In this document: positions 1-64,000 of the stretch, in pieces | How positions within the stretch are numbered: position 1 is the stretch's first letter | Layout of the letters: each line of letters opens with the position of its first letter | Source: a virus | Reading direction: 5' to 3' (one strand) | IMG/VR virus record: IMGVR_UViG_3300021479_000014 | Coordinates: 1-64,000 of that record | Length of the DNA: 64,000 bases | The notes under the pieces: generated by a model | Seen by the model: only the letters and a program-made list of their open reading frames with translations | The model's database searches: none | What the model was told of the DNA's origin: nothing | Translations under genes and position numbers: made by a program

Positions 1-135
1 TGATGTACATTTGACATAATATCGTTGGGCAGCTACATTCCATAAAACTGTAATAGTATAGGTTTCTCCATCAAATATAGGCGTAAAAGATGGTGCTCTA
101 ACGTTTGAAGGAACAAATGGATAATACGCAATCAT
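1..135 (-). CDS. baseplate protein (runs off window)
   Basis: ATGA overlap with upstream stop; MIAYYPFVPSNVRAPSFTPIFDGETYTITVLWNVAAQRYY resembles small myophage baseplate proteins. Confidence 0.6.
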   Translation of the reverse strand, partial: MIAYYPFVPSNVRAPSFTPIFDGETYTITVLWNVAAQRYYVKCTS

Positions 136-881
136 AATGGTGTAACAGGCATTGTAACAACTGGAGTACCACTAATCATTGGAAGTGTAACACCAGTACC
201 ATAATTTCCTATTGATGTAATACCAAGTGCCGTTTGTATAGCAGTTATTTGTGCGGCATTTGGCAAACCATTTGTAATTTTTGATATCAAATTATTCTCT
301 GCTGCAACAACATCTTGTAATGAAATAAGTGGAGCAGTAAAATCCCATCTCCAAGTATTTTGTGGTAATGGTGATTGTGATGTTGAAGCATCTGTTAAAT
401 TCTCAAGCAACATATTGTTATAAATATAAGCTGGTGTAAAAACAACATAACTTCCACCCAAATTATTATGATTGTCTAAAGCAAATTTAAGACTAGTCAT
501 TCTGGATTGCTTCATCGTCCATGCACTAGGTTCTTTCATAGGTGTCATCATAACTAATGAAACATTAAGAGGATTTCTCAACGTTGCATTAGAAGCAACA
601 TTCAAACTAGCAAAAGGATATTCTGCAATTGATTGTCTTATTAAAGCACCACCAGGTGCTGGCTGAAAAACAGCAAAAGCATTTTCAAAACTCCAATCAT
701 CTGGAACATTAACGCCTTCTGGTCCCATTTGTTGTGGTGCCAAAAATAATGCAGAAAAAACTTCAACATTAAGCAGTGCAAGTATTGGTAAATACCCACC
801 AACAACACCGGAAGCAATACCATTTTGCAACCAGATAGGAGTTAATTGATATAATAGTTGAACTTGACTAAGTGTGCTCAT
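132..881 (-). CDS. baseplate/tail tube initiator-like protein
   Basis: 249 aa, follows hub gene in tail operon. Confidence 0.55.
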   Translation of the reverse strand: MSTLSQVQLLYQLTPIWLQNGIASGVVGGYLPILALLNVEVFSALFLAPQQMGPEGVNVPDDWSFENAFAVFQPAPGGALIRQSIAEYPFASLNVASNATLRNPLNVSLVMMTPMKEPSAWTMKQSRMTSLKFALDNHNNLGGSYVVFTPAYIYNNMLLENLTDASTSQSPLPQNTWRWDFTAPLISLQDVVAAENNLISKITNGLPNAAQITAIQTALGITSIGNYGTGVTLPMISGTPVVTMPVTPL

Positions 882-2098
882 TCTGCTGTACTAGATCCAG
901 TTCCACCAGATTCACCAGTAAATGCTAATTGTCCACCTACTTGTACTATTCCACCTAATGCAGCGCCAAATCCGGCAGCAAAAGAACTTGAAGAAGCTTC
1001 TATTATTGTAACCCAAGACTCACCAGTAGGTTGCCTATAATGACCAACATGCCTAATTTTATTTACAACCCAAGAACCAGTAAATAAAAGAACATTACCA
1101 TGTTCATAAGTATTAGCTCCTTGTCCACTAGTATAACTAAATGCAGCACCACCACCTTGGATATTAACTAAAAGTTTTTCAGGAAGCGTAATATACACTG
1201 GTGCGCCACCAGCCATAGCTGAATTAATATCAGCTCTTAAAACAGTTTTGACTTGAATTTTATTATTATCAATCCACGTAGGCTGTCCAACTAAATCTTC
1301 AAATTGAATAGCAATTGGCGTACCAGGACCAGTAAAATCAGTAATTACATATTTACCATATCCTACAGGAAGTGATTGTACTCCTTGATAACCAGTAGTT
1401 TCTGGCGTTCCTAAAATACTATGAGAAAGCTGTTTAACATAATTCATATATTGCTCTAAACTTTGATGATACCCTTGATCTGGAGCATTCAAGATAAGAG
1501 CATTACTAATATTCACAACAAATTGAGAATTTGGAAAAGCAGTTGATAAAGCATTTTGTATAGCTGAAGATAATTGTGAACCCTGCGGCATATTATGAAT
1601 AATATTCTTTGGATCTGTAGGCCCTCCCATTCCAGTTGGATTACCTGGTATTATAATAAACGTTAAACTTAAATCATTTCCAGTCCAATTGCCAAAAGCA
1701 GGATAAATTTGTCCATCTGCTATAAGACCTTGATGAACTACTTGATCATTAGCTAATGGCAATCCCTCTGTAAATCCACCAAATAATTGCACTCTTTGAC
1801 CTGTAAAAACAGTTGATTGTGAAATAAGATTTTGAGTAATGCCTTTTATCGTAATTGATCCTGCACAAGCACCAGAAGTAACTTCAATATCAAAATCAAT
1901 ATCTAATGCACCTGGATCATTAACACCATTAAAATTACTGCTCCATTGAGAACCAGAAGCATATGCACTTATTTCTGGAAGAACGGTTGATGATAAACCA
2001 GCTAAAGCACCTTCACCAGTTATACTAGCTGCACCATTTATAATACTTAAATTTGGTGCAGATCCTACTGCGCTCACTTTTATAGCATAAAATCTCAA
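878..2098 (-). CDS. baseplate hub protein
   Basis: 406 aa directly after tape measure; C-terminal FTGSWVVNKIRHVGHYRQPTGESWVT typical of hub proteins. Confidence 0.65.
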   Translation of the reverse strand: MRFYAIKVSAVGSAPNLSIINGAASITGEGALAGLSSTVLPEISAYASGSQWSSNFNGVNDPGALDIDFDIEVTSGACAGSITIKGITQNLISQSTVFTGQRVQLFGGFTEGLPLANDQVVHQGLIADGQIYPAFGNWTGNDLSLTFIIIPGNPTGMGGPTDPKNIIHNMPQGSQLSSAIQNALSTAFPNSQFVVNISNALILNAPDQGYHQSLEQYMNYVKQLSHSILGTPETTGYQGVQSLPVGYGKYVITDFTGPGTPIAIQFEDLVGQPTWIDNNKIQVKTVLRADINSAMAGGAPVYITLPEKLLVNIQGGGAAFSYTSGQGANTYEHGNVLLFTGSWVVNKIRHVGHYRQPTGESWVTIIEASSSSFAAGFGAALGGIVQVGGQLAFTGESGGTGSSTAE

Positions 2099-5000
2099 GA
2101 ATCAAAATTCCCTTGAGCGCTTCCAATCGAAGCTGTCTGAAGATTAACATTTGAACCGGATTTATTAAATATCGTTACAACTGGACTTGCATCTTTGTGG
2201 AATTGGCTCATATCACCTAAATGCGGTGTCGGATCTCTACCATAAGGATCTGTACGACCTGGTTGAGCAGCAGCTTGCATTTGTGGTCTATTTTGTGGTC
2301 CATACGCAGCAGCAGTTTTTGCCATTTCCTCCTTTGTTGTGGGACTATATGCAGCAGCAGCAGTTTTCATCGTTTCATCTCGTTTTGCAATTGCATCACG
2401 AGTCATAGGATTAGCATCATCACCAAGATAACCACCGGAAGCTACTTTGATTGCTCTATAATTTCTGGCATTATTCTCACCAAAACCAGGATTATAACGG
2501 ACATTTTTATTACGATAATCCCCAGTCATAACTGGATTATCGTAATAATCTCTGACATGTGGTGCGCTGCCTTTGTACTGTTCTAAAACCTCCATACCAG
2601 TACGTTTACCTTTTTCATCAGTTAAATACTTTAAAAATTCAGCAGCATGATCTAGGCGCGCGCCCATAGTCCCTATGCCGCCACCAGCATAACGACCAGA
2701 TTGTTTTCCTTCTCTATCCAAAAATGTTGAAATTGGTGTGCCAGGTTTAATATCGCCCGACATCACATCTTCGCCTGGTCGCCAATCACCTACATGTCCA
2801 CCTTCTTTCATTGCTCCTGATTTAATACCAACCGCTGCTGATGCCAATGCAACACATTGCGGGCTTGTGATTAAACCATTATCTTTCATTTTCTTTAGAT
2901 CATCAGCCCAATGTCCTGTAGCGCCACCTTGGCTTGAAGCACTACCAACAAATGCTGGAGCTTTACCTCCACCGGTAGTAATGCCTCCACCATCTCCACC
3001 AGTAGTAACGGTTCCGCCACCTCCTTCTCCACCAGTATAAGAAGATACTGATGGAACGCCACCTAAATATTCCTGTTGGCGCTGCAAAGCATAACTGCCT
3101 GTCGCCACAGGCTTTCCATTTATTATCCGAGTTCCTTTTGGTCTTTCATATCCTAGTAAGTAGTCAGCAGCTTGTTGACCTGCCGCTGCATGAGTTTGCA
3201 TTTCCTTCCATACATTAGGATAATTCTTTTGCAAATTTTCAATTTGATATTCTGCTTGTGCCTTTGGATCACGCCAATTTTTACCCTGCTCTTTCATTGC
3301 CGCTAAAAAACGACCCTTTTCACTTCCGGCAGATGTACCAGAAAATTGCCAAAGACCAACACCTGTTCCACCTTCTTCAGTCGCTCCACCTTTGAATGCA
3401 CTCTCCGATTGAATATTAGCCATCATTCCAGCAATGCCTTCTTCAGAGGCACCTGCTTTACGAAACACATCAGCAACAATGGCAGCGTTTTGTTTGGCAG
3501 TAGCTCCAGGTCTAGGGTCTTTTCCGCCAAAACCCTTACCAGCTTCTTGCATTAATGGAGTAGCTTTTTCTCCAGTTACGGAAGGAAATACACCACCTCC
3601 ACCTCCACCGCCAGAAGCTAAAGGAGCGCCTCCACCTACGCCTCCACCATCAGCCATATCTTTAAATGCAACAGGACCAGCTCCGCCGCCACCTCCACCT
3701 CCGCCACCACCACCGCCTTCTCCACCACCATATCTTTCTGCAAGATATTTACCAGAAGTAAGTTCCATATTCAATGCTGACATATTATCAGCTAATGGCT
3801 TTATTTCTTTATTCAAATCAACAAAGATATCAGAACTCTTCATTAGTTCTCTATTAAATTCACCGAAGTCCTTACCACCTTCTGTTGTTGTATTACTCAA
3901 CATATTACGGAAAGCAGATGCCTCCTTTGCTGGCATTACAAGTTCATCTTGATGAAGCATAGCCATTCCTGTATCAGGAACACTATATGCTCCAGTTTGG
4001 AACTGTGGTACAAGAGGAGCCTCTTGTAATCCTTTCAAAAGATTATCAGTACTAGCGGATGGTTTAGATATTAAAGGATTTTCTTTTCCAATATTTTTAT
4101 CCCAAGTTTCTGGCTGTCCACCAAATGGTTTCCATAGCCATTCACTAAATGGATTTGGATTAGCATGACCCTCTCTTTCTTGTTTTGCAAATGGTGCATT
4201 AGTCAAATATACAATAATTTTATCAATAGCGGATGCCAATCCAACTAAATTCTTAGCCGCGACAGTTTCAAGAACTTGTCCAAACAGACCTAAGTGTTTA
4301 TTTAAATCAGTATATACTTGAGTAGTATCATCACCCAAATCAAGTAATTTTTCATTTTGTGCTGCTTCTTTAGCACCTTGTTCTAATTGAAATTCAGTAG
4401 CTTTTTTGATTCTAAATACATCATCTGGACTAAACATATCTTTAAGTGCTGTATTATTGAAATATGCCAGAAATTGTCCAAAATCTTTAAATCTATCCAT
4501 TAATTTTTTAAGAGCAATATTTTGATCAGCTAACTGTGCAGGACCAGATTTTACACCTTCTGTCTGTGGATTCAAACCTAATTGAATTTGGGCAATACGT
4601 GCTTGGGATGTAGGATCCAAAGCCATACGTGTTGCTGCCATACCGGCATTTACATCACGATATGGTCCTACTGAATATTCAGCAGCTTCAAAAGCACCGT
4701 ATGCTTGCCCATATCCTCTGGCTTGTCTACTCCTTCTTGCTACAGGTTCAGCTAAAGCGATAGCAGTACCAACCGCTAAAAGAGCACCAGCAGCCACAGT
4801 TTCTACTAATTGCATACCTCCTGGTGCCATAAAAAATTGTTTTAATAAACTAGTCATACCACCTATCAAACCATAATGGGCACCTCCTCCTGTTGCGCCA
4901 GCACCAACCCGTGCAGTATTCCCAAGAGCATTAATAAATTGAGATTCTTCTCTTCTTTTACCAGAAGTTTTCTGTTTTCCTTCTGTGAAGAACCCTTTAA

Positions 5001-5640
5001 CGTGGCCCCAAAATGAAGCAGCACCCTCTGAAGCTCTAACAGATTCAGCTTTAAATTCATCCGTTGTAGCTTTTTCTTTAGGTGATGACCAAGCTAAATT
5101 TTTAAATGGATCTTTGCCGATCCTTCTAGATTCAAATTCTTTTTCAAATGCTGTTTTTGGTGTTGGCCCTTTTGGTTGTTGAGCCATTTTTCGCGCTACG
5201 GGATCTACTTCTGGATTTTCTTGTCTCCATTTATTTATAGGACCAATTATTGGATCTCTTGCAGCCCTTTTAAGATCTTCTTCAAATTTTTTGAATTTAC
5301 TAGAAATGCTAGTATCAAATCTTTTACCTGCTCTATCAATAGCTTCACCAAATTTATTAACGCCTCCAATAAGATCACGATCTATACTAGATCCAACTCT
5401 TTTAAGTGATCCTTCAATCTTATTCAATTCTCTAGATTGTTTTATCCATAATGCCTCAGCAGCAGCATTAGCTTTATCATACCAAAATTTAGTAGTTTTT
5501 GTTGCTTGATTATTTTCACCAAGTCTTCTTGTTACATCAGCAAGTCTTTGTTCTAGTTTAATAGCCTTATCAACAGCATCGTCAAGCCCTTTAGAGGCTT
5601 GTTCCATTTGAACTTTAATTTCAAATTCCGATGTTGGCAC
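2095..5640 (-). CDS. tape measure protein with tail-lysozyme and Tae2/BPSL0067-like peptidase domains
   Basis: 1181 aa; helical N-terminus, Gly linkers, GIAGMMANIQSES..GVGLWQF lysozyme motif, QCVALA..W.PGEDV..GTPISTF..GRY..HAAEF peptidase motif. Confidence 0.8.
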   Translation of the reverse strand: MPTSEFEIKVQMEQASKGLDDAVDKAIKLEQRLADVTRRLGENNQATKTTKFWYDKANAAAEALWIKQSRELNKIEGSLKRVGSSIDRDLIGGVNKFGEAIDRAGKRFDTSISSKFKKFEEDLKRAARDPIIGPINKWRQENPEVDPVARKMAQQPKGPTPKTAFEKEFESRRIGKDPFKNLAWSSPKEKATTDEFKAESVRASEGAASFWGHVKGFFTEGKQKTSGKRREESQFINALGNTARVGAGATGGGAHYGLIGGMTSLLKQFFMAPGGMQLVETVAAGALLAVGTAIALAEPVARRSRQARGYGQAYGAFEAAEYSVGPYRDVNAGMAATRMALDPTSQARIAQIQLGLNPQTEGVKSGPAQLADQNIALKKLMDRFKDFGQFLAYFNNTALKDMFSPDDVFRIKKATEFQLEQGAKEAAQNEKLLDLGDDTTQVYTDLNKHLGLFGQVLETVAAKNLVGLASAIDKIIVYLTNAPFAKQEREGHANPNPFSEWLWKPFGGQPETWDKNIGKENPLISKPSASTDNLLKGLQEAPLVPQFQTGAYSVPDTGMAMLHQDELVMPAKEASAFRNMLSNTTTEGGKDFGEFNRELMKSSDIFVDLNKEIKPLADNMSALNMELTSGKYLAERYGGGEGGGGGGGGGGGGAGPVAFKDMADGGGVGGGAPLASGGGGGGGVFPSVTGEKATPLMQEAGKGFGGKDPRPGATAKQNAAIVADVFRKAGASEEGIAGMMANIQSESAFKGGATEEGGTGVGLWQFSGTSAGSEKGRFLAAMKEQGKNWRDPKAQAEYQIENLQKNYPNVWKEMQTHAAAGQQAADYLLGYERPKGTRIINGKPVATGSYALQRQQEYLGGVPSVSSYTGGEGGGGTVTTGGDGGGITTGGGKAPAFVGSASSQGGATGHWADDLKKMKDNGLITSPQCVALASAAVGIKSGAMKEGGHVGDWRPGEDVMSGDIKPGTPISTFLDREGKQSGRYAGGGIGTMGARLDHAAEFLKYLTDEKGKRTGMEVLEQYKGSAPHVRDYYDNPVMTGDYRNKNVRYNPGFGENNARNYRAIKVASGGYLGDDANPMTRDAIAKRDETMKTAAAAYSPTTKEEMAKTAAAYGPQNRPQMQAAAQPGRTDPYGRDPTPHLGDMSQFHKDASPVVTIFNKSGSNVNLQTASIGSAQGNFDS

Positions 5641-5643
5641 TTA

Positions 5644-5892
5644 CTACTGTCTCCAGAAGCGATACCGCCACTCTAAGGCGCTTATGTATTCAAAATTAAA
5701 TTGATACATAAATTCCTGAAATCCCATAGTAGAAAGATAATCTAGGATGGAATGGATAACGCTGATGCTACAGTTTGTTTCGGTGGCGCTGCTTTCTCCG
5801 GTGGTTTCTCGCCAGTACTGACGATCTGAGTCGATGTCTGCAAAGAACGCATGTATTCCATAGAACCCAATAATGTAGTTTCCGCTTTCCAA
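5644..5892 (-). CDS. possible -1 frameshift extension of tail chaperone
   Basis: Overlapping -1 frame ORF filling the gap to the tape measure; protein-like C-terminal 40 aa. Confidence 0.4.
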   Translation of the reverse strand: MESGNYIIGFYGIHAFFADIDSDRQYWRETTGESSATETNCSISVIHSILDYLSTMGFQEFMYQFNFEYISALEWRYRFWRQ

Positions 5893-6356
5893 ATTCCAGT
5901 CAATCCCTGATACGCCATTTGTAGTTCGCTTCTTAGGTGTAGAGCTGAGGCAACAATAAAATATACAATGGCGTTCTCGACCTCCATCAATATTTGTTCA
6001 TCAACTAGTTTTCTATTTTTAACTTCAAAATATGGTAAAGTTGTCCATCCTCCACCATTTGTACTTGGCATTATTACATTCGTAAGACGTTCAATTTCAT
6101 TCATCAGATTTTGACTAATATCTGTTTGATCATCTATCTCCTTTGCAGCATCACGTAAGGCAAGGCGCGCTATCCGTGGCGCCATACTAGGACCAACTCC
6201 ATTTGCATATAGATTTGCTAATGTTCTGGTCATTAGCATATAATTTGCTTCAAATACCTCCTTACCAATTGGCATAGAATGAAAGTATATTTTATGATGC
6301 TCATCTATTTCCATTGGAAGAACTAGATTAAGCTTCCTATTGATAGATATTGACAT
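5742..6356 (-). CDS. tail assembly chaperone
   Basis: 204 aa between tail tube and tape measure. Confidence 0.65.
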   Translation of the reverse strand: MSISINRKLNLVLPMEIDEHHKIYFHSMPIGKEVFEANYMLMTRTLANLYANGVGPSMAPRIARLALRDAAKEIDDQTDISQNLMNEIERLTNVIMPSTNGGGWTTLPYFEVKNRKLVDEQILMEVENAIVYFIVASALHLRSELQMAYQGLTGIWKAETTLLGSMEYMRSLQTSTQIVSTGEKPPEKAAPPKQTVASALSIPS

Positions 6357-6380
6357 CTGCTACCTCTGTTGCCTCAACTC

Positions 6381-6869
6381 TTACTGATCGAACATAGAAC
6401 TGTTAACTTCGTAGTAACCCTTGATTGTAACCACGAAAAGGGGTGATTCGCCGGCGAATGACATTTCGCGAACAGTTTCAAGGACGGCATTTCTAATGGT
6501 ATATGCCTGCAATCCATAGGCTGTTCCGGCTTGTCCAACACCTGATGGCGCCGCTATACCCACATCTGGAAGAACAGTTATGTCTCCCAGAAGTGTACTC
6601 AACTCAAATTGAGTCTTGTAATTTTGCGCAAATGGTTGAGATTTAAGCAAGTTGATTGTCAATGTAGCGATTTGATATGGAACAGGCGAAGGAACAGCAC
6701 CTGTCATAGACGGGAAATAATCAGTCGCATTTCCCTCAAGAGCTAGTGATATTCCCTCCTTCCCAAGAAATTGTGGGTTGATATTTAAAGCTCCATTAGA
6801 TACATAAGGTATCTGAACCGAAGCCTTAACGCGATTGAGTGTACCCTGTTGTTGATTTGGATTAGGCAT
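6381..6869 (-). CDS. tail tube protein
   Basis: 162 aa beta-rich protein after sheath. Confidence 0.7.
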   Translation of the reverse strand: MPNPNQQQGTLNRVKASVQIPYVSNGALNINPQFLGKEGISLALEGNATDYFPSMTGAVPSPVPYQIATLTINLLKSQPFAQNYKTQFELSTLLGDITVLPDVGIAAPSGVGQAGTAYGLQAYTIRNAVLETVREMSFAGESPLFVVTIKGYYEVNSSMFDQ

Positions 6870-6898
6870 CGTTTATCTCCTATGATAAGATTTTAGAA

Positions 6899-8350
6899 TT
6901 ATTGTGTCACAATGTTAGTTGCGACCACAACCACAAGAACATGCACGAAGCCACGTGACGGGATGAACATTGTCGAAAGTCCATCATATTCACCACGTCC
7001 ATAATCACCAGGATTCAGCTGTGCATACGTTAGAAATGGCACAGCATTCACATTGCATTTCGCCGCATATGTTCCCACTTGAATTTGTTGAGCAAGGTAT
7101 GCGGGATCATATCCAGTTTGAACAACTGGTCCATTAACCATACCGAACTGTACTCCAGCTGTCATTACACCAGCAAGAACAGCTTCCATAAAGTTAATGC
7201 CAAATTGATCGTAGTATAGCGGCGCCAACGGATTATTGGCACCATTGATGATAGCGTTTGAAAGGGTCTGATTTATATTGAGCTGGACCCAATCAATAGT
7301 CCACCACCAATTGAAGTAGTCCTGTCCATCAGCCGTAACACCCTCGTAGATGTTGGTGAAATTGATTCCACCTTCTGCACCAGTTTGGATGTAATTCACG
7401 GCATTTTGCTTCATGCTGAGAAGCAACGGGCCATTGTTTTGCAATGGGTACGGAGTAACACCGTAGATGAACTTAAAGCACATTGGCGCCACACGAGTAA
7501 TAGCAGTGGCACGAAATTGTATTCCTTGATAGAACATTCCTGCTAGAGTAAACTCAGCATAAGATCCCACAGCAGATGCCTGTCTGGCAGCTGCAACACC
7601 AGGAGCTTCCAACAATTGAACAACTGACTTGACAGTATCTGGAATCAAGCCGATGCAGGAAGGATCTCCAAGTGTAAGCCAGAAATAAGTCATCGCTTCT
7701 GGGTTAACAAACTGTTGGAAGACAGGGAGAGCTTGTGGAATATTAGCTGCCTCACCCCATTCGGCAGGCAACAAATAACCATAAAAAGAAAATGTATTAT
7801 TGGTTAGCCACTGTTCCAGTTTCGCAATTTGGTCAGCAATGTCTACTGCAACACCAAGTTCCAGAACAGAAACAGGCATAGCTGTTCCTTGTCTGAAATA
7901 TGATGCCACCATAGCATTCAATTCAACAGAAGAATATGGTGCAAATGTACCATATGTTGTTGGCAATCCAGGATCAACTGCCATAGGTACAGAGAAGATA
8001 TTCTGGGTAATATCAACAACAGTACAAGTATAAAGACCATTAAGTGTTGCTGGAACAAACCCCGAAAATGCCATGTCGAAAGTGTCGCCATCCTGCAAAC
8101 CCGCAGGTAATGGATTAGCGGCAGTCATTCTGAGAACGCCACTATTCCAAGTAGCAGAAGTCAAACTATTCGCTGGTTCCATCATTCCAGTCAAATCACC
8201 AAACTGTGTCAAAACGCCTACCGAATTGACAGGCAGATTTGAACCACCAAACGACACAGCAGCGCCAGTTTGCTGATACCCTGACGGAGTAGGTGCAAGA
8301 ATAGTGTTAACTTGAACAGTTACGATGGCATTAGGATCTAGCGCGGCCAT
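6899..8350 (-). CDS. tail sheath protein
   Basis: 483 aa; DYFNWWWTIDWVQLN..NPLAPLYYDQFGIN resembles DUF3383-type sheaths. Confidence 0.75.
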   Translation of the reverse strand: MAALDPNAIVTVQVNTILAPTPSGYQQTGAAVSFGGSNLPVNSVGVLTQFGDLTGMMEPANSLTSATWNSGVLRMTAANPLPAGLQDGDTFDMAFSGFVPATLNGLYTCTVVDITQNIFSVPMAVDPGLPTTYGTFAPYSSVELNAMVASYFRQGTAMPVSVLELGVAVDIADQIAKLEQWLTNNTFSFYGYLLPAEWGEAANIPQALPVFQQFVNPEAMTYFWLTLGDPSCIGLIPDTVKSVVQLLEAPGVAAARQASAVGSYAEFTLAGMFYQGIQFRATAITRVAPMCFKFIYGVTPYPLQNNGPLLLSMKQNAVNYIQTGAEGGINFTNIYEGVTADGQDYFNWWWTIDWVQLNINQTLSNAIINGANNPLAPLYYDQFGINFMEAVLAGVMTAGVQFGMVNGPVVQTGYDPAYLAQQIQVGTYAAKCNVNAVPFLTYAQLNPGDYGRGEYDGLSTMFIPSRGFVHVLVVVVATNIVTQ

Positions 8351-8366
8351 TGGAGTCTCCTAGTGG

Positions 8367-9365
8367 TTACGGTGTTGGTATAGACGGTCTCACAGTAATT
8401 GATGCACCGCTACCTTCATCATGAACAATACATCCCAAAATGTGTTGCCTAGCAACATCACGTACAGATTGTTGAACATAATTTACTTCAACTACAATGT
8501 GTTTCTTTTGAGCCAAGACTTGTAACTCAGCTTGTTCTCGTTTTTCATCAGATATAATTGGCATATTCCTAATACCAATTAAACTCCAATCGGAACTATA
8601 TTGGATAATAAAATTAAGAAACGTAATTATATCATCATTATTTACGCCATACGTTGTAATTATAACTTTTTCACAAGCTAATTGACTACTTTGTAATCTT
8701 GGCCCTAAAAATGCGATAGCTTCCAATGCTCTTGTATCTTCAATATGAACTGCTCCATAAGGAGGTGGCTCATTCTGCGGAATAAGGAATGATGGATATA
8801 AAGGAAATGGACAAATAAATCCAGGATAGGGTGGCCTATAACTAGGCATTGCTAACCAAATAGGTAATGAATTAGAAATTATTTGTTCAGACGGTAGTTG
8901 CGCAACATCATCGATAATCTGTATATCAGTAATAGATGTTACAGCAACACCCATATAATGCCATAAACCTGCTTGCTCGTAATATTTACCATGTGAACTA
9001 AAAGCAAATCGAATTCCCATATAAGTGCCAATATACATATATTGTGGAGTAATTTCTTGAAAAGCATCTATACCAGCTAACGCAGTGAATACAATAGTAT
9101 TATATGGTATAGTAGCATCTTCCTCTTGCTCAACTTCTGTTGAATAATGTAAAGAACCAGTGACAATTACGGTATCTCTTAATGTTGGAATAGGTTTAGT
9201 CAAATTAGCTCTAACCCAAAAAACATAACCATCTAAAGGTAATACCAATTTTTTGTACAAAAGAAAGGTAATCTGAGTATCAGCAGAAAGTGTTCTAACG
9301 CCACCAGATAATACTCCATTCAACGCACCTTGAGCACTATTAGCTGCTTCACTAACAGTAGTCAT
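8367..9365 (-). CDS. head closure/tail completion protein
   Basis: 332 aa, position between neck and sheath. Confidence 0.55.
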   Translation of the reverse strand: MTTVSEAANSAQGALNGVLSGGVRTLSADTQITFLLYKKLVLPLDGYVFWVRANLTKPIPTLRDTVIVTGSLHYSTEVEQEEDATIPYNTIVFTALAGIDAFQEITPQYMYIGTYMGIRFAFSSHGKYYEQAGLWHYMGVAVTSITDIQIIDDVAQLPSEQIISNSLPIWLAMPSYRPPYPGFICPFPLYPSFLIPQNEPPPYGAVHIEDTRALEAIAFLGPRLQSSQLACEKVIITTYGVNNDDIITFLNFIIQYSSDWSLIGIRNMPIISDEKREQAELQVLAQKKHIVVEVNYVQQSVRDVARQHILGCIVHDEGSGASITVRPSIPTP

Positions 9366-9859
9366 TTAACCCAAGCTCTAAATGATGCTTTATAAATACC
9401 AGTTCGATCAAATGAAGGTCTTTGTCTTGTACTAATACCACGTTTACGTCTTTTACCTTTTGAAGCATCCGTAGGAACGCCTGGAATCATACCATTCATT
9501 TCTTCATCATCTATAAATGTCTTAAACAGATTTTGTATCTGATCTGTATGAGGTTTCATTAAATTTTTCATTTTAGCTCTAGTTGCGCCACCTCTATTCT
9601 GAATCGTATGTTCTGCAACTTCACGGAACCCATTATGGATTAAAGCATTAATTTCTTCTTTGTATACTTCAGAAAATGTTTCGACAATACCATATTTTCT
9701 TTCCAAAATCTTACTCAATTTATCTGCTGTCATCGTTCTAGAAAAACCACGCCTCCGTTTACGTCTTTCTTCCAATTTCGATGCGCGAACTGGAGCTTCC
9801 ATAGCTTCGGCAGTATAAGGAGTATTGATAAATCCCATATGTAACGTAATATCTTTCAT
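9362..9859 (-). CDS. neck/virion morphogenesis protein
   Basis: Start at ATGA overlap; RPSFDRTGIYKASF C-terminal motif. Confidence 0.6.
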   Translation of the reverse strand: MKDITLHMGFINTPYTAEAMEAPVRASKLEERRKRRRGFSRTMTADKLSKILERKYGIVETFSEVYKEEINALIHNGFREVAEHTIQNRGGATRAKMKNLMKPHTDQIQNLFKTFIDDEEMNGMIPGVPTDASKGKRRKRGISTRQRPSFDRTGIYKASFRAWVK

Positions 9860-10167
9860 GGAGGTAACATTGATTGCGTTATTTCTACCCATGCACCATT
9901 CTGACGAACATAAAAGCCACCATCAGAAGGAGCATCAGGAATAGTGCCTCCAGCAGGTCCAGCAGGGCCTTGCGGACCTTGAGATCCTTGCGCTCCGGCT
10001 GTGCCAGGTGCCCCAGGAGGGCCTTGAGGACCAGGCGGTCCAGGCGGTCCTTCAGGTCCCTCAGGTCCAACATTACCACCGCCGCCGCCAATCACACTTT
10101 CTACGTGACCTTTGGTAACAAAGGTTGAGGCGCCACCCTTACCTGCCCCCATTGCATGTTGTGGCAT
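9856..10167 (-). CDS. collagen-like protein with fibritin foldon
   Basis: About 14 Gly-X-Y triplets then IPDAPSDGGFYVRQNGAWVEI. Confidence 0.75.
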   Translation of the reverse strand: MPQHAMGAGKGGASTFVTKGHVESVIGGGGGNVGPEGPEGPPGPPGPQGPPGAPGTAGAQGSQGPQGPAGPAGGTIPDAPSDGGFYVRQNGAWVEITQSMLPP

Positions 10168-10178
10168 TACATCCTCAC

Positions 10179-10391
10179 TTAAAAGCCAGGTTTTGGACGT
10201 GGACGCGGAAGTGTACCTCCACCAGTTTTTATGACAGGAGGACGTTGAGGCTGTTGTTCGGGTTTTGGAGGACTAGGTTGTTGTTCTGCTTTTGGAGGAT
10301 CTTGAGGATCAAATGGCGGAGGATTGGGAGGATCAGGGAATGTCCAATATTGCCATCTTGGCATACGGACATATTGCGTTGTTTGTGGCAT
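10179..10391 (-). CDS. small Pro/Gln-rich protein
   Basis: GAGG RBS before ATG 10391; lies in operon. Confidence 0.5.
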   Translation of the reverse strand: MPQTTQYVRMPRWQYWTFPDPPNPPPFDPQDPPKAEQQPSPPKPEQQPQRPPVIKTGGGTLPRPRPKPGF

Positions 10392-10399
10392 TTTAACCT

Positions 10400-10819
10400 C
10401 TATGGAGGAAGTAGTACCCATGCACCATTTTGGCGAATATACATGTTACCGTCACTTGGTGCATCTTCTATACCAGCTGCGCCGCCGCCTGGTGGTAGTG
10501 CTGGTACCCATTGCGTAGAATTACCATCATCATATAATATATAAAGAACAGCATCATCATTTCTCCACCAAAGTGCTCCTGGTACAGCACCAATTGGTGG
10601 ATTTGTATCAACTGGAACAACAACTCCACCACTAATAACAGGAACAATGCCTACCCAAACAGCACCATCCCACTCATATGTAGCGCCATTTGGGGCTACA
10701 AATTGATCTCCAATATTAGGATTTTGCGGAAAATCAATTATAGCATACGGTATAGGATTTGGATTTTTTGTGACCGCATATTGCTTATTTTGGCCACGCC
10801 AATCTATTCTCTTTATCAT
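10400..10819 (-). CDS. fibre/whisker protein with C-terminal foldon
   Basis: FPQNPNIGD..YEWDGAVW motif, GALWW motif, IEDAPSDGNMYIRQNGAWVLL. Confidence 0.65.
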   Translation of the reverse strand: MIKRIDWRGQNKQYAVTKNPNPIPYAIIDFPQNPNIGDQFVAPNGATYEWDGAVWVGIVPVISGGVVVPVDTNPPIGAVPGALWWRNDDAVLYILYDDGNSTQWVPALPPGGGAAGIEDAPSDGNMYIRQNGAWVLLPP

Positions 10820-11415
10820 AGCGTCTTTCCAAGATTGACAAAAACCTGATTAGCAGTGAGTGTGCCTATACCAGAACCAACAGAATTTATTGCTAACATA
10901 ACTCCATCAATTGTTGTTCCTGCATCAGCAACAGTTGTTGTATAAGTATTAGCTGATGCTCCAACAATACTAACACCATTACGTCTCCAAGTATACATAT
11001 AAGATGTTGGATTATTTGTCCATAATCCAGTACTCATAGACAATGTAGCGCCAGGACTAACAGAGCCAGCAGGAGTTATTCTTGGCAGAACAACATTAAC
11101 TGGAGGGTTAATTGGCGCAATGCCAACATCCCAAACTGGCATTCCTACTGGAGAGTTATAAACTGGAATTGCACCGGCATTTTGACCTTGATCATTAGGC
11201 CATCTGCCTTCAGCATCTGGTGCGCTGCCTGTTGCTACCACTCTAACAGGAATTGGTCCTGAATCTGCTGCTATTGGCGCGGCTCCGAAAGAGACTGGAA
11301 TTCCACCATTATTTTGTTTATTTGGCCAAGGCGGACCAATAGGTGGTGTAGGCACAATATATACTGGAATTGCTCCAGCAGCATTACGCCTATCATTTGA
11401 ATAGTTATATGACAT
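10816..11415 (-). CDS. virion decoration protein with Ig-like domain
   Basis: GAIPVY repeats; PVNVVLPRIT..GATLS.STG.W..Y.Y.WRRNG..I.GA..TYT Ig-like motif. Confidence 0.65.
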   Translation of the reverse strand: MSYNYSNDRRNAAGAIPVYIVPTPPIGPPWPNKQNNGGIPVSFGAAPIAADSGPIPVRVVATGSAPDAEGRWPNDQGQNAGAIPVYNSPVGMPVWDVGIAPINPPVNVVLPRITPAGSVSPGATLSMSTGLWTNNPTSYMYTWRRNGVSIVGASANTYTTTVADAGTTIDGVMLAINSVGSGIGTLTANQVFVNLGKTL

Positions 11416-11888
11416 TAATATGTTAGTCCCCACATAGAACCAACACTCTGTGCCAAACCTAGATAAACACGTCCCCAAGGAGTTTTGAGCTGCTGTAAAT
11501 CAGCAATCGTTAAATTCTCCATAGCAGACAAAAGTTGCACGCTGGCCTCTGTACCTTGATCCTGGGCTTGATTTACTAAGCCAGGCAAGAAGCTATTAAC
11601 TCCCATAGAATTTCTTAAATCTGCCCAATAAGTATTATTAGGAGGTTGTAAATTGGGATTATCCTGTGCCATTTGAACTAAATAATCGCCACCTAAATTA
11701 TAAACACATTGAGTATAAACTATTCCGCTTGCCCATTCTATATATCTATTCACTATTTCTATAGACAAATCATACGACAATTCAATATATGGACTATTAT
11801 CTGGCAATACAATTTTTGGAACCGCCATAATTTCACGGATCCAAAACAAATATCCCGGCAGAGTTGGTTGCCTTTCTCCTATCATCAA
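11415..11888 (-). CDS. head-tail adaptor (DUF4054-like)
   Basis: 157 aa, LKTPWGRVYL motif. Confidence 0.65.
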   Translation of the reverse strand: MMIGERQPTLPGYLFWIREIMAVPKIVLPDNSPYIELSYDLSIEIVNRYIEWASGIVYTQCVYNLGGDYLVQMAQDNPNLQPPNNTYWADLRNSMGVNSFLPGLVNQAQDQGTEASVQLLSAMENLTIADLQQLKTPWGRVYLGLAQSVGSMWGLTY

Positions 11889-12451
11889 AATACAGCTTTT
11901 TTAATTATTGGTTTAGGACGAATAAAATCAGTTATAATTCCGAGTGGGCTCTTAGCCGTTGGGTCTTGCGGCGCACCACGCTCTTTGGAACGTGTAATCG
12001 TAATCTTTTCAGCTATTGTTGGATCACGATCTTTTGCAGGTTTCTCAGTAATTTCCATTTCAAAACTTGTAAGCTTTTCCTGAGCATTTTCTTCTATCAT
12101 AGCGTTAACAGCCACTGCTGCTTCTGCTCGAAGTTTTTCACCCTTAACCTTTTGAACTTCTCTATTGTGAATAACAAGCTCAGCAATAATCTCAGCAGAT
12201 ACTGGAGTATCAATAGAATAGACATAAGGAATGAAAAATCCACGAAATTGATCTAATTCATTAGATCTAATCATTCCATATTTTTGATGAAATTGAGCAA
12301 TAATATCAATTTGCTTTTCGTTTAATTCTCCAGAAATTCTAATCTGCCCACCAATAGGTATCATTTGTTGTCGATAGGTTTTATATTCAGGCAACCGATA
12401 TTGGAAATCAATGCTCTGATGTGTACCATTAGCAACAAACATTTTACTCAT
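11885..12451 (-). CDS. head-associated hypothetical protein
   Basis: Follows capsid; AGGA RBS before ATG 12451. Confidence 0.6.
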   Translation of the reverse strand: MSKMFVANGTHQSIDFQYRLPEYKTYRQQMIPIGGQIRISGELNEKQIDIIAQFHQKYGMIRSNELDQFRGFFIPYVYSIDTPVSAEIIAELVIHNREVQKVKGEKLRAEAAVAVNAMIEENAQEKLTSFEMEITEKPAKDRDPTIAEKITITRSKERGAPQDPTAKSPLGIITDFIRPKPIIKKAVF

Positions 12452-12463
12452 TTCACAATTCCT

Positions 12464-12513
12464 ACTGCTACTAGGAGGGGCGACCACAAGGGTAGCAGTC
12501 TCATGATCGCCCC
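12464..12513 (-). ncRNA. H-type pseudoknot after capsid gene
   Basis: 14-bp stem GGGGCGATCATGAG/CTTGTGGTCGCCCC; loop ACTGCTAC pairs with downstream GTAGCAGT. Confidence 0.6.
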
Positions 12514-12557
12514 ATTATCCGACGTTCGAGAAAAAATATCTCTACTAGCCGAATTGG

Positions 12558-13586
12558 TTATTGATAGAGCATCGTCATAATTGTAATTGTTTCAGGACGA
12601 ACAGCCCAACCAGATGTGATGCGCCACTCGGAAAGAACGTCAATGGCGCCGCCAGCAAGAGGAGTTGGAATCTCACGAGGCGCTGCCATATCAGAGTACA
12701 TCAAGGTGCAAGCCTCAATGCCGGGCGCAATTTTGGCGATTTCGTTTGTGTTGATCTTGCTACCAACCGGCTTTTTCACTTCCGGCATAACAAGAATAAC
12801 GGCGTCATTATCGCCGCCACCAACACCTTGACCGATCAAAGTATCGTCATAAACCCAAGTAAACGTATCGTCGTTCATATCCAGGATGCCTTGCACCATC
12901 CCTTTGGTTGTCACAGAACCTGCGCCTTCGCGTTGGAACTGAACAATCTGGACGATATTTTGGTATTCCATAGCCGCCAAAGTTCTCTGCGGCCCAAGAA
13001 TAACAAAATGGCGACCAATTCCGAGCTGATTGCATCTTGTCTTGAGAGCAGAGATTTGCGTGAGAAGCCATACGCCAAGCTCGCCATTATCATAGGTAAC
13101 GATAGTATCGTTACCGTTGCTATCAGGCGGAAGAGGAACTGAAACTGCTCCTTGCGCATTGAGTAGTCCTTCTCCATTAATAGGATTAAGACCATACAAG
13201 AGCGCGTTGCGCGCGAGTTGGAAATGACCTTGTCTCATGCCGAGGCGCTGTGCCTCAACCATATTGACGCCCCACTTGCCCATCGCCGCGGTGTCGTGAT
13301 GATCATATTCAGCACGCACTCTCAACAGATAACTCGCTGTTGAGATCATTGACATTGCAATGCTAACGCTGGGTAGCATGTTGTAAGCAGCCTGACCAGC
13401 AGCCATCCGCGTGCGAACGTCGAGACGCTTCATATAAACATAAAGGTCTCCATCACCCAATCTGACAAGAGGTTCTTCTCCAGCCAAAGTGCTAAAAGCC
13501 CCAGACGCTTGCACATAGGGCAGAATGATGCCTGGTTCAACGAACGACGGATTGACAATGACATAAGAAGGAGTGGCGCCAGCCAT
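12558..13586 (-). CDS. major capsid protein
   Basis: 342 aa; LYGLNPINGEGLLNA and GWAVRPETI motifs; position after protease and decoration genes. Confidence 0.85.
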   Translation of the reverse strand: MAGATPSYVIVNPSFVEPGIILPYVQASGAFSTLAGEEPLVRLGDGDLYVYMKRLDVRTRMAAGQAAYNMLPSVSIAMSMISTASYLLRVRAEYDHHDTAAMGKWGVNMVEAQRLGMRQGHFQLARNALLYGLNPINGEGLLNAQGAVSVPLPPDSNGNDTIVTYDNGELGVWLLTQISALKTRCNQLGIGRHFVILGPQRTLAAMEYQNIVQIVQFQREGAGSVTTKGMVQGILDMNDDTFTWVYDDTLIGQGVGGGDNDAVILVMPEVKKPVGSKINTNEIAKIAPGIEACTLMYSDMAAPREIPTPLAGGAIDVLSEWRITSGWAVRPETITIMTMLYQ

Positions 13587-13642
13587 GTTAAGTTCACCTC
13601 ATATTTGGAGGCGGGTTGCGCCTCAGTTACGGAGACTTGTGG

Positions 13643-14284
13643 TCAGATTTCAAGAAGGATAGCGTTGCCGTTACGAACCCAATTCGCAAAGCCTGTGGCA
13701 GGATCATAGGCGACAACCATAGAATTACCCATGTTGTAACCGATAATCTTGCATCCATTCAGCGGAATACCACCAGCAGCACCATTGACCCATTGATTCA
13801 CAGGATCAAAGAAGAAGCTGACAGCAGGAGGAACTGCTGGACCCGCAATTGGTAGGCCAGGAGGAGCAATGACAGGATTAAATGCCGGATCCATTGCCAG
13901 AGCAATACGCGCTCTACTACCAAACCTGTAGAAGTTCACAAGCATGCCAATGTCTGCTTGTGGCACATTGCTCTGCGGGCTATTAATCATAGCGTGGTTT
14001 TGATTGAACACGCTAATTCCAGAGGCAGGAATTGCAACAGTCGCACGCATAATGGAATTCTGCAATGATGGATCCCATAAATTACCTGTGGGAGGAATAA
14101 ACTCAGCAATTGGCACGCCACCGAACATAGGAAGCGTTTCGGTAGGCGCTAATTGACCTCCTGTCAATTGATATCTGACAGCAGGATCGTCCATCGCCAT
14201 ACCCTGCATAAGTCCATCGAGACTTACGGTAAAGGTACCAGCGGCATTTGTGGTAAGAACAGGATTAATCGAGATCATAACCAA
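13643..14284 (-). CDS. capsid decoration/cement protein
   Basis: 213 aa between protease and capsid. Confidence 0.65.
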   Translation of the reverse strand: MVMISINPVLTTNAAGTFTVSLDGLMQGMAMDDPAVRYQLTGGQLAPTETLPMFGGVPIAEFIPPTGNLWDPSLQNSIMRATVAIPASGISVFNQNHAMINSPQSNVPQADIGMLVNFYRFGSRARIALAMDPAFNPVIAPPGLPIAGPAVPPAVSFFFDPVNQWVNGAAGGIPLNGCKIIGYNMGNSMVVAYDPATGFANWVRNGNAILLEI

Positions 14285-14318
14285 AGCTCCTTAATTTTTG
14301 TGATGCTCCTTGTTGCGC

Positions 14319-16109
14319 TCAACTTCCGTTTTTGATGCCAACTAGCCTCCGTTTTGGGGCAGCGAATTGACTCATCCAAGCGGAAGGTCTGCCGACGAAC
14401 TCAGAAATCTTGCGGCCCGTAACGTCCTCATGGACGATTTCACGCAAGAAGTCGGCATCATCACTAACAGGATGCAACCCAGCTTGTTCTGCATCGGCAT
14501 AGATTGTGGTCTCGATATTGCCAAATGCAGCATCGTCGGAAATGACCTTAAGGTCAATATCCTTCCAAGCCTTGGAATGTTCCTTTAGGCCATTCGCAAG
14601 GCGACGACGATACGCGATCAATGTTTCTCCATCGAGCGCGCGCGGAGCTTTGCCGCCATGCATGGCGTAAACTCGATCTGCTTTGACCTGAGAATCAGCC
14701 ATTGCAGCATAGTCTGCGTCCGTCATTTGACGGGGAAGTTTGGCTGCAACGTCAGCAACGCTCTTTCTGACTTCCTCGATGGCGTCAGCGCGCTTCTTCT
14801 CTGCTTCTTCAGCATCGGTTTTGGCTTTGGCTTCAGCATCGGCCTTGGCCTTAGCGTCAGCCTTTTCCTTTTCCTCAGCATCCTTCTTCTTCATTTCTTC
14901 TTCGCTCATATCAGCACGAGCTTTGGCATCTGCTTTCGCTTTGGCCTCAGCATCTGCCTTTTCTTTTTCTTTTGCGTCCCATGCATCAGAAACAGTCTGT
15001 TTGACTGAATCCTTAATTGCATCAGCGAAGGAGGCAAAGTAAGAATCAAATCTTGCCTTGTCAGCCTTTTCTTTTTCTTCTGCGTCGGCCTTGGCCTTTG
15101 CTTCATCTGCCTTACGAGCGGCTTCAAGGGCCGCAGCCTTATCGTCGTCAGCCATAACTATTTCCTTTTCGATGCTTGCGGTCACTACGCCACTCGGCGG
15201 TCTACCTTTGTCCCATACACCCACAAAACATATCGCAATGTGGTCAAGTAGTCTTGGTTTACCTTCAATTAGTAATTTGCTACCACTCTTTAACTTAATT
15301 TTCTGATCTTCACCAGTTAAAACCACACAAGGCGAAGTAGAAAGTTGATTCTCTTCCATTAATTTTGCGGCATGTTCGTCCCAAACTTTGACGATTGCCC
15401 AGACTTCATCCCCTTTAATATAAGGAATAAATACTGAACCTACATTTCTATTCACATATTCTGTGGTAGTTAATGTAGATGTTCCAGGATGTTCAAATAT
15501 AACAGGAAGTCCATTACACCTTTCAAGAAATTCTTGATTAAGATAAATGTCTTTGTCGCGCCACACATGCTCTTTAATGCCACTACGATATGATAATCCA
15601 GTCCCTGTAATTCTAATATCAAACATAGTTATATTGGCATAATGCTGCGGTGAGGTTAACTCACCAGCTGCCATTAACTTAGCAATACCTAATTCATCAG
15701 CGTGTAATTTCTTCAAACTAACAACTAAACCAGGATGCAATGGTTCTGGAGGATTATCTAGCGGCGCCCAAATATAAGAATTATGCTCACTATGTAACTT
15801 GGGTGGAGTAAATTTTTTATCTACTTCTTGGATAAATGTAGTATAATCAACCTCTCTAGTTGGATCTTCACCATTTCCTTCTATTGTGGATTTTCTACGG
15901 GAGAGTTCAAATAGTTCTCCAGAAGGGTAAAATCCAATCTCTTCAGAACACTCTCTAATAGCTGCTTCTGTTGAGGTTTCTCCATTCTCTCGTTTGCCGC
16001 CAGGTAGATCGTAATATCCAGGAAAATCTCCTGATTCAGAACGTTCAAGGAATAATGACTTCTTGTCAGGGGTAACAAATAAGATCCCGGCTGCATAGAT
16101 GGTCTCCAT
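14319..16109 (-). CDS. Nudix hydrolase-DUF2213 prohead protease/scaffold fusion
   Basis: Nudix box GGKRENGETSTEAAIRECSEEIG; DUF2213 motifs NGLPVIFEHP and LDHIAIC..GVWDKG; KADA-repeat scaffold. Confidence 0.85.
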   Translation of the reverse strand: METIYAAGILFVTPDKKSLFLERSESGDFPGYYDLPGGKRENGETSTEAAIRECSEEIGFYPSGELFELSRRKSTIEGNGEDPTREVDYTTFIQEVDKKFTPPKLHSEHNSYIWAPLDNPPEPLHPGLVVSLKKLHADELGIAKLMAAGELTSPQHYANITMFDIRITGTGLSYRSGIKEHVWRDKDIYLNQEFLERCNGLPVIFEHPGTSTLTTTEYVNRNVGSVFIPYIKGDEVWAIVKVWDEHAAKLMEENQLSTSPCVVLTGEDQKIKLKSGSKLLIEGKPRLLDHIAICFVGVWDKGRPPSGVVTASIEKEIVMADDDKAAALEAARKADEAKAKADAEEKEKADKARFDSYFASFADAIKDSVKQTVSDAWDAKEKEKADAEAKAKADAKARADMSEEEMKKKDAEEKEKADAKAKADAEAKAKTDAEEAEKKRADAIEEVRKSVADVAAKLPRQMTDADYAAMADSQVKADRVYAMHGGKAPRALDGETLIAYRRRLANGLKEHSKAWKDIDLKVISDDAAFGNIETTIYADAEQAGLHPVSDDADFLREIVHEDVTGRKISEFVGRPSAWMSQFAAPKRRLVGIKNGS

Positions 16110-16282
16110 CAGACGGGGTTTCTTTTACTCAATCCACCAGTACGAAGTTCTTCACGTTCTGTTGAATCTTGCTCACTCTCAGTTTCATCATCATCCTTCT
16201 TAGGAGGAATTTCACAATCCTTTCCTAAGATAGAATCAAGTTTTGCATCCAGCTTCTTAAGATGTTCAGGAGAGCATGGCAT
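16109..16282 (-). CDS. 57-aa acidic hypothetical protein
   Basis: MPCSPEHLKKLDAKLDSIL..., TGATG overlap with protease start; not in ORF track. Confidence 0.55.
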   Translation of the reverse strand: MPCSPEHLKKLDAKLDSILGKDCEIPPKKDDDETESEQDSTEREELRTGGLSKRNPV

Positions 16283-16465
16283 TTAGAACCTCAGATATCC
16301 TGATAGGAGTAAAATAACCAAGATAATAAGAAGAATACCAACAATGCCAATTCCTGTATGTCCGTACCCATAACCATATTGCCATCGTCCAATATATGGG
16401 CCTCCAACTCCTCCAAGAAGAACAATAATAAGTATGACGATGAGAACTATACCAAGTGGGCTCAT
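16283..16465 (-). CDS. DUF3309-like small membrane protein
   Basis: Two hydrophobic helices around GG..W.YGYGYG. Confidence 0.7.
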   Translation of the reverse strand: MSPLGIVLIVILIIVLLGGVGGPYIGRWQYGYGYGHTGIGIVGILLIILVILLLSGYLRF

Positions 16466-18036
16466 TGGGCTTCAGTCGTCTGTTGAGCTGGTAAACGCTG
16501 TCTTGCACGCCTATTTTCAATTTCAGTAAGCAAATCTACCACTGCTTCTTCCATTGAATCAATCTTTGTTCCACCACTTTTACCCAGTGGACCCATCTTA
16601 AATGATGGCTTCTTTGCTCCTGGTGCGCCACCAGCTCCTTCTTCAACAGGAGGCTTATATTTAGCCAATTTTTCGTAATCAAGTATAAGCGGAGATGGAA
16701 AAAGTACCTTCAAATCGTTGAAATTGTCTGCTGCCCACTCGTAAATATCAGCTTTATTGTCATCATCAGAGACCGGAAGCAGAATTTCAAGCATAGAAAG
16801 TATGGCGCGCAACTTAACGTTGGCAACTTTAATCTTTTCTGAGTCAGGTTCAGTCAAAAGTGATGGCCAAATCGCAATAAAGTGATTTGACCATTCGGTA
16901 AAAGCCTGATTGTAGCTCTTTTTCTTGTATTCGTCAGGAAAATCGTTTTGAACTGTTTCGTAAAAATCAATATTCCAAGCTCTATGTTGCACTATTCTAG
17001 TGAAAAAATTGTATAAACCCTGCATAGATTCACGTAATTTATCAATATAACGTGCTATCGCTTTGGCATCTTCCTCACCTTCAGCAAAGGCAACCGCTAA
17101 TGTTTCAGAATTTACTAATTTTGCTGGCATACCTGCTGCTGCTGCTATATTTTCAAGTATGTTTTTTCGTGCTGTGCGTGATGAGTTGTCTATATTCTGT
17201 AAATTTAATGATTCGACCTCTTCGTCAATACCGATATTCATTACAGAGCCGGTCATTGCCTCCTTAAGCATACCACGCTTAATGCCAGCAATGCGCTGCA
17301 TAACGTCATTTATGATAGAACCAGGCGCTTTTAGCTTTGCAATAATTACACCAGCTTTTTTCGTCACTAAATCATCAGTAATCATCGACTGTAAGAATGA
17401 TTTAAGTGGAAAAAGCGCGCGCTGATATACAGAGCGGCCAACATAACCCCAAGCTGAAGTAGTATAATCAAGATAAATTGGATCTTCATTCTGATAAATA
17501 CTAGTTCTGTTAAAATGATAAGATTGCCCTTGTACAGAAATGGTTAAAGGCTTCAAAAATGTTGGAGAATTTGGATTTTGATTTAAAACTAAGCTTCCTG
17601 CTGTATTTAATGGATCAAAAACGTTGAAAGTAATTGGTTTATTGGCTAAACTTGCAAAATCTAATGGTTTTGTAGGATCTTCATTTGGAATCATTAACGC
17701 TACAGATGCAATTCCATAAATTCTTGCTAATCTTACCACATTTGCAATAATTCTATCAGCATCTATCTTTTGCCATTCATCTGTAAATGCTTTTCTAACG
17801 CGATCTTCTGGAGAACCAGGTATATTTATCTTTCTTCCTTGTGATTGCGCTAATTGTACTGGAACATCTACAAGTTTTGCACCATATGGATGATAAGAAT
17901 AGATGAGTTTACATAGCTCATAGGACGCACTCGATCCCAGCTCTATGTTATCAGCCATCAAAATTTGCATCAAAGGGGTGCCTAGCGGCGAACCGCCAAA
18001 CAATCCCCCTTGACTTTCTACGACAGCTTCTGCCAT
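16462..18036 (-). CDS. portal protein (DUF1073 type)
   Basis: 524 aa; ARIYG, WGYVGRSVYQR and IAAAAGMPAKL motifs. Confidence 0.85.
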   Translation of the reverse strand: MAEAVVESQGGLFGGSPLGTPLMQILMADNIELGSSASYELCKLIYSYHPYGAKLVDVPVQLAQSQGRKINIPGSPEDRVRKAFTDEWQKIDADRIIANVVRLARIYGIASVALMIPNEDPTKPLDFASLANKPITFNVFDPLNTAGSLVLNQNPNSPTFLKPLTISVQGQSYHFNRTSIYQNEDPIYLDYTTSAWGYVGRSVYQRALFPLKSFLQSMITDDLVTKKAGVIIAKLKAPGSIINDVMQRIAGIKRGMLKEAMTGSVMNIGIDEEVESLNLQNIDNSSRTARKNILENIAAAAGMPAKLVNSETLAVAFAEGEEDAKAIARYIDKLRESMQGLYNFFTRIVQHRAWNIDFYETVQNDFPDEYKKKSYNQAFTEWSNHFIAIWPSLLTEPDSEKIKVANVKLRAILSMLEILLPVSDDDNKADIYEWAADNFNDLKVLFPSPLILDYEKLAKYKPPVEEGAGGAPGAKKPSFKMGPLGKSGGTKIDSMEEAVVDLLTEIENRRARQRLPAQQTTEAQ

Positions 18037-18138
18037 TTTCTTCTTGTGCTGAAAAAAGATACGCGGAGGAGGCTGTCAGTCCCCCTTGCCAGTTCACAGA
18101 GTGTTAATTCACCCCGCCGCGCACCATCCCAGTATTAC

Positions 18139-18939
18139 TTACCGACGAGTGGGATCAACTTCCGGCGACCCACCTGGGCGCTGTGGCGGTCGACCACCAA
18201 CTCCACCAGCCGGCGGGGTCGGACGACCAGGAGGAAGCGGTTGACCTGCCGTCGGAGGGCGAACGCCAGGACGACCAGGCGCCATCGGAGGTTGTGGATG
18301 TTCACCTTCGCCGCCTTCACCAGGAGGCTCGCCAGGTTCATTCGGAGGAAGCCCCTGATCAGGATGAACAGGAATTTCCAACACGACGTAACGATAACCG
18401 ACGCCAGAAATCAAAACAAGAACGAGCGTCTTGCCGGCTGGGATAGTTGGCGGAAGTGGCGGCCAAATTGTGCCAGGAGGCGGATCAACCGGAGGAAGTT
18501 CAGGTTCACCAGGCTGCGGAGGCGCGATAGGATGCGTTGGATCGACAGGCCAAGCAGGAATATGGCCTTCATCCACACCGTAGTCTGGATCAACAGGACG
18601 CCCACCCCAACCACCAGGAGGACGATGACCAGGTCGCTCAGGAAATTCTGGACGTTCCCAAGAACCCGGAGGACGATTGCCTGGACGACCAGGACGACCA
18701 GGAAGTCCCTGATCAGGATAGCCGCCGCCACCAACACCCCAATCCGGGTCAACAGGACGACCAGGACGCGACGGGAGATGACCAGGACGGTCGCCTACGC
18801 CACCCCAACCCGGAAGATGACCAGGACGTTCGGGGCGCCCAGGAAGACCTTGGCCAGGTCTGCCACCTTCATCAATACCGTAGTCAGGATCCACCGGACG
18901 GCCCTCCCTATCGAGGAACTGAATATATGCAAAGGGCAT
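18139..18939 (-). CDS. Pro/Gly-rich repeat protein
   Basis: GGAG RBS; three RPVDPD[YW]G repeats, GC-rich. Confidence 0.7.
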   Translation of the reverse strand: MPFAYIQFLDREGRPVDPDYGIDEGGRPGQGLPGRPERPGHLPGWGGVGDRPGHLPSRPGRPVDPDWGVGGGGYPDQGLPGRPGRPGNRPPGSWERPEFPERPGHRPPGGWGGRPVDPDYGVDEGHIPAWPVDPTHPIAPPQPGEPELPPVDPPPGTIWPPLPPTIPAGKTLVLVLISGVGYRYVVLEIPVHPDQGLPPNEPGEPPGEGGEGEHPQPPMAPGRPGVRPPTAGQPLPPGRPTPPAGGVGGRPPQRPGGSPEVDPTRR

Positions 18940-19098
18940 TCATCTTCTCCATTTGGTTTCTGTTGTTAGTCTGGATCTTCAAACACATAGTGTCCCAGAC
19001 AAAAGTGCAGGGTGGTATCTGATCGACGGGAGAGCCGAGACGCACTCAATTGTCGCTAGTTGGGAGGTCTTCACGACAATTTATTACCCTGCTGAAGC

Positions 19099-19308
19099 TT
19101 AAAACTGCCGACCTGTCCTAAAATGATGTTCTTCACTACTAGGCGGTTCGGACTTCTTTGGTGGTTCTGGTTTCTTTTCTGGCTCAGATTTCTTTGGTGG
19201 CTCAGATTTTTTATTCGCTTGCTCATTTTGATAATGAGTAGAATAAGAAATAGCTTTTCTGAGCGCAGGTTGTTGCGCCACAAATCGCTTCCTCTGCTCA
19301 AAGTTCAT
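19099..19308 (-). CDS. hypothetical protein with KKSEP repeats
   Basis: ATGA-coupled; KK[SP]EP[PE] x4. Confidence 0.55.
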   Translation of the reverse strand: MNFEQRKRFVAQQPALRKAISYSTHYQNEQANKKSEPPKKSEPEKKPEPPKKSEPPSSEEHHFRTGRQF

Positions 19309-19520
19309 AGCTTCAGATCCTTTTTAAGCTGTTGCCAAAACTCTTCGCGTTTACCTTCAGCTCTGATCTTCTTAATTTCAATATCCCTAATTATTATATC
19401 AAAGTAACCATCTGGTGCAATAGAAGCAAGATCATCTATTAACCATAACGCACGATCATAATCATGATAGCCTAAAGCTATTATGTGTTCTTCCCATACT
19501 CTTTTAAGACGATCTATCAC
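19305..19520 (-). CDS. hypothetical protein
   Basis: Coupled ORF in operon. Confidence 0.55.
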   Translation of the reverse strand: MIDRLKRVWEEHIIALGYHDYDRALWLIDDLASIAPDGYFDIIIRDIEIKKIRAEGKREEFWQQLKKDLKL

Positions 19521-20302
19521 ACTGGTCCTAAATCTTCAAGAACTGCCTGCCAAGCATATTTTGATGATCCTGGTGATTGAGGATGATCCATAGTATTACA
19601 AAATGGCAGAAGAACAGGACCATTAAAAGCAGTAACTGGATGAACTGAAATCACAATCTCCTTATCTCCACCATTTATAACTGTAACAAATTCAATAGGA
19701 CTTGCACCAATATAAGGAACAGATAGTGGAGGATCAACACCACCAGTAAATCCTGGTGATTCAGCTTTACCCGTATATTGATTAGGACCAGAAAACATTA
19801 AAAAATTATCATTAGGCGGACAATTCCCCATAGCTGTACTTTTATTGCATCTAGCATCAATTATGACTTCTCCATTACTCCCAACAATAATCTGCCCGCT
19901 CAAATTTTGATATGCTAAACCAAATCTATTTATCCAAGCATTAGAAAAAATTGGCGTTCCAGGAGGTAAACCAGTAAATTTAATTTTACCTTTAGCTTGT
20001 GTATTGATATCTTTATATGTATCATTAAAATAATTTGTTGGGACAGGTATAACCAAACCAAGTGCTTTAAAATAAATAGGTATTTCAAGAGTAGACATTC
20101 TTGGTATAGGAGATCCGCCTGGATAAGAAGGTGGTCTTTCTGGTTGAGAAGGAGGTGACAAAATACCCCCAGACAAACTAAGTCTAATTAGACGATTTCC
20201 AGAATCAAGAGTTGCTGGAAATCTAAATACCTCAGTATCTACATCAACAGGTGCATTTAAAATACCATTTAATACAACAGAAGCTATAAGTTCAACAGAC
20301 AT
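19517..20302 (-). CDS. hypothetical beta-rich protein
   Basis: 261 aa, GGAG RBS, after terminase. Confidence 0.65.
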   Translation of the reverse strand: MSVELIASVVLNGILNAPVDVDTEVFRFPATLDSGNRLIRLSLSGGILSPPSQPERPPSYPGGSPIPRMSTLEIPIYFKALGLVIPVPTNYFNDTYKDINTQAKGKIKFTGLPPGTPIFSNAWINRFGLAYQNLSGQIIVGSNGEVIIDARCNKSTAMGNCPPNDNFLMFSGPNQYTGKAESPGFTGGVDPPLSVPYIGASPIEFVTVINGGDKEIVISVHPVTAFNGPVLLPFCNTMDHPQSPGSSKYAWQAVLEDLGPV

Positions 20303-20311
20303 TTTATTCTC

Positions 20312-21823
20312 CTACCACAAATCCGGATCACCTAGTGCGCTACAAACACCATAACAGAACGCATCTACTAAGTCATCTTCTTGATCTGGTACGCCAACAT
20401 TGAAAGTATGAACCTGCTTAATCAAATGATTCGCGTGACGTTGTTTAAAATCAACAGTCTTACGATAGGCAAGTTCTGAATATTTTACTTTGCCAACGGA
20501 AACGTAGCCACTAGCGTTAAGAGCACGCGGCTGTTTGCCAAGTTGTACCAACTTAGCGTCAATACCAGTTGCCAAAAGGTTGCGTCGATTACATTGTTGC
20601 AAAAGGACAATGCCAGAGCCCTTTTCTTCAATTAATGTACCGATTGACCCTCGCCGCGGGTGACACTCTCTAGCAAATTCTTCAAGTCTCAAATAAACAT
20701 TTGGAATCCAATCTATCAATAAATCAGAAGGAACCTGCAATATATCATAATCTAAAATTGTTAAAGGACGATCTTGAATGTATTGATTTAATGCCCAATA
20801 TATTACGGCTGTTGCGTCATGTTTTGCATCAGCTTTAATGCCAGTATCAATAGTGGCAAAGACGCAATCACACCACTCAGGAAAGTTGACAGGAGATCCG
20901 TCAACAAGTAAGTCCTTTTCGAGGAAAAACGTACCACCAGGCGGCTGCGGATTTTGTTGATAGAGAGACTCAAAATCTCGAATCCCAACGATTGTGCGTT
21001 TTCGTTCAAGAGCAGCAGCATCTTCCCAAGATGGCCAGAGCGCCTCACCTACGCCGCGCCCCAAAGGATCATCTGCCACTGCAAAAGCCGGAAGGCATAT
21101 AACTGTCCATTGATCTCCACCCTTCTCCATTTCATGGAGAAGCATTCCACCTAAATCTTCCAAATGCCATCTTGTTTGAATCAAAATAATTCTAGCATCA
21201 GGTTTAAGTCTTGTAACCAAATCACTTTTGTACCATTCATACGTTTTCGCCCTAACGGTTTCTGACTCAGCATCTTCTCGTGATTTAACAGGATCATCAA
21301 TGATTGCGAGATCAGCTCTTCGTCCTGTAATAGCCCCACCGACGCCCGCCGCAAAGTACTCACCGCCGTTCGTAGTTTCCCATCTTGAAGCGGCCCTATT
21401 TGATTCATCTAAAGAATATCCTAAAGTGGATGCTTTCAATAATATCTTGTTGCGCACCCTGCGGCCAAAACGTTCCGCAAGTTCACCTGTATGTGAGCAA
21501 CCTATCACGCTTGAGCGTGGAAATTGTTTAAACCAAAATGGAGGAAGTAGTTCGCTGGTATAAGTAGATTTGGCGCTCCCAGGAGGAGCAAATATCATCA
21601 AACGATCTATTTCGCCAGATACTACTTTTTCTAACGCTTTGATAATAAGTCTATGGTGCGCTGCTGGTTTGAAACCAAAATCACCAACACACTCTGAACA
21701 CCACGCCAATAAATTAGTTTGACATTTACGGCGCCAAGCAGCAGTCCTAAGCTTAAAAACCTGAGCACGACGGATACGATCGAACTGGGATGGATGCTGC
21801 GGTGGCTCAAATCCCATGCTCAT
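20312..21823 (-). CDS. terL: terminase large subunit
   Basis: APPGSAKS Walker A, GRRADLAIIDDP Walker B, QTRWH, C-terminal nuclease DDLVDA. Confidence 0.95.
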   Translation of the reverse strand: MSMGFEPPQHPSQFDRIRRAQVFKLRTAAWRRKCQTNLLAWCSECVGDFGFKPAAHHRLIIKALEKVVSGEIDRLMIFAPPGSAKSTYTSELLPPFWFKQFPRSSVIGCSHTGELAERFGRRVRNKILLKASTLGYSLDESNRAASRWETTNGGEYFAAGVGGAITGRRADLAIIDDPVKSREDAESETVRAKTYEWYKSDLVTRLKPDARIILIQTRWHLEDLGGMLLHEMEKGGDQWTVICLPAFAVADDPLGRGVGEALWPSWEDAAALERKRTIVGIRDFESLYQQNPQPPGGTFFLEKDLLVDGSPVNFPEWCDCVFATIDTGIKADAKHDATAVIYWALNQYIQDRPLTILDYDILQVPSDLLIDWIPNVYLRLEEFARECHPRRGSIGTLIEEKGSGIVLLQQCNRRNLLATGIDAKLVQLGKQPRALNASGYVSVGKVKYSELAYRKTVDFKQRHANHLIKQVHTFNVGVPDQEDDLVDAFCYGVCSALGDPDLW

Positions 21824-22018
21824 TTAATATAACTTTTCACGTACCTTTGCGAACTTTCCACCCATACCATTGGCACGTAATATTAAACTAACTGTCCCTT
21901 GAGAAATTCCAACTTCAGCCGAAATCTCACCCTGCGTCATTTTCTGAGAGCGCAGTTCTTTAATTCGATGGACCATACGTTGGTCAACTTTTAAAGGTGA
22001 TCCTCTTCGATCTCTCAT
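21824..22018 (-). CDS. small HTH DNA-binding protein
   Basis: MTQGEISAEVGISQGTVSLIL. Confidence 0.75.
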   Translation of the reverse strand: MRDRRGSPLKVDQRMVHRIKELRSQKMTQGEISAEVGISQGTVSLILRANGMGGKFAKVREKLY

Positions 22019-22110
22019 AATTAGCCAACTGTACCAACTTTGTGACGGTTTCCCATCCCAATTAAAAAGTCAAAATACACCAAATGATAAATGGAAAATT
22101 TCCTCCTTCT

Positions 22111-22200
22111 ATGATCCCTGGACCCCTCTGGGCTGGGGGCACGTTAAAAAAGGGGTCCAGGTTATTAAAATCTCAGCTAGAGGGGGATCATTGCTGAGAT
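22111..22200 (-). promoter_or_regulatory. structured leader of late operon
   Basis: Helices CCTGGACCCCT/AGGGGTCCAGG, ATCTCAGC/GCTGAGAT, ATGATCCC/GGGATCAT. Confidence 0.5.
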
Positions 22201-22349
22201 AGCGGCCTTGTGTTCTCACCAGCTCGGTTGCAGGAAATCACACTGGCGAGCCTTCAATGATCCGCTTAAATTACGGCGAAACTAAGGCGCGCAAGGGTAA
22301 AACTACGTGGACGATACATTAAATTTTGTTAATGTTTACAATGTAAGCG

Positions 22350-22378
22350 TAGACTTCATCTCTCAGTTGTGCTATAGT
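22350..22378 (+). promoter_or_regulatory. sigma70-type promoter
   Basis: TAGACT-17-TATAGT with extended TG. Confidence 0.65.
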
Positions 22379-22412
22379 GTACGAAAGGGAACACAGAGGG
22401 CTGGAGCATCAA

Positions 22413-22940
22413 GTGCAAGATCTCTTCGATCAGCAATCAGTAAATGATTTCCATTGGATTGTAGCAGTCTTCGCCAATACTGGTGCCGTAGATGTCATTA
22501 GAAAAGCTAATGAAGTTCCTCTCAAAACATTTTATCCAATACGTTTTAATGGACGTGGAGAGCCAATACCTATGTGGCGCCACTATTTATTCATCGAATT
22601 TCGCCAATTTATAACAGCTGAGATTTGTCGTAGTACAAAGAAGTTCATAAAAGTTTTGAGTATGAGAGATAAATTTGGCATAGAATATCCAGTAATGGTA
22701 CGCAAGAATGCCATTGATGAACATATGAGATTATTGTTATCTGGTAAATTTAATGAAAAATTACGTATGAGAAGATTTTATGGTAAGGGTTCATTTGTTA
22801 GAGTAATTGAAGGAACATTTATTGATAAACGTGTAAGATTGGATATGGACATTACACCAGATATGCCAGGTACTAAGAAAGTTTTGGTAGACATTAATGG
22901 GTTCAAAGGTTCAATAGAACTATGGAAGTTAAGCTTATGA
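22413..22940 (+). CDS. NusG/RfaH-family antitermination factor
   Basis: NGN motifs (W.VA, TFYP, PMWRHYLFIEF, FIKVL, PVMV) plus KOW (GSFVRVIEGTF); GTG 22413 has a GGAG RBS. Confidence 0.75.
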   Translation: MQDLFDQQSVNDFHWIVAVFANTGAVDVIRKANEVPLKTFYPIRFNGRGEPIPMWRHYLFIEFRQFITAEICRSTKKFIKVLSMRDKFGIEYPVMVRKNAIDEHMRLLLSGKFNEKLRMRRFYGKGSFVRVIEGTFIDKRVRLDMDITPDMPGTKKVLVDINGFKGSIELWKLSL

Positions 22941-23095
22941 ACGATGATGAAGACGAACATTATAACGATTATGATGAAGGATACTTTCCTCCATCTAAAT
23001 ATCCTTGGAGGGAATTATTTACGTTTATATTATTTCTATCAATTTTCCTAGCAGGACTATGGTGGTTAATATGGAAGATATATGAATGGGTCTAA
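22937..23095 (+). CDS. small membrane protein
   Basis: 52 aa, acidic N-terminus plus one TM helix; ATGA overlap. Confidence 0.55.
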   Translation: MNDDEDEHYNDYDEGYFPPSKYPWRELFTFILFLSIFLAGLWWLIWKIYEWV

Positions 23096-23132
23096 GAGTA
23101 AAAATCATGTCAATGGCTGGAGAGCATAGAAA

Positions 23133-23327
23133 ATGGACGCTGCTATCATAGAAAATTTGGTACAAGAAACTGTGTTTACAATATCTCCTCACAAACTAAA
23201 GATCGCAACAGATGAAGCACTAAGAGTAATGATTAATAGCGGTGTATTCTATCCACGAGAAATAGCTGAAAACATCGCCTACGCTGTACTCAGAATCGTA
23301 CACCAGAATGGAGGTTTCATTGACTAA
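23133..23327 (+). CDS. hypothetical protein
   Basis: RBS, operon context. Confidence 0.55.
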   Translation: MDAAIIENLVQETVFTISPHKLKIATDEALRVMINSGVFYPREIAENIAYAVLRIVHQNGGFID

Positions 23328-23583
23328 AGATGAAGACTTCCCTCGAATGAGCGAACCATATGTCATAGCGTGTCTGCGAATATATGGCGCTGCACCAACA
23401 GAATCACTAGTGGGATGGTGCGGTAGATGCGGACATGATATATGGATCGCTAAAAGCACTCCTCAGATCAAAAACGCAAAATACATATGTCTCAATTGTG
23501 TTAACTGGAGTGAGGTTGATGATATTGAAGCGCCAACTCCAGAACAAATTGAAGATGTACTGAGACATAGGAAGAGACAATGA
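23308..23583 (+). CDS. Zn-ribbon hypothetical protein
   Basis: CGRC..CLNC. Confidence 0.6.
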   Translation: MEVSLTKDEDFPRMSEPYVIACLRIYGAAPTESLVGWCGRCGHDIWIAKSTPQIKNAKYICLNCVNWSEVDDIEAPTPEQIEDVLRHRKRQ

Positions 23584-24074
23584 AACTAGAAAATATTACT
23601 AGTGAAGGTGATTTGCGCAATTGGCTCACAGATCAGATCTTCGAGTGCGAAGGCCGATTAGGATTGGAATGGATAGAACCTGCCAAGTTCGGTTCCACTA
23701 TTGGCGCACCAGACTGTAAAATCAAATATGGTATTAGCTCCATAGGTCTTGAGCTAAAATATTTAATCAGTACAAAGAAAGGCATAAAATGGGCGGTAAG
23801 ACCTGCCCAACGACGCTATCATCACATGCTTGCTTTTCATGGTGGTCGTAGTGCGCTTATGGCTTTCATTGCCGCCAAACAAGAATTGTATTTAGTGCGA
23901 GGTGACCATATTCCATTGAGAGATTATGCTTCTGATCCTCAATCTGGATGCGCCAATAGATTAGTTAAAATGACACACTTAGACTTTATGAGTATTGATA
24001 GAGATCGCCAAGCTATGTTCGCTCTTGAAGATAATTTGTTTCAAGACGAGTTTTGGGAGAAGAGCAATGGTTAA
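23580..24074 (+). CDS. PD-(D/E)XK nuclease (VRR-NUC/resolvase-like)
   Basis: E..GAPD..LELK..RPAQ motif. Confidence 0.7.
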   Translation: MKLENITSEGDLRNWLTDQIFECEGRLGLEWIEPAKFGSTIGAPDCKIKYGISSIGLELKYLISTKKGIKWAVRPAQRRYHHMLAFHGGRSALMAFIAAKQELYLVRGDHIPLRDYASDPQSGCANRLVKMTHLDFMSIDRDRQAMFALEDNLFQDEFWEKSNG

Positions 24075-24309
24075 GATGGTACCGCCACAATACAAAAAGG
24101 GAGGATTACATGGGCCACCTAATGATAGAATATTTCATCACTTTGTTGGTCAAGCAGTACAAAAAATCAAAGGCTACAAATATCCAGGTATCATCTTAGT
24201 TGCATTCAAAACATTAGATGGAAAGGCACGCTATGTCGTTGAAGCTGATCATCCTGATTTTCGCGGTATGCTTCATATTTTCTCTGATGCGGACATTGAG
24301 GAACGGTAA
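24067..24309 (+). CDS. SH3-fold protein, DfrB/R67-like
   Basis: VGQAVQK..GY.YPG.I...RYVVE....GMLHIF. Confidence 0.5.
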   Translation: MVKMVPPQYKKGGLHGPPNDRIFHHFVGQAVQKIKGYKYPGIILVAFKTLDGKARYVVEADHPDFRGMLHIFSDADIEER

Positions 24310-24638
24310 TGAAATGTGAAAACTGCCATGGCAAAGGAAATATTTGGTCACAATTAACTCAAGAATATCTACTTTGCATGGAGTGTAATGGTAGTGGCAT
24401 AACATCATGTTGTGAAGGAAATCCAAATATGACTGAGCAGCGCCCAATGTATGAGTGTGACGTTGAACTTTATACATGTCCATACTGTAAAGAAGATGTG
24501 GTAGTATATGTCGAACTAGATGGCACAGGAATCATTTCACACGAGAGCTATGATCTCATTGCCAATTGGGTGTATCATTCCAAATGTTGGGATGAACAGA
24601 TGCGTAAATTTCCACCTGGAGGAACCAATGTCGAATGA
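24309..24638 (+). CDS. Zn-finger protein (CxxCxGxG)
   Basis: CENCHGKG, CMECNGSG. Confidence 0.6.
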   Translation: MKCENCHGKGNIWSQLTQEYLLCMECNGSGITSCCEGNPNMTEQRPMYECDVELYTCPYCKEDVVVYVELDGTGIISHESYDLIANWVYHSKCWDEQMRKFPPGGTNVE

Positions 24639-24951
24639 TCCACTAAAAGAACTCCAAGAATATAATGCGCGGCGTGATGCTTTATTCCGCAACCCAACTA
24701 CAGAAGGTGCTGTGGCGCTCCTAAAGGAAACGGGCGTTACTCAATTTGACAGAGAAGATGTGCCATTGGCCACAGTCCACAAAGCAAGATTGCAATGGCT
24801 TGGCGCCACAAACGAAATGATAACAGAGAGCATTGTGTGGCTAAAAGAACATGGCTATCTAACTACTTTTAAAGGAGCGCCACCACTCACACCTGAACAA
24901 CGTGACGCAGATCGCGTGTCAATAGGAAAGAAACCATTGGGAGAAGAATGA
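24628..24951 (+). CDS. hypothetical protein
   Basis: GGAGG RBS before ATG 24628. Confidence 0.6.
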   Translation: MSNDPLKELQEYNARRDALFRNPTTEGAVALLKETGVTQFDREDVPLATVHKARLQWLGATNEMITESIVWLKEHGYLTTFKGAPPLTPEQRDADRVSIGKKPLGEE

Positions 24952-25157
24952 TGGAAGTATCAGAAATGTCTGATGATGAACTCATGAGATATGCCGCACA
25001 ATATAATTTAGAATTACGTCGTGGCAGAGAATTATTGAAGGAAGGTGACGATATCATCAAAGCGAACATTAACCTATATGTGGCATGCCAAAATGAATTA
25101 ATGTCTCGAATGACCAATCGTATTGAACAAGAAACAAACAAGTTGGGAGAAGAATGA
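24948..25157 (+). CDS. hypothetical protein
   Basis: Coupled ORF. Confidence 0.55.
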   Translation: MMEVSEMSDDELMRYAAQYNLELRRGRELLKEGDDIIKANINLYVACQNELMSRMTNRIEQETNKLGEE

Positions 25158-25528
25158 TGGGAGAAGCCAAACGAAGAGGAATAATAGTCAATACTACCAG
25201 GCTAAGTTATATTTGTGATTGTCTAAATTGTGGAGTAGAAATTGACGCTGCTACAAGCGTTGGCCATAAACATTTACCAAAACCAGGAGCCATTGCCATT
25301 TGTATAGTGTGTAGTCATATTATGGCTTATGATAAAAATCTACACTTGCGAGAACTTACAGATGATGAAATTCTAGCCATTGCGGGTAGACCAGAAATCA
25401 TCTTCCTCATCAACGGCCTAGGTGGCGCCAAAGCAAAATGGGAGAGTGAACATGGTAAAGGAACGTGGGGTCAAAAAGCCAGGGAGAGGCTCGCGCAAGT
25501 TCGAGCATCCAGGGCTCAGATTCAATAA
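25154..25528 (+). CDS. Zn-binding hypothetical protein
   Basis: CLNC..P.PG..AICIVC. Confidence 0.6.
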   Translation: MMGEAKRRGIIVNTTRLSYICDCLNCGVEIDAATSVGHKHLPKPGAIAICIVCSHIMAYDKNLHLRELTDDEILAIAGRPEIIFLINGLGGAKAKWESEHGKGTWGQKARERLAQVRASRAQIQ

Positions 25529-25541
25529 ACTCAAAGGAGAG

Positions 25542-25754
25542 TTGAATAAAAATGAATATGAGTGCGCTGCATGTCACGAAGTGTTCATTGCTGCGATAAG
25601 TGATGAACAAGCCATAGCAGAAGCAGCGGAGAATTTCCCAACAGTACCGATTGAGGAAACTTCAATCGTGTGCGAGGACTGCTTTCAAAAGATGATGGCA
25701 GACGTAGCTGCGCACCCATGGGCATACCCACCACTCCCACCGGAGAAAAAGTGA
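25542..25754 (+). CDS. Zn-binding hypothetical protein (start uncertain)
   Basis: CAAC..CEDC. Confidence 0.55.
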   Translation: MNKNEYECAACHEVFIAAISDEQAIAEAAENFPTVPIEETSIVCEDCFQKMMADVAAHPWAYPPLPPEKK

Positions 25755-25842
25755 TGCGGATCGACATATTATGGATCATAGCTGTCATGTTTATGGTGGC
25801 CTATGGTGGCCAAATCATCATCAATCTACTGGGGTTAAAATA

Positions 25843-26394
25843 ATGGTCAATTATGATAAGTTCAAACGTCCAGGCAGCGGAGTAGCGCCAAAGCCGCTTG
25901 ATAAGACTGAGCTTGAGATCGTAAGAGCAGACATGAAGTATCTCATTGAGAAAGAAAAAGAGAATGGTGATTGGGCCAAATGGTTAGAATCACAAAAACC
26001 ATTTGGAGCATATACAATCCCACTCAACTTCGTTGAAGTTGATCTAAGTATACAGGTCACGATCCTCGATGCTCATGGCAATCCGGTAGTTGTGGCTGGC
26101 CCAACTCCCATCTTCCAAGCCATATCAGAAGAAATTCAACGCCGTGCCCATATCAATCATGACCCCAATCTTGACCCAATGGCTCCTCTTCTAAGGCCAG
26201 GCAGCATCACCGCAGAAATATTCACATTCTATGTTGGTCGCGCCCCAGAGAATGATGATCTTCTTCGGTGTAATTGTGAACTAGCAGGACAGTGGGGCCA
26301 TATTGGATGTGGTTGGTGCAATCTGTGCGTGAAGCCAAAATTCATGTGCCATGGCCATCCGCGAATGCCACGACCTGGAGATGCTCTATGGTAG
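25843..26394 (+). CDS. hypothetical protein with Cys/His-rich C-terminus
   Basis: VGRAPENDDLLRCNC..GH.GCGWC. Confidence 0.6.
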   Translation: MVNYDKFKRPGSGVAPKPLDKTELEIVRADMKYLIEKEKENGDWAKWLESQKPFGAYTIPLNFVEVDLSIQVTILDAHGNPVVVAGPTPIFQAISEEIQRRAHINHDPNLDPMAPLLRPGSITAEIFTFYVGRAPENDDLLRCNCELAGQWGHIGCGWCNLCVKPKFMCHGHPRMPRPGDALW

Positions 26395-26600
26395 ATGATG
26401 CGCAACATGATGACCATATTTGGGTGACCGTGAGAGGTGAATCTTGGGCTATAGCTGAGATCTACAAAAGTTGGATATGGTTATGGAGAGGTTATTGGCC
26501 AAACATGGAAGTTGCGCTCCTAGATACAAATGGCATTGACTGGGTTGGATATTGTGATAGGGCTGTCTTTATGATGTATGGTGATACTATTGTGTGGTAA
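26388..26600 (+). CDS. hypothetical Trp-rich protein
   Basis: GGAG RBS before ATG 26388. Confidence 0.45.
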   Translation: MVDDAQHDDHIWVTVRGESWAIAEIYKSWIWLWRGYWPNMEVALLDTNGIDWVGYCDRAVFMMYGDTIVW

Positions 26601-26664
26601 TTTTACTGGTGAAGGTTGTAGAATTATGGTTCGTGGATTTTTGACGCTAGTGCAGAGACGGTGG

Positions 26665-26996
26665 CCACCAAGTGGTGGGCGCAAACAGGTGAATTTCTGA
26701 TTCTCCGAAAGCGTCTCCGACGCTTCTGGCTATCCCTAGATCGTCTAGGAAGCTCTAGGAGCTGGGGCTTTTTCTAGGGGCACGGACATAGCGGGCAACG
26801 ACCGAGGGCTGATGGACGGCCTTCCTAATGCGTTTAAACGCATATCGCCAAGGTTAGGCGACAATCGTCGCCGAGGGCGACTGGCCCTATTTATTAGATG
26901 CCCATAGATGTTTTTTAGGGGCAAAACCATTAAAATAATTCTAGACTTTCCTACGCGGTAGGAGTAGCTTGTTTCTTGTCGGACGGCGATGTCGCC
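26665..26996. repeat. array of short inverted repeats
   Basis: At least 9 palindromes, e.g. AAGCGTC-TCC-GACGCTT, ATGCGTTTAAACGCAT, GTCGCC-GAG-GGCGAC. Confidence 0.75.
26942..26970 (+). promoter_or_regulatory. sigma70-type promoter with UP element and palindromic spacer
   Basis: TAGACT-17-TAGCTT, AT-rich upstream, TCCTAC-GCG-GTAGGA in spacer. Confidence 0.65.
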
Positions 26997-27032
26997 CTCC
27001 GCTAAAACGCCCCGAGCGGGCAGGAGAGAAAA

Positions 27033-27494
27033 ATGGGTAAGGTATCGTTAGACGAGCGCATTGCGCTCGCCGTGTCCCAGGCGCTTGCGCTTAAGACACG
27101 CAAGGCTCGCGATCCGGTCGTTCCGGTGGACGAGAGCGAGTGGGACCGCGTTGCGCGTGTCCTGCGTATGCAGAAGGGCATGCGTGGTATGCTCTTGCGG
27201 CATATCGTGCGCAAGGGTCCGGGCGTGTACACGTTCGAGGGCATACATGCGGTGGAGGGTCTCGAGTGGATCTCGGCGCCTAATGTCGCTGCGTGCCTAA
27301 CGCATATCGCCTGGAAGATGCAGGGCGGTTCGGGGTCGGGCACGGTCGCCCCGTGTGGGTACACCCTCGCCGTCGATGGGACGGGTGTTAACGTGCGGGC
27401 AATGCTCGCCCGCGTTAAGCCCGCGAAAAAGCCGGTGGCTCGCAAGGCGAAGGCTTTGCCCGCTCCGGTGGCGAAGAACACAGACGCCGCGTAA
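27033..27494 (+). CDS. putative winged-helix regulator, candidate immediate-early protein
   Basis: AGGAG RBS, own promoter and terminator, GC-rich; OmpR-like helix NVAACLTHIAWKM plus wing GYTLAV; ends -DAA. Confidence 0.65.
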   Translation: MGKVSLDERIALAVSQALALKTRKARDPVVPVDESEWDRVARVLRMQKGMRGMLLRHIVRKGPGVYTFEGIHAVEGLEWISAPNVAACLTHIAWKMQGGSGSGTVAPCGYTLAVDGTGVNVRAMLARVKPAKKPVARKAKALPAPVAKNTDAA

Positions 27495-27499
27495 AAACT

Positions 27500-27525
27500 G
27501 GGGAGGCGCAAGCCTCCCCTCTTTT
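27500..27525 (+). terminator. intrinsic terminator
   Basis: GGGGAGGC-GCAA-GCCTCCCC-TCTTTT. Confidence 0.8.
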
Positions 27526-27558
27526 CCCCTCGTTTCTCACTAGTCAGGAGTCATCAAA

Positions 27559-27687
27559 ATGGCACACATCTACTCGGGAGTTAACTCCCAGCATCGCGAC
27601 CCCATCGATCACCTCGAAGATGGGTGGGTGGTCTACGTCAGCGACGACCAGGTCCAGATCCTCATCATTATCGTGGAGGTGGAGTGA
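27559..27687 (+). CDS. 42-aa hypothetical protein
   Basis: AGGAG RBS; followed by coupled 18-aa ORF 27687-27743. Confidence 0.5.
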   Translation: MAHIYSGVNSQHRDPIDHLEDGWVVYVSDDQVQILIIIVEVE

Positions 27688-27747
27688 TGGCCAAACTCCA
27701 GCGCTTATGGCGGCGCATCATGGGTCAAAGACCATACTTCTAAGATG

Positions 27748-27771
27748 GGGTGGCGCAAGCCACCCTTTTTT
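27748..27771 (+). terminator. intrinsic terminator
   Basis: GGGTGGC-GCAA-GCCACCC-TTTTTT. Confidence 0.85.
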
Positions 27772-27779
27772 ATCAACGT

Positions 27780-28276
27780 GGTGATAGATGATATTTGGCT
27801 TTTGATGCGCACCAATTTGCGTGTCACCATGCCATATGTCATTTATCATTTCACCAATGGTGAGAGATAATTTTTGACTGATGATATATGATATGGATGA
27901 TATTTGGCGTGATATGTTCTCGGTTTGTTCTCAGCTGTCATATGTGTTCTTGATCTGTTCTTTATGATTATCATTTGTGGTGACTTCTGATTTTCCGCTT
28001 TTGGCTTTGGTTGCGCACCAAGCATTATGATGTTATCATTGTCTACTTTGTTCTAAAATAAAGCAGACATAAAAAGCATAACGATATCAATGACTTAGGT
28101 GCATCAGTCTACTTTGTCCGCTTTGTATGCTTATCATACCGTCCTACATGTATGATTTAAAATACAGCTATACCAGGTCAGCAAAGATTTATCATTTGGT
28201 GGAGCACTTTCCCCAAGCATTTCAGTTGGTTATGCCTGAAACTTAATCTAAAACATTAAGCAGACAATTTACAGAT
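27780..28276. other. non-coding AT-rich region, candidate origin
   Basis: No ORF; GTCTACTTTGT x2 and AAGCAGACA x2; lies just downstream of helicase gene. Confidence 0.4.
27916..27960. promoter_or_regulatory. two alphaproteobacterial LexA boxes
   Basis: GTTC-N7-GTTC at 27916-27930 and 27946-27960. Confidence 0.65.
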
Positions 28277-29821
28277 CTAGAATAGATTATGCGATGACAT
28301 GATGTTTCTTTCAGTAAAAGTAGGATATTCCCACACATCATTATCATCACCCCAATTAAATTTTGATTTAAGTCTAAAATCCATTAGCGCGCGACAAATA
28401 CTCAATTTCGGAATTGTATAAACATTCAGCCGTTCTTTTCCGGCATTGTATTTATCAGTATGTTTTATCATACTAACAATTTTACCATTTGGATAAGTTT
28501 GTACTCTACCATTATCAAGCTTTGGTATGAGCGCAGCAAATTGCATTCCAAACGATCGTGGATCACATCTATGTTTATCATTTATCCTCTTTTGAGCATC
28601 AACAAAATCTTGATATAATTTTTCTTTCACTACCATATATCCATTATCATTTTGATTAACAAATGGCAATTGGCCACTCACCAATAGATTAAACCACCAA
28701 CGCTCTACACCTGTCATAGTTTCAGTTTTCTGTTCAATTTGCGCCTCAGTTACCAATGCTGTTCTGAGATTAACATCAATTTTCCAATTCATCAATTCAT
28801 ACATGAATGCTTCCAATCCACCATGCTCCAATAGTTCTTCATCAAGAGCATCGAAATATGATTTAACATCCTTCTGAGCGCTGCTAACATTCAATACAAA
28901 AAATCTTCTTTCATCATATGATGCTGGAACTAGCCAATCAGCATTGCCAATTATGATTGAGCGAATATAGCTCTTCACACTACGACCTGGTAAGTTCTTT
29001 GGATTGATAAATAATGTATCGCCAGTTATGATATGTTTCAATGTGCTCTCGTGAGCCTTATCGCCTGCCCATATTGCTTCTTCCAAACATAACAATATTA
29101 TCTTTTCCAAATGATCATTATGAGGGCCAAATATGGAATTTTTACTATCAATTGGCAAATAAATCTTTTGTTTTCGCTCTTCTGGGTAGCCATTCATCAA
29201 TCGTCCAAGTGTGAGAGCCAAATATGATTTTCCTATCCCTTTGATACCTTTCAATACCAATGCTGTTCCAAGTTTATTCCATGGCTCTTGGAATATCTGA
29301 GCGCACCAACACATTAGCCAATGATAATGCTCTTCATTACCACTGCATATAATATTTCTGATATAATCCAAGAACAAATGGCAATCGCCTTGTTTTGGCT
29401 CCATAGCAAATCCACGCCATGTATTATATGCTCCACTGCGCATTGTTTTAGAATCAAATTTATATTTGGGATCGAATATGATTCCTTTCTCATATGTGCG
29501 CCTCAATGGCCAATCCAACCATAATTGTGATGCTGGAACTGCTTTTGGAGGTCCATCTTCTTGAGTTACATTGATTTTAATATGTCTTAATGAACTGATA
29601 AAATCTTTCTCAGTACGCAACTGCATTTCATCTTCTAATCGCTCATCAATAATCATAAATTTGCCCACTATAGATGTAATGGCTGATATGCTATCCACCC
29701 ATTCGTTTGAATCTCTTGTAGATTTGATTTCTGGGCGCTCAGAACGTTTCTGTTGTGCGCCAAAGAGTGGATTATTTCTGAGCTGATTGAGACGGATGAT
29801 GTTATCATCTTCTTCAGACAT
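28277..29821 (-). CDS. SF3-type replicative helicase (DUF5906/primase-helicase C-terminal part)
   Basis: YNTWRGF, GIKGIGKS Walker A, LEEA, LKHIITG, ERRFFV. Confidence 0.85.
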   Translation of the reverse strand: MSEEDDNIIRLNQLRNNPLFGAQQKRSERPEIKSTRDSNEWVDSISAITSIVGKFMIIDERLEDEMQLRTEKDFISSLRHIKINVTQEDGPPKAVPASQLWLDWPLRRTYEKGIIFDPKYKFDSKTMRSGAYNTWRGFAMEPKQGDCHLFLDYIRNIICSGNEEHYHWLMCWCAQIFQEPWNKLGTALVLKGIKGIGKSYLALTLGRLMNGYPEERKQKIYLPIDSKNSIFGPHNDHLEKIILLCLEEAIWAGDKAHESTLKHIITGDTLFINPKNLPGRSVKSYIRSIIIGNADWLVPASYDERRFFVLNVSSAQKDVKSYFDALDEELLEHGGLEAFMYELMNWKIDVNLRTALVTEAQIEQKTETMTGVERWWFNLLVSGQLPFVNQNDNGYMVVKEKLYQDFVDAQKRINDKHRCDPRSFGMQFAALIPKLDNGRVQTYPNGKIVSMIKHTDKYNAGKERLNVYTIPKLSICRALMDFRLKSKFNWGDDNDVWEYPTFTERNIMSSHNLF

Positions 29822-29836
29822 GGCATTTCCCCAGAA

Positions 29837-30040
29837 CTATTCTTCTTCGCTGATATGTACTACTCTCAGCGCATCATATATTTTCTTGAATTCTCTATTG
29901 GCCATACTTATATTCTCAAATTCTATTGGCCTAAATGATTCACTATTATCTGTGTCCCACAATTTTATGACATTATCTTTTATAGTGACACAACGTATAT
30001 GATCCATATTGGTGATGATAGATCCTGATTTAATCCACAT
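29837..30040 (-). CDS. hypothetical protein
   Basis: GGAGG RBS. Confidence 0.55.
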   Translation of the reverse strand: MWIKSGSIITNMDHIRCVTIKDNVIKLWDTDNSESFRPIEFENISMANREFKKIYDALRVVHISEEE

Positions 30041-30052
30041 ATTAACCTCCCA

Positions 30053-30226
30053 TTACGCTGCAAATAAATCACGTCCCATTATTTTAAGTTTACGATTTCT
30101 TTTTCTGAAATCACGTTTCCTACAAACATCACAACAAAATCTCTGATTTTTTATTACCTTTATGAATTCTTTATTGCATTCGTGACAATTGATAACTAGC
30201 TTTTTTAGTTCTGTATCAATATCCAT
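30053..30226 (-). CDS. 57-aa Zn-finger protein ending RDLFAA
   Basis: AGGAG RBS; CHEC..FCCDVCR; not in ORF track. Confidence 0.65.
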   Translation of the reverse strand: MDIDTELKKLVINCHECNKEFIKVIKNQRFCCDVCRKRDFRKRNRKLKIMGRDLFAA

Positions 30227-30368
30227 CTTTCTCTCCTGCTACCGGGATCGTAAGCATAGAACGAGACGAGTCTCTCAGCAAGCCCTAAAAATCAGAAATC
30301 GTAGATCATATTTCTGTTTTTCAGATATCGCCTTAATTTCGACACAATTGGAGAGTTATCATGCAAGC

Positions 30369-30611
30369 ATGATAAATGAACACCCAGAAACTGCTAGACA
30401 AAGAGCAGCGCGTATCTGGCGCAATCATCAAATTCAACAAATGGGTATTCAACAGCCAGAGCCAACTATACCTGAAGTGACATTGAATGAGATTGAGGCG
30501 CGATTCAGAAAAGAAATGAGAGATGCGCTCCAACAACACAATAAGAACAAATCATTACTCCAATATTTGATATTGAAACTACGTCAGAGGAAGAGTAAAG
30601 ATGACAAGTAA
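30369..30611 (+). CDS. hypothetical protein
   Basis: ORF overlapping small terminase start. Confidence 0.45.
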   Translation: MINEHPETARQRAARIWRNHQIQQMGIQQPEPTIPEVTLNEIEARFRKEMRDALQQHNKNKSLLQYLILKLRQRKSKDDK

Positions 30612-31245
30612 TGCGTATCATCCTGATGATCAACCAGCCATGTTGGCTGAAGATTGGGAGCGTATGAAATTTGAGCAGCGCCAACAAGCTGAACAAGAAC
30701 GTATCAGAAAAGCTCAACAAGATGAGATCAATCGTGAACTCCATAAAGAACAAATCAAAATAAAGGACAAAATCAATTATACTGAAGAATTGGCACAAGA
30801 GATATGTGAACGTATTGCTGCTGGTGAGTTGCTCATTAATATTTGCAAAGATGAGCACATGCCCACTGTGCGCCGCTGTAATGTGTGGCTGAAGCAAAAT
30901 GACGACTTCAGTATTCTATATAAAGACTCAATCAATGATCGCTTATCCATATTTGAAGAGCAGGTGATCAGCATCGCTGATGATGCAGCGCATGATTTTA
31001 GAGAAATAGTGAAGAATGGAAAGACCATCAAAACGCAAGATGCTGAGGTGATTGCCAGAGCCAAGTTGCGCGTCGAAGTGAGATTCAGGCATCTCAAAGC
31101 TGGTAGGCCTGGCAAATGGGGCGATACTTCAACTCTCATCACTAAGAGTGAGGATGAGGCTGCCATTGACAATATGACCACAGAAGAAATGGAAAAGAAG
31201 ATTGCTGATCTGGAAGAAAAAGACAATATCATCAAAGTGGTATGA
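30601..31245 (+). CDS. terS: terminase small subunit (Sf6 gp1-like)
   Basis: YTEELAQEICERIAAGELL..IC....MP....W...F..Y, IADD, AKLRVE.R...P.KWGD. Confidence 0.8.
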   Translation: MTSNAYHPDDQPAMLAEDWERMKFEQRQQAEQERIRKAQQDEINRELHKEQIKIKDKINYTEELAQEICERIAAGELLINICKDEHMPTVRRCNVWLKQNDDFSILYKDSINDRLSIFEEQVISIADDAAHDFREIVKNGKTIKTQDAEVIARAKLRVEVRFRHLKAGRPGKWGDTSTLITKSEDEAAIDNMTTEEMEKKIADLEEKDNIIKVV

Positions 31246-31318
31246 TTGATGATAAATGATGTTGTAACTTAGCACGTAATTCCTGCCCTCGATCCGAGGC
31301 GCTAGATTGAGTGGCTAA

Positions 31319-32332
31319 TCAGCTATATCTTGTCCACATTTCTTCAAAATCTTCTCTGAACCAGCATCGCTGAACTGGGCCACGTTGGTGCCTATATGGA
31401 CGGCTTCTGATTTGGAATTCCACTAGTATGTTACCCAATACTCGTTTTGTGACTTTGTGCTCAGTATAATCAACCTCGAAATCACCGTCCTTATCTTCAC
31501 GTAATGTTTCGCAAAGATAATCTGTGGTGATGATCTTGGCCTTTGTTTTTGTGAACACTTTCTGTGTATCACGCAACACTGACTCTCTTATATCAAGAGT
31601 AGCACTCTCATTCATATACGTGAGAGCCATACTTCTGACTAAATGGCCTCTACCAAAATAGTCAGCAATGGCAATTAGAGGGCGCCACTTGTCTGCATTA
31701 CGTCCAACCATCGAAAGAGGCATTTTCGGATCTGGATCCAAATTTTGACCCGAATGTTCGGCCCATCTATGCAATTGAGATGCATAGTAATGTTCTCTTG
31801 GGCTGAACCTCTCAAGAGGTTTAGATGAGCGATGCAACCTGATTACAACTGATCTACTCATTAGAGTTGCTGGCACTTTACCGATACCAGCAAGTGCAAC
31901 TGGGCCATAAACTGGCCAATTGACTACAGTCTTATCTGGTTGTACGCGCGATACACTTCCACCGAAACTATGCCCGTCATTAAGAATGGATCTCATTCTC
32001 TTAACGATTGACATATTGTCCACTTCGTCAATCAACAATGAGTGTTTGTTGGCTAGACGAAGCAGAGATGCTTCAGATGGATCTATCACTCTTTTGGATT
32101 CCCACGCCATTGCACCAAGAATATTCAGAACTGTGCTCTTTCCACAATTCGGAACAGGACTGAGGATAGTCAATCTTGGTGACTTATCGTATTGCATGAA
32201 GACGTGAGTATGTAGCGCCCATAGAGCTGCGCCCCACATATAGTGTGGTTTAGCATCCATATAAGTGTCGAAGACCTTTACCACTTGATCAAGTGGATTT
32301 GGCGCTATGGTAGTTTTCTTTGTCAGACTCAC
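31319..32332 (-). CDS. DUF3631-domain P-loop protein
   Basis: LWALHTH, SPVPNCGKST, LLIDEVD, LMSRS, RNADKWRPL.AIAD. Confidence 0.75.
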   Translation of the reverse strand: MSLTKKTTIAPNPLDQVVKVFDTYMDAKPHYMWGAALWALHTHVFMQYDKSPRLTILSPVPNCGKSTVLNILGAMAWESKRVIDPSEASLLRLANKHSLLIDEVDNMSIVKRMRSILNDGHSFGGSVSRVQPDKTVVNWPVYGPVALAGIGKVPATLMSRSVVIRLHRSSKPLERFSPREHYYASQLHRWAEHSGQNLDPDPKMPLSMVGRNADKWRPLIAIADYFGRGHLVRSMALTYMNESATLDIRESVLRDTQKVFTKTKAKIITTDYLCETLREDKDGDFEVDYTEHKVTKRVLGNILVEFQIRSRPYRHQRGPVQRCWFREDFEEMWTRYS

Positions 32333-32454
32333 AACGGTTCTCCTAATAGGCCGAAATTACGTGCAAAGTTACACGTATGGCTTGGCAGTATTGCCTAAAA
32401 GGTGAGCCGTCCATAGGCGATTTACGATGTCAAACAGCACATTGGTCTAGCCCT

Positions 32455-32483
32455 ATTATAGCACGTTTTCTAATGTGAAGCAA
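32455..32483 (-). promoter_or_regulatory. sigma70-type promoter
   Basis: TTGCTT-17-TATAAT with extended TG. Confidence 0.7.
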
Positions 32484-32609
32484 ACCCACATTAAATAGTG
32501 GCGCATCAAGTCATCTATCACCATTATCAATAGCTGATGATATTTGACAATTGAACATGGCAAATCTGTGTATGAATTCTGAACCGCCAAAGTGCGGCAA
32601 AAATAGGGC

Positions 32610-32638
32610 TTGCCTTCCTTCGCGATTTCGGCTAGACT
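32610..32638 (+). promoter_or_regulatory. sigma70-type promoter
   Basis: TTGCCT-17-TAGACT. Confidence 0.65.
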
Positions 32639-32644
32639 ACCCTC

Positions 32645-33205
32645 TAGCCCGCTATAGGCGCGGGCGAAGACGATCTGATCTGACTTCTACTGCGGTTACA
32701 CTTGACATTCCGCCGAAAGCGGTCTCTGCGGTTTTTGACAGATCCTACGACCCGCTGTTTGACATTCGAGGATTGCTTTATGCCGGCTGGGCTCGTCCGT
32801 GTTCGGGGCTGATTACGCATGTCTGAAGACATGCGGAGAATCAACAGGAGCGGTAAAAGGATCACTCGTAGAATAGCGCAAGTATCACGGGGTTGCGAAG
32901 AACAACGCTCTGATACGAAAGGCAAGCGCATGACAAGTTGCCTGAGGATGTTTGACCAGCCTTAGATGCAGGAAAACAGATTTGACGAACTCATGTAACA
33001 CCCTGTTGAGTCCAAAAAGGCAAGAGACAGTGTTTTGAGGGTGCAAACTGGACGGGAAAAGAAACCGTACGTGGCGAGCAAGGGAACATCCGAAACCCAG
33101 ACATTGTGCGATAGTGTCTGGTGACCCAAAAAATCAAAGACAGCAATACAGAGCACAGCGGGATGAAATAATCCTGCTGTGTTCAATAGTGCTGTCAGCA
33201 CTAGA
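32645..33205 (+). ncRNA. long structured leader/ncRNA
   Basis: About 560 nt without a credible ORF; multiple hairpins; boxA-like GCTGTTTGACAT. Confidence 0.5.
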
Positions 33206-33219
33206 AAGGAGAAATCAAA

Positions 33220-33654
33220 ATGTCTTATAGAAGTAAAAAGATTCAAAAAGAAAAGCATGAATCTTATTCTGCATCATTGCGACAAATAGTTCTCTCAACA
33301 ACAAGAGAACGTCTACCACAACAAGACGGATATGTTGTGGCTCAAACGCCAAGAAAGAAGCGTTCTAAGTGGCGTATCGTAATTGATCCTGAAAATAGCA
33401 AGAAAACGCGAAAAGTTTCAGGATTCAGAATTAAAACATCAATTAAAGATCCAACTGTCAATCGTTATAGAGAAAACGATCAGAATTTAGGATATATCAA
33501 CAAGAAGAAGTATTATGGGAGGTTTACGACTAATCCAAAGACCAAAGGGCGCGTCTTAGCTGTTATTCAGCAACCAGCGCAAGCAGCGTCTCAAGAGTCA
33601 GAATATATGCAGATCGAAGGAATAGTCATCGAAGGCGAGTATACTGAGGAGTAA
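33220..33654 (+). CDS. basic hypothetical protein
   Basis: AAGGAG RBS; Arg/Lys-rich. Confidence 0.65.
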   Translation: MSYRSKKIQKEKHESYSASLRQIVLSTTRERLPQQDGYVVAQTPRKKRSKWRIVIDPENSKKTRKVSGFRIKTSIKDPTVNRYRENDQNLGYINKKKYYGRFTTNPKTKGRVLAVIQQPAQAASQESEYMQIEGIVIEGEYTEE

Positions 33655-33659
33655 GTACA

Positions 33660-33815
33660 ATGCGTGTCAAACACTTCGTGCATTCTAATCAACCAGAACA
33701 GAAGCGCACCAGAATAGAGATTGAACTGCGAATGATGAATAATCGCAGAAAGAAAAGAGGACCAATAACACTAAAGCAACTAAACTTCATAAACAAACAA
33801 CCACAGGAGAAGTAA
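33660..33815 (+). CDS. 51-aa basic protein
   Basis: GAGGAG RBS; fills gap between genes. Confidence 0.5.
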   Translation: MRVKHFVHSNQPEQKRTRIEIELRMMNNRRKKRGPITLKQLNFINKQPQEK

Positions 33816-33816
33816 A

Positions 33817-34149
33817 ATGGCCGTATATGCGTTTGGACACCCAGGACAATGGTGGGCTGATGTAATGGGTAAAAGATACCCTTGCGTTGGCGCAATGCGA
33901 ATAAAGAATGACCACTACCAACAAGCGTATTCTCTTAATAAAGAGAAGTCGTGGAACCTCATAGAGGAAATTGAGGAGCTTCAAAAGGTTATAGTCAGAG
34001 AGGAAATACTGCAAGCTAATGGCATCTATAAAGTGATAGGATATGTTGGCTTATTTCATGTACTCAATTTTATAGTAACAATTACTGATACCCACAAGAT
34101 CGTTGATTTCGATCTTGGTCCGAAAATTGTTACGATCAAAAACCGCTAA
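33817..34149 (+). CDS. hypothetical protein
   Basis: AGGAG RBS. Confidence 0.65.
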   Translation: MAVYAFGHPGQWWADVMGKRYPCVGAMRIKNDHYQQAYSLNKEKSWNLIEEIEELQKVIVREEILQANGIYKVIGYVGLFHVLNFIVTITDTHKIVDFDLGPKIVTIKNR

Positions 34150-34164
34150 CCACAGGAGAGTAAA

Positions 34165-34410
34165 ATGGCAAACATAAGCATACCGGTGGAACTTATCGAC
34201 AGCTTCAACTACTTCCTCAATAAGGGAGCTGGCGATCACAAAGCGAAGCCAATGATAGACGAACTTGGAATGACTAAGATAAGAAAGATAATGAAATTAA
34301 GAACGTTCTTCAATAAGAACGAGCAATATGGATACAGAATTGTTGCTCATGGTCCAGACGATAAAGAAGAAACTGGAGATGATAGCTATTACGAATTCAT
34401 ATTTCCGTAA
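34165..34410 (+). CDS. hypothetical protein
   Basis: AGGAG RBS. Confidence 0.65.
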   Translation: MANISIPVELIDSFNYFLNKGAGDHKAKPMIDELGMTKIRKIMKLRTFFNKNEQYGYRIVAHGPDDKEETGDDSYYEFIFP

Positions 34411-34413
34411 ATA

Positions 34414-34476
34414 GATCGAAACAGCCAGTGCGATTGGCTGTCCTAGCGTTTGGCGCTAGCTGATGAGATCAGTAAC
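34414..34476 (+). ncRNA. type II hammerhead ribozyme
   Basis: GATC-GAAA-stem III-GTC-stem I-CTGATGA-GATC; predicted cleavage after 34442. Confidence 0.92.
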
Positions 34477-34488
34477 AGGAGAAGTAAA

Positions 34489-34908
34489 ATGAAGATAAAT
34501 CTTAACATACATATCATGTCGTGGATGTGTCGCGAACATGACATCATCGATCCAGATCTTATCCAACTAAAGAACAATCACGAACAAATGATTGTGGATA
34601 TTTCAGAAAGGATATCAATAAGATTTGATTATCCTCTTTCACATTCTGTATTGCTCCAATTTGGTGGCAAGAAGCCGTGGAGATTATCAGATCTAATTGA
34701 TGTTGTCTGCGCCGGATATGTGAAGATATATGACGAGGAAGATGAAACCAGAACGCTTCCAGCTAGTGCTCCGTTGGATTCGATTCTGGTCAATCGTCCT
34801 AAAACTGACGGCAAGCACGGCATCTGGGGACACATCCTAAATGACTTGTATATTGAAGGAATATACAAAGGATCAGACGGTGTTTGGTTGCTACAAATGG
34901 GATCATAA
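34489..34908 (+). CDS. hypothetical protein
   Basis: RBS after ribozyme; FDYPL..Y.KIY.EE..G.HGIWGH...DL.IE. Confidence 0.7.
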   Translation: MKINLNIHIMSWMCREHDIIDPDLIQLKNNHEQMIVDISERISIRFDYPLSHSVLLQFGGKKPWRLSDLIDVVCAGYVKIYDEEDETRTLPASAPLDSILVNRPKTDGKHGIWGHILNDLYIEGIYKGSDGVWLLQMGS

Positions 34909-34975
34909 GACCGAAAGGGTGGCGCCACAAGCGCCATTCTCCTAGCGTTAGGCGCTAGCTGACGAGGTCAGTAAC
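34909..34975 (+). ncRNA. type II hammerhead ribozyme
   Basis: GACC-GAAA-stem III-CTC-stem I-CTGACGA-GGTC; predicted cleavage after 34941. Confidence 0.92.
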
Positions 34976-34987
34976 AGGAGAACTAAA

Positions 34988-35209
34988 ATGGTAAAAGCAG
35001 TATATTGGTATGGACCAGATAAAACTGGTCACGACGACTTTGGTATGCCATACGGCGATTTTATGTTTGATGGCAAAACAAAGATGGGACCTTGGGCCTG
35101 CATGAGTAGCTATAGCTGGGAGAAACACGGCTGTGGCAAACTCGGAACTGGCTTTGGCCAGAAGTACAAGAGACAGGCTGATGGCCGTTGGCTTAAGGTG
35201 GAGGGTTAA
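34988..35209 (+). CDS. hypothetical protein
   Basis: DGKTKMGPWACM..LGTGFGQKY motif. Confidence 0.7.
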   Translation: MVKAVYWYGPDKTGHDDFGMPYGDFMFDGKTKMGPWACMSSYSWEKHGCGKLGTGFGQKYKRQADGRWLKVEG

Positions 35210-35560
35210 ATGGCGCGCATCAGTGTAAGACGTGGATCTGAAGGTCCAGAACACGATCCGTATTCATATACGGAGATCACGTTCTACTTCACAGATTCTG
35301 AGCGATCAAAAGTCGTTTATCATAGAGGATTAGGTGAGTGGCTTAAATATGGTGGTCGAACATACGACGCTAGTGACAGTTGGTTACCATCGTCAATTGA
35401 CTATCTATTTAAGCACATAACTGGACTCTCAGTTCGTAGAGCCGAAGAGATTCCAGAGATGCTGTTTGAGCGTTCCATGCGTAAATACACTAAAGCTGAG
35501 CGCTGGGCCATCATGGAATGCATCGAAGCCGATGAGGCCATGCTCAGAAACTGCTATTGA
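35210..35560 (+). CDS. hypothetical protein
   Basis: GGAGG RBS. Confidence 0.65.
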   Translation: MARISVRRGSEGPEHDPYSYTEITFYFTDSERSKVVYHRGLGEWLKYGGRTYDASDSWLPSSIDYLFKHITGLSVRRAEEIPEMLFERSMRKYTKAERWAIMECIEADEAMLRNCY

Positions 35561-35564
35561 AATA

Positions 35565-35614
35565 ATTGAACTTTGGAGCGCAGCAATGCGCTCCGCTTTT
35601 AGGCAATTTTGCCA
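35565..35614 (+). repeat. repeated intergenic hairpin motif, copy 1
   Basis: ATTGAACTT-hairpin-CTTTTAGGCAATTTTGCCA. Confidence 0.75.
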
Positions 35615-35630
35615 GACTGAGGAGAATAAA

Positions 35631-35930
35631 ATGAGGTACGTTGTTATCAATAGAGCATGTGATGGAACACATATTTCGTCACATGCTACGTTTGAGAAAG
35701 CACAAAAGCGTGTGGAAGAAATGGTTGGCAGAAGAGAAGGGCCATTCAAACTTAATCAACCCTATTGTTCTGATTGGGGTAACGTTCTCACAATCGAGGA
35801 GCGCCCAGGCAATTGGACTGCGAATACTGAGCGGCGCGTTTCCGAGGCTTTTGATGCTAACGAATGTGGTTTTGCAACAAAGGCTCAAATTAAATTGTTG
35901 CATGAAAAGGGTTGGCTGACAGGAGAGTAA
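35631..35930 (+). CDS. hypothetical protein
   Basis: GAGGAG RBS before ATG 35631. Confidence 0.65.
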   Translation: MRYVVINRACDGTHISSHATFEKAQKRVEEMVGRREGPFKLNQPYCSDWGNVLTIEERPGNWTANTERRVSEAFDANECGFATKAQIKLLHEKGWLTGE

Positions 35931-36125
35931 ATGACAGAAAATCAAGAGTTTAGTATTTGGATGTCAAGGGTAGAATTTTACCTTGAATCTATGGTAAAGA
36001 AGTCGTTGACACTATTGAAGTCATATGACTATCGCGATGACTTCAATAAAGGTTTTCTACCAGAAGAAACAGCAACTCGTGTAATTCAAAGGAGCAGAAA
36101 ATGGCAAAGAAAGACCCGTGGATAA
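35931..36125 (+). CDS. hypothetical protein
   Basis: RBS. Confidence 0.6.
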   Translation: MTENQEFSIWMSRVEFYLESMVKKSLTLLKSYDYRDDFNKGFLPEETATRVIQRSRKWQRKTRG

Positions 36126-36400
36126 TATGCCCTGTCTGTGAAGGAGAGGGAAAGACAGTCAATCCAAATATTGACGCGAATGGATTGACTGCGGAAGACT
36201 TCAATGAAGACCCAGACTTCAGAGAAGACTATATGAGCGGCGTATATGACATTACGTGCGCTGCATGTGGAGGTCAACGCGTCATCAAGAAGCAACGCAT
36301 GAAAGAGCTGGCGCGAAATGCCGAAAGTCGCCGTCTGGCTGCTCGTGAAGATGGCGATTATGAAGGCTATTGCGGCGCTGGTGATTGGAGATATGGATAA
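36101..36400 (+). CDS. Zn-finger hypothetical protein
   Basis: CPVCEGEG..YDITCAACGG. Confidence 0.7.
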   Translation: MAKKDPWIICPVCEGEGKTVNPNIDANGLTAEDFNEDPDFREDYMSGVYDITCAACGGQRVIKKQRMKELARNAESRRLAAREDGDYEGYCGAGDWRYG

Positions 36401-36579
36401 TGCATATCCTCCTTACCATAATTGTTATCATTGTACTAGTGGTTGTTTTTAGCAACCTAAATCAACAAGGAGTGATAACAGCTTGGAAAGGTCCAAATAA
36501 CAATCTTGGTTGTATACCATTATTGTTAGTCTTTATATTTACCATTTGGGCCTTATGCCAATTGCCTGTAATACATTGA
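36400..36579 (+). CDS. small two-TM membrane protein
   Basis: Two hydrophobic segments. Confidence 0.55.
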   Translation: MHILLTIIVIIVLVVVFSNLNQQGVITAWKGPNNNLGCIPLLLVFIFTIWALCQLPVIH

Positions 36580-36624
36580 ACTTAATGGCAGGTGCGATCT
36601 GCCATCTTTTAGGCAATTTTGCCA
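36575..36624 (+). repeat. repeated intergenic hairpin motif, copy 2
   Basis: Same flanks as copy 1, different stem sequence. Confidence 0.75.
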
Positions 36625-36639
36625 AACTAGGAGAATAAA

Positions 36640-36897
36640 ATGGATAATCCTACAGTAGTGGTAGAAATAGAAGTGGATGCCGTACAAGAGGCCATCCAAA
36701 CAATCCGAAAGATCAATAGCAAGATTGCTTGGGTGCTGGAAAATAATCCGCCATACAAGCAGAAGGAGCTTGATGATCTGAAGTATCGCAACGCCAATCT
36801 TACACTGGTTGAGTTGCGCCTCACTAAAGCTCTGAGCGATAGGGCTTTGGCCAATCAAGCCAAGGGCAATGTCGTTAAGATGGGAGGCAAGAAATGA
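36640..36897 (+). CDS. hypothetical protein
   Basis: AGGAG RBS. Confidence 0.65.
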   Translation: MDNPTVVVEIEVDAVQEAIQTIRKINSKIAWVLENNPPYKQKELDDLKYRNANLTLVELRLTKALSDRALANQAKGNVVKMGGKK

Positions 36898-37139
36898 GAA
36901 AGGCTCTATTGGCAGAATATAAAGTCAAGCCAAATGGCACAAAACTCCTTGACGATTTCAGAGGAGACAGAATTTATGGTAATTGTTATATTATCATAAA
37001 GGCTGGCGTAGAAATCTACGAGGTTATTACCTCAACGTTGGGTGATTGGTGTAACTGCCCAGCCGGACAACATGAGAAGAAATGCAAGCATCTATCTATG
37101 GTGTATGATTTCAAAGAGAAGGAAGAAAAGGTCATATGA
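36894..37139 (+). CDS. SWIM zinc-finger protein
   Basis: WCNCPA....CKH. Confidence 0.7.
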   Translation: MRKALLAEYKVKPNGTKLLDDFRGDRIYGNCYIIIKAGVEIYEVITSTLGDWCNCPAGQHEKKCKHLSMVYDFKEKEEKVI

Positions 37140-37348
37140 AATACAATGCGACGTGTACGCTTCAAGCAGTACATATCAAAACTGGCAAAGTGATAGATAT
37201 TTGTCAGTTTGATTCTTCTCCTCTTGAGATAGAAGCATCTTCACAAGAAGACGCAGACGAAAAATGGTCCAGACGCTGCCTCATCGAGGCAATGTGCTCT
37301 GGTTCTGATATAGCCAGAAAAGAATACAAGCAAGGGAAATGGAAATGA
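37136..37348 (+). CDS. hypothetical protein
   Basis: Coupled ORF. Confidence 0.55.
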   Translation: MKYNATCTLQAVHIKTGKVIDICQFDSSPLEIEASSQEDADEKWSRRCLIEAMCSGSDIARKEYKQGKWK

Positions 37349-37593
37349 ATAAACAAGACAAAGCCAGGTATCCTTTTATACGTGCCTGGGGCTACCAACT
37401 TGGTTCTTTTCAATATTATATCGAGAGTGAAATTGAAAGAGCCATTCGAGAAAATGCTCCTGAGCGTGCCATTTATAAAAGTGGTGCAGGAGGGTGGCGA
37501 ACTATAGATGACTGCAAGGATGAAGCAGTCAAACAACAGTGTATTGATTGGGTAGAAGCACATAAGAACGATCAATACGTTTCTGACGAATAA
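37345..37593 (+). CDS. hypothetical protein
   Basis: IRAWG..LGS..YYI..A...NAP..AIY motif. Confidence 0.65.
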   Translation: MNKQDKARYPFIRAWGYQLGSFQYYIESEIERAIRENAPERAIYKSGAGGWRTIDDCKDEAVKQQCIDWVEAHKNDQYVSDE

Positions 37594-37660
37594 GACCGAA
37601 ACTGGCCGCAGTGATGCGCCCAGTCGTTGCGTAATGCGCAGCCTGACGATGGTCAGTAAC
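37594..37660 (+). ncRNA. type II hammerhead ribozyme (extra U before stem II)
   Basis: GACC-GAAA-CTGG..CCAG-TC-GTTGCG/CGCAGC-CTGACGA-T-GGTC; predicted cleavage after 37625. Confidence 0.88.
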
Positions 37661-37674
37661 CCAAGGAGATGTAA

Positions 37675-37818
37675 ATGGGCGATCCAGAAGAGCATAAAGA
37701 CGAAGAGTTGACTGTAAAATCTGATGCTCCAAAGGAAGAAGGGCCAAAAACAGATCCAGAAGAGAAAGAGGCGGATCCAATTCGCCCAGGAGAAGGCGGA
37801 CAACCTGAAGTAGCGTAA
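37675..37818 (+). CDS. 47-aa acidic peptide
   Basis: AAGGAG RBS; MGDPEEHKDEE...PEVA; not in ORF track. Confidence 0.6.
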   Translation: MGDPEEHKDEELTVKSDAPKEEGPKTDPEEKEADPIRPGEGGQPEVA

Positions 37819-37825
37819 TCAACTT

Positions 37826-37860
37826 GCCGCTCCCATTTTAGGGAGGATGGGAGCGGTTTT
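37826..37860 (+). terminator. intrinsic terminator-like hairpin
   Basis: CCGCTCCCAT..ATGGGAGCGG-TTTT. Confidence 0.6.
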
Positions 37861-37875
37861 AACTAGGGATGGAAA

Positions 37876-38085
37876 ATGATAACCATAAAAGAAATCACTT
37901 CTATGAAAGAGTTTGCTATCATAAGAAGTGCTTTGGAACTATATGTCGCTACTCTGAGTGAAGAGTATGACAGTAAGCAAACACGCCTCAAACTTAAAAA
38001 ACTTGAGGAAGCCCAAAAATGTCTGAAAGACTTCAAACAACTAGGAGAACAAAATGGCAAACTTCAAAAGGCTACCGTCACTTAA
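37876..38085 (+). CDS. hypothetical protein
   Basis: Operon context. Confidence 0.55.
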   Translation: MITIKEITSMKEFAIIRSALELYVATLSEEYDSKQTRLKLKKLEEAQKCLKDFKQLGEQNGKLQKATVT

Positions 38086-38323
38086 ACCCTGCCATTGCGG
38101 CAGCGGTTTGGAAAGAGAAGCGCGTTATGATGCGCGTGGAATCTTCCTCACATATGTCTGCGAGAAGTGTGTGGAAGAGAAACTGGGTAAATTTCGCCCG
38201 GAAGTTCTAACTGATCCCAATTATGATCTTATGGGAGAAGAGTTAGACGATGATGGTGATCTTGCAGATCCTGATATTCATCGCGATCTGCCGGATTTTG
38301 AAGATCCGGATGTTCTCAGATGA
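38054..38323 (+). CDS. Zn-binding hypothetical protein
   Basis: CHCGSG..YDARGI...VCEKC, acidic tail. Confidence 0.7.
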   Translation: MANFKRLPSLKPCHCGSGLEREARYDARGIFLTYVCEKCVEEKLGKFRPEVLTDPNYDLMGEELDDDGDLADPDIHRDLPDFEDPDVLR

Positions 38324-38679
38324 AAACTCTTATCACGATGGGTGCGCTGCTAATTTCAGGCAGCGCACAGGCTATGTGTGATTTTGAACATCATTGCTAT
38401 CAAGATACACCACCGCCGCAAGTATATCATAATCTAAACGGAGACGTGATACCGCCTCCGCCTCCTCAATATCCTAAGCCTAATCAAATTATAGTTCATG
38501 CACCAACACCACAAGTGACAATAAATGCGAATGTTTGTAAGTTGGTAAGAATTAGAGTAGCGCCAGAAGCTCCACAAACAATAGTTGAAATCTGCACAAT
38601 GTCTGATGATGAAGAAAGAATGTATCGTCAGAGACAGAGTCAACTACAAGCATCTATTCCACAATTTCAACCCTATTAA
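38320..38679 (+). CDS. secreted Pro-rich protein
   Basis: Signal peptide ending AQA. Confidence 0.6.
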   Translation: MKTLITMGALLISGSAQAMCDFEHHCYQDTPPPQVYHNLNGDVIPPPPPQYPKPNQIIVHAPTPQVTINANVCKLVRIRVAPEAPQTIVEICTMSDDEERMYRQRQSQLQASIPQFQPY

Positions 38680-38736
38680 GGAATCACCTGGTCTTTTCAA
38701 CAGCCCCCCGGTTGTTATAGGCCAGGTGAAGACTTG

Positions 38737-38773
38737 CCGCCAGGATTTGTACTGCGTACCTGGCGGATTTTTT
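38737..38773 (+). terminator. intrinsic terminator
   Basis: CCGCCAGG..CCTGGCGG-ATTTTTT, preceded by a second long hairpin at about 38684-38729. Confidence 0.65.
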
Positions 38774-38792
38774 GTCAATTTAGGAGGCAGTA

Positions 38793-39005
38793 ATGGCAAC
38801 CTATCATTATTCCATGTTGGGAATGGTAAGAGTAAGACAACTTCCAGATAAATGGGTACTTGAAGTATCCTACAAGGATGAGGATGTCCAATCTGGATAT
38901 TACAAACATGACCAGATATGGCACCTAGTAGGCGAATGTTCTGATCTTGTCCAAGTAGGTGAACTAGTTTTGAACCTATGCAAAGAGGAGACCAAACGTG
39001 TCTGA
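38793..39005 (+). CDS. hypothetical protein
   Basis: AGGAGG RBS. Confidence 0.65.
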   Translation: MATYHYSMLGMVRVRQLPDKWVLEVSYKDEDVQSGYYKHDQIWHLVGECSDLVQVGELVLNLCKEETKRV

Positions 39006-39214
39006 CTCAAGGAGGAAAGAAAGTGGTTGAGCAAAGGCGTTATATGAGTATCGTAATTGCCATCCTCAGAGAGGAAGGTTTGTACAGTATGGCAATGTCT
39101 AATGATCTGTATGTGTGGATCAACAAGCGTATCAGCGAGAACCATCAGAAAGGTCTCACTGTCCTAGAATGTGTGAAAAATATCAAGAAGGAACTTCAGC
39201 ATGCCAGAGCATAA
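38978..39214 (+). CDS. hypothetical protein (start uncertain)
   Basis: AAGGAGG RBS internal. Confidence 0.5.
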   Translation: MQRGDQTCLTQGGKKVVEQRRYMSIVIAILREEGLYSMAMSNDLYVWINKRISENHQKGLTVLECVKNIKKELQHARA

Positions 39215-39569
39215 ACTGCCAAAGCGTTTAAAGCTACCAGTAGTTCCGATGGAAGGTAACTTCATGTTTATAATTAAACCTGAAGATACTCAATTTGCTG
39301 AAGGGAAGATATTGGAGACTTTACCAGATGTTGATATGCTTACATTTGGAGTTGGCGGTTTATTAGAAATCATCCCTTTATTCACTAAGTTTGGTGGACG
39401 TCCATGTGTTGCTTTCTGTAATGAAGAAGGCAAATTATATGGACTTCCTCCTAATCATTTAGCCCATATGCTTTGGGAACAAAACTTGGGGCGCATCATA
39501 ACTGAAGATCAACTTGTTGGAAATGTGGTTGTTGTTGTAGGATCACCATCATTCTTAAGGAGGATGTGA
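39201..39569 (+). CDS. DUF3846-like protein
   Basis: VGGLLE..CNEEGKL.GLPPN..A..LVGNVVV. Confidence 0.7.
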   Translation: MPEHKLPKRLKLPVVPMEGNFMFIIKPEDTQFAEGKILETLPDVDMLTFGVGGLLEIIPLFTKFGGRPCVAFCNEEGKLYGLPPNHLAHMLWEQNLGRIITEDQLVGNVVVVVGSPSFLRRM

Positions 39570-39868
39570 TGAAGAAAATCCTCGTCATAACTCTAACCAT
39601 AGGAACGATAAATGCAGCAGATGCTCATTGTTACTCTCGCTGGTATTATCCGTTTCCTCAAAACTGTGGAGTCGCTTATCGCAGCCACTCCCATCGCATG
39701 GCTCTATTACAGCTTGATTCCACTCCTCCTGTTCGTCCTGTTTCTATTGATTTCCCATTACCTGATCTGAGTGGAATATGGATCAACGCTACAGAAACTC
39801 CAGAACAATTAGAATTAATGGAAGCAATGGATCGTATCAAAGCTATTAGAATATTATCAAATAATTAA
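39566..39868 (+). CDS. secreted hypothetical protein
   Basis: Signal peptide ADA; CYSRWYYPFPQNC. Confidence 0.6.
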   Translation: MMKKILVITLTIGTINAADAHCYSRWYYPFPQNCGVAYRSHSHRMALLQLDSTPPVRPVSIDFPLPDLSGIWINATETPEQLELMEAMDRIKAIRILSNN

Positions 39869-39894
39869 TTTGCCAATTTGGCAAGGAGACAGCT

Positions 39895-40227
39895 ATGAAT
39901 AAGGCAGAACTCAAGGTAGTTGCTGATGCCAAGGGAGAAATTGAAGATGCAAAGGAGAAAGTTTCCAATTTTATCGATGAGATCATAACAAAGACAATAG
40001 ATCCAATGATAGAAACCATTGGAAATCTGCAAGATGAGCTGCAAGCGCAGTTTGACGATCTTTCTGAGAAGACCCAGGAAGGTGATAAGGGGACAAAACT
40101 CACAGAAGAAATAGACGCTCTTGGTGAGCTCAAAGATGAACTCGATACGTTCAAGACAGAGTTTGATGATACAGCGTTCGACGATATCATCGCTAAGTTC
40201 GATGATGTACCAGGACTGACTGCATAG
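39895..40227 (+). CDS. acidic coiled-coil protein
   Basis: FDDLSEKTQEGDKG motif; very acidic. Confidence 0.7.
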   Translation: MNKAELKVVADAKGEIEDAKEKVSNFIDEIITKTIDPMIETIGNLQDELQAQFDDLSEKTQEGDKGTKLTEEIDALGELKDELDTFKTEFDDTAFDDIIAKFDDVPGLTA

Positions 40228-40229
40228 TT

Positions 40230-40358
40230 TTGCTTGACGTACCAGCCTTAAGGCTACCGCAAACCCCCGACAGGAACTGGCGTTGATATAGCACAGTCAA
40301 CGAAAGTCAAGCAATGGGTGGGAGGAGGTATTTTGAATGGCATCCTAGCCTCCTCCCA
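40230..40358 (+). ncRNA. structured intergenic RNA plus terminator-like hairpin
   Basis: TTGCTTGAC/GTCAAGCAA enclosing two helices; TGGGAGGAGG/CCTCCTCCCA. Confidence 0.45.
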
Positions 40359-40366
40359 TTTCTTAT

Positions 40367-40609
40367 ATGGAGAGAAAAATGAACACATGTGAAGTTATGC
40401 ACCAATATAAAGATGGGTTAGTAATAAAATGGAATAATTCTATATGGGTTGTTAGAGCAGATGGAGATCAGCCATCCTTGTGGCCTGTTGCGATTGTTGA
40501 GCGCAATGCACAAGGAAGATTATCATTCAAAATTCCTAAAGGAACTGACATTGCTAATGCCAATGCAGTTCTTGCATCACTTATCGGAATTAATGACTTC
40601 TTTAAATAG
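40367..40609 (+). CDS. hypothetical protein
   Basis: RBS. Confidence 0.6.
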   Translation: MERKMNTCEVMHQYKDGLVIKWNNSIWVVRADGDQPSLWPVAIVERNAQGRLSFKIPKGTDIANANAVLASLIGINDFFK

Positions 40610-40618
40610 GAGCGCCAC

Positions 40619-40843
40619 ATGCCAGTAGGTCCAGGTAAATATGATGGAGAAGCAACATGGGTACAAGCGCGCACCCAAGCTACTGGTGTATTACTAATGA
40701 TAGTAGACGGTAATAAAGGTAATGGATTTTCAATAGCCAGTTTTGATATTCAAGCAACTCTTGATATTACATTGGTATTACCAAAATTATTAAGGGAAAT
40801 GGCAAATCAAATCGAACAAGAAATCTCTAAAATGGGTCATTAA
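40619..40843 (+). CDS. hypothetical protein
   Basis: MPVGPGKYD..GNKGNGFS motif. Confidence 0.65.
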   Translation: MPVGPGKYDGEATWVQARTQATGVLLMIVDGNKGNGFSIASFDIQATLDITLVLPKLLREMANQIEQEISKMGH

Positions 40844-40844
40844 A

Positions 40845-41078
40845 ATGACAAAAACTAAACCGTCTAATCAACAAGTACAATTCCGATTGTTACAAATGCC
40901 ATGTTGTAATATTTTGATCTGTTGGGTTAATCCACGCAGACCAATGTATTGTCCAGAATGTGGAACAAGAGTGTTCCATGCCTATCCAAAAGCAAGATGG
41001 GAAGAACAATATTCTGAAGCATGGTTACGTGTAACTGACTATGAGAAAGCGACTTGGAAAGATGAAAAAGAAACATGA
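40845..41078 (+). CDS. Zn-ribbon protein
   Basis: MPCC..CWVNPR..YCPECG. Confidence 0.65.
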   Translation: MTKTKPSNQQVQFRLLQMPCCNILICWVNPRRPMYCPECGTRVFHAYPKARWEEQYSEAWLRVTDYEKATWKDEKET

Positions 41079-41304
41079 AGAGCATGATGAAAAGACCTGC
41101 TTTCGTTGCAGACTTCATGCACTATTTGAAGAAATATATCCGAAAGGTATTGGTGATGATGAAAGATTTATATTGACTACACTTGCTGAGGCAGTAGGTC
41201 AACTATTATCAGGAATGGATGATCGTGAAGCAGCATATTTTATGTTTGCAGTAATGAAATATATGCAAGAAGATGATGAAGACGAAACACCCACAGAACA
41301 CTAG
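41062..41304 (+). CDS. hypothetical protein
   Basis: Operon context. Confidence 0.55.
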   Translation: MKKKHEEHDEKTCFRCRLHALFEEIYPKGIGDDERFILTTLAEAVGQLLSGMDDREAAYFMFAVMKYMQEDDEDETPTEH

Positions 41305-41314
41305 GAGGCGCAAC

Positions 41315-41599
41315 ATGGCTAAGTTTGAAGAATCAATCGATCCCACTGAAAGGCTTACGTTCTTTCCAGATGGAACTGCTCTAGTTATCAGGTATTCGCC
41401 GTGGACAGGTAAATTCAATAAAGTTACCATACGACTTACTGAAGAACAATATAATAATTGGCACAACAAGCGTATGCTGATACAAGATGCAATGCCTCAT
41501 CTAGATAAAGATGAGCGTGAGTTTTTAATGACAGGCTATACCCCTACAGATTGGGCGACAATATTTCCTCCAGAAGACGAGGATGATAAAGACGTTTAA
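41315..41599 (+). CDS. hypothetical protein
   Basis: LIQDAMPHL..DEREFLMTG.T..DW motif. Confidence 0.7.
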   Translation: MAKFEESIDPTERLTFFPDGTALVIRYSPWTGKFNKVTIRLTEEQYNNWHNKRMLIQDAMPHLDKDEREFLMTGYTPTDWATIFPPEDEDDKDV

Positions 41600-41610
41600 T
41601 GGGGGAATAA

Positions 41611-41811
41611 ATGGAAACGTCTCCTTGGAACAGGAAGCTCCATAAATATCTAATGACTAATGGATATAAATACACTCAACATTATCGTTATGATAGATAT
41701 GACAAAGGTAAGATAACCATCTTCTATTATATCAATAACTACATAATGATTCTAGAGGGAGGGGAACCAGCATCAAGTAGAATAGTACGTGAAATAGAAA
41801 GTGTACTCTAA
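41611..41811 (+). CDS. hypothetical protein
   Basis: Operon context. Confidence 0.5.
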   Translation: METSPWNRKLHKYLMTNGYKYTQHYRYDRYDKGKITIFYYINNYIMILEGGEPASSRIVREIESVL

Positions 41812-42835
41812 CCAGGAAACTAAAATGTATCTCATGGATCATATAATAGAAACAGTTCACGAAGCTAAAAAGAGACGATTGTTGAATCATCCAGTTATAA
41901 GTGTCTTCCCAATATTGGAAGAGAAACTGAAAGGATGTCCACGTTTCTTATTTGATGAAAACTCAATACATACAGCAGTTGAACTTACTCTGGGGCGCCC
42001 CAAAGTTCTCAGAGAAGCCATGGCGCATCTTACCATACCTTATTCAAGAATGTGGATAGAATGGCCAGAATCTGGTAGAGAAAGATTGAGGCAAACATTC
42101 TCAATAGATGCTTTTGAGCATCCAAATAGACCTTTACCAACCCGTCTTGGCTTTTTGTTAGAAGCAGATGAAGCTGGTAGAAAAGGAATGGTAACTTGGG
42201 TCTGGAGTAATCATTTTATTAAAAAAGGAGAGCCACCTAATGTGTGTCCAATATCTGCTTTCTTTGATCTAGATTTTGATTACGGAAAGTTATCCAATTC
42301 GCATATGTCAAGCTTTTTGGACGCAAATCTAGCACACATTTGGAGAAACAAACCAATTCAATTAGCTGCGCTCCAGAGTATATGGGACACAGCAGTACAT
42401 AAGCCATCTGATTGGGGAATGAGATTTCTAGAACTTCCTACTCCAACATCTCCATTTGGACACACCAATAATGAAGTAGCCAATTTCTACGCAGACGTTT
42501 ATGGTGAATACATTATGGTTTGGTCTTGCCTAATGCTTCTTACCAGTTCTAGGAAGATCATAGATCTAGAAGAAGTTGACATGTCTAAACTTAATCAGAT
42601 TCGTAAACGAATGAACAAACCTGTAAAGCTGGACCATACTGTAGTGAGCATGTATATTAATCAAGATGTTCACGTACACAAGCCAGGTGTGCCGTTAGGA
42701 TTTGATAGAAAGAGTCCTCGAATTCATATGGTTTCTCGCTATCTAAATAGACGTGGCGATAAACATTGGATAGTGGAGCCTTTCTGGCGCGGCAAAGGTG
42801 AAGTTATAAGCAGACATGTGAAGGTAAAAGTTTAG
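41801..42835 (+). CDS. conserved phage protein
   Basis: 344 aa; C-terminal SPRIHMV....W..PFWRG. Confidence 0.75.
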   Translation: MYSNQETKMYLMDHIIETVHEAKKRRLLNHPVISVFPILEEKLKGCPRFLFDENSIHTAVELTLGRPKVLREAMAHLTIPYSRMWIEWPESGRERLRQTFSIDAFEHPNRPLPTRLGFLLEADEAGRKGMVTWVWSNHFIKKGEPPNVCPISAFFDLDFDYGKLSNSHMSSFLDANLAHIWRNKPIQLAALQSIWDTAVHKPSDWGMRFLELPTPTSPFGHTNNEVANFYADVYGEYIMVWSCLMLLTSSRKIIDLEEVDMSKLNQIRKRMNKPVKLDHTVVSMYINQDVHVHKPGVPLGFDRKSPRIHMVSRYLNRRGDKHWIVEPFWRGKGEVISRHVKVKV

Positions 42836-42844
42836 GAGTGCAAC

Positions 42845-43120
42845 ATGACTTATGAAGTAGTATCATTTACCGGTGATTTCCCATTAGCACATCAGCCTAA
42901 TTGGGATGTCCAATACGTAACAAGAGCAGAAGCTATCAAAGAAGGTAGACTTCAACATGAACTATTCAACATAGAACAACATAATGAACATTATACTATG
43001 GTTTTAGATTTAGATAAAGATGAAGATAATGAAGTTGAATGGATAATTTATCAAGATAAAGAATATGTAGGACGTAAAGCTCAAATACTTGCTGATGATT
43101 TAGCAGGAGAATGTACGTGA
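42845..43120 (+). CDS. hypothetical protein
   Basis: AGGAG RBS. Confidence 0.6.
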   Translation: MTYEVVSFTGDFPLAHQPNWDVQYVTRAEAIKEGRLQHELFNIEQHNEHYTMVLDLDKDEDNEVEWIIYQDKEYVGRKAQILADDLAGECT

Positions 43121-43317
43121 CAGCAGACGAATATGAATATTTCATTAAGCAATTAAATCCAAATTGTTGGAAAATATATAAAGTAGATGGACATTATAAA
43201 GAACCAACTGATACTTATACAGTTATGCTACACCGTGGCTATTATCAATGTGATTGTCCAGCACCAAAACACTGCAAGCACATTGATATGGTCAAACCCA
43301 AGAAGGATCTATTCTAA
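43111..43317 (+). CDS. SWIM zinc-finger protein ending KKDLF
   Basis: YTV....QCDCPA..HCKHI. Confidence 0.7.
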   Translation: MYVTADEYEYFIKQLNPNCWKIYKVDGHYKEPTDTYTVMLHRGYYQCDCPAPKHCKHIDMVKPKKDLF

Positions 43318-43550
43318 TGAAATGTCCTTACTGTAATGGAACTGGAGATTTAATAAATCCTGAAGTTGGTGCACTCATTCTGTTGGCGCGCCAAGCTAAA
43401 GGAATGACACAAGAACAACTTGGTATAGGTTCTAGCTTATCACGCGCACAAATTGCTAATATTGAACTTGGTAAATCAGATGTACCAACAAGAACTTTAG
43501 CGCGTATTGCCCAGACACTTGGTGTTTCTATGAAGGATTTAGTACCGTGA
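43317..43550 (+). CDS. XRE-family HTH regulator
   Basis: GMTQEQL....LSRAQIANIELGK. Confidence 0.85.
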   Translation: MKCPYCNGTGDLINPEVGALILLARQAKGMTQEQLGIGSSLSRAQIANIELGKSDVPTRTLARIAQTLGVSMKDLVP

Positions 43551-44056
43551 CTCGTGAATGTGGAGACTGTACTCTTTGCTGCAAATTGGTACCAGTCAAA
43601 GAGATAGATAAGCCAGCTAATACACGTTGTAAGCATCAACGACAAATAAAGGGTTGTCTTGTTTATCATACAAACAAAATGCCATTCTCTTGCCATGTTT
43701 GGAATTGTCGTTGGCTTGTTAATGCTGATACACACGATTTGGCGCGCCCAGATAGATCGCATTACGTCATAGATATGATGCCAGATTTTGTTATTGCCTT
43801 AGATGGAGATAAGAAGATTCAAATTCAAGTAGTCCAAATTTGGTGCGATGCTAATTATCGAGATGCTTGGAAAGATCCTAAGCTCAAAGCATATATGATG
43901 CGTCGTGGCGCAGAAGGAATTGCGTCTATGATTCGTTACGACTCTTATGAAGCGTTCATTGTTTTTCCGCCTAATATGACTGCCGAAAAGCAATGGATGA
44001 TTAGGTCTGGTGACATGAGAGAGAAGAGTGAGCTAATCGAACTATTGGAGGAATAA
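43547..44056 (+). CDS. YkgJ-like cysteine-cluster protein
   Basis: CGDCTLCCK..C.H..GC.VY..P.SC..W.C.WL. Confidence 0.7.
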   Translation: MTRECGDCTLCCKLVPVKEIDKPANTRCKHQRQIKGCLVYHTNKMPFSCHVWNCRWLVNADTHDLARPDRSHYVIDMMPDFVIALDGDKKIQIQVVQIWCDANYRDAWKDPKLKAYMMRRGAEGIASMIRYDSYEAFIVFPPNMTAEKQWMIRSGDMREKSELIELLEE

Positions 44057-44481
44057 TGGTAAAGTATAAACCAGGTTATGAACATCTATATAAAAGATTT
44101 CCAGGTCATTATAGACAACTCATAATGAATCCAACAAAACCATTTAGACCTAATTATGAATATTTATATACACCATATCCTCCAGAAGATGATGAGGAAA
44201 AATGGCATCATTGGTGTGAATTTCATGGTGTAAAATTATGGACAGATTTAATATTTTGTGACAATTGTTGTAAAATAATTAATCCAAACAGACATTATAA
44301 TAGAAGTATGGTGCCAAATTTATTACCAGCAAGAATACGATATTCAGTACCTGAAAAAATTCTCTGTCAAAGTTGCACAGCAAAAGAAAATTATCAATAT
44401 TACCAACTTGAAGAGATTACGCATCTCACTAGGGAGATTCGTAATATGACGAGGAGAAGCAAACGTGGGAAAAAAGAATAA
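44056..44481 (+). CDS. Zn-binding hypothetical protein
   Basis: CDNC..CQSC. Confidence 0.6.
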   Translation: MVKYKPGYEHLYKRFPGHYRQLIMNPTKPFRPNYEYLYTPYPPEDDEEKWHHWCEFHGVKLWTDLIFCDNCCKIINPNRHYNRSMVPNLLPARIRYSVPEKILCQSCTAKENYQYYQLEEITHLTREIRNMTRRSKRGKKE

Positions 44482-44716
44482 TAAACCAAGACAGATCGTA
44501 AATGACACTCGTGGTTTACGATGGCTACTTTTAGTCTGTATAGATGATCTTGCGAACAGCAGGATCACACCCAACAAGGCAAACGCAATGTCCAATGTTG
44601 CTAATTCGATAATGGACACAATGCGTTTAGAGATGGTATCCACCAGGATTGGCAGTTCTGATGGATACGCGCCTCTGATTCTTGCTAACGTTCCAGAAGA
44701 GATCGAGGCTAGTTAA
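44465..44716 (+). CDS. hypothetical protein
   Basis: Operon context. Confidence 0.55.
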   Translation: MGKKNNKPRQIVNDTRGLRWLLLVCIDDLANSRITPNKANAMSNVANSIMDTMRLEMVSTRIGSSDGYAPLILANVPEEIEAS

Positions 44717-45950
44717 ACAGGTCTTTGACCTCCTGAGAGACAGGCAAAATCTTTTCTCCAAGCTCTTTTGCCTGTCTCTCAAAATCTGGTTCCCATTTAA
44801 CTTCGTTTATCCATGGAAGAACCATCCCATTCTGTTGCGCTGCAAAGATTAAACCGCCAAGACTTTTAGTCCCATTTCTAGGTAGTTCTGGCCGATGCGA
44901 TTTCCATTGCCGTGTAAAGTATCCTTGGCCTCTACCCATAGTTCCGTAGCGTGCGCCTCCTGATACTGCTTCTAAGAACAGTTCAAATGCTTGATCAATT
45001 GTTAGTTGATTAGCTTCGTTGTCGTCATGTATTGCACCTATTAACGGTAGCATAACATTGAGTGTGTACCACTCGTTACTATCTGCTAGATGGTTATCAC
45101 GTATGTAATCAATACATGCTGATGCTTTCTTATACGCTGTCCATTTTGAATCTTTACGAGGGATATATGGTGTACGAACTGTTTCTCGCTGTACTGACAT
45201 CTCTGGTACTAGGCTGCGTAGCTTACGTATATCAGTCTTATGATAGTATTCCTTTAAGAGGTGAGCTAACGCTGGTTTTTGTCCTTTTGCTATCTTTTCT
45301 AATTTTGGATAATTAACAGTGCCAGGTAAGCGCATAACACGATCAACGTTGGACATGTTGTCTACTTTGACAGGTAGATCTTGGAATATGTTGCGCAGCA
45401 TAGCTTCAAAATCGTGTGATAAATTGGTTACACCAGAACGAAATTTTATTAGTTCATTATTTATTTCTTTTTGCACTTCATCATTAGCTGGACGGAATAG
45501 TTGAATATCTATTGCTTCAATAAGAAAATATACAAGCTGAAAACCACCCCCAGAATTAACAACAACTGATGGGCAAATATCTCCTGTTAGTTTCTCATCT
45601 ATAAAGGACGCGATTTGATCTGCATCTCTTTGGAAGGATGTAAAATCTATGTCAAAAGCTAAAGCTCTGATAGCGATAATATCATCAATATTATTCTTGC
45701 CCCACCAACCTTGCCTTTGTGAAACTTTGCACGGTCTATTGACGCTATAATATACGTTTGATTTACGATCTTGTCTTTCTTGAATATCTTGTATGAGTTG
45801 TTTCTGTTGTTGCGCCTCAAAGGTGCAACCTGGTTCCCATTTAGGACCGTTTTGTGGACCTCCGAATGGAGCTTCACTTGCAATAGTATGGCGACCTCCT
45901 GGATCCAGGAGGTCTAGAAAATACAGGCATTGTTTGATATTTAGTTCCAT
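44709..45950 (-). CDS. RepB-like DNA primase
   Basis: NVYYSVN, AFDID, PSVVVNSGGGFQ, DRVMRLPGTVN. Confidence 0.85.
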   Translation of the reverse strand: MELNIKQCLYFLDLLDPGGRHTIASEAPFGGPQNGPKWEPGCTFEAQQQKQLIQDIQERQDRKSNVYYSVNRPCKVSQRQGWWGKNNIDDIIAIRALAFDIDFTSFQRDADQIASFIDEKLTGDICPSVVVNSGGGFQLVYFLIEAIDIQLFRPANDEVQKEINNELIKFRSGVTNLSHDFEAMLRNIFQDLPVKVDNMSNVDRVMRLPGTVNYPKLEKIAKGQKPALAHLLKEYYHKTDIRKLRSLVPEMSVQRETVRTPYIPRKDSKWTAYKKASACIDYIRDNHLADSNEWYTLNVMLPLIGAIHDDNEANQLTIDQAFELFLEAVSGGARYGTMGRGQGYFTRQWKSHRPELPRNGTKSLGGLIFAAQQNGMVLPWINEVKWEPDFERQAKELGEKILPVSQEVKDLFN

Positions 45951-45951
45951 T

Positions 45952-46179
45952 TTATTCCTCCGTGTTGTTTGGACGGAAATTGACTACGTTTTCCTTTTCC
46001 AATTTTACTTCTTGTTTTTGAAATTTATCCCAGGCTTCGTTAAGTTCTTGTTGAGCTTGTCTTAGAATTGAAAATGTATCTTTATAAAGCTTAACAGCAT
46101 CGTCAAACCTCTTTTTAGATGTTTCCCATTCTTTCTTCGCAGATTCAAATTCTGCGGGAAAAAGTTCTGGCATTACCAA
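45952..46179 (-). CDS. coiled-coil hypothetical protein
   Basis: AAGGAG RBS. Confidence 0.6.
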   Translation of the reverse strand: MVMPELFPAEFESAKKEWETSKKRFDDAVKLYKDTFSILRQAQQELNEAWDKFQKQEVKLEKENVVNFRPNNTEE

Positions 46180-46285
46180 TTCTCCTTTTCTTACTTTCTT
46201 GCCCTAAGTATAGCGCAAGTAGAGGCGTAAGTATAGATCGAATATCGCAAGTAGAATGTTAACTCTCACAGCAGGAGCACAACTA

Positions 46286-46636
46286 GTGGCAAACTTCACG
46301 TACAAATCATACAACTTTGTAGACAAAGATCCCATAATTGATGAGATAAGGACTGTCTATCAAGATAGCGGTGTGAATTATAGGTGGATTGAAGAAAATT
46401 CTGGTGTAACTGCCCAGACATTATCTGCTTGGTTTAATGGCAGAACTAAGAAGCCACAGGCAGCAACCATCAACGCAGTTCTTCGATCATTAGGCTACAA
46501 GCTCGGTATTGTTGAATATGGGAAACAACAAGTTAAAGTTTTTCCAGCAATGGAACAGCCAAAAACTTCTGTTAGACATCAAAATGTCGTAACAATCCAG
46601 AAATACAACAAGTTCAAGAAAGCTAAAAGAAGATGA
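46286..46636 (+). CDS. XRE-family HTH protein
   Basis: SGVTAQTLSAWFNGRTKKPQAATI; GTG start with AGGAG. Confidence 0.75.
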   Translation: MANFTYKSYNFVDKDPIIDEIRTVYQDSGVNYRWIEENSGVTAQTLSAWFNGRTKKPQAATINAVLRSLGYKLGIVEYGKQQVKVFPAMEQPKTSVRHQNVVTIQKYNKFKKAKRR

Positions 46637-46641
46637 AGAAT

Positions 46642-56018: not shown

Positions 56019-56821
56019 GACTAGCTTTCAGTTTGATGTGCGCATATGTGGAACGTTTTGGTAAACTACGGGAGAGTTTTCATTATAAAATAGGTGATCC
56101 AATTACTTCTTTTACCAAAAATGCGTTGACGAATCCACCATTTCAAAGATATTATTATTATGATTTTAATACTCCAGATTGGAATGTAGAATGGAAATGT
56201 TACAATCCATCAGAAGGATTAATTGATTTTTTCTCTATTCGCCAAGATGCTTTGGACATGTCACCACATGCAGATTTCATCTTTATGCTAGATGATGAAT
56301 TTGTATTCAAAGAAGGATCAACAGAAGTTATAAATCAATGTTGCAGATATTTATATGATAACCCAGATTGTGGCGCCATATATCTTGCTGGTAATTTTGG
56401 TGGCGAAGGTGATCATCACGGAGATGAAATATATATTACAAATAATAAACTTTTGAGTTTAAACCGCGGTATCGTGTTGCGCAACAAGCCTGTGAATATG
56501 GACAACCGTCTTCATGGATTAGGTTGGGCAGACGAAACTGTTATTGGCTTTACTAACTTGATACAAGGATATTATCTTGCCAGAAGGATGCATGTACCAA
56601 TTGAACATGATAGTATAAATTGGCTAAGTGAAGATAATAAAAATTTGAATTACAATACGAATTACATTATAAATGAAGGAATTGGAGCTGGAATCAACAG
56701 AACAATAGGAAGATGGAATAAACTTGATGTTTGGCCAGAAAATATATTTAACCTATATCGTCAAGCGGCGATGTTGAAAGGGTTCGTGCCTAAGTACGAT
56801 GTTGACGGGAGTGTACTATGA
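56015..56821 (+). CDS. putative GT-A glycosyltransferase-like protein
   Basis: SIRQDAL...ADFIFMLDDEFVF; GWADE. Confidence 0.55.
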   Translation: MRLAFSLMCAYVERFGKLRESFHYKIGDPITSFTKNALTNPPFQRYYYYDFNTPDWNVEWKCYNPSEGLIDFFSIRQDALDMSPHADFIFMLDDEFVFKEGSTEVINQCCRYLYDNPDCGAIYLAGNFGGEGDHHGDEIYITNNKLLSLNRGIVLRNKPVNMDNRLHGLGWADETVIGFTNLIQGYYLARRMHVPIEHDSINWLSEDNKNLNYNTNYIINEGIGAGINRTIGRWNKLDVWPENIFNLYRQAAMLKGFVPKYDVDGSVL

Positions 56822-57306
56822 CAGCAACGCGACAAGAAATCGTATCTCTGGTTGTTGGTGCATTTTTTGATGCTGAGAAATCACCAGCCCAAAGAAAGCT
56901 TAAAAGATTAGCTGAAGACGATGGTGTCGATCTTCAAAACAACAGAATAGCTTTTGCCGAATGGCTAGGCCAAAAGTTGAATGGTCAATCTGAACCTCAA
57001 CCTCAAACTCAGCAAAGGCCAAATAGTAGAGTTAAGGACAGATTCAAAAAACATTCTCCAAGAGAATGGATAGATACAAAGATGAAAGATAGCCCATGGG
57101 CTAAAGCAGGTTTTCAAGGTATGAATAATAGAGATGAGGCACAAGATGTCATTGATGGAAATGATGCCATATTAGGTTTTCCATCATATAGAGATTGTAC
57201 ATGGGAGGAATTAGAAAATGCGCCAGGTAATAGACCTGGATTTCTAATTAAGATGATCGTTGCACTCGAAAGCTTCAACGAAAAATACGCCTATATTAAA
57301 CGATGA
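56818..57306 (+). CDS. hypothetical protein
   Basis: Coupled ORF. Confidence 0.65.
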   Translation: MTATRQEIVSLVVGAFFDAEKSPAQRKLKRLAEDDGVDLQNNRIAFAEWLGQKLNGQSEPQPQTQQRPNSRVKDRFKKHSPREWIDTKMKDSPWAKAGFQGMNNRDEAQDVIDGNDAILGFPSYRDCTWEELENAPGNRPGFLIKMIVALESFNEKYAYIKR

Positions 57307-57836
57307 TAGCCACAGTCTTTGATACAGAAACTACAGGATTGATCATCAATCCAGCACGTTCTCTTGCGCTGCAACCAGAGATCATCTCTTTTGCAGCGCA
57401 AGAGTTCAATTTGATGACTGGTGAGAAATTTAATTCATTTTATAGAATATTCAAGCCAACTAGACCTATAAGTGAAGAGATAACAAAGATCACAGGATTT
57501 ACCAATGAGCAACTTGCTATAGAACCGCCAATAAAAGATAGTTTAGATGAGATAACTATAATGCTGGAAAAAGCAAATTTGCTTATTGGTCAAAATATTA
57601 CGTTTGATAAAGGTATGGTGGAATTAGAATTGAAACGATACGGTAAGAGAATTTTATGGCCAATGTCACTAGACTTAGTTGAGCATACTATCTATCTTAA
57701 AGGGTACAGATTGAGTTTAACTAATTTACATTTGGAGTTGTTTGGTGTAGGATTTGAGTCTGCGCACCAAGCCAATGTAGACGTTGATGCAACATATCGT
57801 TGTGCTGTGGAATTATACAAGCGAGGGTTACTGTGA
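57303..57836 (+). CDS. DnaQ-like 3'-5' exonuclease
   Basis: DTETTG, QNITFD, H.A..D. Confidence 0.9.
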   Translation: MIATVFDTETTGLIINPARSLALQPEIISFAAQEFNLMTGEKFNSFYRIFKPTRPISEEITKITGFTNEQLAIEPPIKDSLDEITIMLEKANLLIGQNITFDKGMVELELKRYGKRILWPMSLDLVEHTIYLKGYRLSLTNLHLELFGVGFESAHQANVDVDATYRCAVELYKRGLL

Positions 57837-60718
57837 GGATCAGGTCTGAGTATAGCTTTCGCTATGCTTATGGTAAACTACCAGACGTACATAATCGCGT
57901 TCTGGAAATGGATTGGAGTGCTTGTCCAATTAGTGATAGGATAAGCACATTCAGCTTTACCTCTTGGAATTTACTATGCGAACAAGTAAAAATGAAGCCA
58001 GTATTTGGTGTAGAATTAGGAGTCACATCTCTATTAGGTGTTAAGAGACCAGCTACATCTTTTTGGTCATTCTTTGCGCTCGATAAGTTGCGCACCATAA
58101 ATGAATTGGTATATCAGACTACAAATAAGCCAGGACATTATCCATTATTAGATTATGGAGAAGCTTGCACTACTATAGATATGATTAAGATAGCTGACAA
58201 TAAGGTCCAGTTACATGAAGTATATCCACATGATAATTTCTATATTGCACTGTCTCCATCAACGCCAATTGGATTATTTAGAGAAGCCAAATCTAGATGT
58301 TTTAACTTTATGGCATCATCAGATAATGTGTTTCCATATGTAGAGGATAGAATACCGTATCATACCATTCTCTATAAAAATGCTGAGACAGCATCCTATC
58401 CACAATACATCTTAACAGACGAAGAATGGCGCAAGTCTTTGCCATATGTCATAACAGATGAAGATGCACAACAGGCTATCAATAATAGAAATGAAGCTAT
58501 GTTGCGGTGCAATGCAGTCTTGCTCAAAGCTGATGTATTTAAGCCAAAGAACAATTTCTCATTAAGAGATATGTGTGAGGAAGGTGCGCGTGAATTAGGT
58601 GTAGATTTAAATGATCCTCTCTATGCAGAACGTATGGAGAGAGAATTAAAAATGATTTACGATAAAGGATTTCAAGATTATTTTTACATTGTGGCAGATA
58701 TGATGGCGTTTGCCAAGCAACACATGATAGTGGGGCCAGGCCGTGGATCATCAGCGGGTTCTTTGGTTTGTTATATTTGTGGCATTACAGCTGTTGATCC
58801 TCTTAGGTTCAATCTATTATTTGAAAGGTTCATCGACGTTACACGTACAGATCTTCCTGATATTGATCTTGATTTCAGCGATGTTAAGCGCCAGTTGGTT
58901 TTTGATTATATTCGTGACAAGTATGGAAATAACCATGTAGCGCGCTTAGGCTCAGTAATGAGTTATAAGCCTAAGTCCATCCTTAATACAGCTGGCGCTG
59001 CATTAGGTATACCAAAATGGCTATGTGATAAAGTAGCTGATACTTTGATCGAAAGATCTTCAGCTGATTCGCGTGCGCTGCAAACGTTTGAGGAAACCTT
59101 CTATGACACAGAAATAGGAAGGAAATTACTCAATGATTATCCAGAAATTTCTGCTGTTTTTGAAGTCGAAGATCATGCAACAAATGCAGGCCAGCATGCA
59201 GCCGGTATCGCCATTACTAGTGGTGAAGTATTGGACTATGTTGCTATTGATGGTCGCACTGGCGCAATCATGGCAGATAAGTACGATGCAGAGATTCTCA
59301 ATATTCTTAAAATCGACTGTCTGGGCCTTTCCCAGCTATCTATATTTGAACGCGCCTTGGAATTAATAGGAGAAAATCCAAAGAACGGATTTCTTGAAAT
59401 GCTGCCGTTAGATGATCAAACAGCATATGACGTTTTAAATAAGAAGCAATTCTCAGGTATATTCCAAGCAAATGGAAAAAGCTTGCAGATTTTGTTCCAA
59501 TCTATTCATACTGATAGATTTGATGATTTAGTAGCAATCACTTCTCTGTCGCGCCCAGGTCCAGTTGCCTCTGGCGGTGCTGTTCGTTGGACACGCAAGA
59601 GAATGGGAACAGAGCCAACAGTTTTTAAACATCCATTATTGGCGTCACATCTTGAAAGTACATATGGAGAAGTAGTCTATCAAGAACAGATTATGTCCAT
59701 TTGTAGAGATGTTGGGAAAATGCCTTTCTCTGAAATAGAGAAGGTTAGACGCGCCATGTCTAAGTCTCTGGGCGTAGAAGCCATTAAAGAATGGGGACAA
59801 TCATTCAAAAGAGGCGCGCTAGAGAATGGAATATCAGAAGAATTGATAGATGTTATTTGGGGAGAGTTGACGCAATTCGGAGCATGGGCTTTTAATAAAT
59901 CTCATGCACTATCTTATTCTCTTATCACATATTGGTGTTGCTGGCTTAAGGCGCATCATCCAGTAGAGTTTGCTGCGGCTACTCTTGATAATGAAGCAGA
60001 GCCTATGAAGCAATTGCATCTTCTACGCGAACTTGACATAGAAGGTATTAAATATAAGCCATTAGATGTTGAACATTCAATAGATAAATGGACAATTAAA
60101 GTAGAAGATGGTAAGAAAATTCTAGTTGGACCTTTGACAAATATCAAAGGCGTAGGTCCAGTTACTGTTCGCAAGATAATGGAATCACGCAACGGTGGTG
60201 CGCCACTAACGCCAGCAATCTTAGATAAATTGGCAATAGCATCAACAAAGATAGACTCATTAACGCCTATTAGTGATGCAATCAATAAGTTGCATCCAGA
60301 TTTAACTGCAATAAAAATCTTTTCTAGTCCAACTCCTATATCTGATTTGTATGCAGGATTAGATGGAGAATATATGATCTTTGGATTAGTCAAAAGAATA
60401 CAGCCTAGAGATGAGAATGACTTGCACTCGATAGCAAAAAGAGATGGCAGAAAGTTGGAAGGTCCATCTTGGAGTTTAAATCTGTTTATGCATGACGATA
60501 CAGATGAGATACTCTGTAAGATTGATAGATTTGATTACGAAACATCAGGAAAGAGAATTGAAGAAATAGGCGGACAAGGTGATGCGCTCTATGCCATAAA
60601 AGGCCGCATCCCACGCGGCTTTAGAATGATTTTAATATCAGGTATAAGATATTTGGGACGTATGTCTGATTTGGATATAAAAACGCCTAAGTATCAAGGA
60701 GCGGATCTGTTCGCATGA
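57833..60718 (+). CDS. dnaE: DNA polymerase III alpha subunit (family C)
   Basis: GPGRGSSAGS, PDIDLDF, HAAG, KIDCLGL, YQEQIM, FNKSH; GTGA overlap start. Confidence 0.95.
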   Translation: MRIRSEYSFRYAYGKLPDVHNRVLEMDWSACPISDRISTFSFTSWNLLCEQVKMKPVFGVELGVTSLLGVKRPATSFWSFFALDKLRTINELVYQTTNKPGHYPLLDYGEACTTIDMIKIADNKVQLHEVYPHDNFYIALSPSTPIGLFREAKSRCFNFMASSDNVFPYVEDRIPYHTILYKNAETASYPQYILTDEEWRKSLPYVITDEDAQQAINNRNEAMLRCNAVLLKADVFKPKNNFSLRDMCEEGARELGVDLNDPLYAERMERELKMIYDKGFQDYFYIVADMMAFAKQHMIVGPGRGSSAGSLVCYICGITAVDPLRFNLLFERFIDVTRTDLPDIDLDFSDVKRQLVFDYIRDKYGNNHVARLGSVMSYKPKSILNTAGAALGIPKWLCDKVADTLIERSSADSRALQTFEETFYDTEIGRKLLNDYPEISAVFEVEDHATNAGQHAAGIAITSGEVLDYVAIDGRTGAIMADKYDAEILNILKIDCLGLSQLSIFERALELIGENPKNGFLEMLPLDDQTAYDVLNKKQFSGIFQANGKSLQILFQSIHTDRFDDLVAITSLSRPGPVASGGAVRWTRKRMGTEPTVFKHPLLASHLESTYGEVVYQEQIMSICRDVGKMPFSEIEKVRRAMSKSLGVEAIKEWGQSFKRGALENGISEELIDVIWGELTQFGAWAFNKSHALSYSLITYWCCWLKAHHPVEFAAATLDNEAEPMKQLHLLRELDIEGIKYKPLDVEHSIDKWTIKVEDGKKILVGPLTNIKGVGPVTVRKIMESRNGGAPLTPAILDKLAIASTKIDSLTPISDAINKLHPDLTAIKIFSSPTPISDLYAGLDGEYMIFGLVKRIQPRDENDLHSIAKRDGRKLEGPSWSLNLFMHDDTDEILCKIDRFDYETSGKRIEEIGGQGDALYAIKGRIPRGFRMILISGIRYLGRMSDLDIKTPKYQGADLFA

Positions 60719-60897
60719 AAAATCATCCACGAATAGTCGATCCAGGACACACTCATCCAATTCGACAATTGACGCCTGAAGAAAGTGCTGCGTCTCAAAA
60801 GGAACACGGTTTTGATATAAATGAACATTTAGCTGCACTTCCAGAGAAAGTGCGTGACGATTATGCAAAAGCCATAAAGAGACAATCTAAAATATGA
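60715..60897 (+). CDS. hypothetical protein
   Basis: Coupled ORF. Confidence 0.55.
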   Translation: MKNHPRIVDPGHTHPIRQLTPEESAASQKEHGFDINEHLAALPEKVRDDYAKAIKRQSKI

Positions 60898-60999
60898 GAA
60901 TATTCATATGGTTATTCAGTCTGTCTTTGATAGGATTATGGCTTACAGCACTGATAATAGTGCTGTTTGTTCCAAAAGTTCATAAGCATTTGTCAATAG

Positions 61000-61215
61000 A
61001 TGGAGTGCAATATGAAAATATGTCCAAGATGCGGAGGTGAAAAGAAAACTAATAAAGGAATTTATTGTCAGCCTTGTGCTGTTCACATTGCTGCTGTAAA
61101 AGGTAAACTGTCAAAACAGGCTAAGAAAAGTTCAAGTAAAGGAGGACTTAAAGGTGGTCCTTCATCGAGAAAAGGTAAAGTCAAAATAACTTTGCCTCCA
61201 GTTGGGAAGAAATAA
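61000..61215 (+). CDS. basic Zn-finger protein
   Basis: CPRC..YCQPC. Confidence 0.6.
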   Translation: MECNMKICPRCGGEKKTNKGIYCQPCAVHIAAVKGKLSKQAKKSSSKGGLKGGPSSRKGKVKITLPPVGKK

Positions 61216-62930
61216 TGATACGAGTTGTTGCTGAAAATAGATATCTCACGGTCTATGGGCCATTTCCTTTAGATTTTTTGAAGGTATTGTCGCGCACCAG
61301 TGGACGTAAGATCTGGACCCAATCTAAGCAAGTTAGAGTGGAAGGTTCTGCATGGAATCTTAACATCTTAAAGAATAGTGGATTTGATTTAAATTTTGAA
61401 GATGCTACTAATGATATAAAAGAAATTGAAGAAATTAAGAATATGCTCACAATTGCTGATCCTATCAAACATAATTATCGTCCAAAACTTGCTCTTAAAG
61501 ATCATCAAGTAGAAGGATTGAACCTTAGTTGTTATCGTCATGCATTTGCTTGGTTCCTAGAAATGGGTCTAGGTAAGACTGCAATGGCTATTGCCAATTT
61601 TTGTATTTTATGGCTACAAAATACAATTGAAGCAGTTCTTATTTTAGCACCAAAAGGCGTACATAAGCAATGGATAGCAGAGGAAATTCCAAAACATATA
61701 GATCCAACTATTCCTCTAAACATGACATTATGGACAGCTGGCGCTGCATACGAATCATCAGAATTAAAGGTGCATGGTGCGCTCAATATCTTTGCCATGA
61801 ACATAGATTCAGTTAATACTAATGATGGTGATTTTGCAATTCGCCAATTTTTTAGTTTGTTTGGTGCTAAGTTCGATATGAAATATAGCAAGAAAGGAGA
61901 AAGATCATTCATAGTTGATAAGAAAAGCAAAGTAATGATGATTATTGATGAGTCTCATCAAATAGGAAATTATTCATCTAAAAGAACTCAAGAAACTATT
62001 GAGTTTGGTAAATTAACAGAATATAGAAGAATATTGACTGGAACTCCTATTGCCACAAGTCTACTTAATATTTGGTGTCAATTTATGTTTTTGGATAGTC
62101 GCATTATAGGTATTGATTATATCACGACATTTAAGTCGCGCTTCTGTGAGACTGGTGGCCATACAGGATATGATGTTATTGGCAGTAAGAATGTTGAAGA
62201 ATTCTATACTCTTATTGCATCACATTGTTATAGAAAGACCAAAAAAGAATGTCTGGATCTTCCAGATAAAATTTATGCTCAACGTACTTATGTGTTAGGA
62301 AATGAAACTCGTTGGCATTATGAAAATATTAAACAAGCTTTTATGACAAAATTAAAGTCAGGCAACGTAGTAGCGCCAGCTAATGCTCTCGCGTCTCTGG
62401 TGCGCCTCCAACAGATATGTTCAGGGTTTTTGCCAGACGAAAATGAGAATGAAATAGCAAGTAAGAGAGTTTATGAAATCTTCTCTTATGAGCGTGCAGA
62501 TATAGCTCTGGATATGGTTAAGCAAATTGAAGGTCAAGTTATTATATGGGCACGATTTATTCCTGATATCAAATGTATAAGGCATAAATTCCAGAAAGAT
62601 TTTGGAAAAGATATAGCTTTAATGGAAGAAAATGAACAATTTAAATCTGGTAAGAAAAAGATATTGCTCTCTAATCAAGCTAAAGGAATTGGCGGTAACT
62701 TACAAGAATCAGGTTGCACAAATATGATATTCTATAATAACAGTTTCAATTTGATACATAGATTGCAACCAGAAGATCGTGTCCATAGAATGGGTATGCG
62801 TGGTGCATTAACTATTTGGGATATAACCGCAGATAGAACAGTTGATAAAATTATTGCGGATAATTTAAAAGCCAAAAAAGATTTATCTCAATTCGTATTA
62901 GATGACATTCGGCAGATAATAGAGGCTTAA
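61215..62930 (+). CDS. SNF2-family helicase
   Basis: EMGLGKT, DESH, LTGTP, Q.EDR.HR.G. Confidence 0.92.
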   Translation: MIRVVAENRYLTVYGPFPLDFLKVLSRTSGRKIWTQSKQVRVEGSAWNLNILKNSGFDLNFEDATNDIKEIEEIKNMLTIADPIKHNYRPKLALKDHQVEGLNLSCYRHAFAWFLEMGLGKTAMAIANFCILWLQNTIEAVLILAPKGVHKQWIAEEIPKHIDPTIPLNMTLWTAGAAYESSELKVHGALNIFAMNIDSVNTNDGDFAIRQFFSLFGAKFDMKYSKKGERSFIVDKKSKVMMIIDESHQIGNYSSKRTQETIEFGKLTEYRRILTGTPIATSLLNIWCQFMFLDSRIIGIDYITTFKSRFCETGGHTGYDVIGSKNVEEFYTLIASHCYRKTKKECLDLPDKIYAQRTYVLGNETRWHYENIKQAFMTKLKSGNVVAPANALASLVRLQQICSGFLPDENENEIASKRVYEIFSYERADIALDMVKQIEGQVIIWARFIPDIKCIRHKFQKDFGKDIALMEENEQFKSGKKKILLSNQAKGIGGNLQESGCTNMIFYNNSFNLIHRLQPEDRVHRMGMRGALTIWDITADRTVDKIIADNLKAKKDLSQFVLDDIRQIIEA

Positions 62931-62991
62931 AGATGGTAATTAACCCTGATCAAACAGTAGAAAGAAAGTTGCTTTTCCTTCGCTTTTTTAG

Positions 62992-63020
62992 TTGCAATTG
63001 TCCGCGAAATGTGTTATACC
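62992..63020 (+). promoter_or_regulatory. sigma70-type promoter
   Basis: TTGCAA-17-TATACC with extended TG. Confidence 0.55.
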
Positions 63021-63072
63021 AGCGGTGTGAAGACGCTGTATAATCAACGTCTCTAGCAAGGAGAGCAGAGTA

Positions 63073-63912
63073 ATGGCTAAAATCTACCAGGTACGATACA
63101 CAGTTGCTGACAGCACTGTGGCGCACGAACACTATACTGAAAAAGGCGCCAAGGCTGACGCAAAGCAACTGTCCAAGGCTATCGGAAATGCGATGCTTGG
63201 AGAGATCGAGCGCGCAGAAGATGGCACAGACCTTATTCTACGTGTTTGGGAATATGCTGGCGGAGAACCAGGAAAGGCAATTCCAAAAGAAGGTTCACCT
63301 TCGGCAGTCAATGTAGTCAAGACCGCAGACGAAACGAAGTTGGCGGAAGGCACTATCGAAAAGAAGCCAAAAGCTCCGAAGAAAACTGACGAAGAGCGTA
63401 TCGCTGAAATTGCTGCCGACGCGCAGCGCAAACTTGATGAGATCGCTTCTGGTACCTTTGTTCTTCCAACTCGCGGTCGTCGCGTAGCTTCTGGCGAACC
63501 CAGAGCAGAACGTAAGCCCAAGACGCCTGATCTCGACAAGGCGAAGAAGTTCCAGGAGCTTATGGGCGCCTCGGAAGGCGTTGCCAAACTTCTTACGGAA
63601 ATTGGCGTTACGACGGTCAGCCGGCGCGCCAAGGTTGCGGTTATTGTTATGGACAACAATGGCCCTATCTTCGCTTCGCAGGTTGCTGAGCTCTACAACA
63701 CCAATCTTGATGAAGGCGAAATCAAGATTGAAGTCAAGGAAGTTATGGCGTGCGTTAACCACGTTGTGTACCTGCTTACGCGTGAAGAGAAGCCTTGGCG
63801 CATTACGGTTCGGCCGAAGGATGGCGGAGATAAGCGCCTGAACTTCGTTCCAATTCGTGTCGAATACGAGGACAATGACGACGAACCGGAAGCGGATCAA
63901 TCCGCTGCCTGA
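63073..63912 (+). CDS. hypothetical protein with C-terminal winged-helix-like domain
   Basis: AAGGAG RBS, GC-rich codons, EVMACVNHVVYLL helix, ends -SAA. Confidence 0.75.
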   Translation: MAKIYQVRYTVADSTVAHEHYTEKGAKADAKQLSKAIGNAMLGEIERAEDGTDLILRVWEYAGGEPGKAIPKEGSPSAVNVVKTADETKLAEGTIEKKPKAPKKTDEERIAEIAADAQRKLDEIASGTFVLPTRGRRVASGEPRAERKPKTPDLDKAKKFQELMGASEGVAKLLTEIGVTTVSRRAKVAVIVMDNNGPIFASQVAELYNTNLDEGEIKIEVKEVMACVNHVVYLLTREEKPWRITVRPKDGGDKRLNFVPIRVEYEDNDDEPEADQSAA

Positions 63913-63918
63913 AGACTT

Positions 63919-63948
63919 GGGGAGCGCCCTTGTGGCGCTCCTTCTTTT
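63919..63948 (+). terminator. intrinsic terminator
   Basis: GGGAGCGCC-CTTGT-GGCGCTCCT-TCTTTT. Confidence 0.8.
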
Positions 63949-64000
63949 ATGAGGCGAAAATGGACGCGTTTGACAAGATTAGATATTCTCCAATGGAGAA

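Follow-up and report, generated by a model that had tools for sequence, protein, structure and literature searches.

A phage gene cassette free of TGA and TCA, very probably a selected hole in a genome-wide lattice of TGR/YCA words

A single-gene unit in the virus record IMGVR_UViG_3300021479_000014 of IMG/VR, which represents an uncultured soil phage, was noticed to lack the trinucleotide TGA and its complement TCA, and this raised the question of whether the absence is selected and, if so, what reads the missing words. The original prediction was that the phage modifies a base in the TGA/TCA context with a bulky group and keeps its first regulator unmodified. We addressed the question in positions 1 to 64,000 of the record (the window, to which all coordinates refer), in the 80.6-kb genome and in related records.

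The last TGA before the desert starts at 26810 and the next TCA at 27537, leaving a gap of 727 bp in a window where the second-longest TGA/TCA gap is 182 bp. Our recount agrees that neither word occurs on either strand from 26813 to 27536, and we likewise found the predicted return of TCA at 27537, three further starts just beyond it (27544, 27551 and 27554), and all 31 remaining trinucleotide classes within the desert, the scarcest being ACT/AGT (n=6). The desert is 59.5% GC, compared with 40.5% for the genome; base composition predicts 17.7 occurrences of TGA plus TCA there and a first-order Markov model predicts 12.9, against 0 observed, and the two words are depleted separately too. Because a scan of all 3-mer and 4-mer classes over the whole genome gave approximately 10 gaps of comparable Markov expectation for other words, a simple Poisson P for the desert is overstated. 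The observed/expected comparison that had been proposed as a check puts the cassette at the extreme TGA/TCA low of the genome (ratio 0-0.1, the next lowest being 0.55), and the cassette is also the lowest point in two related records. GC content and codon usage fail to explain the absence; the other GC-rich genes of the genome carry 26-35 TGA/TCA per kb.

On its 5' side the cassette is insulated by a terminator-like hairpin and T-run (26750..26776, + strand; hairpin 26751-26763, then a T-rich tail), which closes the upstream + strand gene cluster; the T-run is kept in all five lineages, and the stem varies in sequence with its pairing kept. The 5' border of the desert is a conserved 8-bp hairpin of predicted pairs (26804..26824, + strand) that holds the last TGA (26810-26812). 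The block GGCTGATGGACGG at 26804..26824 is identical in the four purged lineages described below, and the corresponding border in the relatives occupies an equivalent position, -223 to -238. There follows a conserved non-coding leader (26825..27032, + strand; column identity averages 74% across five lineages) that includes short hairpins. Compensatory changes occur in those preceding the ribosome-binding site; taken over the whole leader, the consensus fold has no net covariation support. The leader blocks occur only once in the genome, and no Rfam family reached its gathering score anywhere in the window, the matches near the cassette being weak and at chance level. A promoter with a TAGACT -35 had been proposed, but a sigma-70 scan found no promoter in the leader, and TAGACT is not conserved in the relatives.

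The terminator proposed for the cassette fared better: an intrinsic terminator (27500..27527, + strand), with an 8-bp GC-rich stem (27500-27519), a GCAA loop and a T-rich tail, forms the 3' border of the desert, is predicted on both strands, and varies in its stem with pairing kept in all lineages. Between it and a second terminator with the same GCAA loop (27747..27771, + strand; repeat D5) lies a 42-aa acidic ORF (27559..27687, + strand), conserved in the relatives L001 and L002, which has a normal to high TGA/TCA density and falls outside the purged unit. All relatives have the cassette in the same position. Part of its coding sequence is covered by contigs from RNA libraries that belong to two soil studies; most of the 2-kb stretch is without such cover, and contigs carry neither expression level nor transcript ends.

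Synonymous-codon permutation of the cassette coding sequence gives an expectation of 5.5 TGA/TCA against the 0 observed (P=3e-4), so that a codon model, one of the explanations that the original prediction had raised against itself, fails to account for the desert. Three orthologous cassettes are depleted as well, with 3 sites versus 8.8 expected (P=0.003), 1 versus 7.0 (P=0.00035) and 2 versus 7.6 (P=0.002). The four purged lineages share only 72-78% nucleotide identity with one another, and 112-117 of approximately 155 codons differ among them; at 22-28% nucleotide divergence, TGA/TCA sites should have reappeared without selection. The depletion persists when permutation is restricted to the codons that differ among lineages. 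The predicted specificity for TGA/TCA on both strands is borne out, in that each word is depleted and TCA/TGA alone among 32 classes reaches z ~ -3 in all four lineages; because both strands are affected, the purge acts at the level of double-stranded DNA.

Codon choice in the cassettes depends on context (pooled Fisher 6e-7 and 2.5e-5), and does so against the GC-rich preference. Codons for Leu, Val, Ile and Phe end in A or T in 18 of 22 cases before a codon that starts with A and in 30 of 121 elsewhere, and codons end in T in 2 of 77 cases before GAN or CAN, compared with 110 of 545 elsewhere. Deamination cannot synonymously remove T-ending codons before GAN/CAN, which argues for avoidance rather than a mutational footprint; a footprint of C-to-T editing (TCA to TTA) was thus rejected as the sole cause, and the excess of TAA/TTA in the cassette is a forced by-product of TGA/TCA avoidance. 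The absence of TGA/TCA in the cassette is kept up by selection at synonymous sites.

The expectation that orthologous cassettes would share the purge held for these three further lineages and failed for a fifth orthologue (L006), which lies outside the purged clade and, though equally GC-rich, has 15 TGA/TCA. Since the four purged lineages form one clade, the purge may have a single origin. Relatives are few: scans of IMG/VR and metagenomes gave only five distinct ones, the INPHARED phage collection held no DNA match, and a conserved leader pattern matched 46 contigs among which only three already known records were truly similar.

The desert is also the main hole in a pattern that extends over the whole genome. 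The four words of the TGR/YCA set (TGA, TGG, TCA and CCA) are evenly spread, with a mean spacing of 12.3 bp. Compared with synonymous permutation, the coefficient of variation (CV) of the gaps is 0.614 versus 0.784±0.010 and there are 17 gaps >40 bp versus 149±11; in sense-oriented coding DNA there are 17 gaps >34 bp versus 232±11 under the null. The words are moreover over-represented (6447 observed versus 6068 under the null). Each word alone is randomly spaced and only the union of the four is even, and among 574 motif classes TGR shows the largest drop in CV. The gap histogram has a cut-off at 33-34 bp, with spacings of 3-34 bp and no preferred phase. We found the same lattice, with the same hole, in the two relatives that have long contigs (G001 and G002), and no comparable TGR/YCA lattice in 30 unrelated viral contigs.

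Any of the four words can stand in for another, on either strand: with coding DNA in the sense orientation, z is -5 to -8 for each strand by itself and -18 for their union. There is no preference for flanking bases. Together these properties point to a reader of double-stranded DNA that recognises only three bases, and the lattice shows that these words are being read over the full length of the DNA. Outside the cassette, synonymous codons are chosen so that words are added and spread out, and coding DNA very seldom exceeds ~34 bp between two of them; within the cassette the choice runs the other way and removes TGA/TCA. No other hole falls in protein-coding DNA: the cassette holds 9 of the 30 gaps >38 bp, and nearly all other long gaps are intergenic. 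Genome-wide, the word read is TGR/YCA rather than TGA/TCA alone, as originally proposed. The cassette retains 18 TGG/CCA within 26813..27536, where gaps between lattice words are 43-107 bp, so it would not be modification-free if TGG is marked too. Next to the hole lies the densest TGR/YCA tract of the genome (27662..27861, 32 sites per 200 bp versus a genome mean of 16.1, sd 3.1), which runs into iteron-like repeats at 27778-28021 (repeat families D1-D3 and D8) and adjoins the cassette in G001 and G002 too. GTTC-N7-GTTC boxes at 27916-27960 hint that the host is an alphaproteobacterium. Palindromes of 6 bp are strongly avoided genome-wide (sum of observed/expected ~0.74), and those containing a lattice word are avoided about equally, a comparison of low power (n=4). 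Avoidance of the -35-like TTGACA, avoidance of CRISPR PAMs, and primase sites were considered and set aside, being without supporting evidence, and none accounts for the lattice. We conclude that the cassette is very probably a selected hole in a DNA-level TGR/YCA lattice.

The gene within the hole (27033..27494, + strand), whose frame is confirmed by third-position variation in the codon alignment, encodes a basic protein of 153 aa (pI 10.2) with an N-terminal helix, a winged-helix domain (approximately residues 34-129) and, after it, a disordered tail that is rich in Lys, Ala and Pro and has -DAA as its last residues. The AlphaFold2 model (pLDDT 75.5 overall, 84-94 in the core) places helices at 36-43, 49-61 and 82-96 and strands at 110-115 and 122-127, and the predicted fold is a winged helix, with a helix-turn-helix core followed by a beta-hairpin wing. 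The top 50 VIA-align matches are all winged-helix domains, over residues 34-129, with Z 5.5-7.4, values from which the fold alone can be read and not the function; model and matches thus agree with the earlier description of the product as winged-helix-like. Foldseek with the model returned nothing at E <0.8. Sequence searches found no match in Pfam, NCBIfam or PDB sequences and one weak match in PHROGs (E=0.021); the 18 homologues are all hypothetical proteins from metagenomes, there are 12 cluster representatives among 1.8 billion proteins, and tblastn found no winged-helix paralogue in the genome (best E=0.11). In the modelled architecture, the winged helix, Lys/Ala/Pro-rich tail and high pI resemble linker histone H1.

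A candidate nucleotide- and DNA-modification cluster (49588..56821, + strand) was assembled from Pfam, PHROGs, NCBIfam and ESM Atlas. It includes a MazZ-like dATP/dGTP diphosphohydrolase domain, a short-chain dehydrogenase, an FAD/NAD oxidoreductase, a ThyX-like enzyme, a HAD phosphatase, and a trio of a GT-A-like protein, a Methyltransf_24 protein and a second GT-A-like protein. Both unnamed GT-A-like proteins have GT2/GT-A glycosyltransferases, mostly of viral clusters, as their structure and feature neighbours in ESM Atlas, and the Methyltransf_24 protein has only a partial match to a PHROG annotated as DNA methyltransferase. The replication module thus contains the glycosyltransferases and nucleotide-pool enzymes that accompany hypermodification; together with the SAM methyltransferase, these enzymes, among them two GT-A glycosyltransferases of viral type, make DNA modification plausible. 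No recognisable sequence-specific DNA-modifying family (C5, N6/N4 or Dam methyltransferases, TGT/DpdA, TET/JBP, PurZ) was found in the genome; PF00145, PF01555, PF02086, PF01702, PF12851 and PF00709 had no match in its 80.6 kb, and the positive controls matched. Searches of the genome also found no homologue of T4 denB and no HU/IHF-type protein, and Pfam gave nothing relevant on 20 small early proteins.

What, then, reads the words? As a best guess we rank a covalent mark first and a genome-coating protein second. The most likely reader, in our tentative view, is a phage-made covalent DNA mark at TGR, for which the glycosyltransferases, methyltransferase and nucleotide-pool enzymes of 49588..56821 are a point in favour. 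Such a mark would be written at TGR with TGA preferred; the genome would have evolved so that no unmarked window of at least ~35 bp is left, and the cassette transcription unit and short regulatory gaps would be kept nearly unmarked. The near-unmarked cassette could then offer ordinary protein-DNA recognition and expression on incoming DNA, and its linker-histone-like, winged-helix product may act on marked DNA. Here we infer the identity of the mark, its writer, the timing of cassette expression and the role of the protein alike. The original claim of base modification gains plausibility from the GT-A/methyltransferase cluster, and the lack of a writer family in the genome speaks against it; that the mark impedes host RNA polymerase is a step to which nothing points. 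Every other gene sits within the lattice and has to be transcribed as well. The cassette is not free of the mark if TGG is also marked, because 18 TGG/CCA are kept and 8 of the 12 in the coding sequence were avoidable. A protective mark would also be vulnerable at an unmarked hole of 730 bp, which counts against a covalent mark, as do the unpurged L006, the avoidance of palindromes regardless of lattice word and the absence of a writer family. In a more elaborate and still more speculative version, the TGR mark and a ruler of ~35 bp would leave no unmarked stretch of roughly the length on which a CRISPR effector or other DNA-scanning defence depends, and the winged-helix protein of an unmarked bootstrap gene would read or license marked DNA.

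It is possible, though doubtful, that the words are instead docking sites for a genome-coating protein, perhaps the winged-helix protein of the cassette, which would coat or compact the genome. The lattice would keep the coat continuous, the dense tracts by the cassette would nucleate it, and promoter regions and the protein's own gene would stay accessible. Its H1-like combination of winged-helix fold, Lys/Ala/Pro-rich tail and pI 10.2 is consistent with such a role, as are the densest tract adjoining the hole and the intergenic position of nearly all other long gaps, and there is a precedent in phi29 p6, a genome-organising early phage protein (PMC10899789). Context-free three-base specificity would, however, be unusual for a winged helix, the unphased spacings are unlike a regular protein array, and no HU/IHF-type protein is encoded. 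We consider it unlikely that TCA, on whichever strand, is the three-base target of an enzyme from the host or a competitor and that the first-acting gene avoids it. T5- and T7-like phages show this pattern in leading regions that lack restriction sites, the absence of motifs from leading regions decides how sensitive a phage is to restriction (PMC12455610), T4 endonuclease IV prefers 5'-TCA in single-stranded DNA (PMC1635256, PMC2095790), and TCA is absent from both strands of the cassette. An Sf6-like small terminase gene (30601-31245), 3 kb away, suggests that headful packaging may start nearby, so that a packaging end could be near, and C-to-T editing alone is insufficient for the avoidance of T-ending codons before GAN. 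Yet elsewhere in the genome the same words are enriched and evenly spaced, the opposite of avoidance, and the originally suggested alternative, avoidance of a host nuclease in first-entering DNA, fits poorly for that reason. Local avoidance protects nothing unless entry is stepwise, the genome has no denB homologue, and the record is 'linear' in IMG/VR, has no end repeats, and has a contig that breaks inside a long operon.

That the mRNA avoids UGA and UCA so as to resist a sequence-specific endoribonuclease is very improbable, even though the desert spans from just past one terminator to the next, soil RNA-library contigs cover part of the coding sequence, and three-base mRNA interferases exist (PMC5408214, PMC9102682): two RNA words would need simultaneous avoidance, the enrichment of UAA/UUA means that the target is not U-N-A, and the genome-wide signal is strand-blind even in the sense orientation (union z -18), which points to DNA. 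We give just as little credence to a functionless by-product, namely a GC-rich moron of foreign origin whose gap stems from the composition of the donor, from codon usage or from chance. The cassettes are 60-65% GC versus 40% for the genome, the unit is flanked by terminators on both sides, the approximately 10 gaps of similar Markov expectation exist for other words, and the four purged lineages form a single clade. This reading is nevertheless already largely refuted: permutations that keep protein and codon usage reject chance in four lineages, codon choice runs against the GC-rich preference, other GC-rich genes are normal, the equally GC-rich L006 orthologue has its sites, and divergence should have brought them back in the purged lineages.

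If the words are indeed read or marked, then sequence statistics alone can reveal phage DNA that is read or marked at a three-base word, by a test (evenness of a word under a synonymous-codon null, together with a purged hole) that needs no recognisable enzyme. In uncultured phages, this would open a route to new DNA modifications or genome-coating systems, and it would single out the gene whose function has to precede that of the system. Any reader, be it an enzyme or the footprint of a defence or of a protein, has to account for the hard limit of ~34 bp between words, which is a quantitative constraint. The lattice recurs in related soil phages and may be a general, undescribed phenomenon; if mark, ruler and bootstrap gene were all real, they would constitute a new mode of whole-genome protection visible from sequence.

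To our knowledge, neither a genome-wide even spacing of a target word nor a single gene purged of one has been reported, and the systems that invite comparison each share part of the pattern. The morons of lambdoid phages are autonomous promoter-gene-terminator units of deviant base composition. The cassette is moron-like as an insulated single-gene unit with a GC content far from that of its genome; unlike a moron, it occupies one place in all relatives and has no sigma-70 promoter that we could find, and a word purge is not a moron property. Among DNA-binding proteins, TF1 of phage SPO1 prefers hydroxymethyluracil DNA.

Phage DNA marks at short words have been published for GA (PMC10484667, PMC7544227), TG/TC (PMC6449724) and GpC (10.1101/2023.12.21.572611). 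They comprise dPreQ0 at GA in Pseudomonas phage iggy and at GA/GGC in CAjan (PMC10484667, PMC7544227), hypermodified thymidine at TG/TC in M6, ViI and phi W-14 (PMC6449724), and GpC-directed glycosylation of 5hmC (10.1101/2023.12.21.572611). These hypermodification systems write their marks once the DNA has been replicated, at words 2-3 bases long on either strand, much as the word here has three bases and counts on both strands, and like this genome they have glycosyltransferase or nucleotide-pool genes in the replication module. TGA/TCA is T-S-A and the lattice word starts with TG, which resembles the TG/TC context (PMC6449724). Unlike those phages, this one has no recognisable writer (no DpdA, C5 methyltransferase or TET).

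T5 in its first-step-transfer region and the Autographiviridae in the part of the genome that is injected early (PMC12455610) likewise lack a word that is common elsewhere, as the putatively early unit does here; those words have 6-7 bases, whereas the word here has 3 and is selected for and evenly spaced elsewhere. The mRNAs that lack ACA and resist MazF (PMC9102682, PMC5408214) similarly lack a three-base word in one transcript, but here both strands and a genome-wide lattice are involved, which points to DNA and not RNA. Protein p6 of phi29 (PMC10899789) is a small, basic, early DNA-binding protein of the abundant type, as the cassette product may be; the likeness, by analogy, would lie in a possible action on the whole genome, and the dense tracts beside the cassette could serve as nucleation sites. 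That protein reads DNA shape every 24 bp, whereas the word here is three bases and the predicted fold a winged helix with a basic tail.

Inspection of the whole window confirmed the original prediction that positions 26813-27536 are free of TGA and TCA: the last TGA starts at 26810 and the next TCA at 27537 (with three further TCA in the following 20 bp), a gap of 727 bp, and the second-longest such gap in the window is 182 bp. The stretch has a GC content of 59.5%, compared with 40.5% for the phage genome, a single contig of 80,609 bp that is listed in its IMG/VR record as 100% complete by CheckV. Base composition predicts 17.7 TGA plus TCA in the stretch and a first-order Markov model 12.9, against none observed; a count of all other trinucleotide classes found every one of them there, as had also been claimed. 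The Poisson figure is too strong because real sequence often deviates from such models, and a scan of all 3- and 4-mer classes returned approximately 10 gaps genome-wide with a similar Markov expectation.

Permutation and orthologues strengthened the case. We shuffled synonymous codons within the 153-codon gene of this insulated cassette, which preserves the protein and its own codon usage, and obtained 0 TGA/TCA observed vs. 5.5 expected (P = 3e-4). With the hypothesis set on the window, we afterwards applied the same permutation to three orthologous cassettes from other metagenomes, which gave 3 vs. 8.8, 1 vs. 7.0 and 2 vs. 7.6 (P = 0.003, 0.00035 and 0.002). These four purged lineages share only 72-78% nucleotide identity and differ at 112-117 of approximately 155 codons, and permuting only the variable codons had the same outcome. 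TCA/TGA is the sole class among 32 trinucleotide classes whose z comes near -3 in each of the four lineages, and TGA and TCA are each depleted alone. Codon context carries the effect: leucine, valine, isoleucine and phenylalanine codons normally end in G or C (91 of 121), whereas before a codon starting with A they end in A or T in 18 of 22 cases (Fisher 6e-7), and T-ending codons are avoided before GAN/CAN (2 of 77 vs. 110 of 545, P = 2.5e-5), at codon positions that vary from lineage to lineage. Other GC-rich genes of the same genome hold 26-35 TGA/TCA per kb, and the cassette has the lowest TGA/TCA of the whole genome, as it does in two related records with long contigs, G001 and G002.

The stretch is present in soil metagenomes of several studies, and a 97%-identical strain variant carries one TGA, at an Asp-Glu junction where two relatives have it too. 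In a fifth orthologue, L006 (71% amino-acid identity, 61% GC), 15 sites occur where 11.9 are expected, and the codon-context pattern is reversed relative to the purged lineages. The depletion survives the codon-model and orthologue checks that had been proposed for it, repeating in three orthologues and absent from L006. Because L006 lies outside the clade of the four purged lineages in the protein tree (support 88/93), the purge probably arose once, and it has been maintained since then through much synonymous turnover.

The cassette interrupts a wider pattern. Outside it, the union of TGA, TGG, TCA and CCA (TGR/YCA on either strand) forms an even lattice, with one word every 12.3 bp on average: with synonymous codons permuted in every gene as the null, the coefficient of variation (CV) of the gaps is 0.614 vs. 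0.784±0.010 (z -17 to -21), and 17 gaps exceed 40 bp vs. 149±11. Single words are randomly spaced (CV ~1), and evenness appears only in the four-word union. In sense-oriented genes, sense TGR gives z = -7.8, sense YCA -5.4 and both together -17.8, with 17 gaps above 34 bp vs. 232±11; since the two word sets together far exceed either, the signal is a property of double-stranded DNA, not of RNA. TGR gives the largest CV drop among 574 degenerate 3-mer classes, the control words AGR/YCT, GAR/YTC and TGY/RCA show no effect in the same evenness test, and the bases flanking lattice words show no constraint. The gap histogram falls sharply at 33-34 bp. The lattice recurs in G001 and G002; 30 unrelated viral contigs, one of them a T4 segment, lack it (z mean -0.28, sd 1.2).

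Several compositional features were recorded in the genome outside 26600-27600. No trinucleotide is as over-represented as TGG/CCA (z +17.7, maximal-order Markov model), and GGG/CCC shows a strong deficit (z -13). Among 4-mers, CATG is avoided most (446 vs. 737 expected); 6-bp palindromes as a class have an O/E of ~0.74, with CTGCAG, CCCGGG and GGGCCC absent.

Genome-wide, 30 gaps exceed 38 bp, 9 of them in the cassette and nearly all the rest intergenic. Of the 18 TGG/CCA that the cassette retains, 12 lie in its coding sequence, and 8 of those are avoidable. Only TGA/TCA is purged, and the cassette is a hole through low density of the words, not through their full absence. Directly downstream (27662-27861), word density over 200 bp reaches its genome-wide maximum (32 sites, mean 16.1, sd 3.1), and this tract continues into iteron-like direct repeats at 27778-28021. 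These comprise families 16-27 nt long with GATGATAT/TGGC at their core, together with a 22-mer that ends in GCGCACCAA and occurs twice. They lie in an AT-rich convergent gap adjoining a DUF5906 primase-helicase gene and are a candidate origin or protein-loading site. Elsewhere, a 59% GC island at 18010-18969, holding a 319-aa + strand gene with no Pfam match within the - strand structural operon, has normal TGA/TCA density, and no gene exceeds the 79 per kb of an Sf6-like small terminase gene (30601-31245), which is separated by 9 kb from the T4-type large terminase gene (20312-21823) and lies on the opposite strand.

Upstream of the cassette, a conserved terminator-like hairpin with a T-run (~26750-26776) closes a cluster of small + strand genes, and a conserved hairpin at 26804-26824 holds the last TGA. 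The leader that follows has 74% column identity across five lineages, with compensatory changes in short hairpins just upstream of the ribosome-binding site; the five-lineage alignment gave no covariation support for its overall fold, and Rfam at gathering threshold returned no RNA family in window 1-64000, positions 34414-37654 included. The promoter that had been proposed here did not hold up: a sigma-70 scan of the leader returned no site, and TAGACT, read as its -35, is GTTGCT in relatives. The gene runs from 27033 to 27494 on the + strand, and the terminator claimed for the unit is indeed predicted at 27500-27519, with a GCAA loop and a GC-rich stem that varies in sequence but keeps its pairing in all lineages; further downstream, a 42-aa ORF is followed by another terminator of similar kind. 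We rejected an antisense 169-aa ORF as an artefact of high GC and missing TCA, third-position variation indicating that the + frame is coding. RNA-library contigs from two studies span just 27246-27481 and 27323-27481 of a 2-kb stretch, which hints only weakly at expression. The leader (26837-26849) and the coding region (27299-27311) share a perfect 13-nt repeat, AACGCATATCGCC, with a chance expectation of ~0.03 within the 2.1-kb region searched. CTAG, otherwise under-represented genome-wide (190 vs. ~290 expected), forms only two five-copy clusters, at 26647-26774 and, beyond the window, 64300-64383, both in GC-rich non-coding DNA and the latter inside a 139-bp TGR/YCA gap (64279-64418), the longest in the genome; the two may share a regulatory element class.

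The 153-aa product has no Pfam, NCBIfam or PDB-sequence match and its family is very small, with 18 homologues and, among 1.8 billion proteins, 12 cluster representatives. In its AlphaFold2 model (pLDDT 75.5, core 84-94), a helix at the N-terminus precedes a winged-helix domain, and the tail is disordered; a Foldseek search with the model gave no significant match, and the best 50 VIA-align matches are all winged-helix domains (Z 5.5-7.4, residues 34-129), among them ScpB, OmpR/PhoB, Fur/PerR and MarR types. Model and matches thus agree with the winged-helix-like product originally predicted. The protein is basic (pI 10.2), with a Lys/Ala/Pro-rich tail of pI 11.3, an architecture similar to that of linker histone H1, which we take to be resemblance only. 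At the C-terminus (27492 for the 153-aa protein), nearly all homologues end in -AA (DAA or NAA, VA in two), which recalls degradation tags of the ssrA type.

Selection favours the words throughout the genome, with a hard upper limit on their spacing, and acts against them in one insulated gene. That the gap is a compositional by-product is very improbable given the permutation tests, the context-dependent codons and the normal GC-rich genes elsewhere in the genome, and avoidance at the RNA level is just as hard to credit for a lattice signal that belongs to double-stranded DNA. A host nuclease or editing enzyme could target the words, as T4 endonuclease IV prefers TCA (PMC1635256) and motif-free leading regions have precedent (PMC12455610); we consider this unlikely, as it is difficult to square with their enrichment in the rest of the genome, and the phage encodes no denB homologue. 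By analogy with phi29 p6 (PMC10899789), the reader might be a genome-coating protein, possibly the cassette's own product, though we regard this as rather doubtful. Some reader outside these candidates and the covalent mark considered below is a possibility that we take seriously.

Three-base specificity, indifference to strand and flanks, a hard maximum spacing and a purge in one insulated gene point to an enzyme-like reader more readily than to a classical sequence-specific regulator. What stands of the original interpretation is a DNA-level reader and selection, whereas modification, a block to RNA polymerase, the promoter and immediate-early timing did not gain that standing. The finding is best described as a coding hole in a genome-wide TGR/YCA lattice, and we know of no published counterpart of either. 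Our best guess, a tentative one, is that the reader would be a covalent DNA mark at the words. The replication module encodes a MazZ-like dATP/dGTP diphosphohydrolase domain, a short-chain dehydrogenase, an FAD/NAD oxidoreductase, an HAD phosphatase, a ThyX-like enzyme slightly below the equivalog cut-off, and a Methyltransf_24 enzyme between two proteins with GT2/GT-A glycosyltransferase Atlas neighbours (mostly viral clusters). Counting against a mark are the lack of any known DNA-writing family in the phage genome, palindrome avoidance that is still strong, including at four palindromes with a lattice word (low power), and the TGG/CCA kept in the cassette. Short-word DNA marks have been described at GA (PMC10484667, PMC7544227), at TG/TC (PMC6449724) and at GpC, there followed by glycosylation (10.1101/2023.12.21.572611).

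Follow-up and report, generated by a model that had tools for sequence, protein, structure and literature searches.

Three short, similar elements separate genes in the early operon of an uncultured soil phage, and they raise two questions: are they genuine hammerhead ribozymes, and what would they do to the early transcript? The phage has a complete, non-integrated metagenomic genome of 80,609 bp, of which the first 64,000 nucleotides (positions 1 to 64,000 of IMG/VR record IMGVR_UViG_3300021479_000014) are referred to here as the window. Among the public runs listed, the stretch is present in 11, all of them DNA (soil metagenome). Megablast of positions 33000–39000 against cultured phages gave no match, the top tblastn match of the TerL protein reached 33% identity, and no tRNA genes were found in the phage. 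A scan of 32300–39000 for sigma-70 promoters and terminators gave a number of sites that is not above that of shuffled sequences. Type II hammerheads of bacteria and phages are described by the Rfam family Hammerhead_II (RF02276, clan CL00010) (Perreault et al. 2011, PMC3088659), and what the thousands of hammerheads in bacteria and phages do biologically has been called an unsettled question (PMC6765202).

Three type II hammerheads between early genes

A sequence-only reading of the window had proposed complete cores with covarying stems at 34414, 34909 and 37594. The descriptor scan, covariance model and covariation analysis described below bear this out: judged by sequence, the three elements are confirmed as genuine, complete type II hammerheads on the + strand at these positions (HH1, HH2 and HH3). 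All three carry GAAA (G12-A15.1), U16.1-C17 and CUGAYGA with every invariant position intact, that is, the conserved catalytic core of the hammerhead (C3-U4-G5-A6-N7-G8-A9, G12-A13-A14 and a non-G H17). Each has an open stem II of 4 bp, a closed stem I of 6 bp with a 5-nt loop and a closed stem III, arranged in the type II topology: stem II 5' strand, GAAA, stem III, H17, stem I, CUGANGA and stem II 3' strand. An additional U separates A9 from G10.1 in HH3, a detail overlooked in the earlier reading; the same variant occurs in 30 of the 147 class members surveyed.

Table 1. Hammerheads, anti-core hairpins and adjacent genes of the early region (window coordinates).
Feature	Position	Strand	Details
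81-aa gene	34165–34410	+	stop 34408–10, 3 nt ahead of HH1 stem II
HH1, type II	34413–34476	+	invariant A 34413; stem II 34414–17 with 34467–70; GAAA 34418–21; stem III 34421–41; C17 34442 (predicted cut 34442/34443); stem I 34443–59; core CUGAUGA 34460–66; tail AGUAAC 34471–76
HH1 anti-core hairpin	34460–34472	+	CUGAU 34460–64 with AUCAG 34468–72
139-aa gene (between HH1 and HH2)	34489–34908	+	SD AGGAG 34477–81
HH2, type II	34908–34975	+	A 34908, final base of stop TAA; stem II 34909–12 with 34966–69; GAAA 34913–16; C17 34941 (predicted cut 34941/34942); stem I 34942–58; core CUGACGA 34959–65; tail 34970–75
HH2 anti-core hairpin	34959–34971	+	CUGAC 34959–63 with GUCAG 34967–71
73-aa gene (immediately 3' of HH2)	34988–35209	+	SD 34976–80; matches phrog_29767 (unknown function)
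84-aa gene	37339–37593	+	stop ends at invariant A of HH3
HH3, type II	37593–37660	+	A 37593, final base of stop TAA; stem II 37594–97 with 37651–54; C17 37625 (predicted cut 37625/37626); stem I 37626–42; core 37643–49; extra U 37650 after A9; tail 37655–60
HH3 anti-core hairpin	37643–37656	+	CUGAC 37643–47 with GUCAG 37652–56; loop GAUG
47-aa gene, very acidic (immediately 3' of HH3)	37675–37818	+	SD 37663–68
Terminator-like hairpin (3' of 47-aa gene)	37827–37856		followed by TTTT

The tight packing that had been read from the letters also holds. Stem II begins 3, 0 and 0 nt after the end of the upstream stop codon in HH1, HH2 and HH3, respectively; the elements end in AGTAAC ahead of the ribosome-binding site (RBS), AGGAG or AAGGAG follows, and the next ATG lies 18–20 nt past stem II. 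Cleavage is predicted from the structure 3' of C17, at the same three sites as before (34442, 34941 and 37625), and would leave 2',3'-cyclic phosphate and 5'-OH ends. Searches of the flanking proteins against Pfam, PHROGs and a protein atlas assigned no function; the 139-aa protein has no Pfam or PHROG match, and the atlas places it only in hypothetical phage clusters.

The strict descriptor scan of the whole genome returned exactly these three elements and none in 40 first-order Markov genomes, and the tail pattern CTGANGA..AGTAAC occurs three times against 0.01 expected. A covariance model trained only on 98 IMG/VR hammerheads, all from outside the window's family, scored HH1, HH2 and HH3 at 65.0, 56.1 and 52.3 bits (E 5e-15 to 1e-11); its next-best match in the window reached 13 bits, and the remaining 16.7 kb of the genome gave nothing. 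Rfam, searched at the gathering score and at E≤10 over the window and a 621-nt slice, reported no hammerhead, nor did RF02276 on the whole genome, even at E≤10. The curated cut-off of RF02276, 37 bits, which the window copies do not reach, is a detection threshold and not a defining property; with this model, those members of the IMG/VR class that are GC-rich obtain 27–39 bits. On sequence evidence, the three copies are members of the known Hammerhead_II class, though RF02276 does not list them. RF02276 thus misses AT-rich phage members, and phage genomes hold more hammerheads than have been counted.

Conservation of the stems and of the stop-RBS register

In the alignment of the window's family (32 distinct sequences), 98.6% of the cells are paired, and 113 cells show a two-sided change versus 30 in shuffles (0 of 500 as high). 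Pairing is 96.3% among the 98 unrelated members, in which stem II, although not pre-selected, is 88.5% paired, with 3 of its 4 pairs covarying. Compensatory changes thus extend over the helices, including A15.1-U16.1 and G10.1-C11.1. A survey of 147 class members (24 rows from the window's family and 123 others) found a 4-bp stem II in 142 and an A 5' of stem II in every one. The upstream stop codon ends at position -1 or 0 in 68 of them and within 5 nt in 108, and the next start codon mostly lies 16–20 nt downstream. The class is abundant in phage contigs of IMG/VR: at least 119 loci show like architecture, a single locus containing as many as 9 copies, and the core, the compensatory stems and the stop/RBS register are kept across at least 100 unrelated contigs.

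Compared with their nearest relatives, the hammerheads are 97–100% identical (100% for HH2 in relatives L007 and L009), whereas the flanking ORFs range from 21 to 96%. The gene upstream of HH3 shares 21% identity with its counterpart in L002 and is replaced by another gene in the closest relative, the gene upstream of HH1 is at 59% identity, and the 47-aa gene after HH3 is 96% identical in L002. This contrast suggests purifying selection on the hammerheads. The early regions of relatives carry 3 to 8 copies, orthologous in the close ones and numbering 5–8 in the more distant.

One contact proposed in the sequence-only reading, a pairing of the tail TAAC with GTTA in the stem I loop, did not survive. 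In the family alignment, 64.8% of its cells are paired versus 65.4% in shuffles (345 of 500 as high), and the best loop I-tail helix over the 147 class members is 2.90 versus 2.89 after permutation. We therefore reject a Watson-Crick pseudoknot between loop I and the 3' tail in this subclass, its pairing being at the shuffled and permuted level. Most type II members, though not all, have such a pseudoknot (PMC3088659). The A 5' of stem II in 147 of 147 members, together with a U-N-A-N-G loop I, suggests a non-Watson-Crick contact instead. The window's copies share with Hammerhead_II the core, the topology, the short stem II with its 5' A and the habit of occurring in several copies around single genes or short blocks in phage and prophage DNA. 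They differ in belonging to an AT-richer family that RF02276 does not report and, from most members, in that the loop I-tail pseudoknot is unsupported and the tail is predicted to make a hairpin with the core instead.

A hairpin competing with the catalytic core

In each copy, the CUGAY core can form a 5-bp hairpin, closed by the AG of AGTAAC, that sequesters the catalytic core; in HH1 it is mutually exclusive with stem II and the active core. This anti-core hairpin is the predicted minimum-energy fold of all three copies, at -21.8 kcal/mol versus -21.1 for the hammerhead in HH1, -27.5 versus -27.2 in HH2 and -27.0 versus -24.7 in HH3. The two folds are thus within 0.7 kcal/mol of one another in HH1 and HH2, while in HH3 the anti-core fold is more stable by 2.3 kcal/mol.

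The hairpin is 92.5% paired in the family alignment, where the N7/10.2 pair is C-G in 20 of the 32 sequences, U-A in 8 and otherwise in 4 (C.A exceptions). At 5 bp or more, it occurs in 19 of the 24 window-family rows versus 4.8 in the null. Outside the family it occurs in 31 of 123 rows (26 of 91 loci), compared with 12.7 in a tail-shuffle null (maximum 23 in 500), 23.6 in a tail-swap null that addresses N7 specificity (maximum 30 in 500) and 6–8 for decoy cores, an enrichment in unrelated phages; it is absent from about three-quarters of the non-family class members. The case for the hairpin rests on one covarying pair, and it could equally be a brake acting before cleavage.

Roles in the early transcript

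With moderate confidence, we propose that the hammerheads divide the early transcript into units that begin and end in a hairpin, the anti-core hairpin locking the cut state. Each ribozyme, filling the gap from a stop codon to the Shine-Dalgarno (SD) sequence of the following gene, would cut itself 3' of C17. The 3' terminus of the upstream piece would then consist of the stem III hairpin and UC, bearing a 2',3'-cyclic phosphate: a structured end that lacks a 3'-OH and would be closed to polyadenylation-assisted decay. The downstream piece would begin flush at the stem I hairpin with a 5'-OH, a bad entry for 5'-end-dependent RNases. Only the 4-bp stem II would bridge the two molecules after the cut, and refolding of its 3' strand and the following AG on the CUGAY core would free the upstream piece and block religation. 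The leader left before the next gene would comprise two hairpins, an A-rich spacer and a free SD; indeed, the predicted 3' products fold into the stem I hairpin, the anti-core hairpin and an unpaired SD, matching a RiboJ-like insulator by architecture only. The outcome would be close to a natural RiboJ, giving each cistron or block its own ends and expression, whatever lies upstream. Processing into nuclease-resistant units is plausible and had been put forward before for tandem phage hammerheads (PMC3088659). In Firmicutes, a 5'-OH end can promote decay by RNase J1, as in the glmS precedent, so that any stabilising effect would hinge on the host.

Several known systems resemble this arrangement. 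For tandem hammerheads of phages and prophages, cleavage has been shown both in vitro and in E. coli, and single-gene mRNAs have been proposed as their products (PMC3088659); in vivo cleavage is on record for three type II hammerheads of bacteria (PMC8782182). The prophage tandems, namely an A. tumefaciens triple flanking ardA and those of C. scindens and A. caulinodans (PMC3088659), likewise place ribozymes within a few kilobases, three in the triple as here, and a polycistronic phage RNA would in our case also be cut into gene-length pieces. They come from cultured bacteria and mix hammerhead types, whereas all three copies here are of type II, lie in a non-integrated 80.6-kb phage and flank neither ardA nor any gene of known function. 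In the haloviruses HF1 and HF2, a hammerhead lies upstream of the early helicase gene and a transcript 5' end was mapped near its cleavage site (PMC3088659); as in the window, it stands a few nucleotides ahead of an early start codon, but it is a single core-variant ribozyme of an archaeal virus and not an array. RiboJ consists of an engineered sTRSV hammerhead and a 23-nt hairpin upstream of the RBS, and a circuit model set the decay of uncleaved mRNA about 2-fold faster (PMC7536230). The order hammerhead, hairpin, RBS is common to both, and in both cleavage strips away the context that precedes the ribozyme, so that the leader left behind is structured and starts with a 5'-OH (a prediction for the phage). 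RiboJ, however, is an engineered type III hammerhead with a separate, added hairpin, whereas the hairpin here is made from the ribozyme's own core and stem II 3' strand and so competes with the active fold.

This competition could mean that the anti-core hairpin is an OFF state preceding cleavage, which would make each element a conditional switch that tunes the timing or ratio of early expression in response to a factor, temperature, Mg2+ or ribosomes terminating at the abutting stop codon. The near-isoenergetic folds, with the local hairpin as the minimum, would fit such a switch, as would the finding that in most class members the stop codon overlaps stem II at its 5' edge, since a terminating ribosome would cover the stem II 5' strand; regulated hammerheads have been raised as a possibility (PMC3088659). 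We nonetheless hold it to be unlikely, though the strongest of the alternatives: no ligand- or protein-binding element was identified, the hairpin is missing from some 75% of the class outside the family, and tertiary contacts absent from the energy model may favour the active fold.

The identity of the hammerheads amid replaced or diverged genes (upstream of HH3 and HH1), and their variable copy number among relatives, would also be expected of conserved linkers at cassette boundaries, ~65-nt near-identical repeats that promote recombination and gene shuffling among related phages, with RNA cleavage secondary or neutral. Stem III hairpins indeed have 18–19 nt in common with a different intergenic element (control maximum 11). 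Such linkers would need neither an intact core nor compensatory changes nor a fixed stop/RBS register, all of which are kept in the unrelated contigs, and we give this reading a low probability; it could coexist with processing as a side effect.

Ligation of the 499-nt piece 34443–34941 into a circular, exonuclease-proof single-gene mRNA, whether the ends were joined by host RtcB or through a hybrid hammerhead assembled from the 3' half of HH1 and the 5' half of HH2, seems highly improbable, as does a role of the anti-core hairpin in deciding which pieces stay linear. The piece contains exactly one SD and one ORF, stem I is identical in HH1 and HH2, and 5'-OH and 2',3'-cyclic phosphate ends are substrates of RtcB and of hammerhead ligation (PMC8782182). 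Against this, pairing GAUC with GACC in the hybrid stem II leaves an A.C mismatch, the core of the released piece would be tied up by the anti-core hairpin, and a search of the phage for RtcB and RNA_ligase families showed that it encodes neither RtcB nor an Rnl2-type ligase. Processing and circular products of tandem hammerheads were proposed earlier, and circular or spliced products were sought and not detected (Perreault et al. 2011, PMC3088659). Inactive relics or chance look-alikes, suggested by scores below the Rfam reporting threshold, the extra U of HH3 and the inactivity of certain hammerhead-like candidates when tested (PMC3088659), are equally improbable given the intact invariant cores, 52–65 bits from an independent model, the empty simulated genomes, covarying stems conserved amid diverged genes and the recurrence of the U insertion.

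A literature search on phage hammerhead function or circular phage mRNAs retrieved nothing beyond PMC3088659, PMC6765202 and PMC8782182. Phages have been known to carry the stop-ribozyme-RBS arrangement since 2011, which makes the find real but ordinary, the conserved extra hairpin aside, and the known picture of what hammerheads are is unchanged. The window adds a clean natural case, with three ribozymes sharing an early operon in a phage whose genome is complete, and the class-wide survey yields three testable rules: a strict stop-ribozyme-RBS register, a subclass without the pseudoknot and a recurrent anti-core hairpin, which would render cleavage irreversible.

Three hammerheads in the early region

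The window makes up the first 64 kb of its IMG/VR record, which measures 80,609 bp and is rated complete by CheckV; the DNA runs containing the window come from soil metagenomes, and the large terminase of the phage shares at most 33% identity with that of any cultured phage. The three hammerheads, named HH1, HH2 and HH3, lie on the + strand within a run of small co-oriented genes and have all the invariant hammerhead positions, arranged as in type II: stem II 5' strand, GAAA, stem III hairpin, U16.1-C17, stem I hairpin, CUGAYGA and stem II 3' strand. The sequence-only reading had placed three complete type II hammerheads here; its coordinates agree with ours, and its cut positions coincide exactly with the predicted scissile bonds.

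Intergenic elements and adjoining genes in the window
Feature	Position	Strand	Remark
Second motif, variant	32383-32400	-	in the 5' UTR of a leftward 337-aa gene
Adjoining gene	34165-34410		59% identity to L009
HH1	34413-34476	+	predicted scissile bond after 34442
HH2	34908-34975	+	predicted scissile bond after 34941
Adjoining gene	34988-35209		74% identity to L007
Second motif, copy	35563-35614	+	
Second motif, copy	36573-36624	+	
Adjoining genes	37136-37593		21-60% identity to L002
HH3	37593-37660	+	predicted scissile bond after 37625
47-aa gene 3' of HH3, with the hairpin after it	37675-37860		product strongly acidic, probably disordered

When the complete genome was scanned on both strands with a strict descriptor, HH1-HH3 were the only hits, and 40 simulated genomes gave none; the tail pattern was counted three times against 0.01 expected. 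R1, a covariance model trained on 98 type II hammerheads from other IMG/VR contigs, with the window and its relatives left out, scored HH1, HH2 and HH3 at 65, 56 and 52 bits, compared with 13 bits at best elsewhere in the 64-kb window and no match in the last 16.7 kb of the genome. The Rfam model Hammerhead_II (RF02276) found no match in the window, and none in a 621-nt slice when the cut-off was relaxed to E<=10. This model gives 27-39 bits to GC-rich class members (contigs L024, L026 and L080). Run on L003, L013 and the window, it detected 0 of the 38 hammerheads of the window's AT-richer phage family (below, the family), all of which reached 45-66 bits when scored with a model trained on other phage hammerheads. 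HH1-HH3 are therefore ordinary class members that are under-detected by the curated model. Annotation pipelines will overlook the AT-richer hammerheads of this phage family. On sequence evidence, HH1-HH3 are real, well-supported type II hammerheads in a classic phage context.

Class features, mosaic neighbourhoods and a second motif

An IMG/VR search with a pattern constrained at the core and the top of stem I alone matched at least 119 phage loci, with as many as nine copies per locus among the matches listed. Filtering these on stems I and III left 147 distinct elements, for which we tabulated features outside the selection criteria; all counts refer to the matches listed. Stem II has 4 bp in 142 of the 147, and three of its four pairs covary. 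An A stands immediately 5' of stem II in every element and an A or G immediately 3' in 129; loop I has the consensus U-N-A(83%)-N-G(89%), and a single U insertion after A9, as in HH3, occurs in 30. For 130 elements, the 25 nt upstream contain the end of an ORF of 40 codons or more; in 68, the last base of the stop codon is the invariant A or the first base of stem II. The next start codon mostly lies 16-20 nt 3' of stem II. The placement claimed for HH1-HH3, 0-3 nt after a stop codon and ahead of a ribosome-binding site, is thus borne out as a property of the whole class.

In the window's relatives, each early region has five to eight hammerheads. Dense arrays are also seen on the phage contigs L024 (IMGVR_UViG_3300038412_000035; at least nine in 8.5 kb), L026 and L005 (five to six), L080 and L051. 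Copies within one contig usually have identical stem II and variable stem I.

The ribozymes are 97-100% identical to those of the closest relatives (L002, L007 and L009), while identity of neighbouring ORFs ranges from 96% down to 21% and a wholly different gene occupies the position upstream of HH3 in one relative. The hammerheads lie at mosaic junctions, and these repeats may additionally serve as recombination linkers.

A second repeated intergenic element within the hammerhead span consists of ATTGAACTT, a variable GC hairpin, YC and TTTTAGGCAATTTTGCCA, followed by a Shine-Dalgarno sequence (SD), and is kept in six relatives (L003, L007, L008, L011, L013 and L034). It lacks a core, and neither R1 nor any Rfam model matches it, so it is not a hammerhead; it may subdivide the operon, either as a terminator-plus-promoter or as a protein-binding site. 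Its hairpins at 36584-36602 and at L007:1044-1061 share 19 and 18 identical bases, respectively, with family stem III hairpins (L012:910 and HH2; control maximum 11), and at an orthologous site the window and L007 hairpins differ. From these shared bases and differences, hairpin modules seem to be swapped between the two kinds of element.

Pairing of the tail with the catalytic core

The sequence-only reading had proposed a pseudoknot between TAAC of the tail and GTTA of loop I. Two tests speak against it: in the alignment of the 32 distinct family sequences these positions pair in 64.8% of cases against 65.4% in shuffles, and across the class loop I and tail are no more complementary than after permutation. 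The A 5' of stem II and the loop I consensus, with no Watson-Crick loop-tail match, suggest that the subclass with a 4-bp stem II has a tertiary contact of non-canonical type in place of the published pseudoknot.

The tail pairs instead with the catalytic core, C3-U4-G5-A6-N7 joining 10.2-10.3-10.4 and the next A and G (CUGAY/RUCAG). Each of the three copies has this anti-core hairpin as its minimum-energy fold; its energy gap to the hammerhead fold stays within 0.7 kcal/mol in HH1 and HH2, and in HH3 the hairpin is 2.3 kcal/mol more stable. It is 92.5% paired in the family alignment, where N7, free in the hammerhead fold, tracks its hairpin partner (C-G 20, U-A 8, other 4). Among the matches listed that fall outside the family, 31 of 123 elements (26 of 91 loci) have a core helix of at least 5 bp, often with a distinct GUCAG or AUCAG located 3' of an unrelated stem II as its 3' strand. 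The corresponding counts are 12.7 (maximum 23 in 500) with shuffled tails, 23.6 (maximum 30) with swapped tails, a test of specificity for N7, and 6-8 with decoy cores. Loop I is uncomplementary to these tails in most cases, so the partner of the tail is the core. The UAAC remainder is an A-rich spacer ahead of the SD, replaced by UAAU, UAGC or AAAA in relatives.

Predicted RNA products

Type II hammerheads were described by Perreault et al. 2011 (PMC3088659), who found prophage examples often multicopy and flanking single genes, reported cleavage of tandem arrangements (three in vitro, one in E. coli), proposed that long phage transcripts are processed into gene-length mRNAs, and considered but did not detect spliced or circular products. 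In vivo cleavage has been shown for three bacterial type II hammerheads (PMC8782182), and a 2019 review still termed hammerhead function elusive (PMC6765202). The main proposal of the sequence-only reading and its circular-RNA idea were therefore both already published.

Four parts would arise from the early RNA on self-cleavage: the leader with four genes; a lone 139-aa gene; the block 34942-37625, perhaps subdivided by the second motif; and the 47-aa acidic gene, which cleavage at HH3 would release as a monocistronic RNA of about 235 nt ending at its own terminator-like hairpin. A 10-bp hairpin and TTTT lie directly 3' of this gene. The upstream pieces would each terminate with stem III, UC and a cyclic phosphate, and the downstream pieces would each begin with stem I, a 5'-OH and zero unpaired nucleotides. 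In bacterial mRNA decay, 5'-end-dependent access relies on a single-stranded 5' terminus, and an accessible 3'-OH tail is needed by poly(A) polymerase and by 3' exonucleases; from this general knowledge, both structured ends would be poor decay substrates. Folding predicts 3' products with two hairpins and then a free SD, the layout of the engineered insulator RiboJ (PMC7536230).

After the cut, stem II would be held only intermolecularly and the anti-core hairpin should win, releasing the upstream piece and preventing the reverse reaction. Instead of such a lock after cleavage, the hairpin could act as a brake or switch before it. Nothing here favours end-to-end circularisation of the released single-gene piece. 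A host RtcB could ligate it, but RtcB and Rnl2-type ligases are absent from the phage, the hybrid HH1/HH2 stem II contains an A.C mismatch, and the core of the piece would be sequestered by the anti-core hairpin. HH1-HH3, each with a conserved self-competing hairpin, are new examples of a known ribozyme class.
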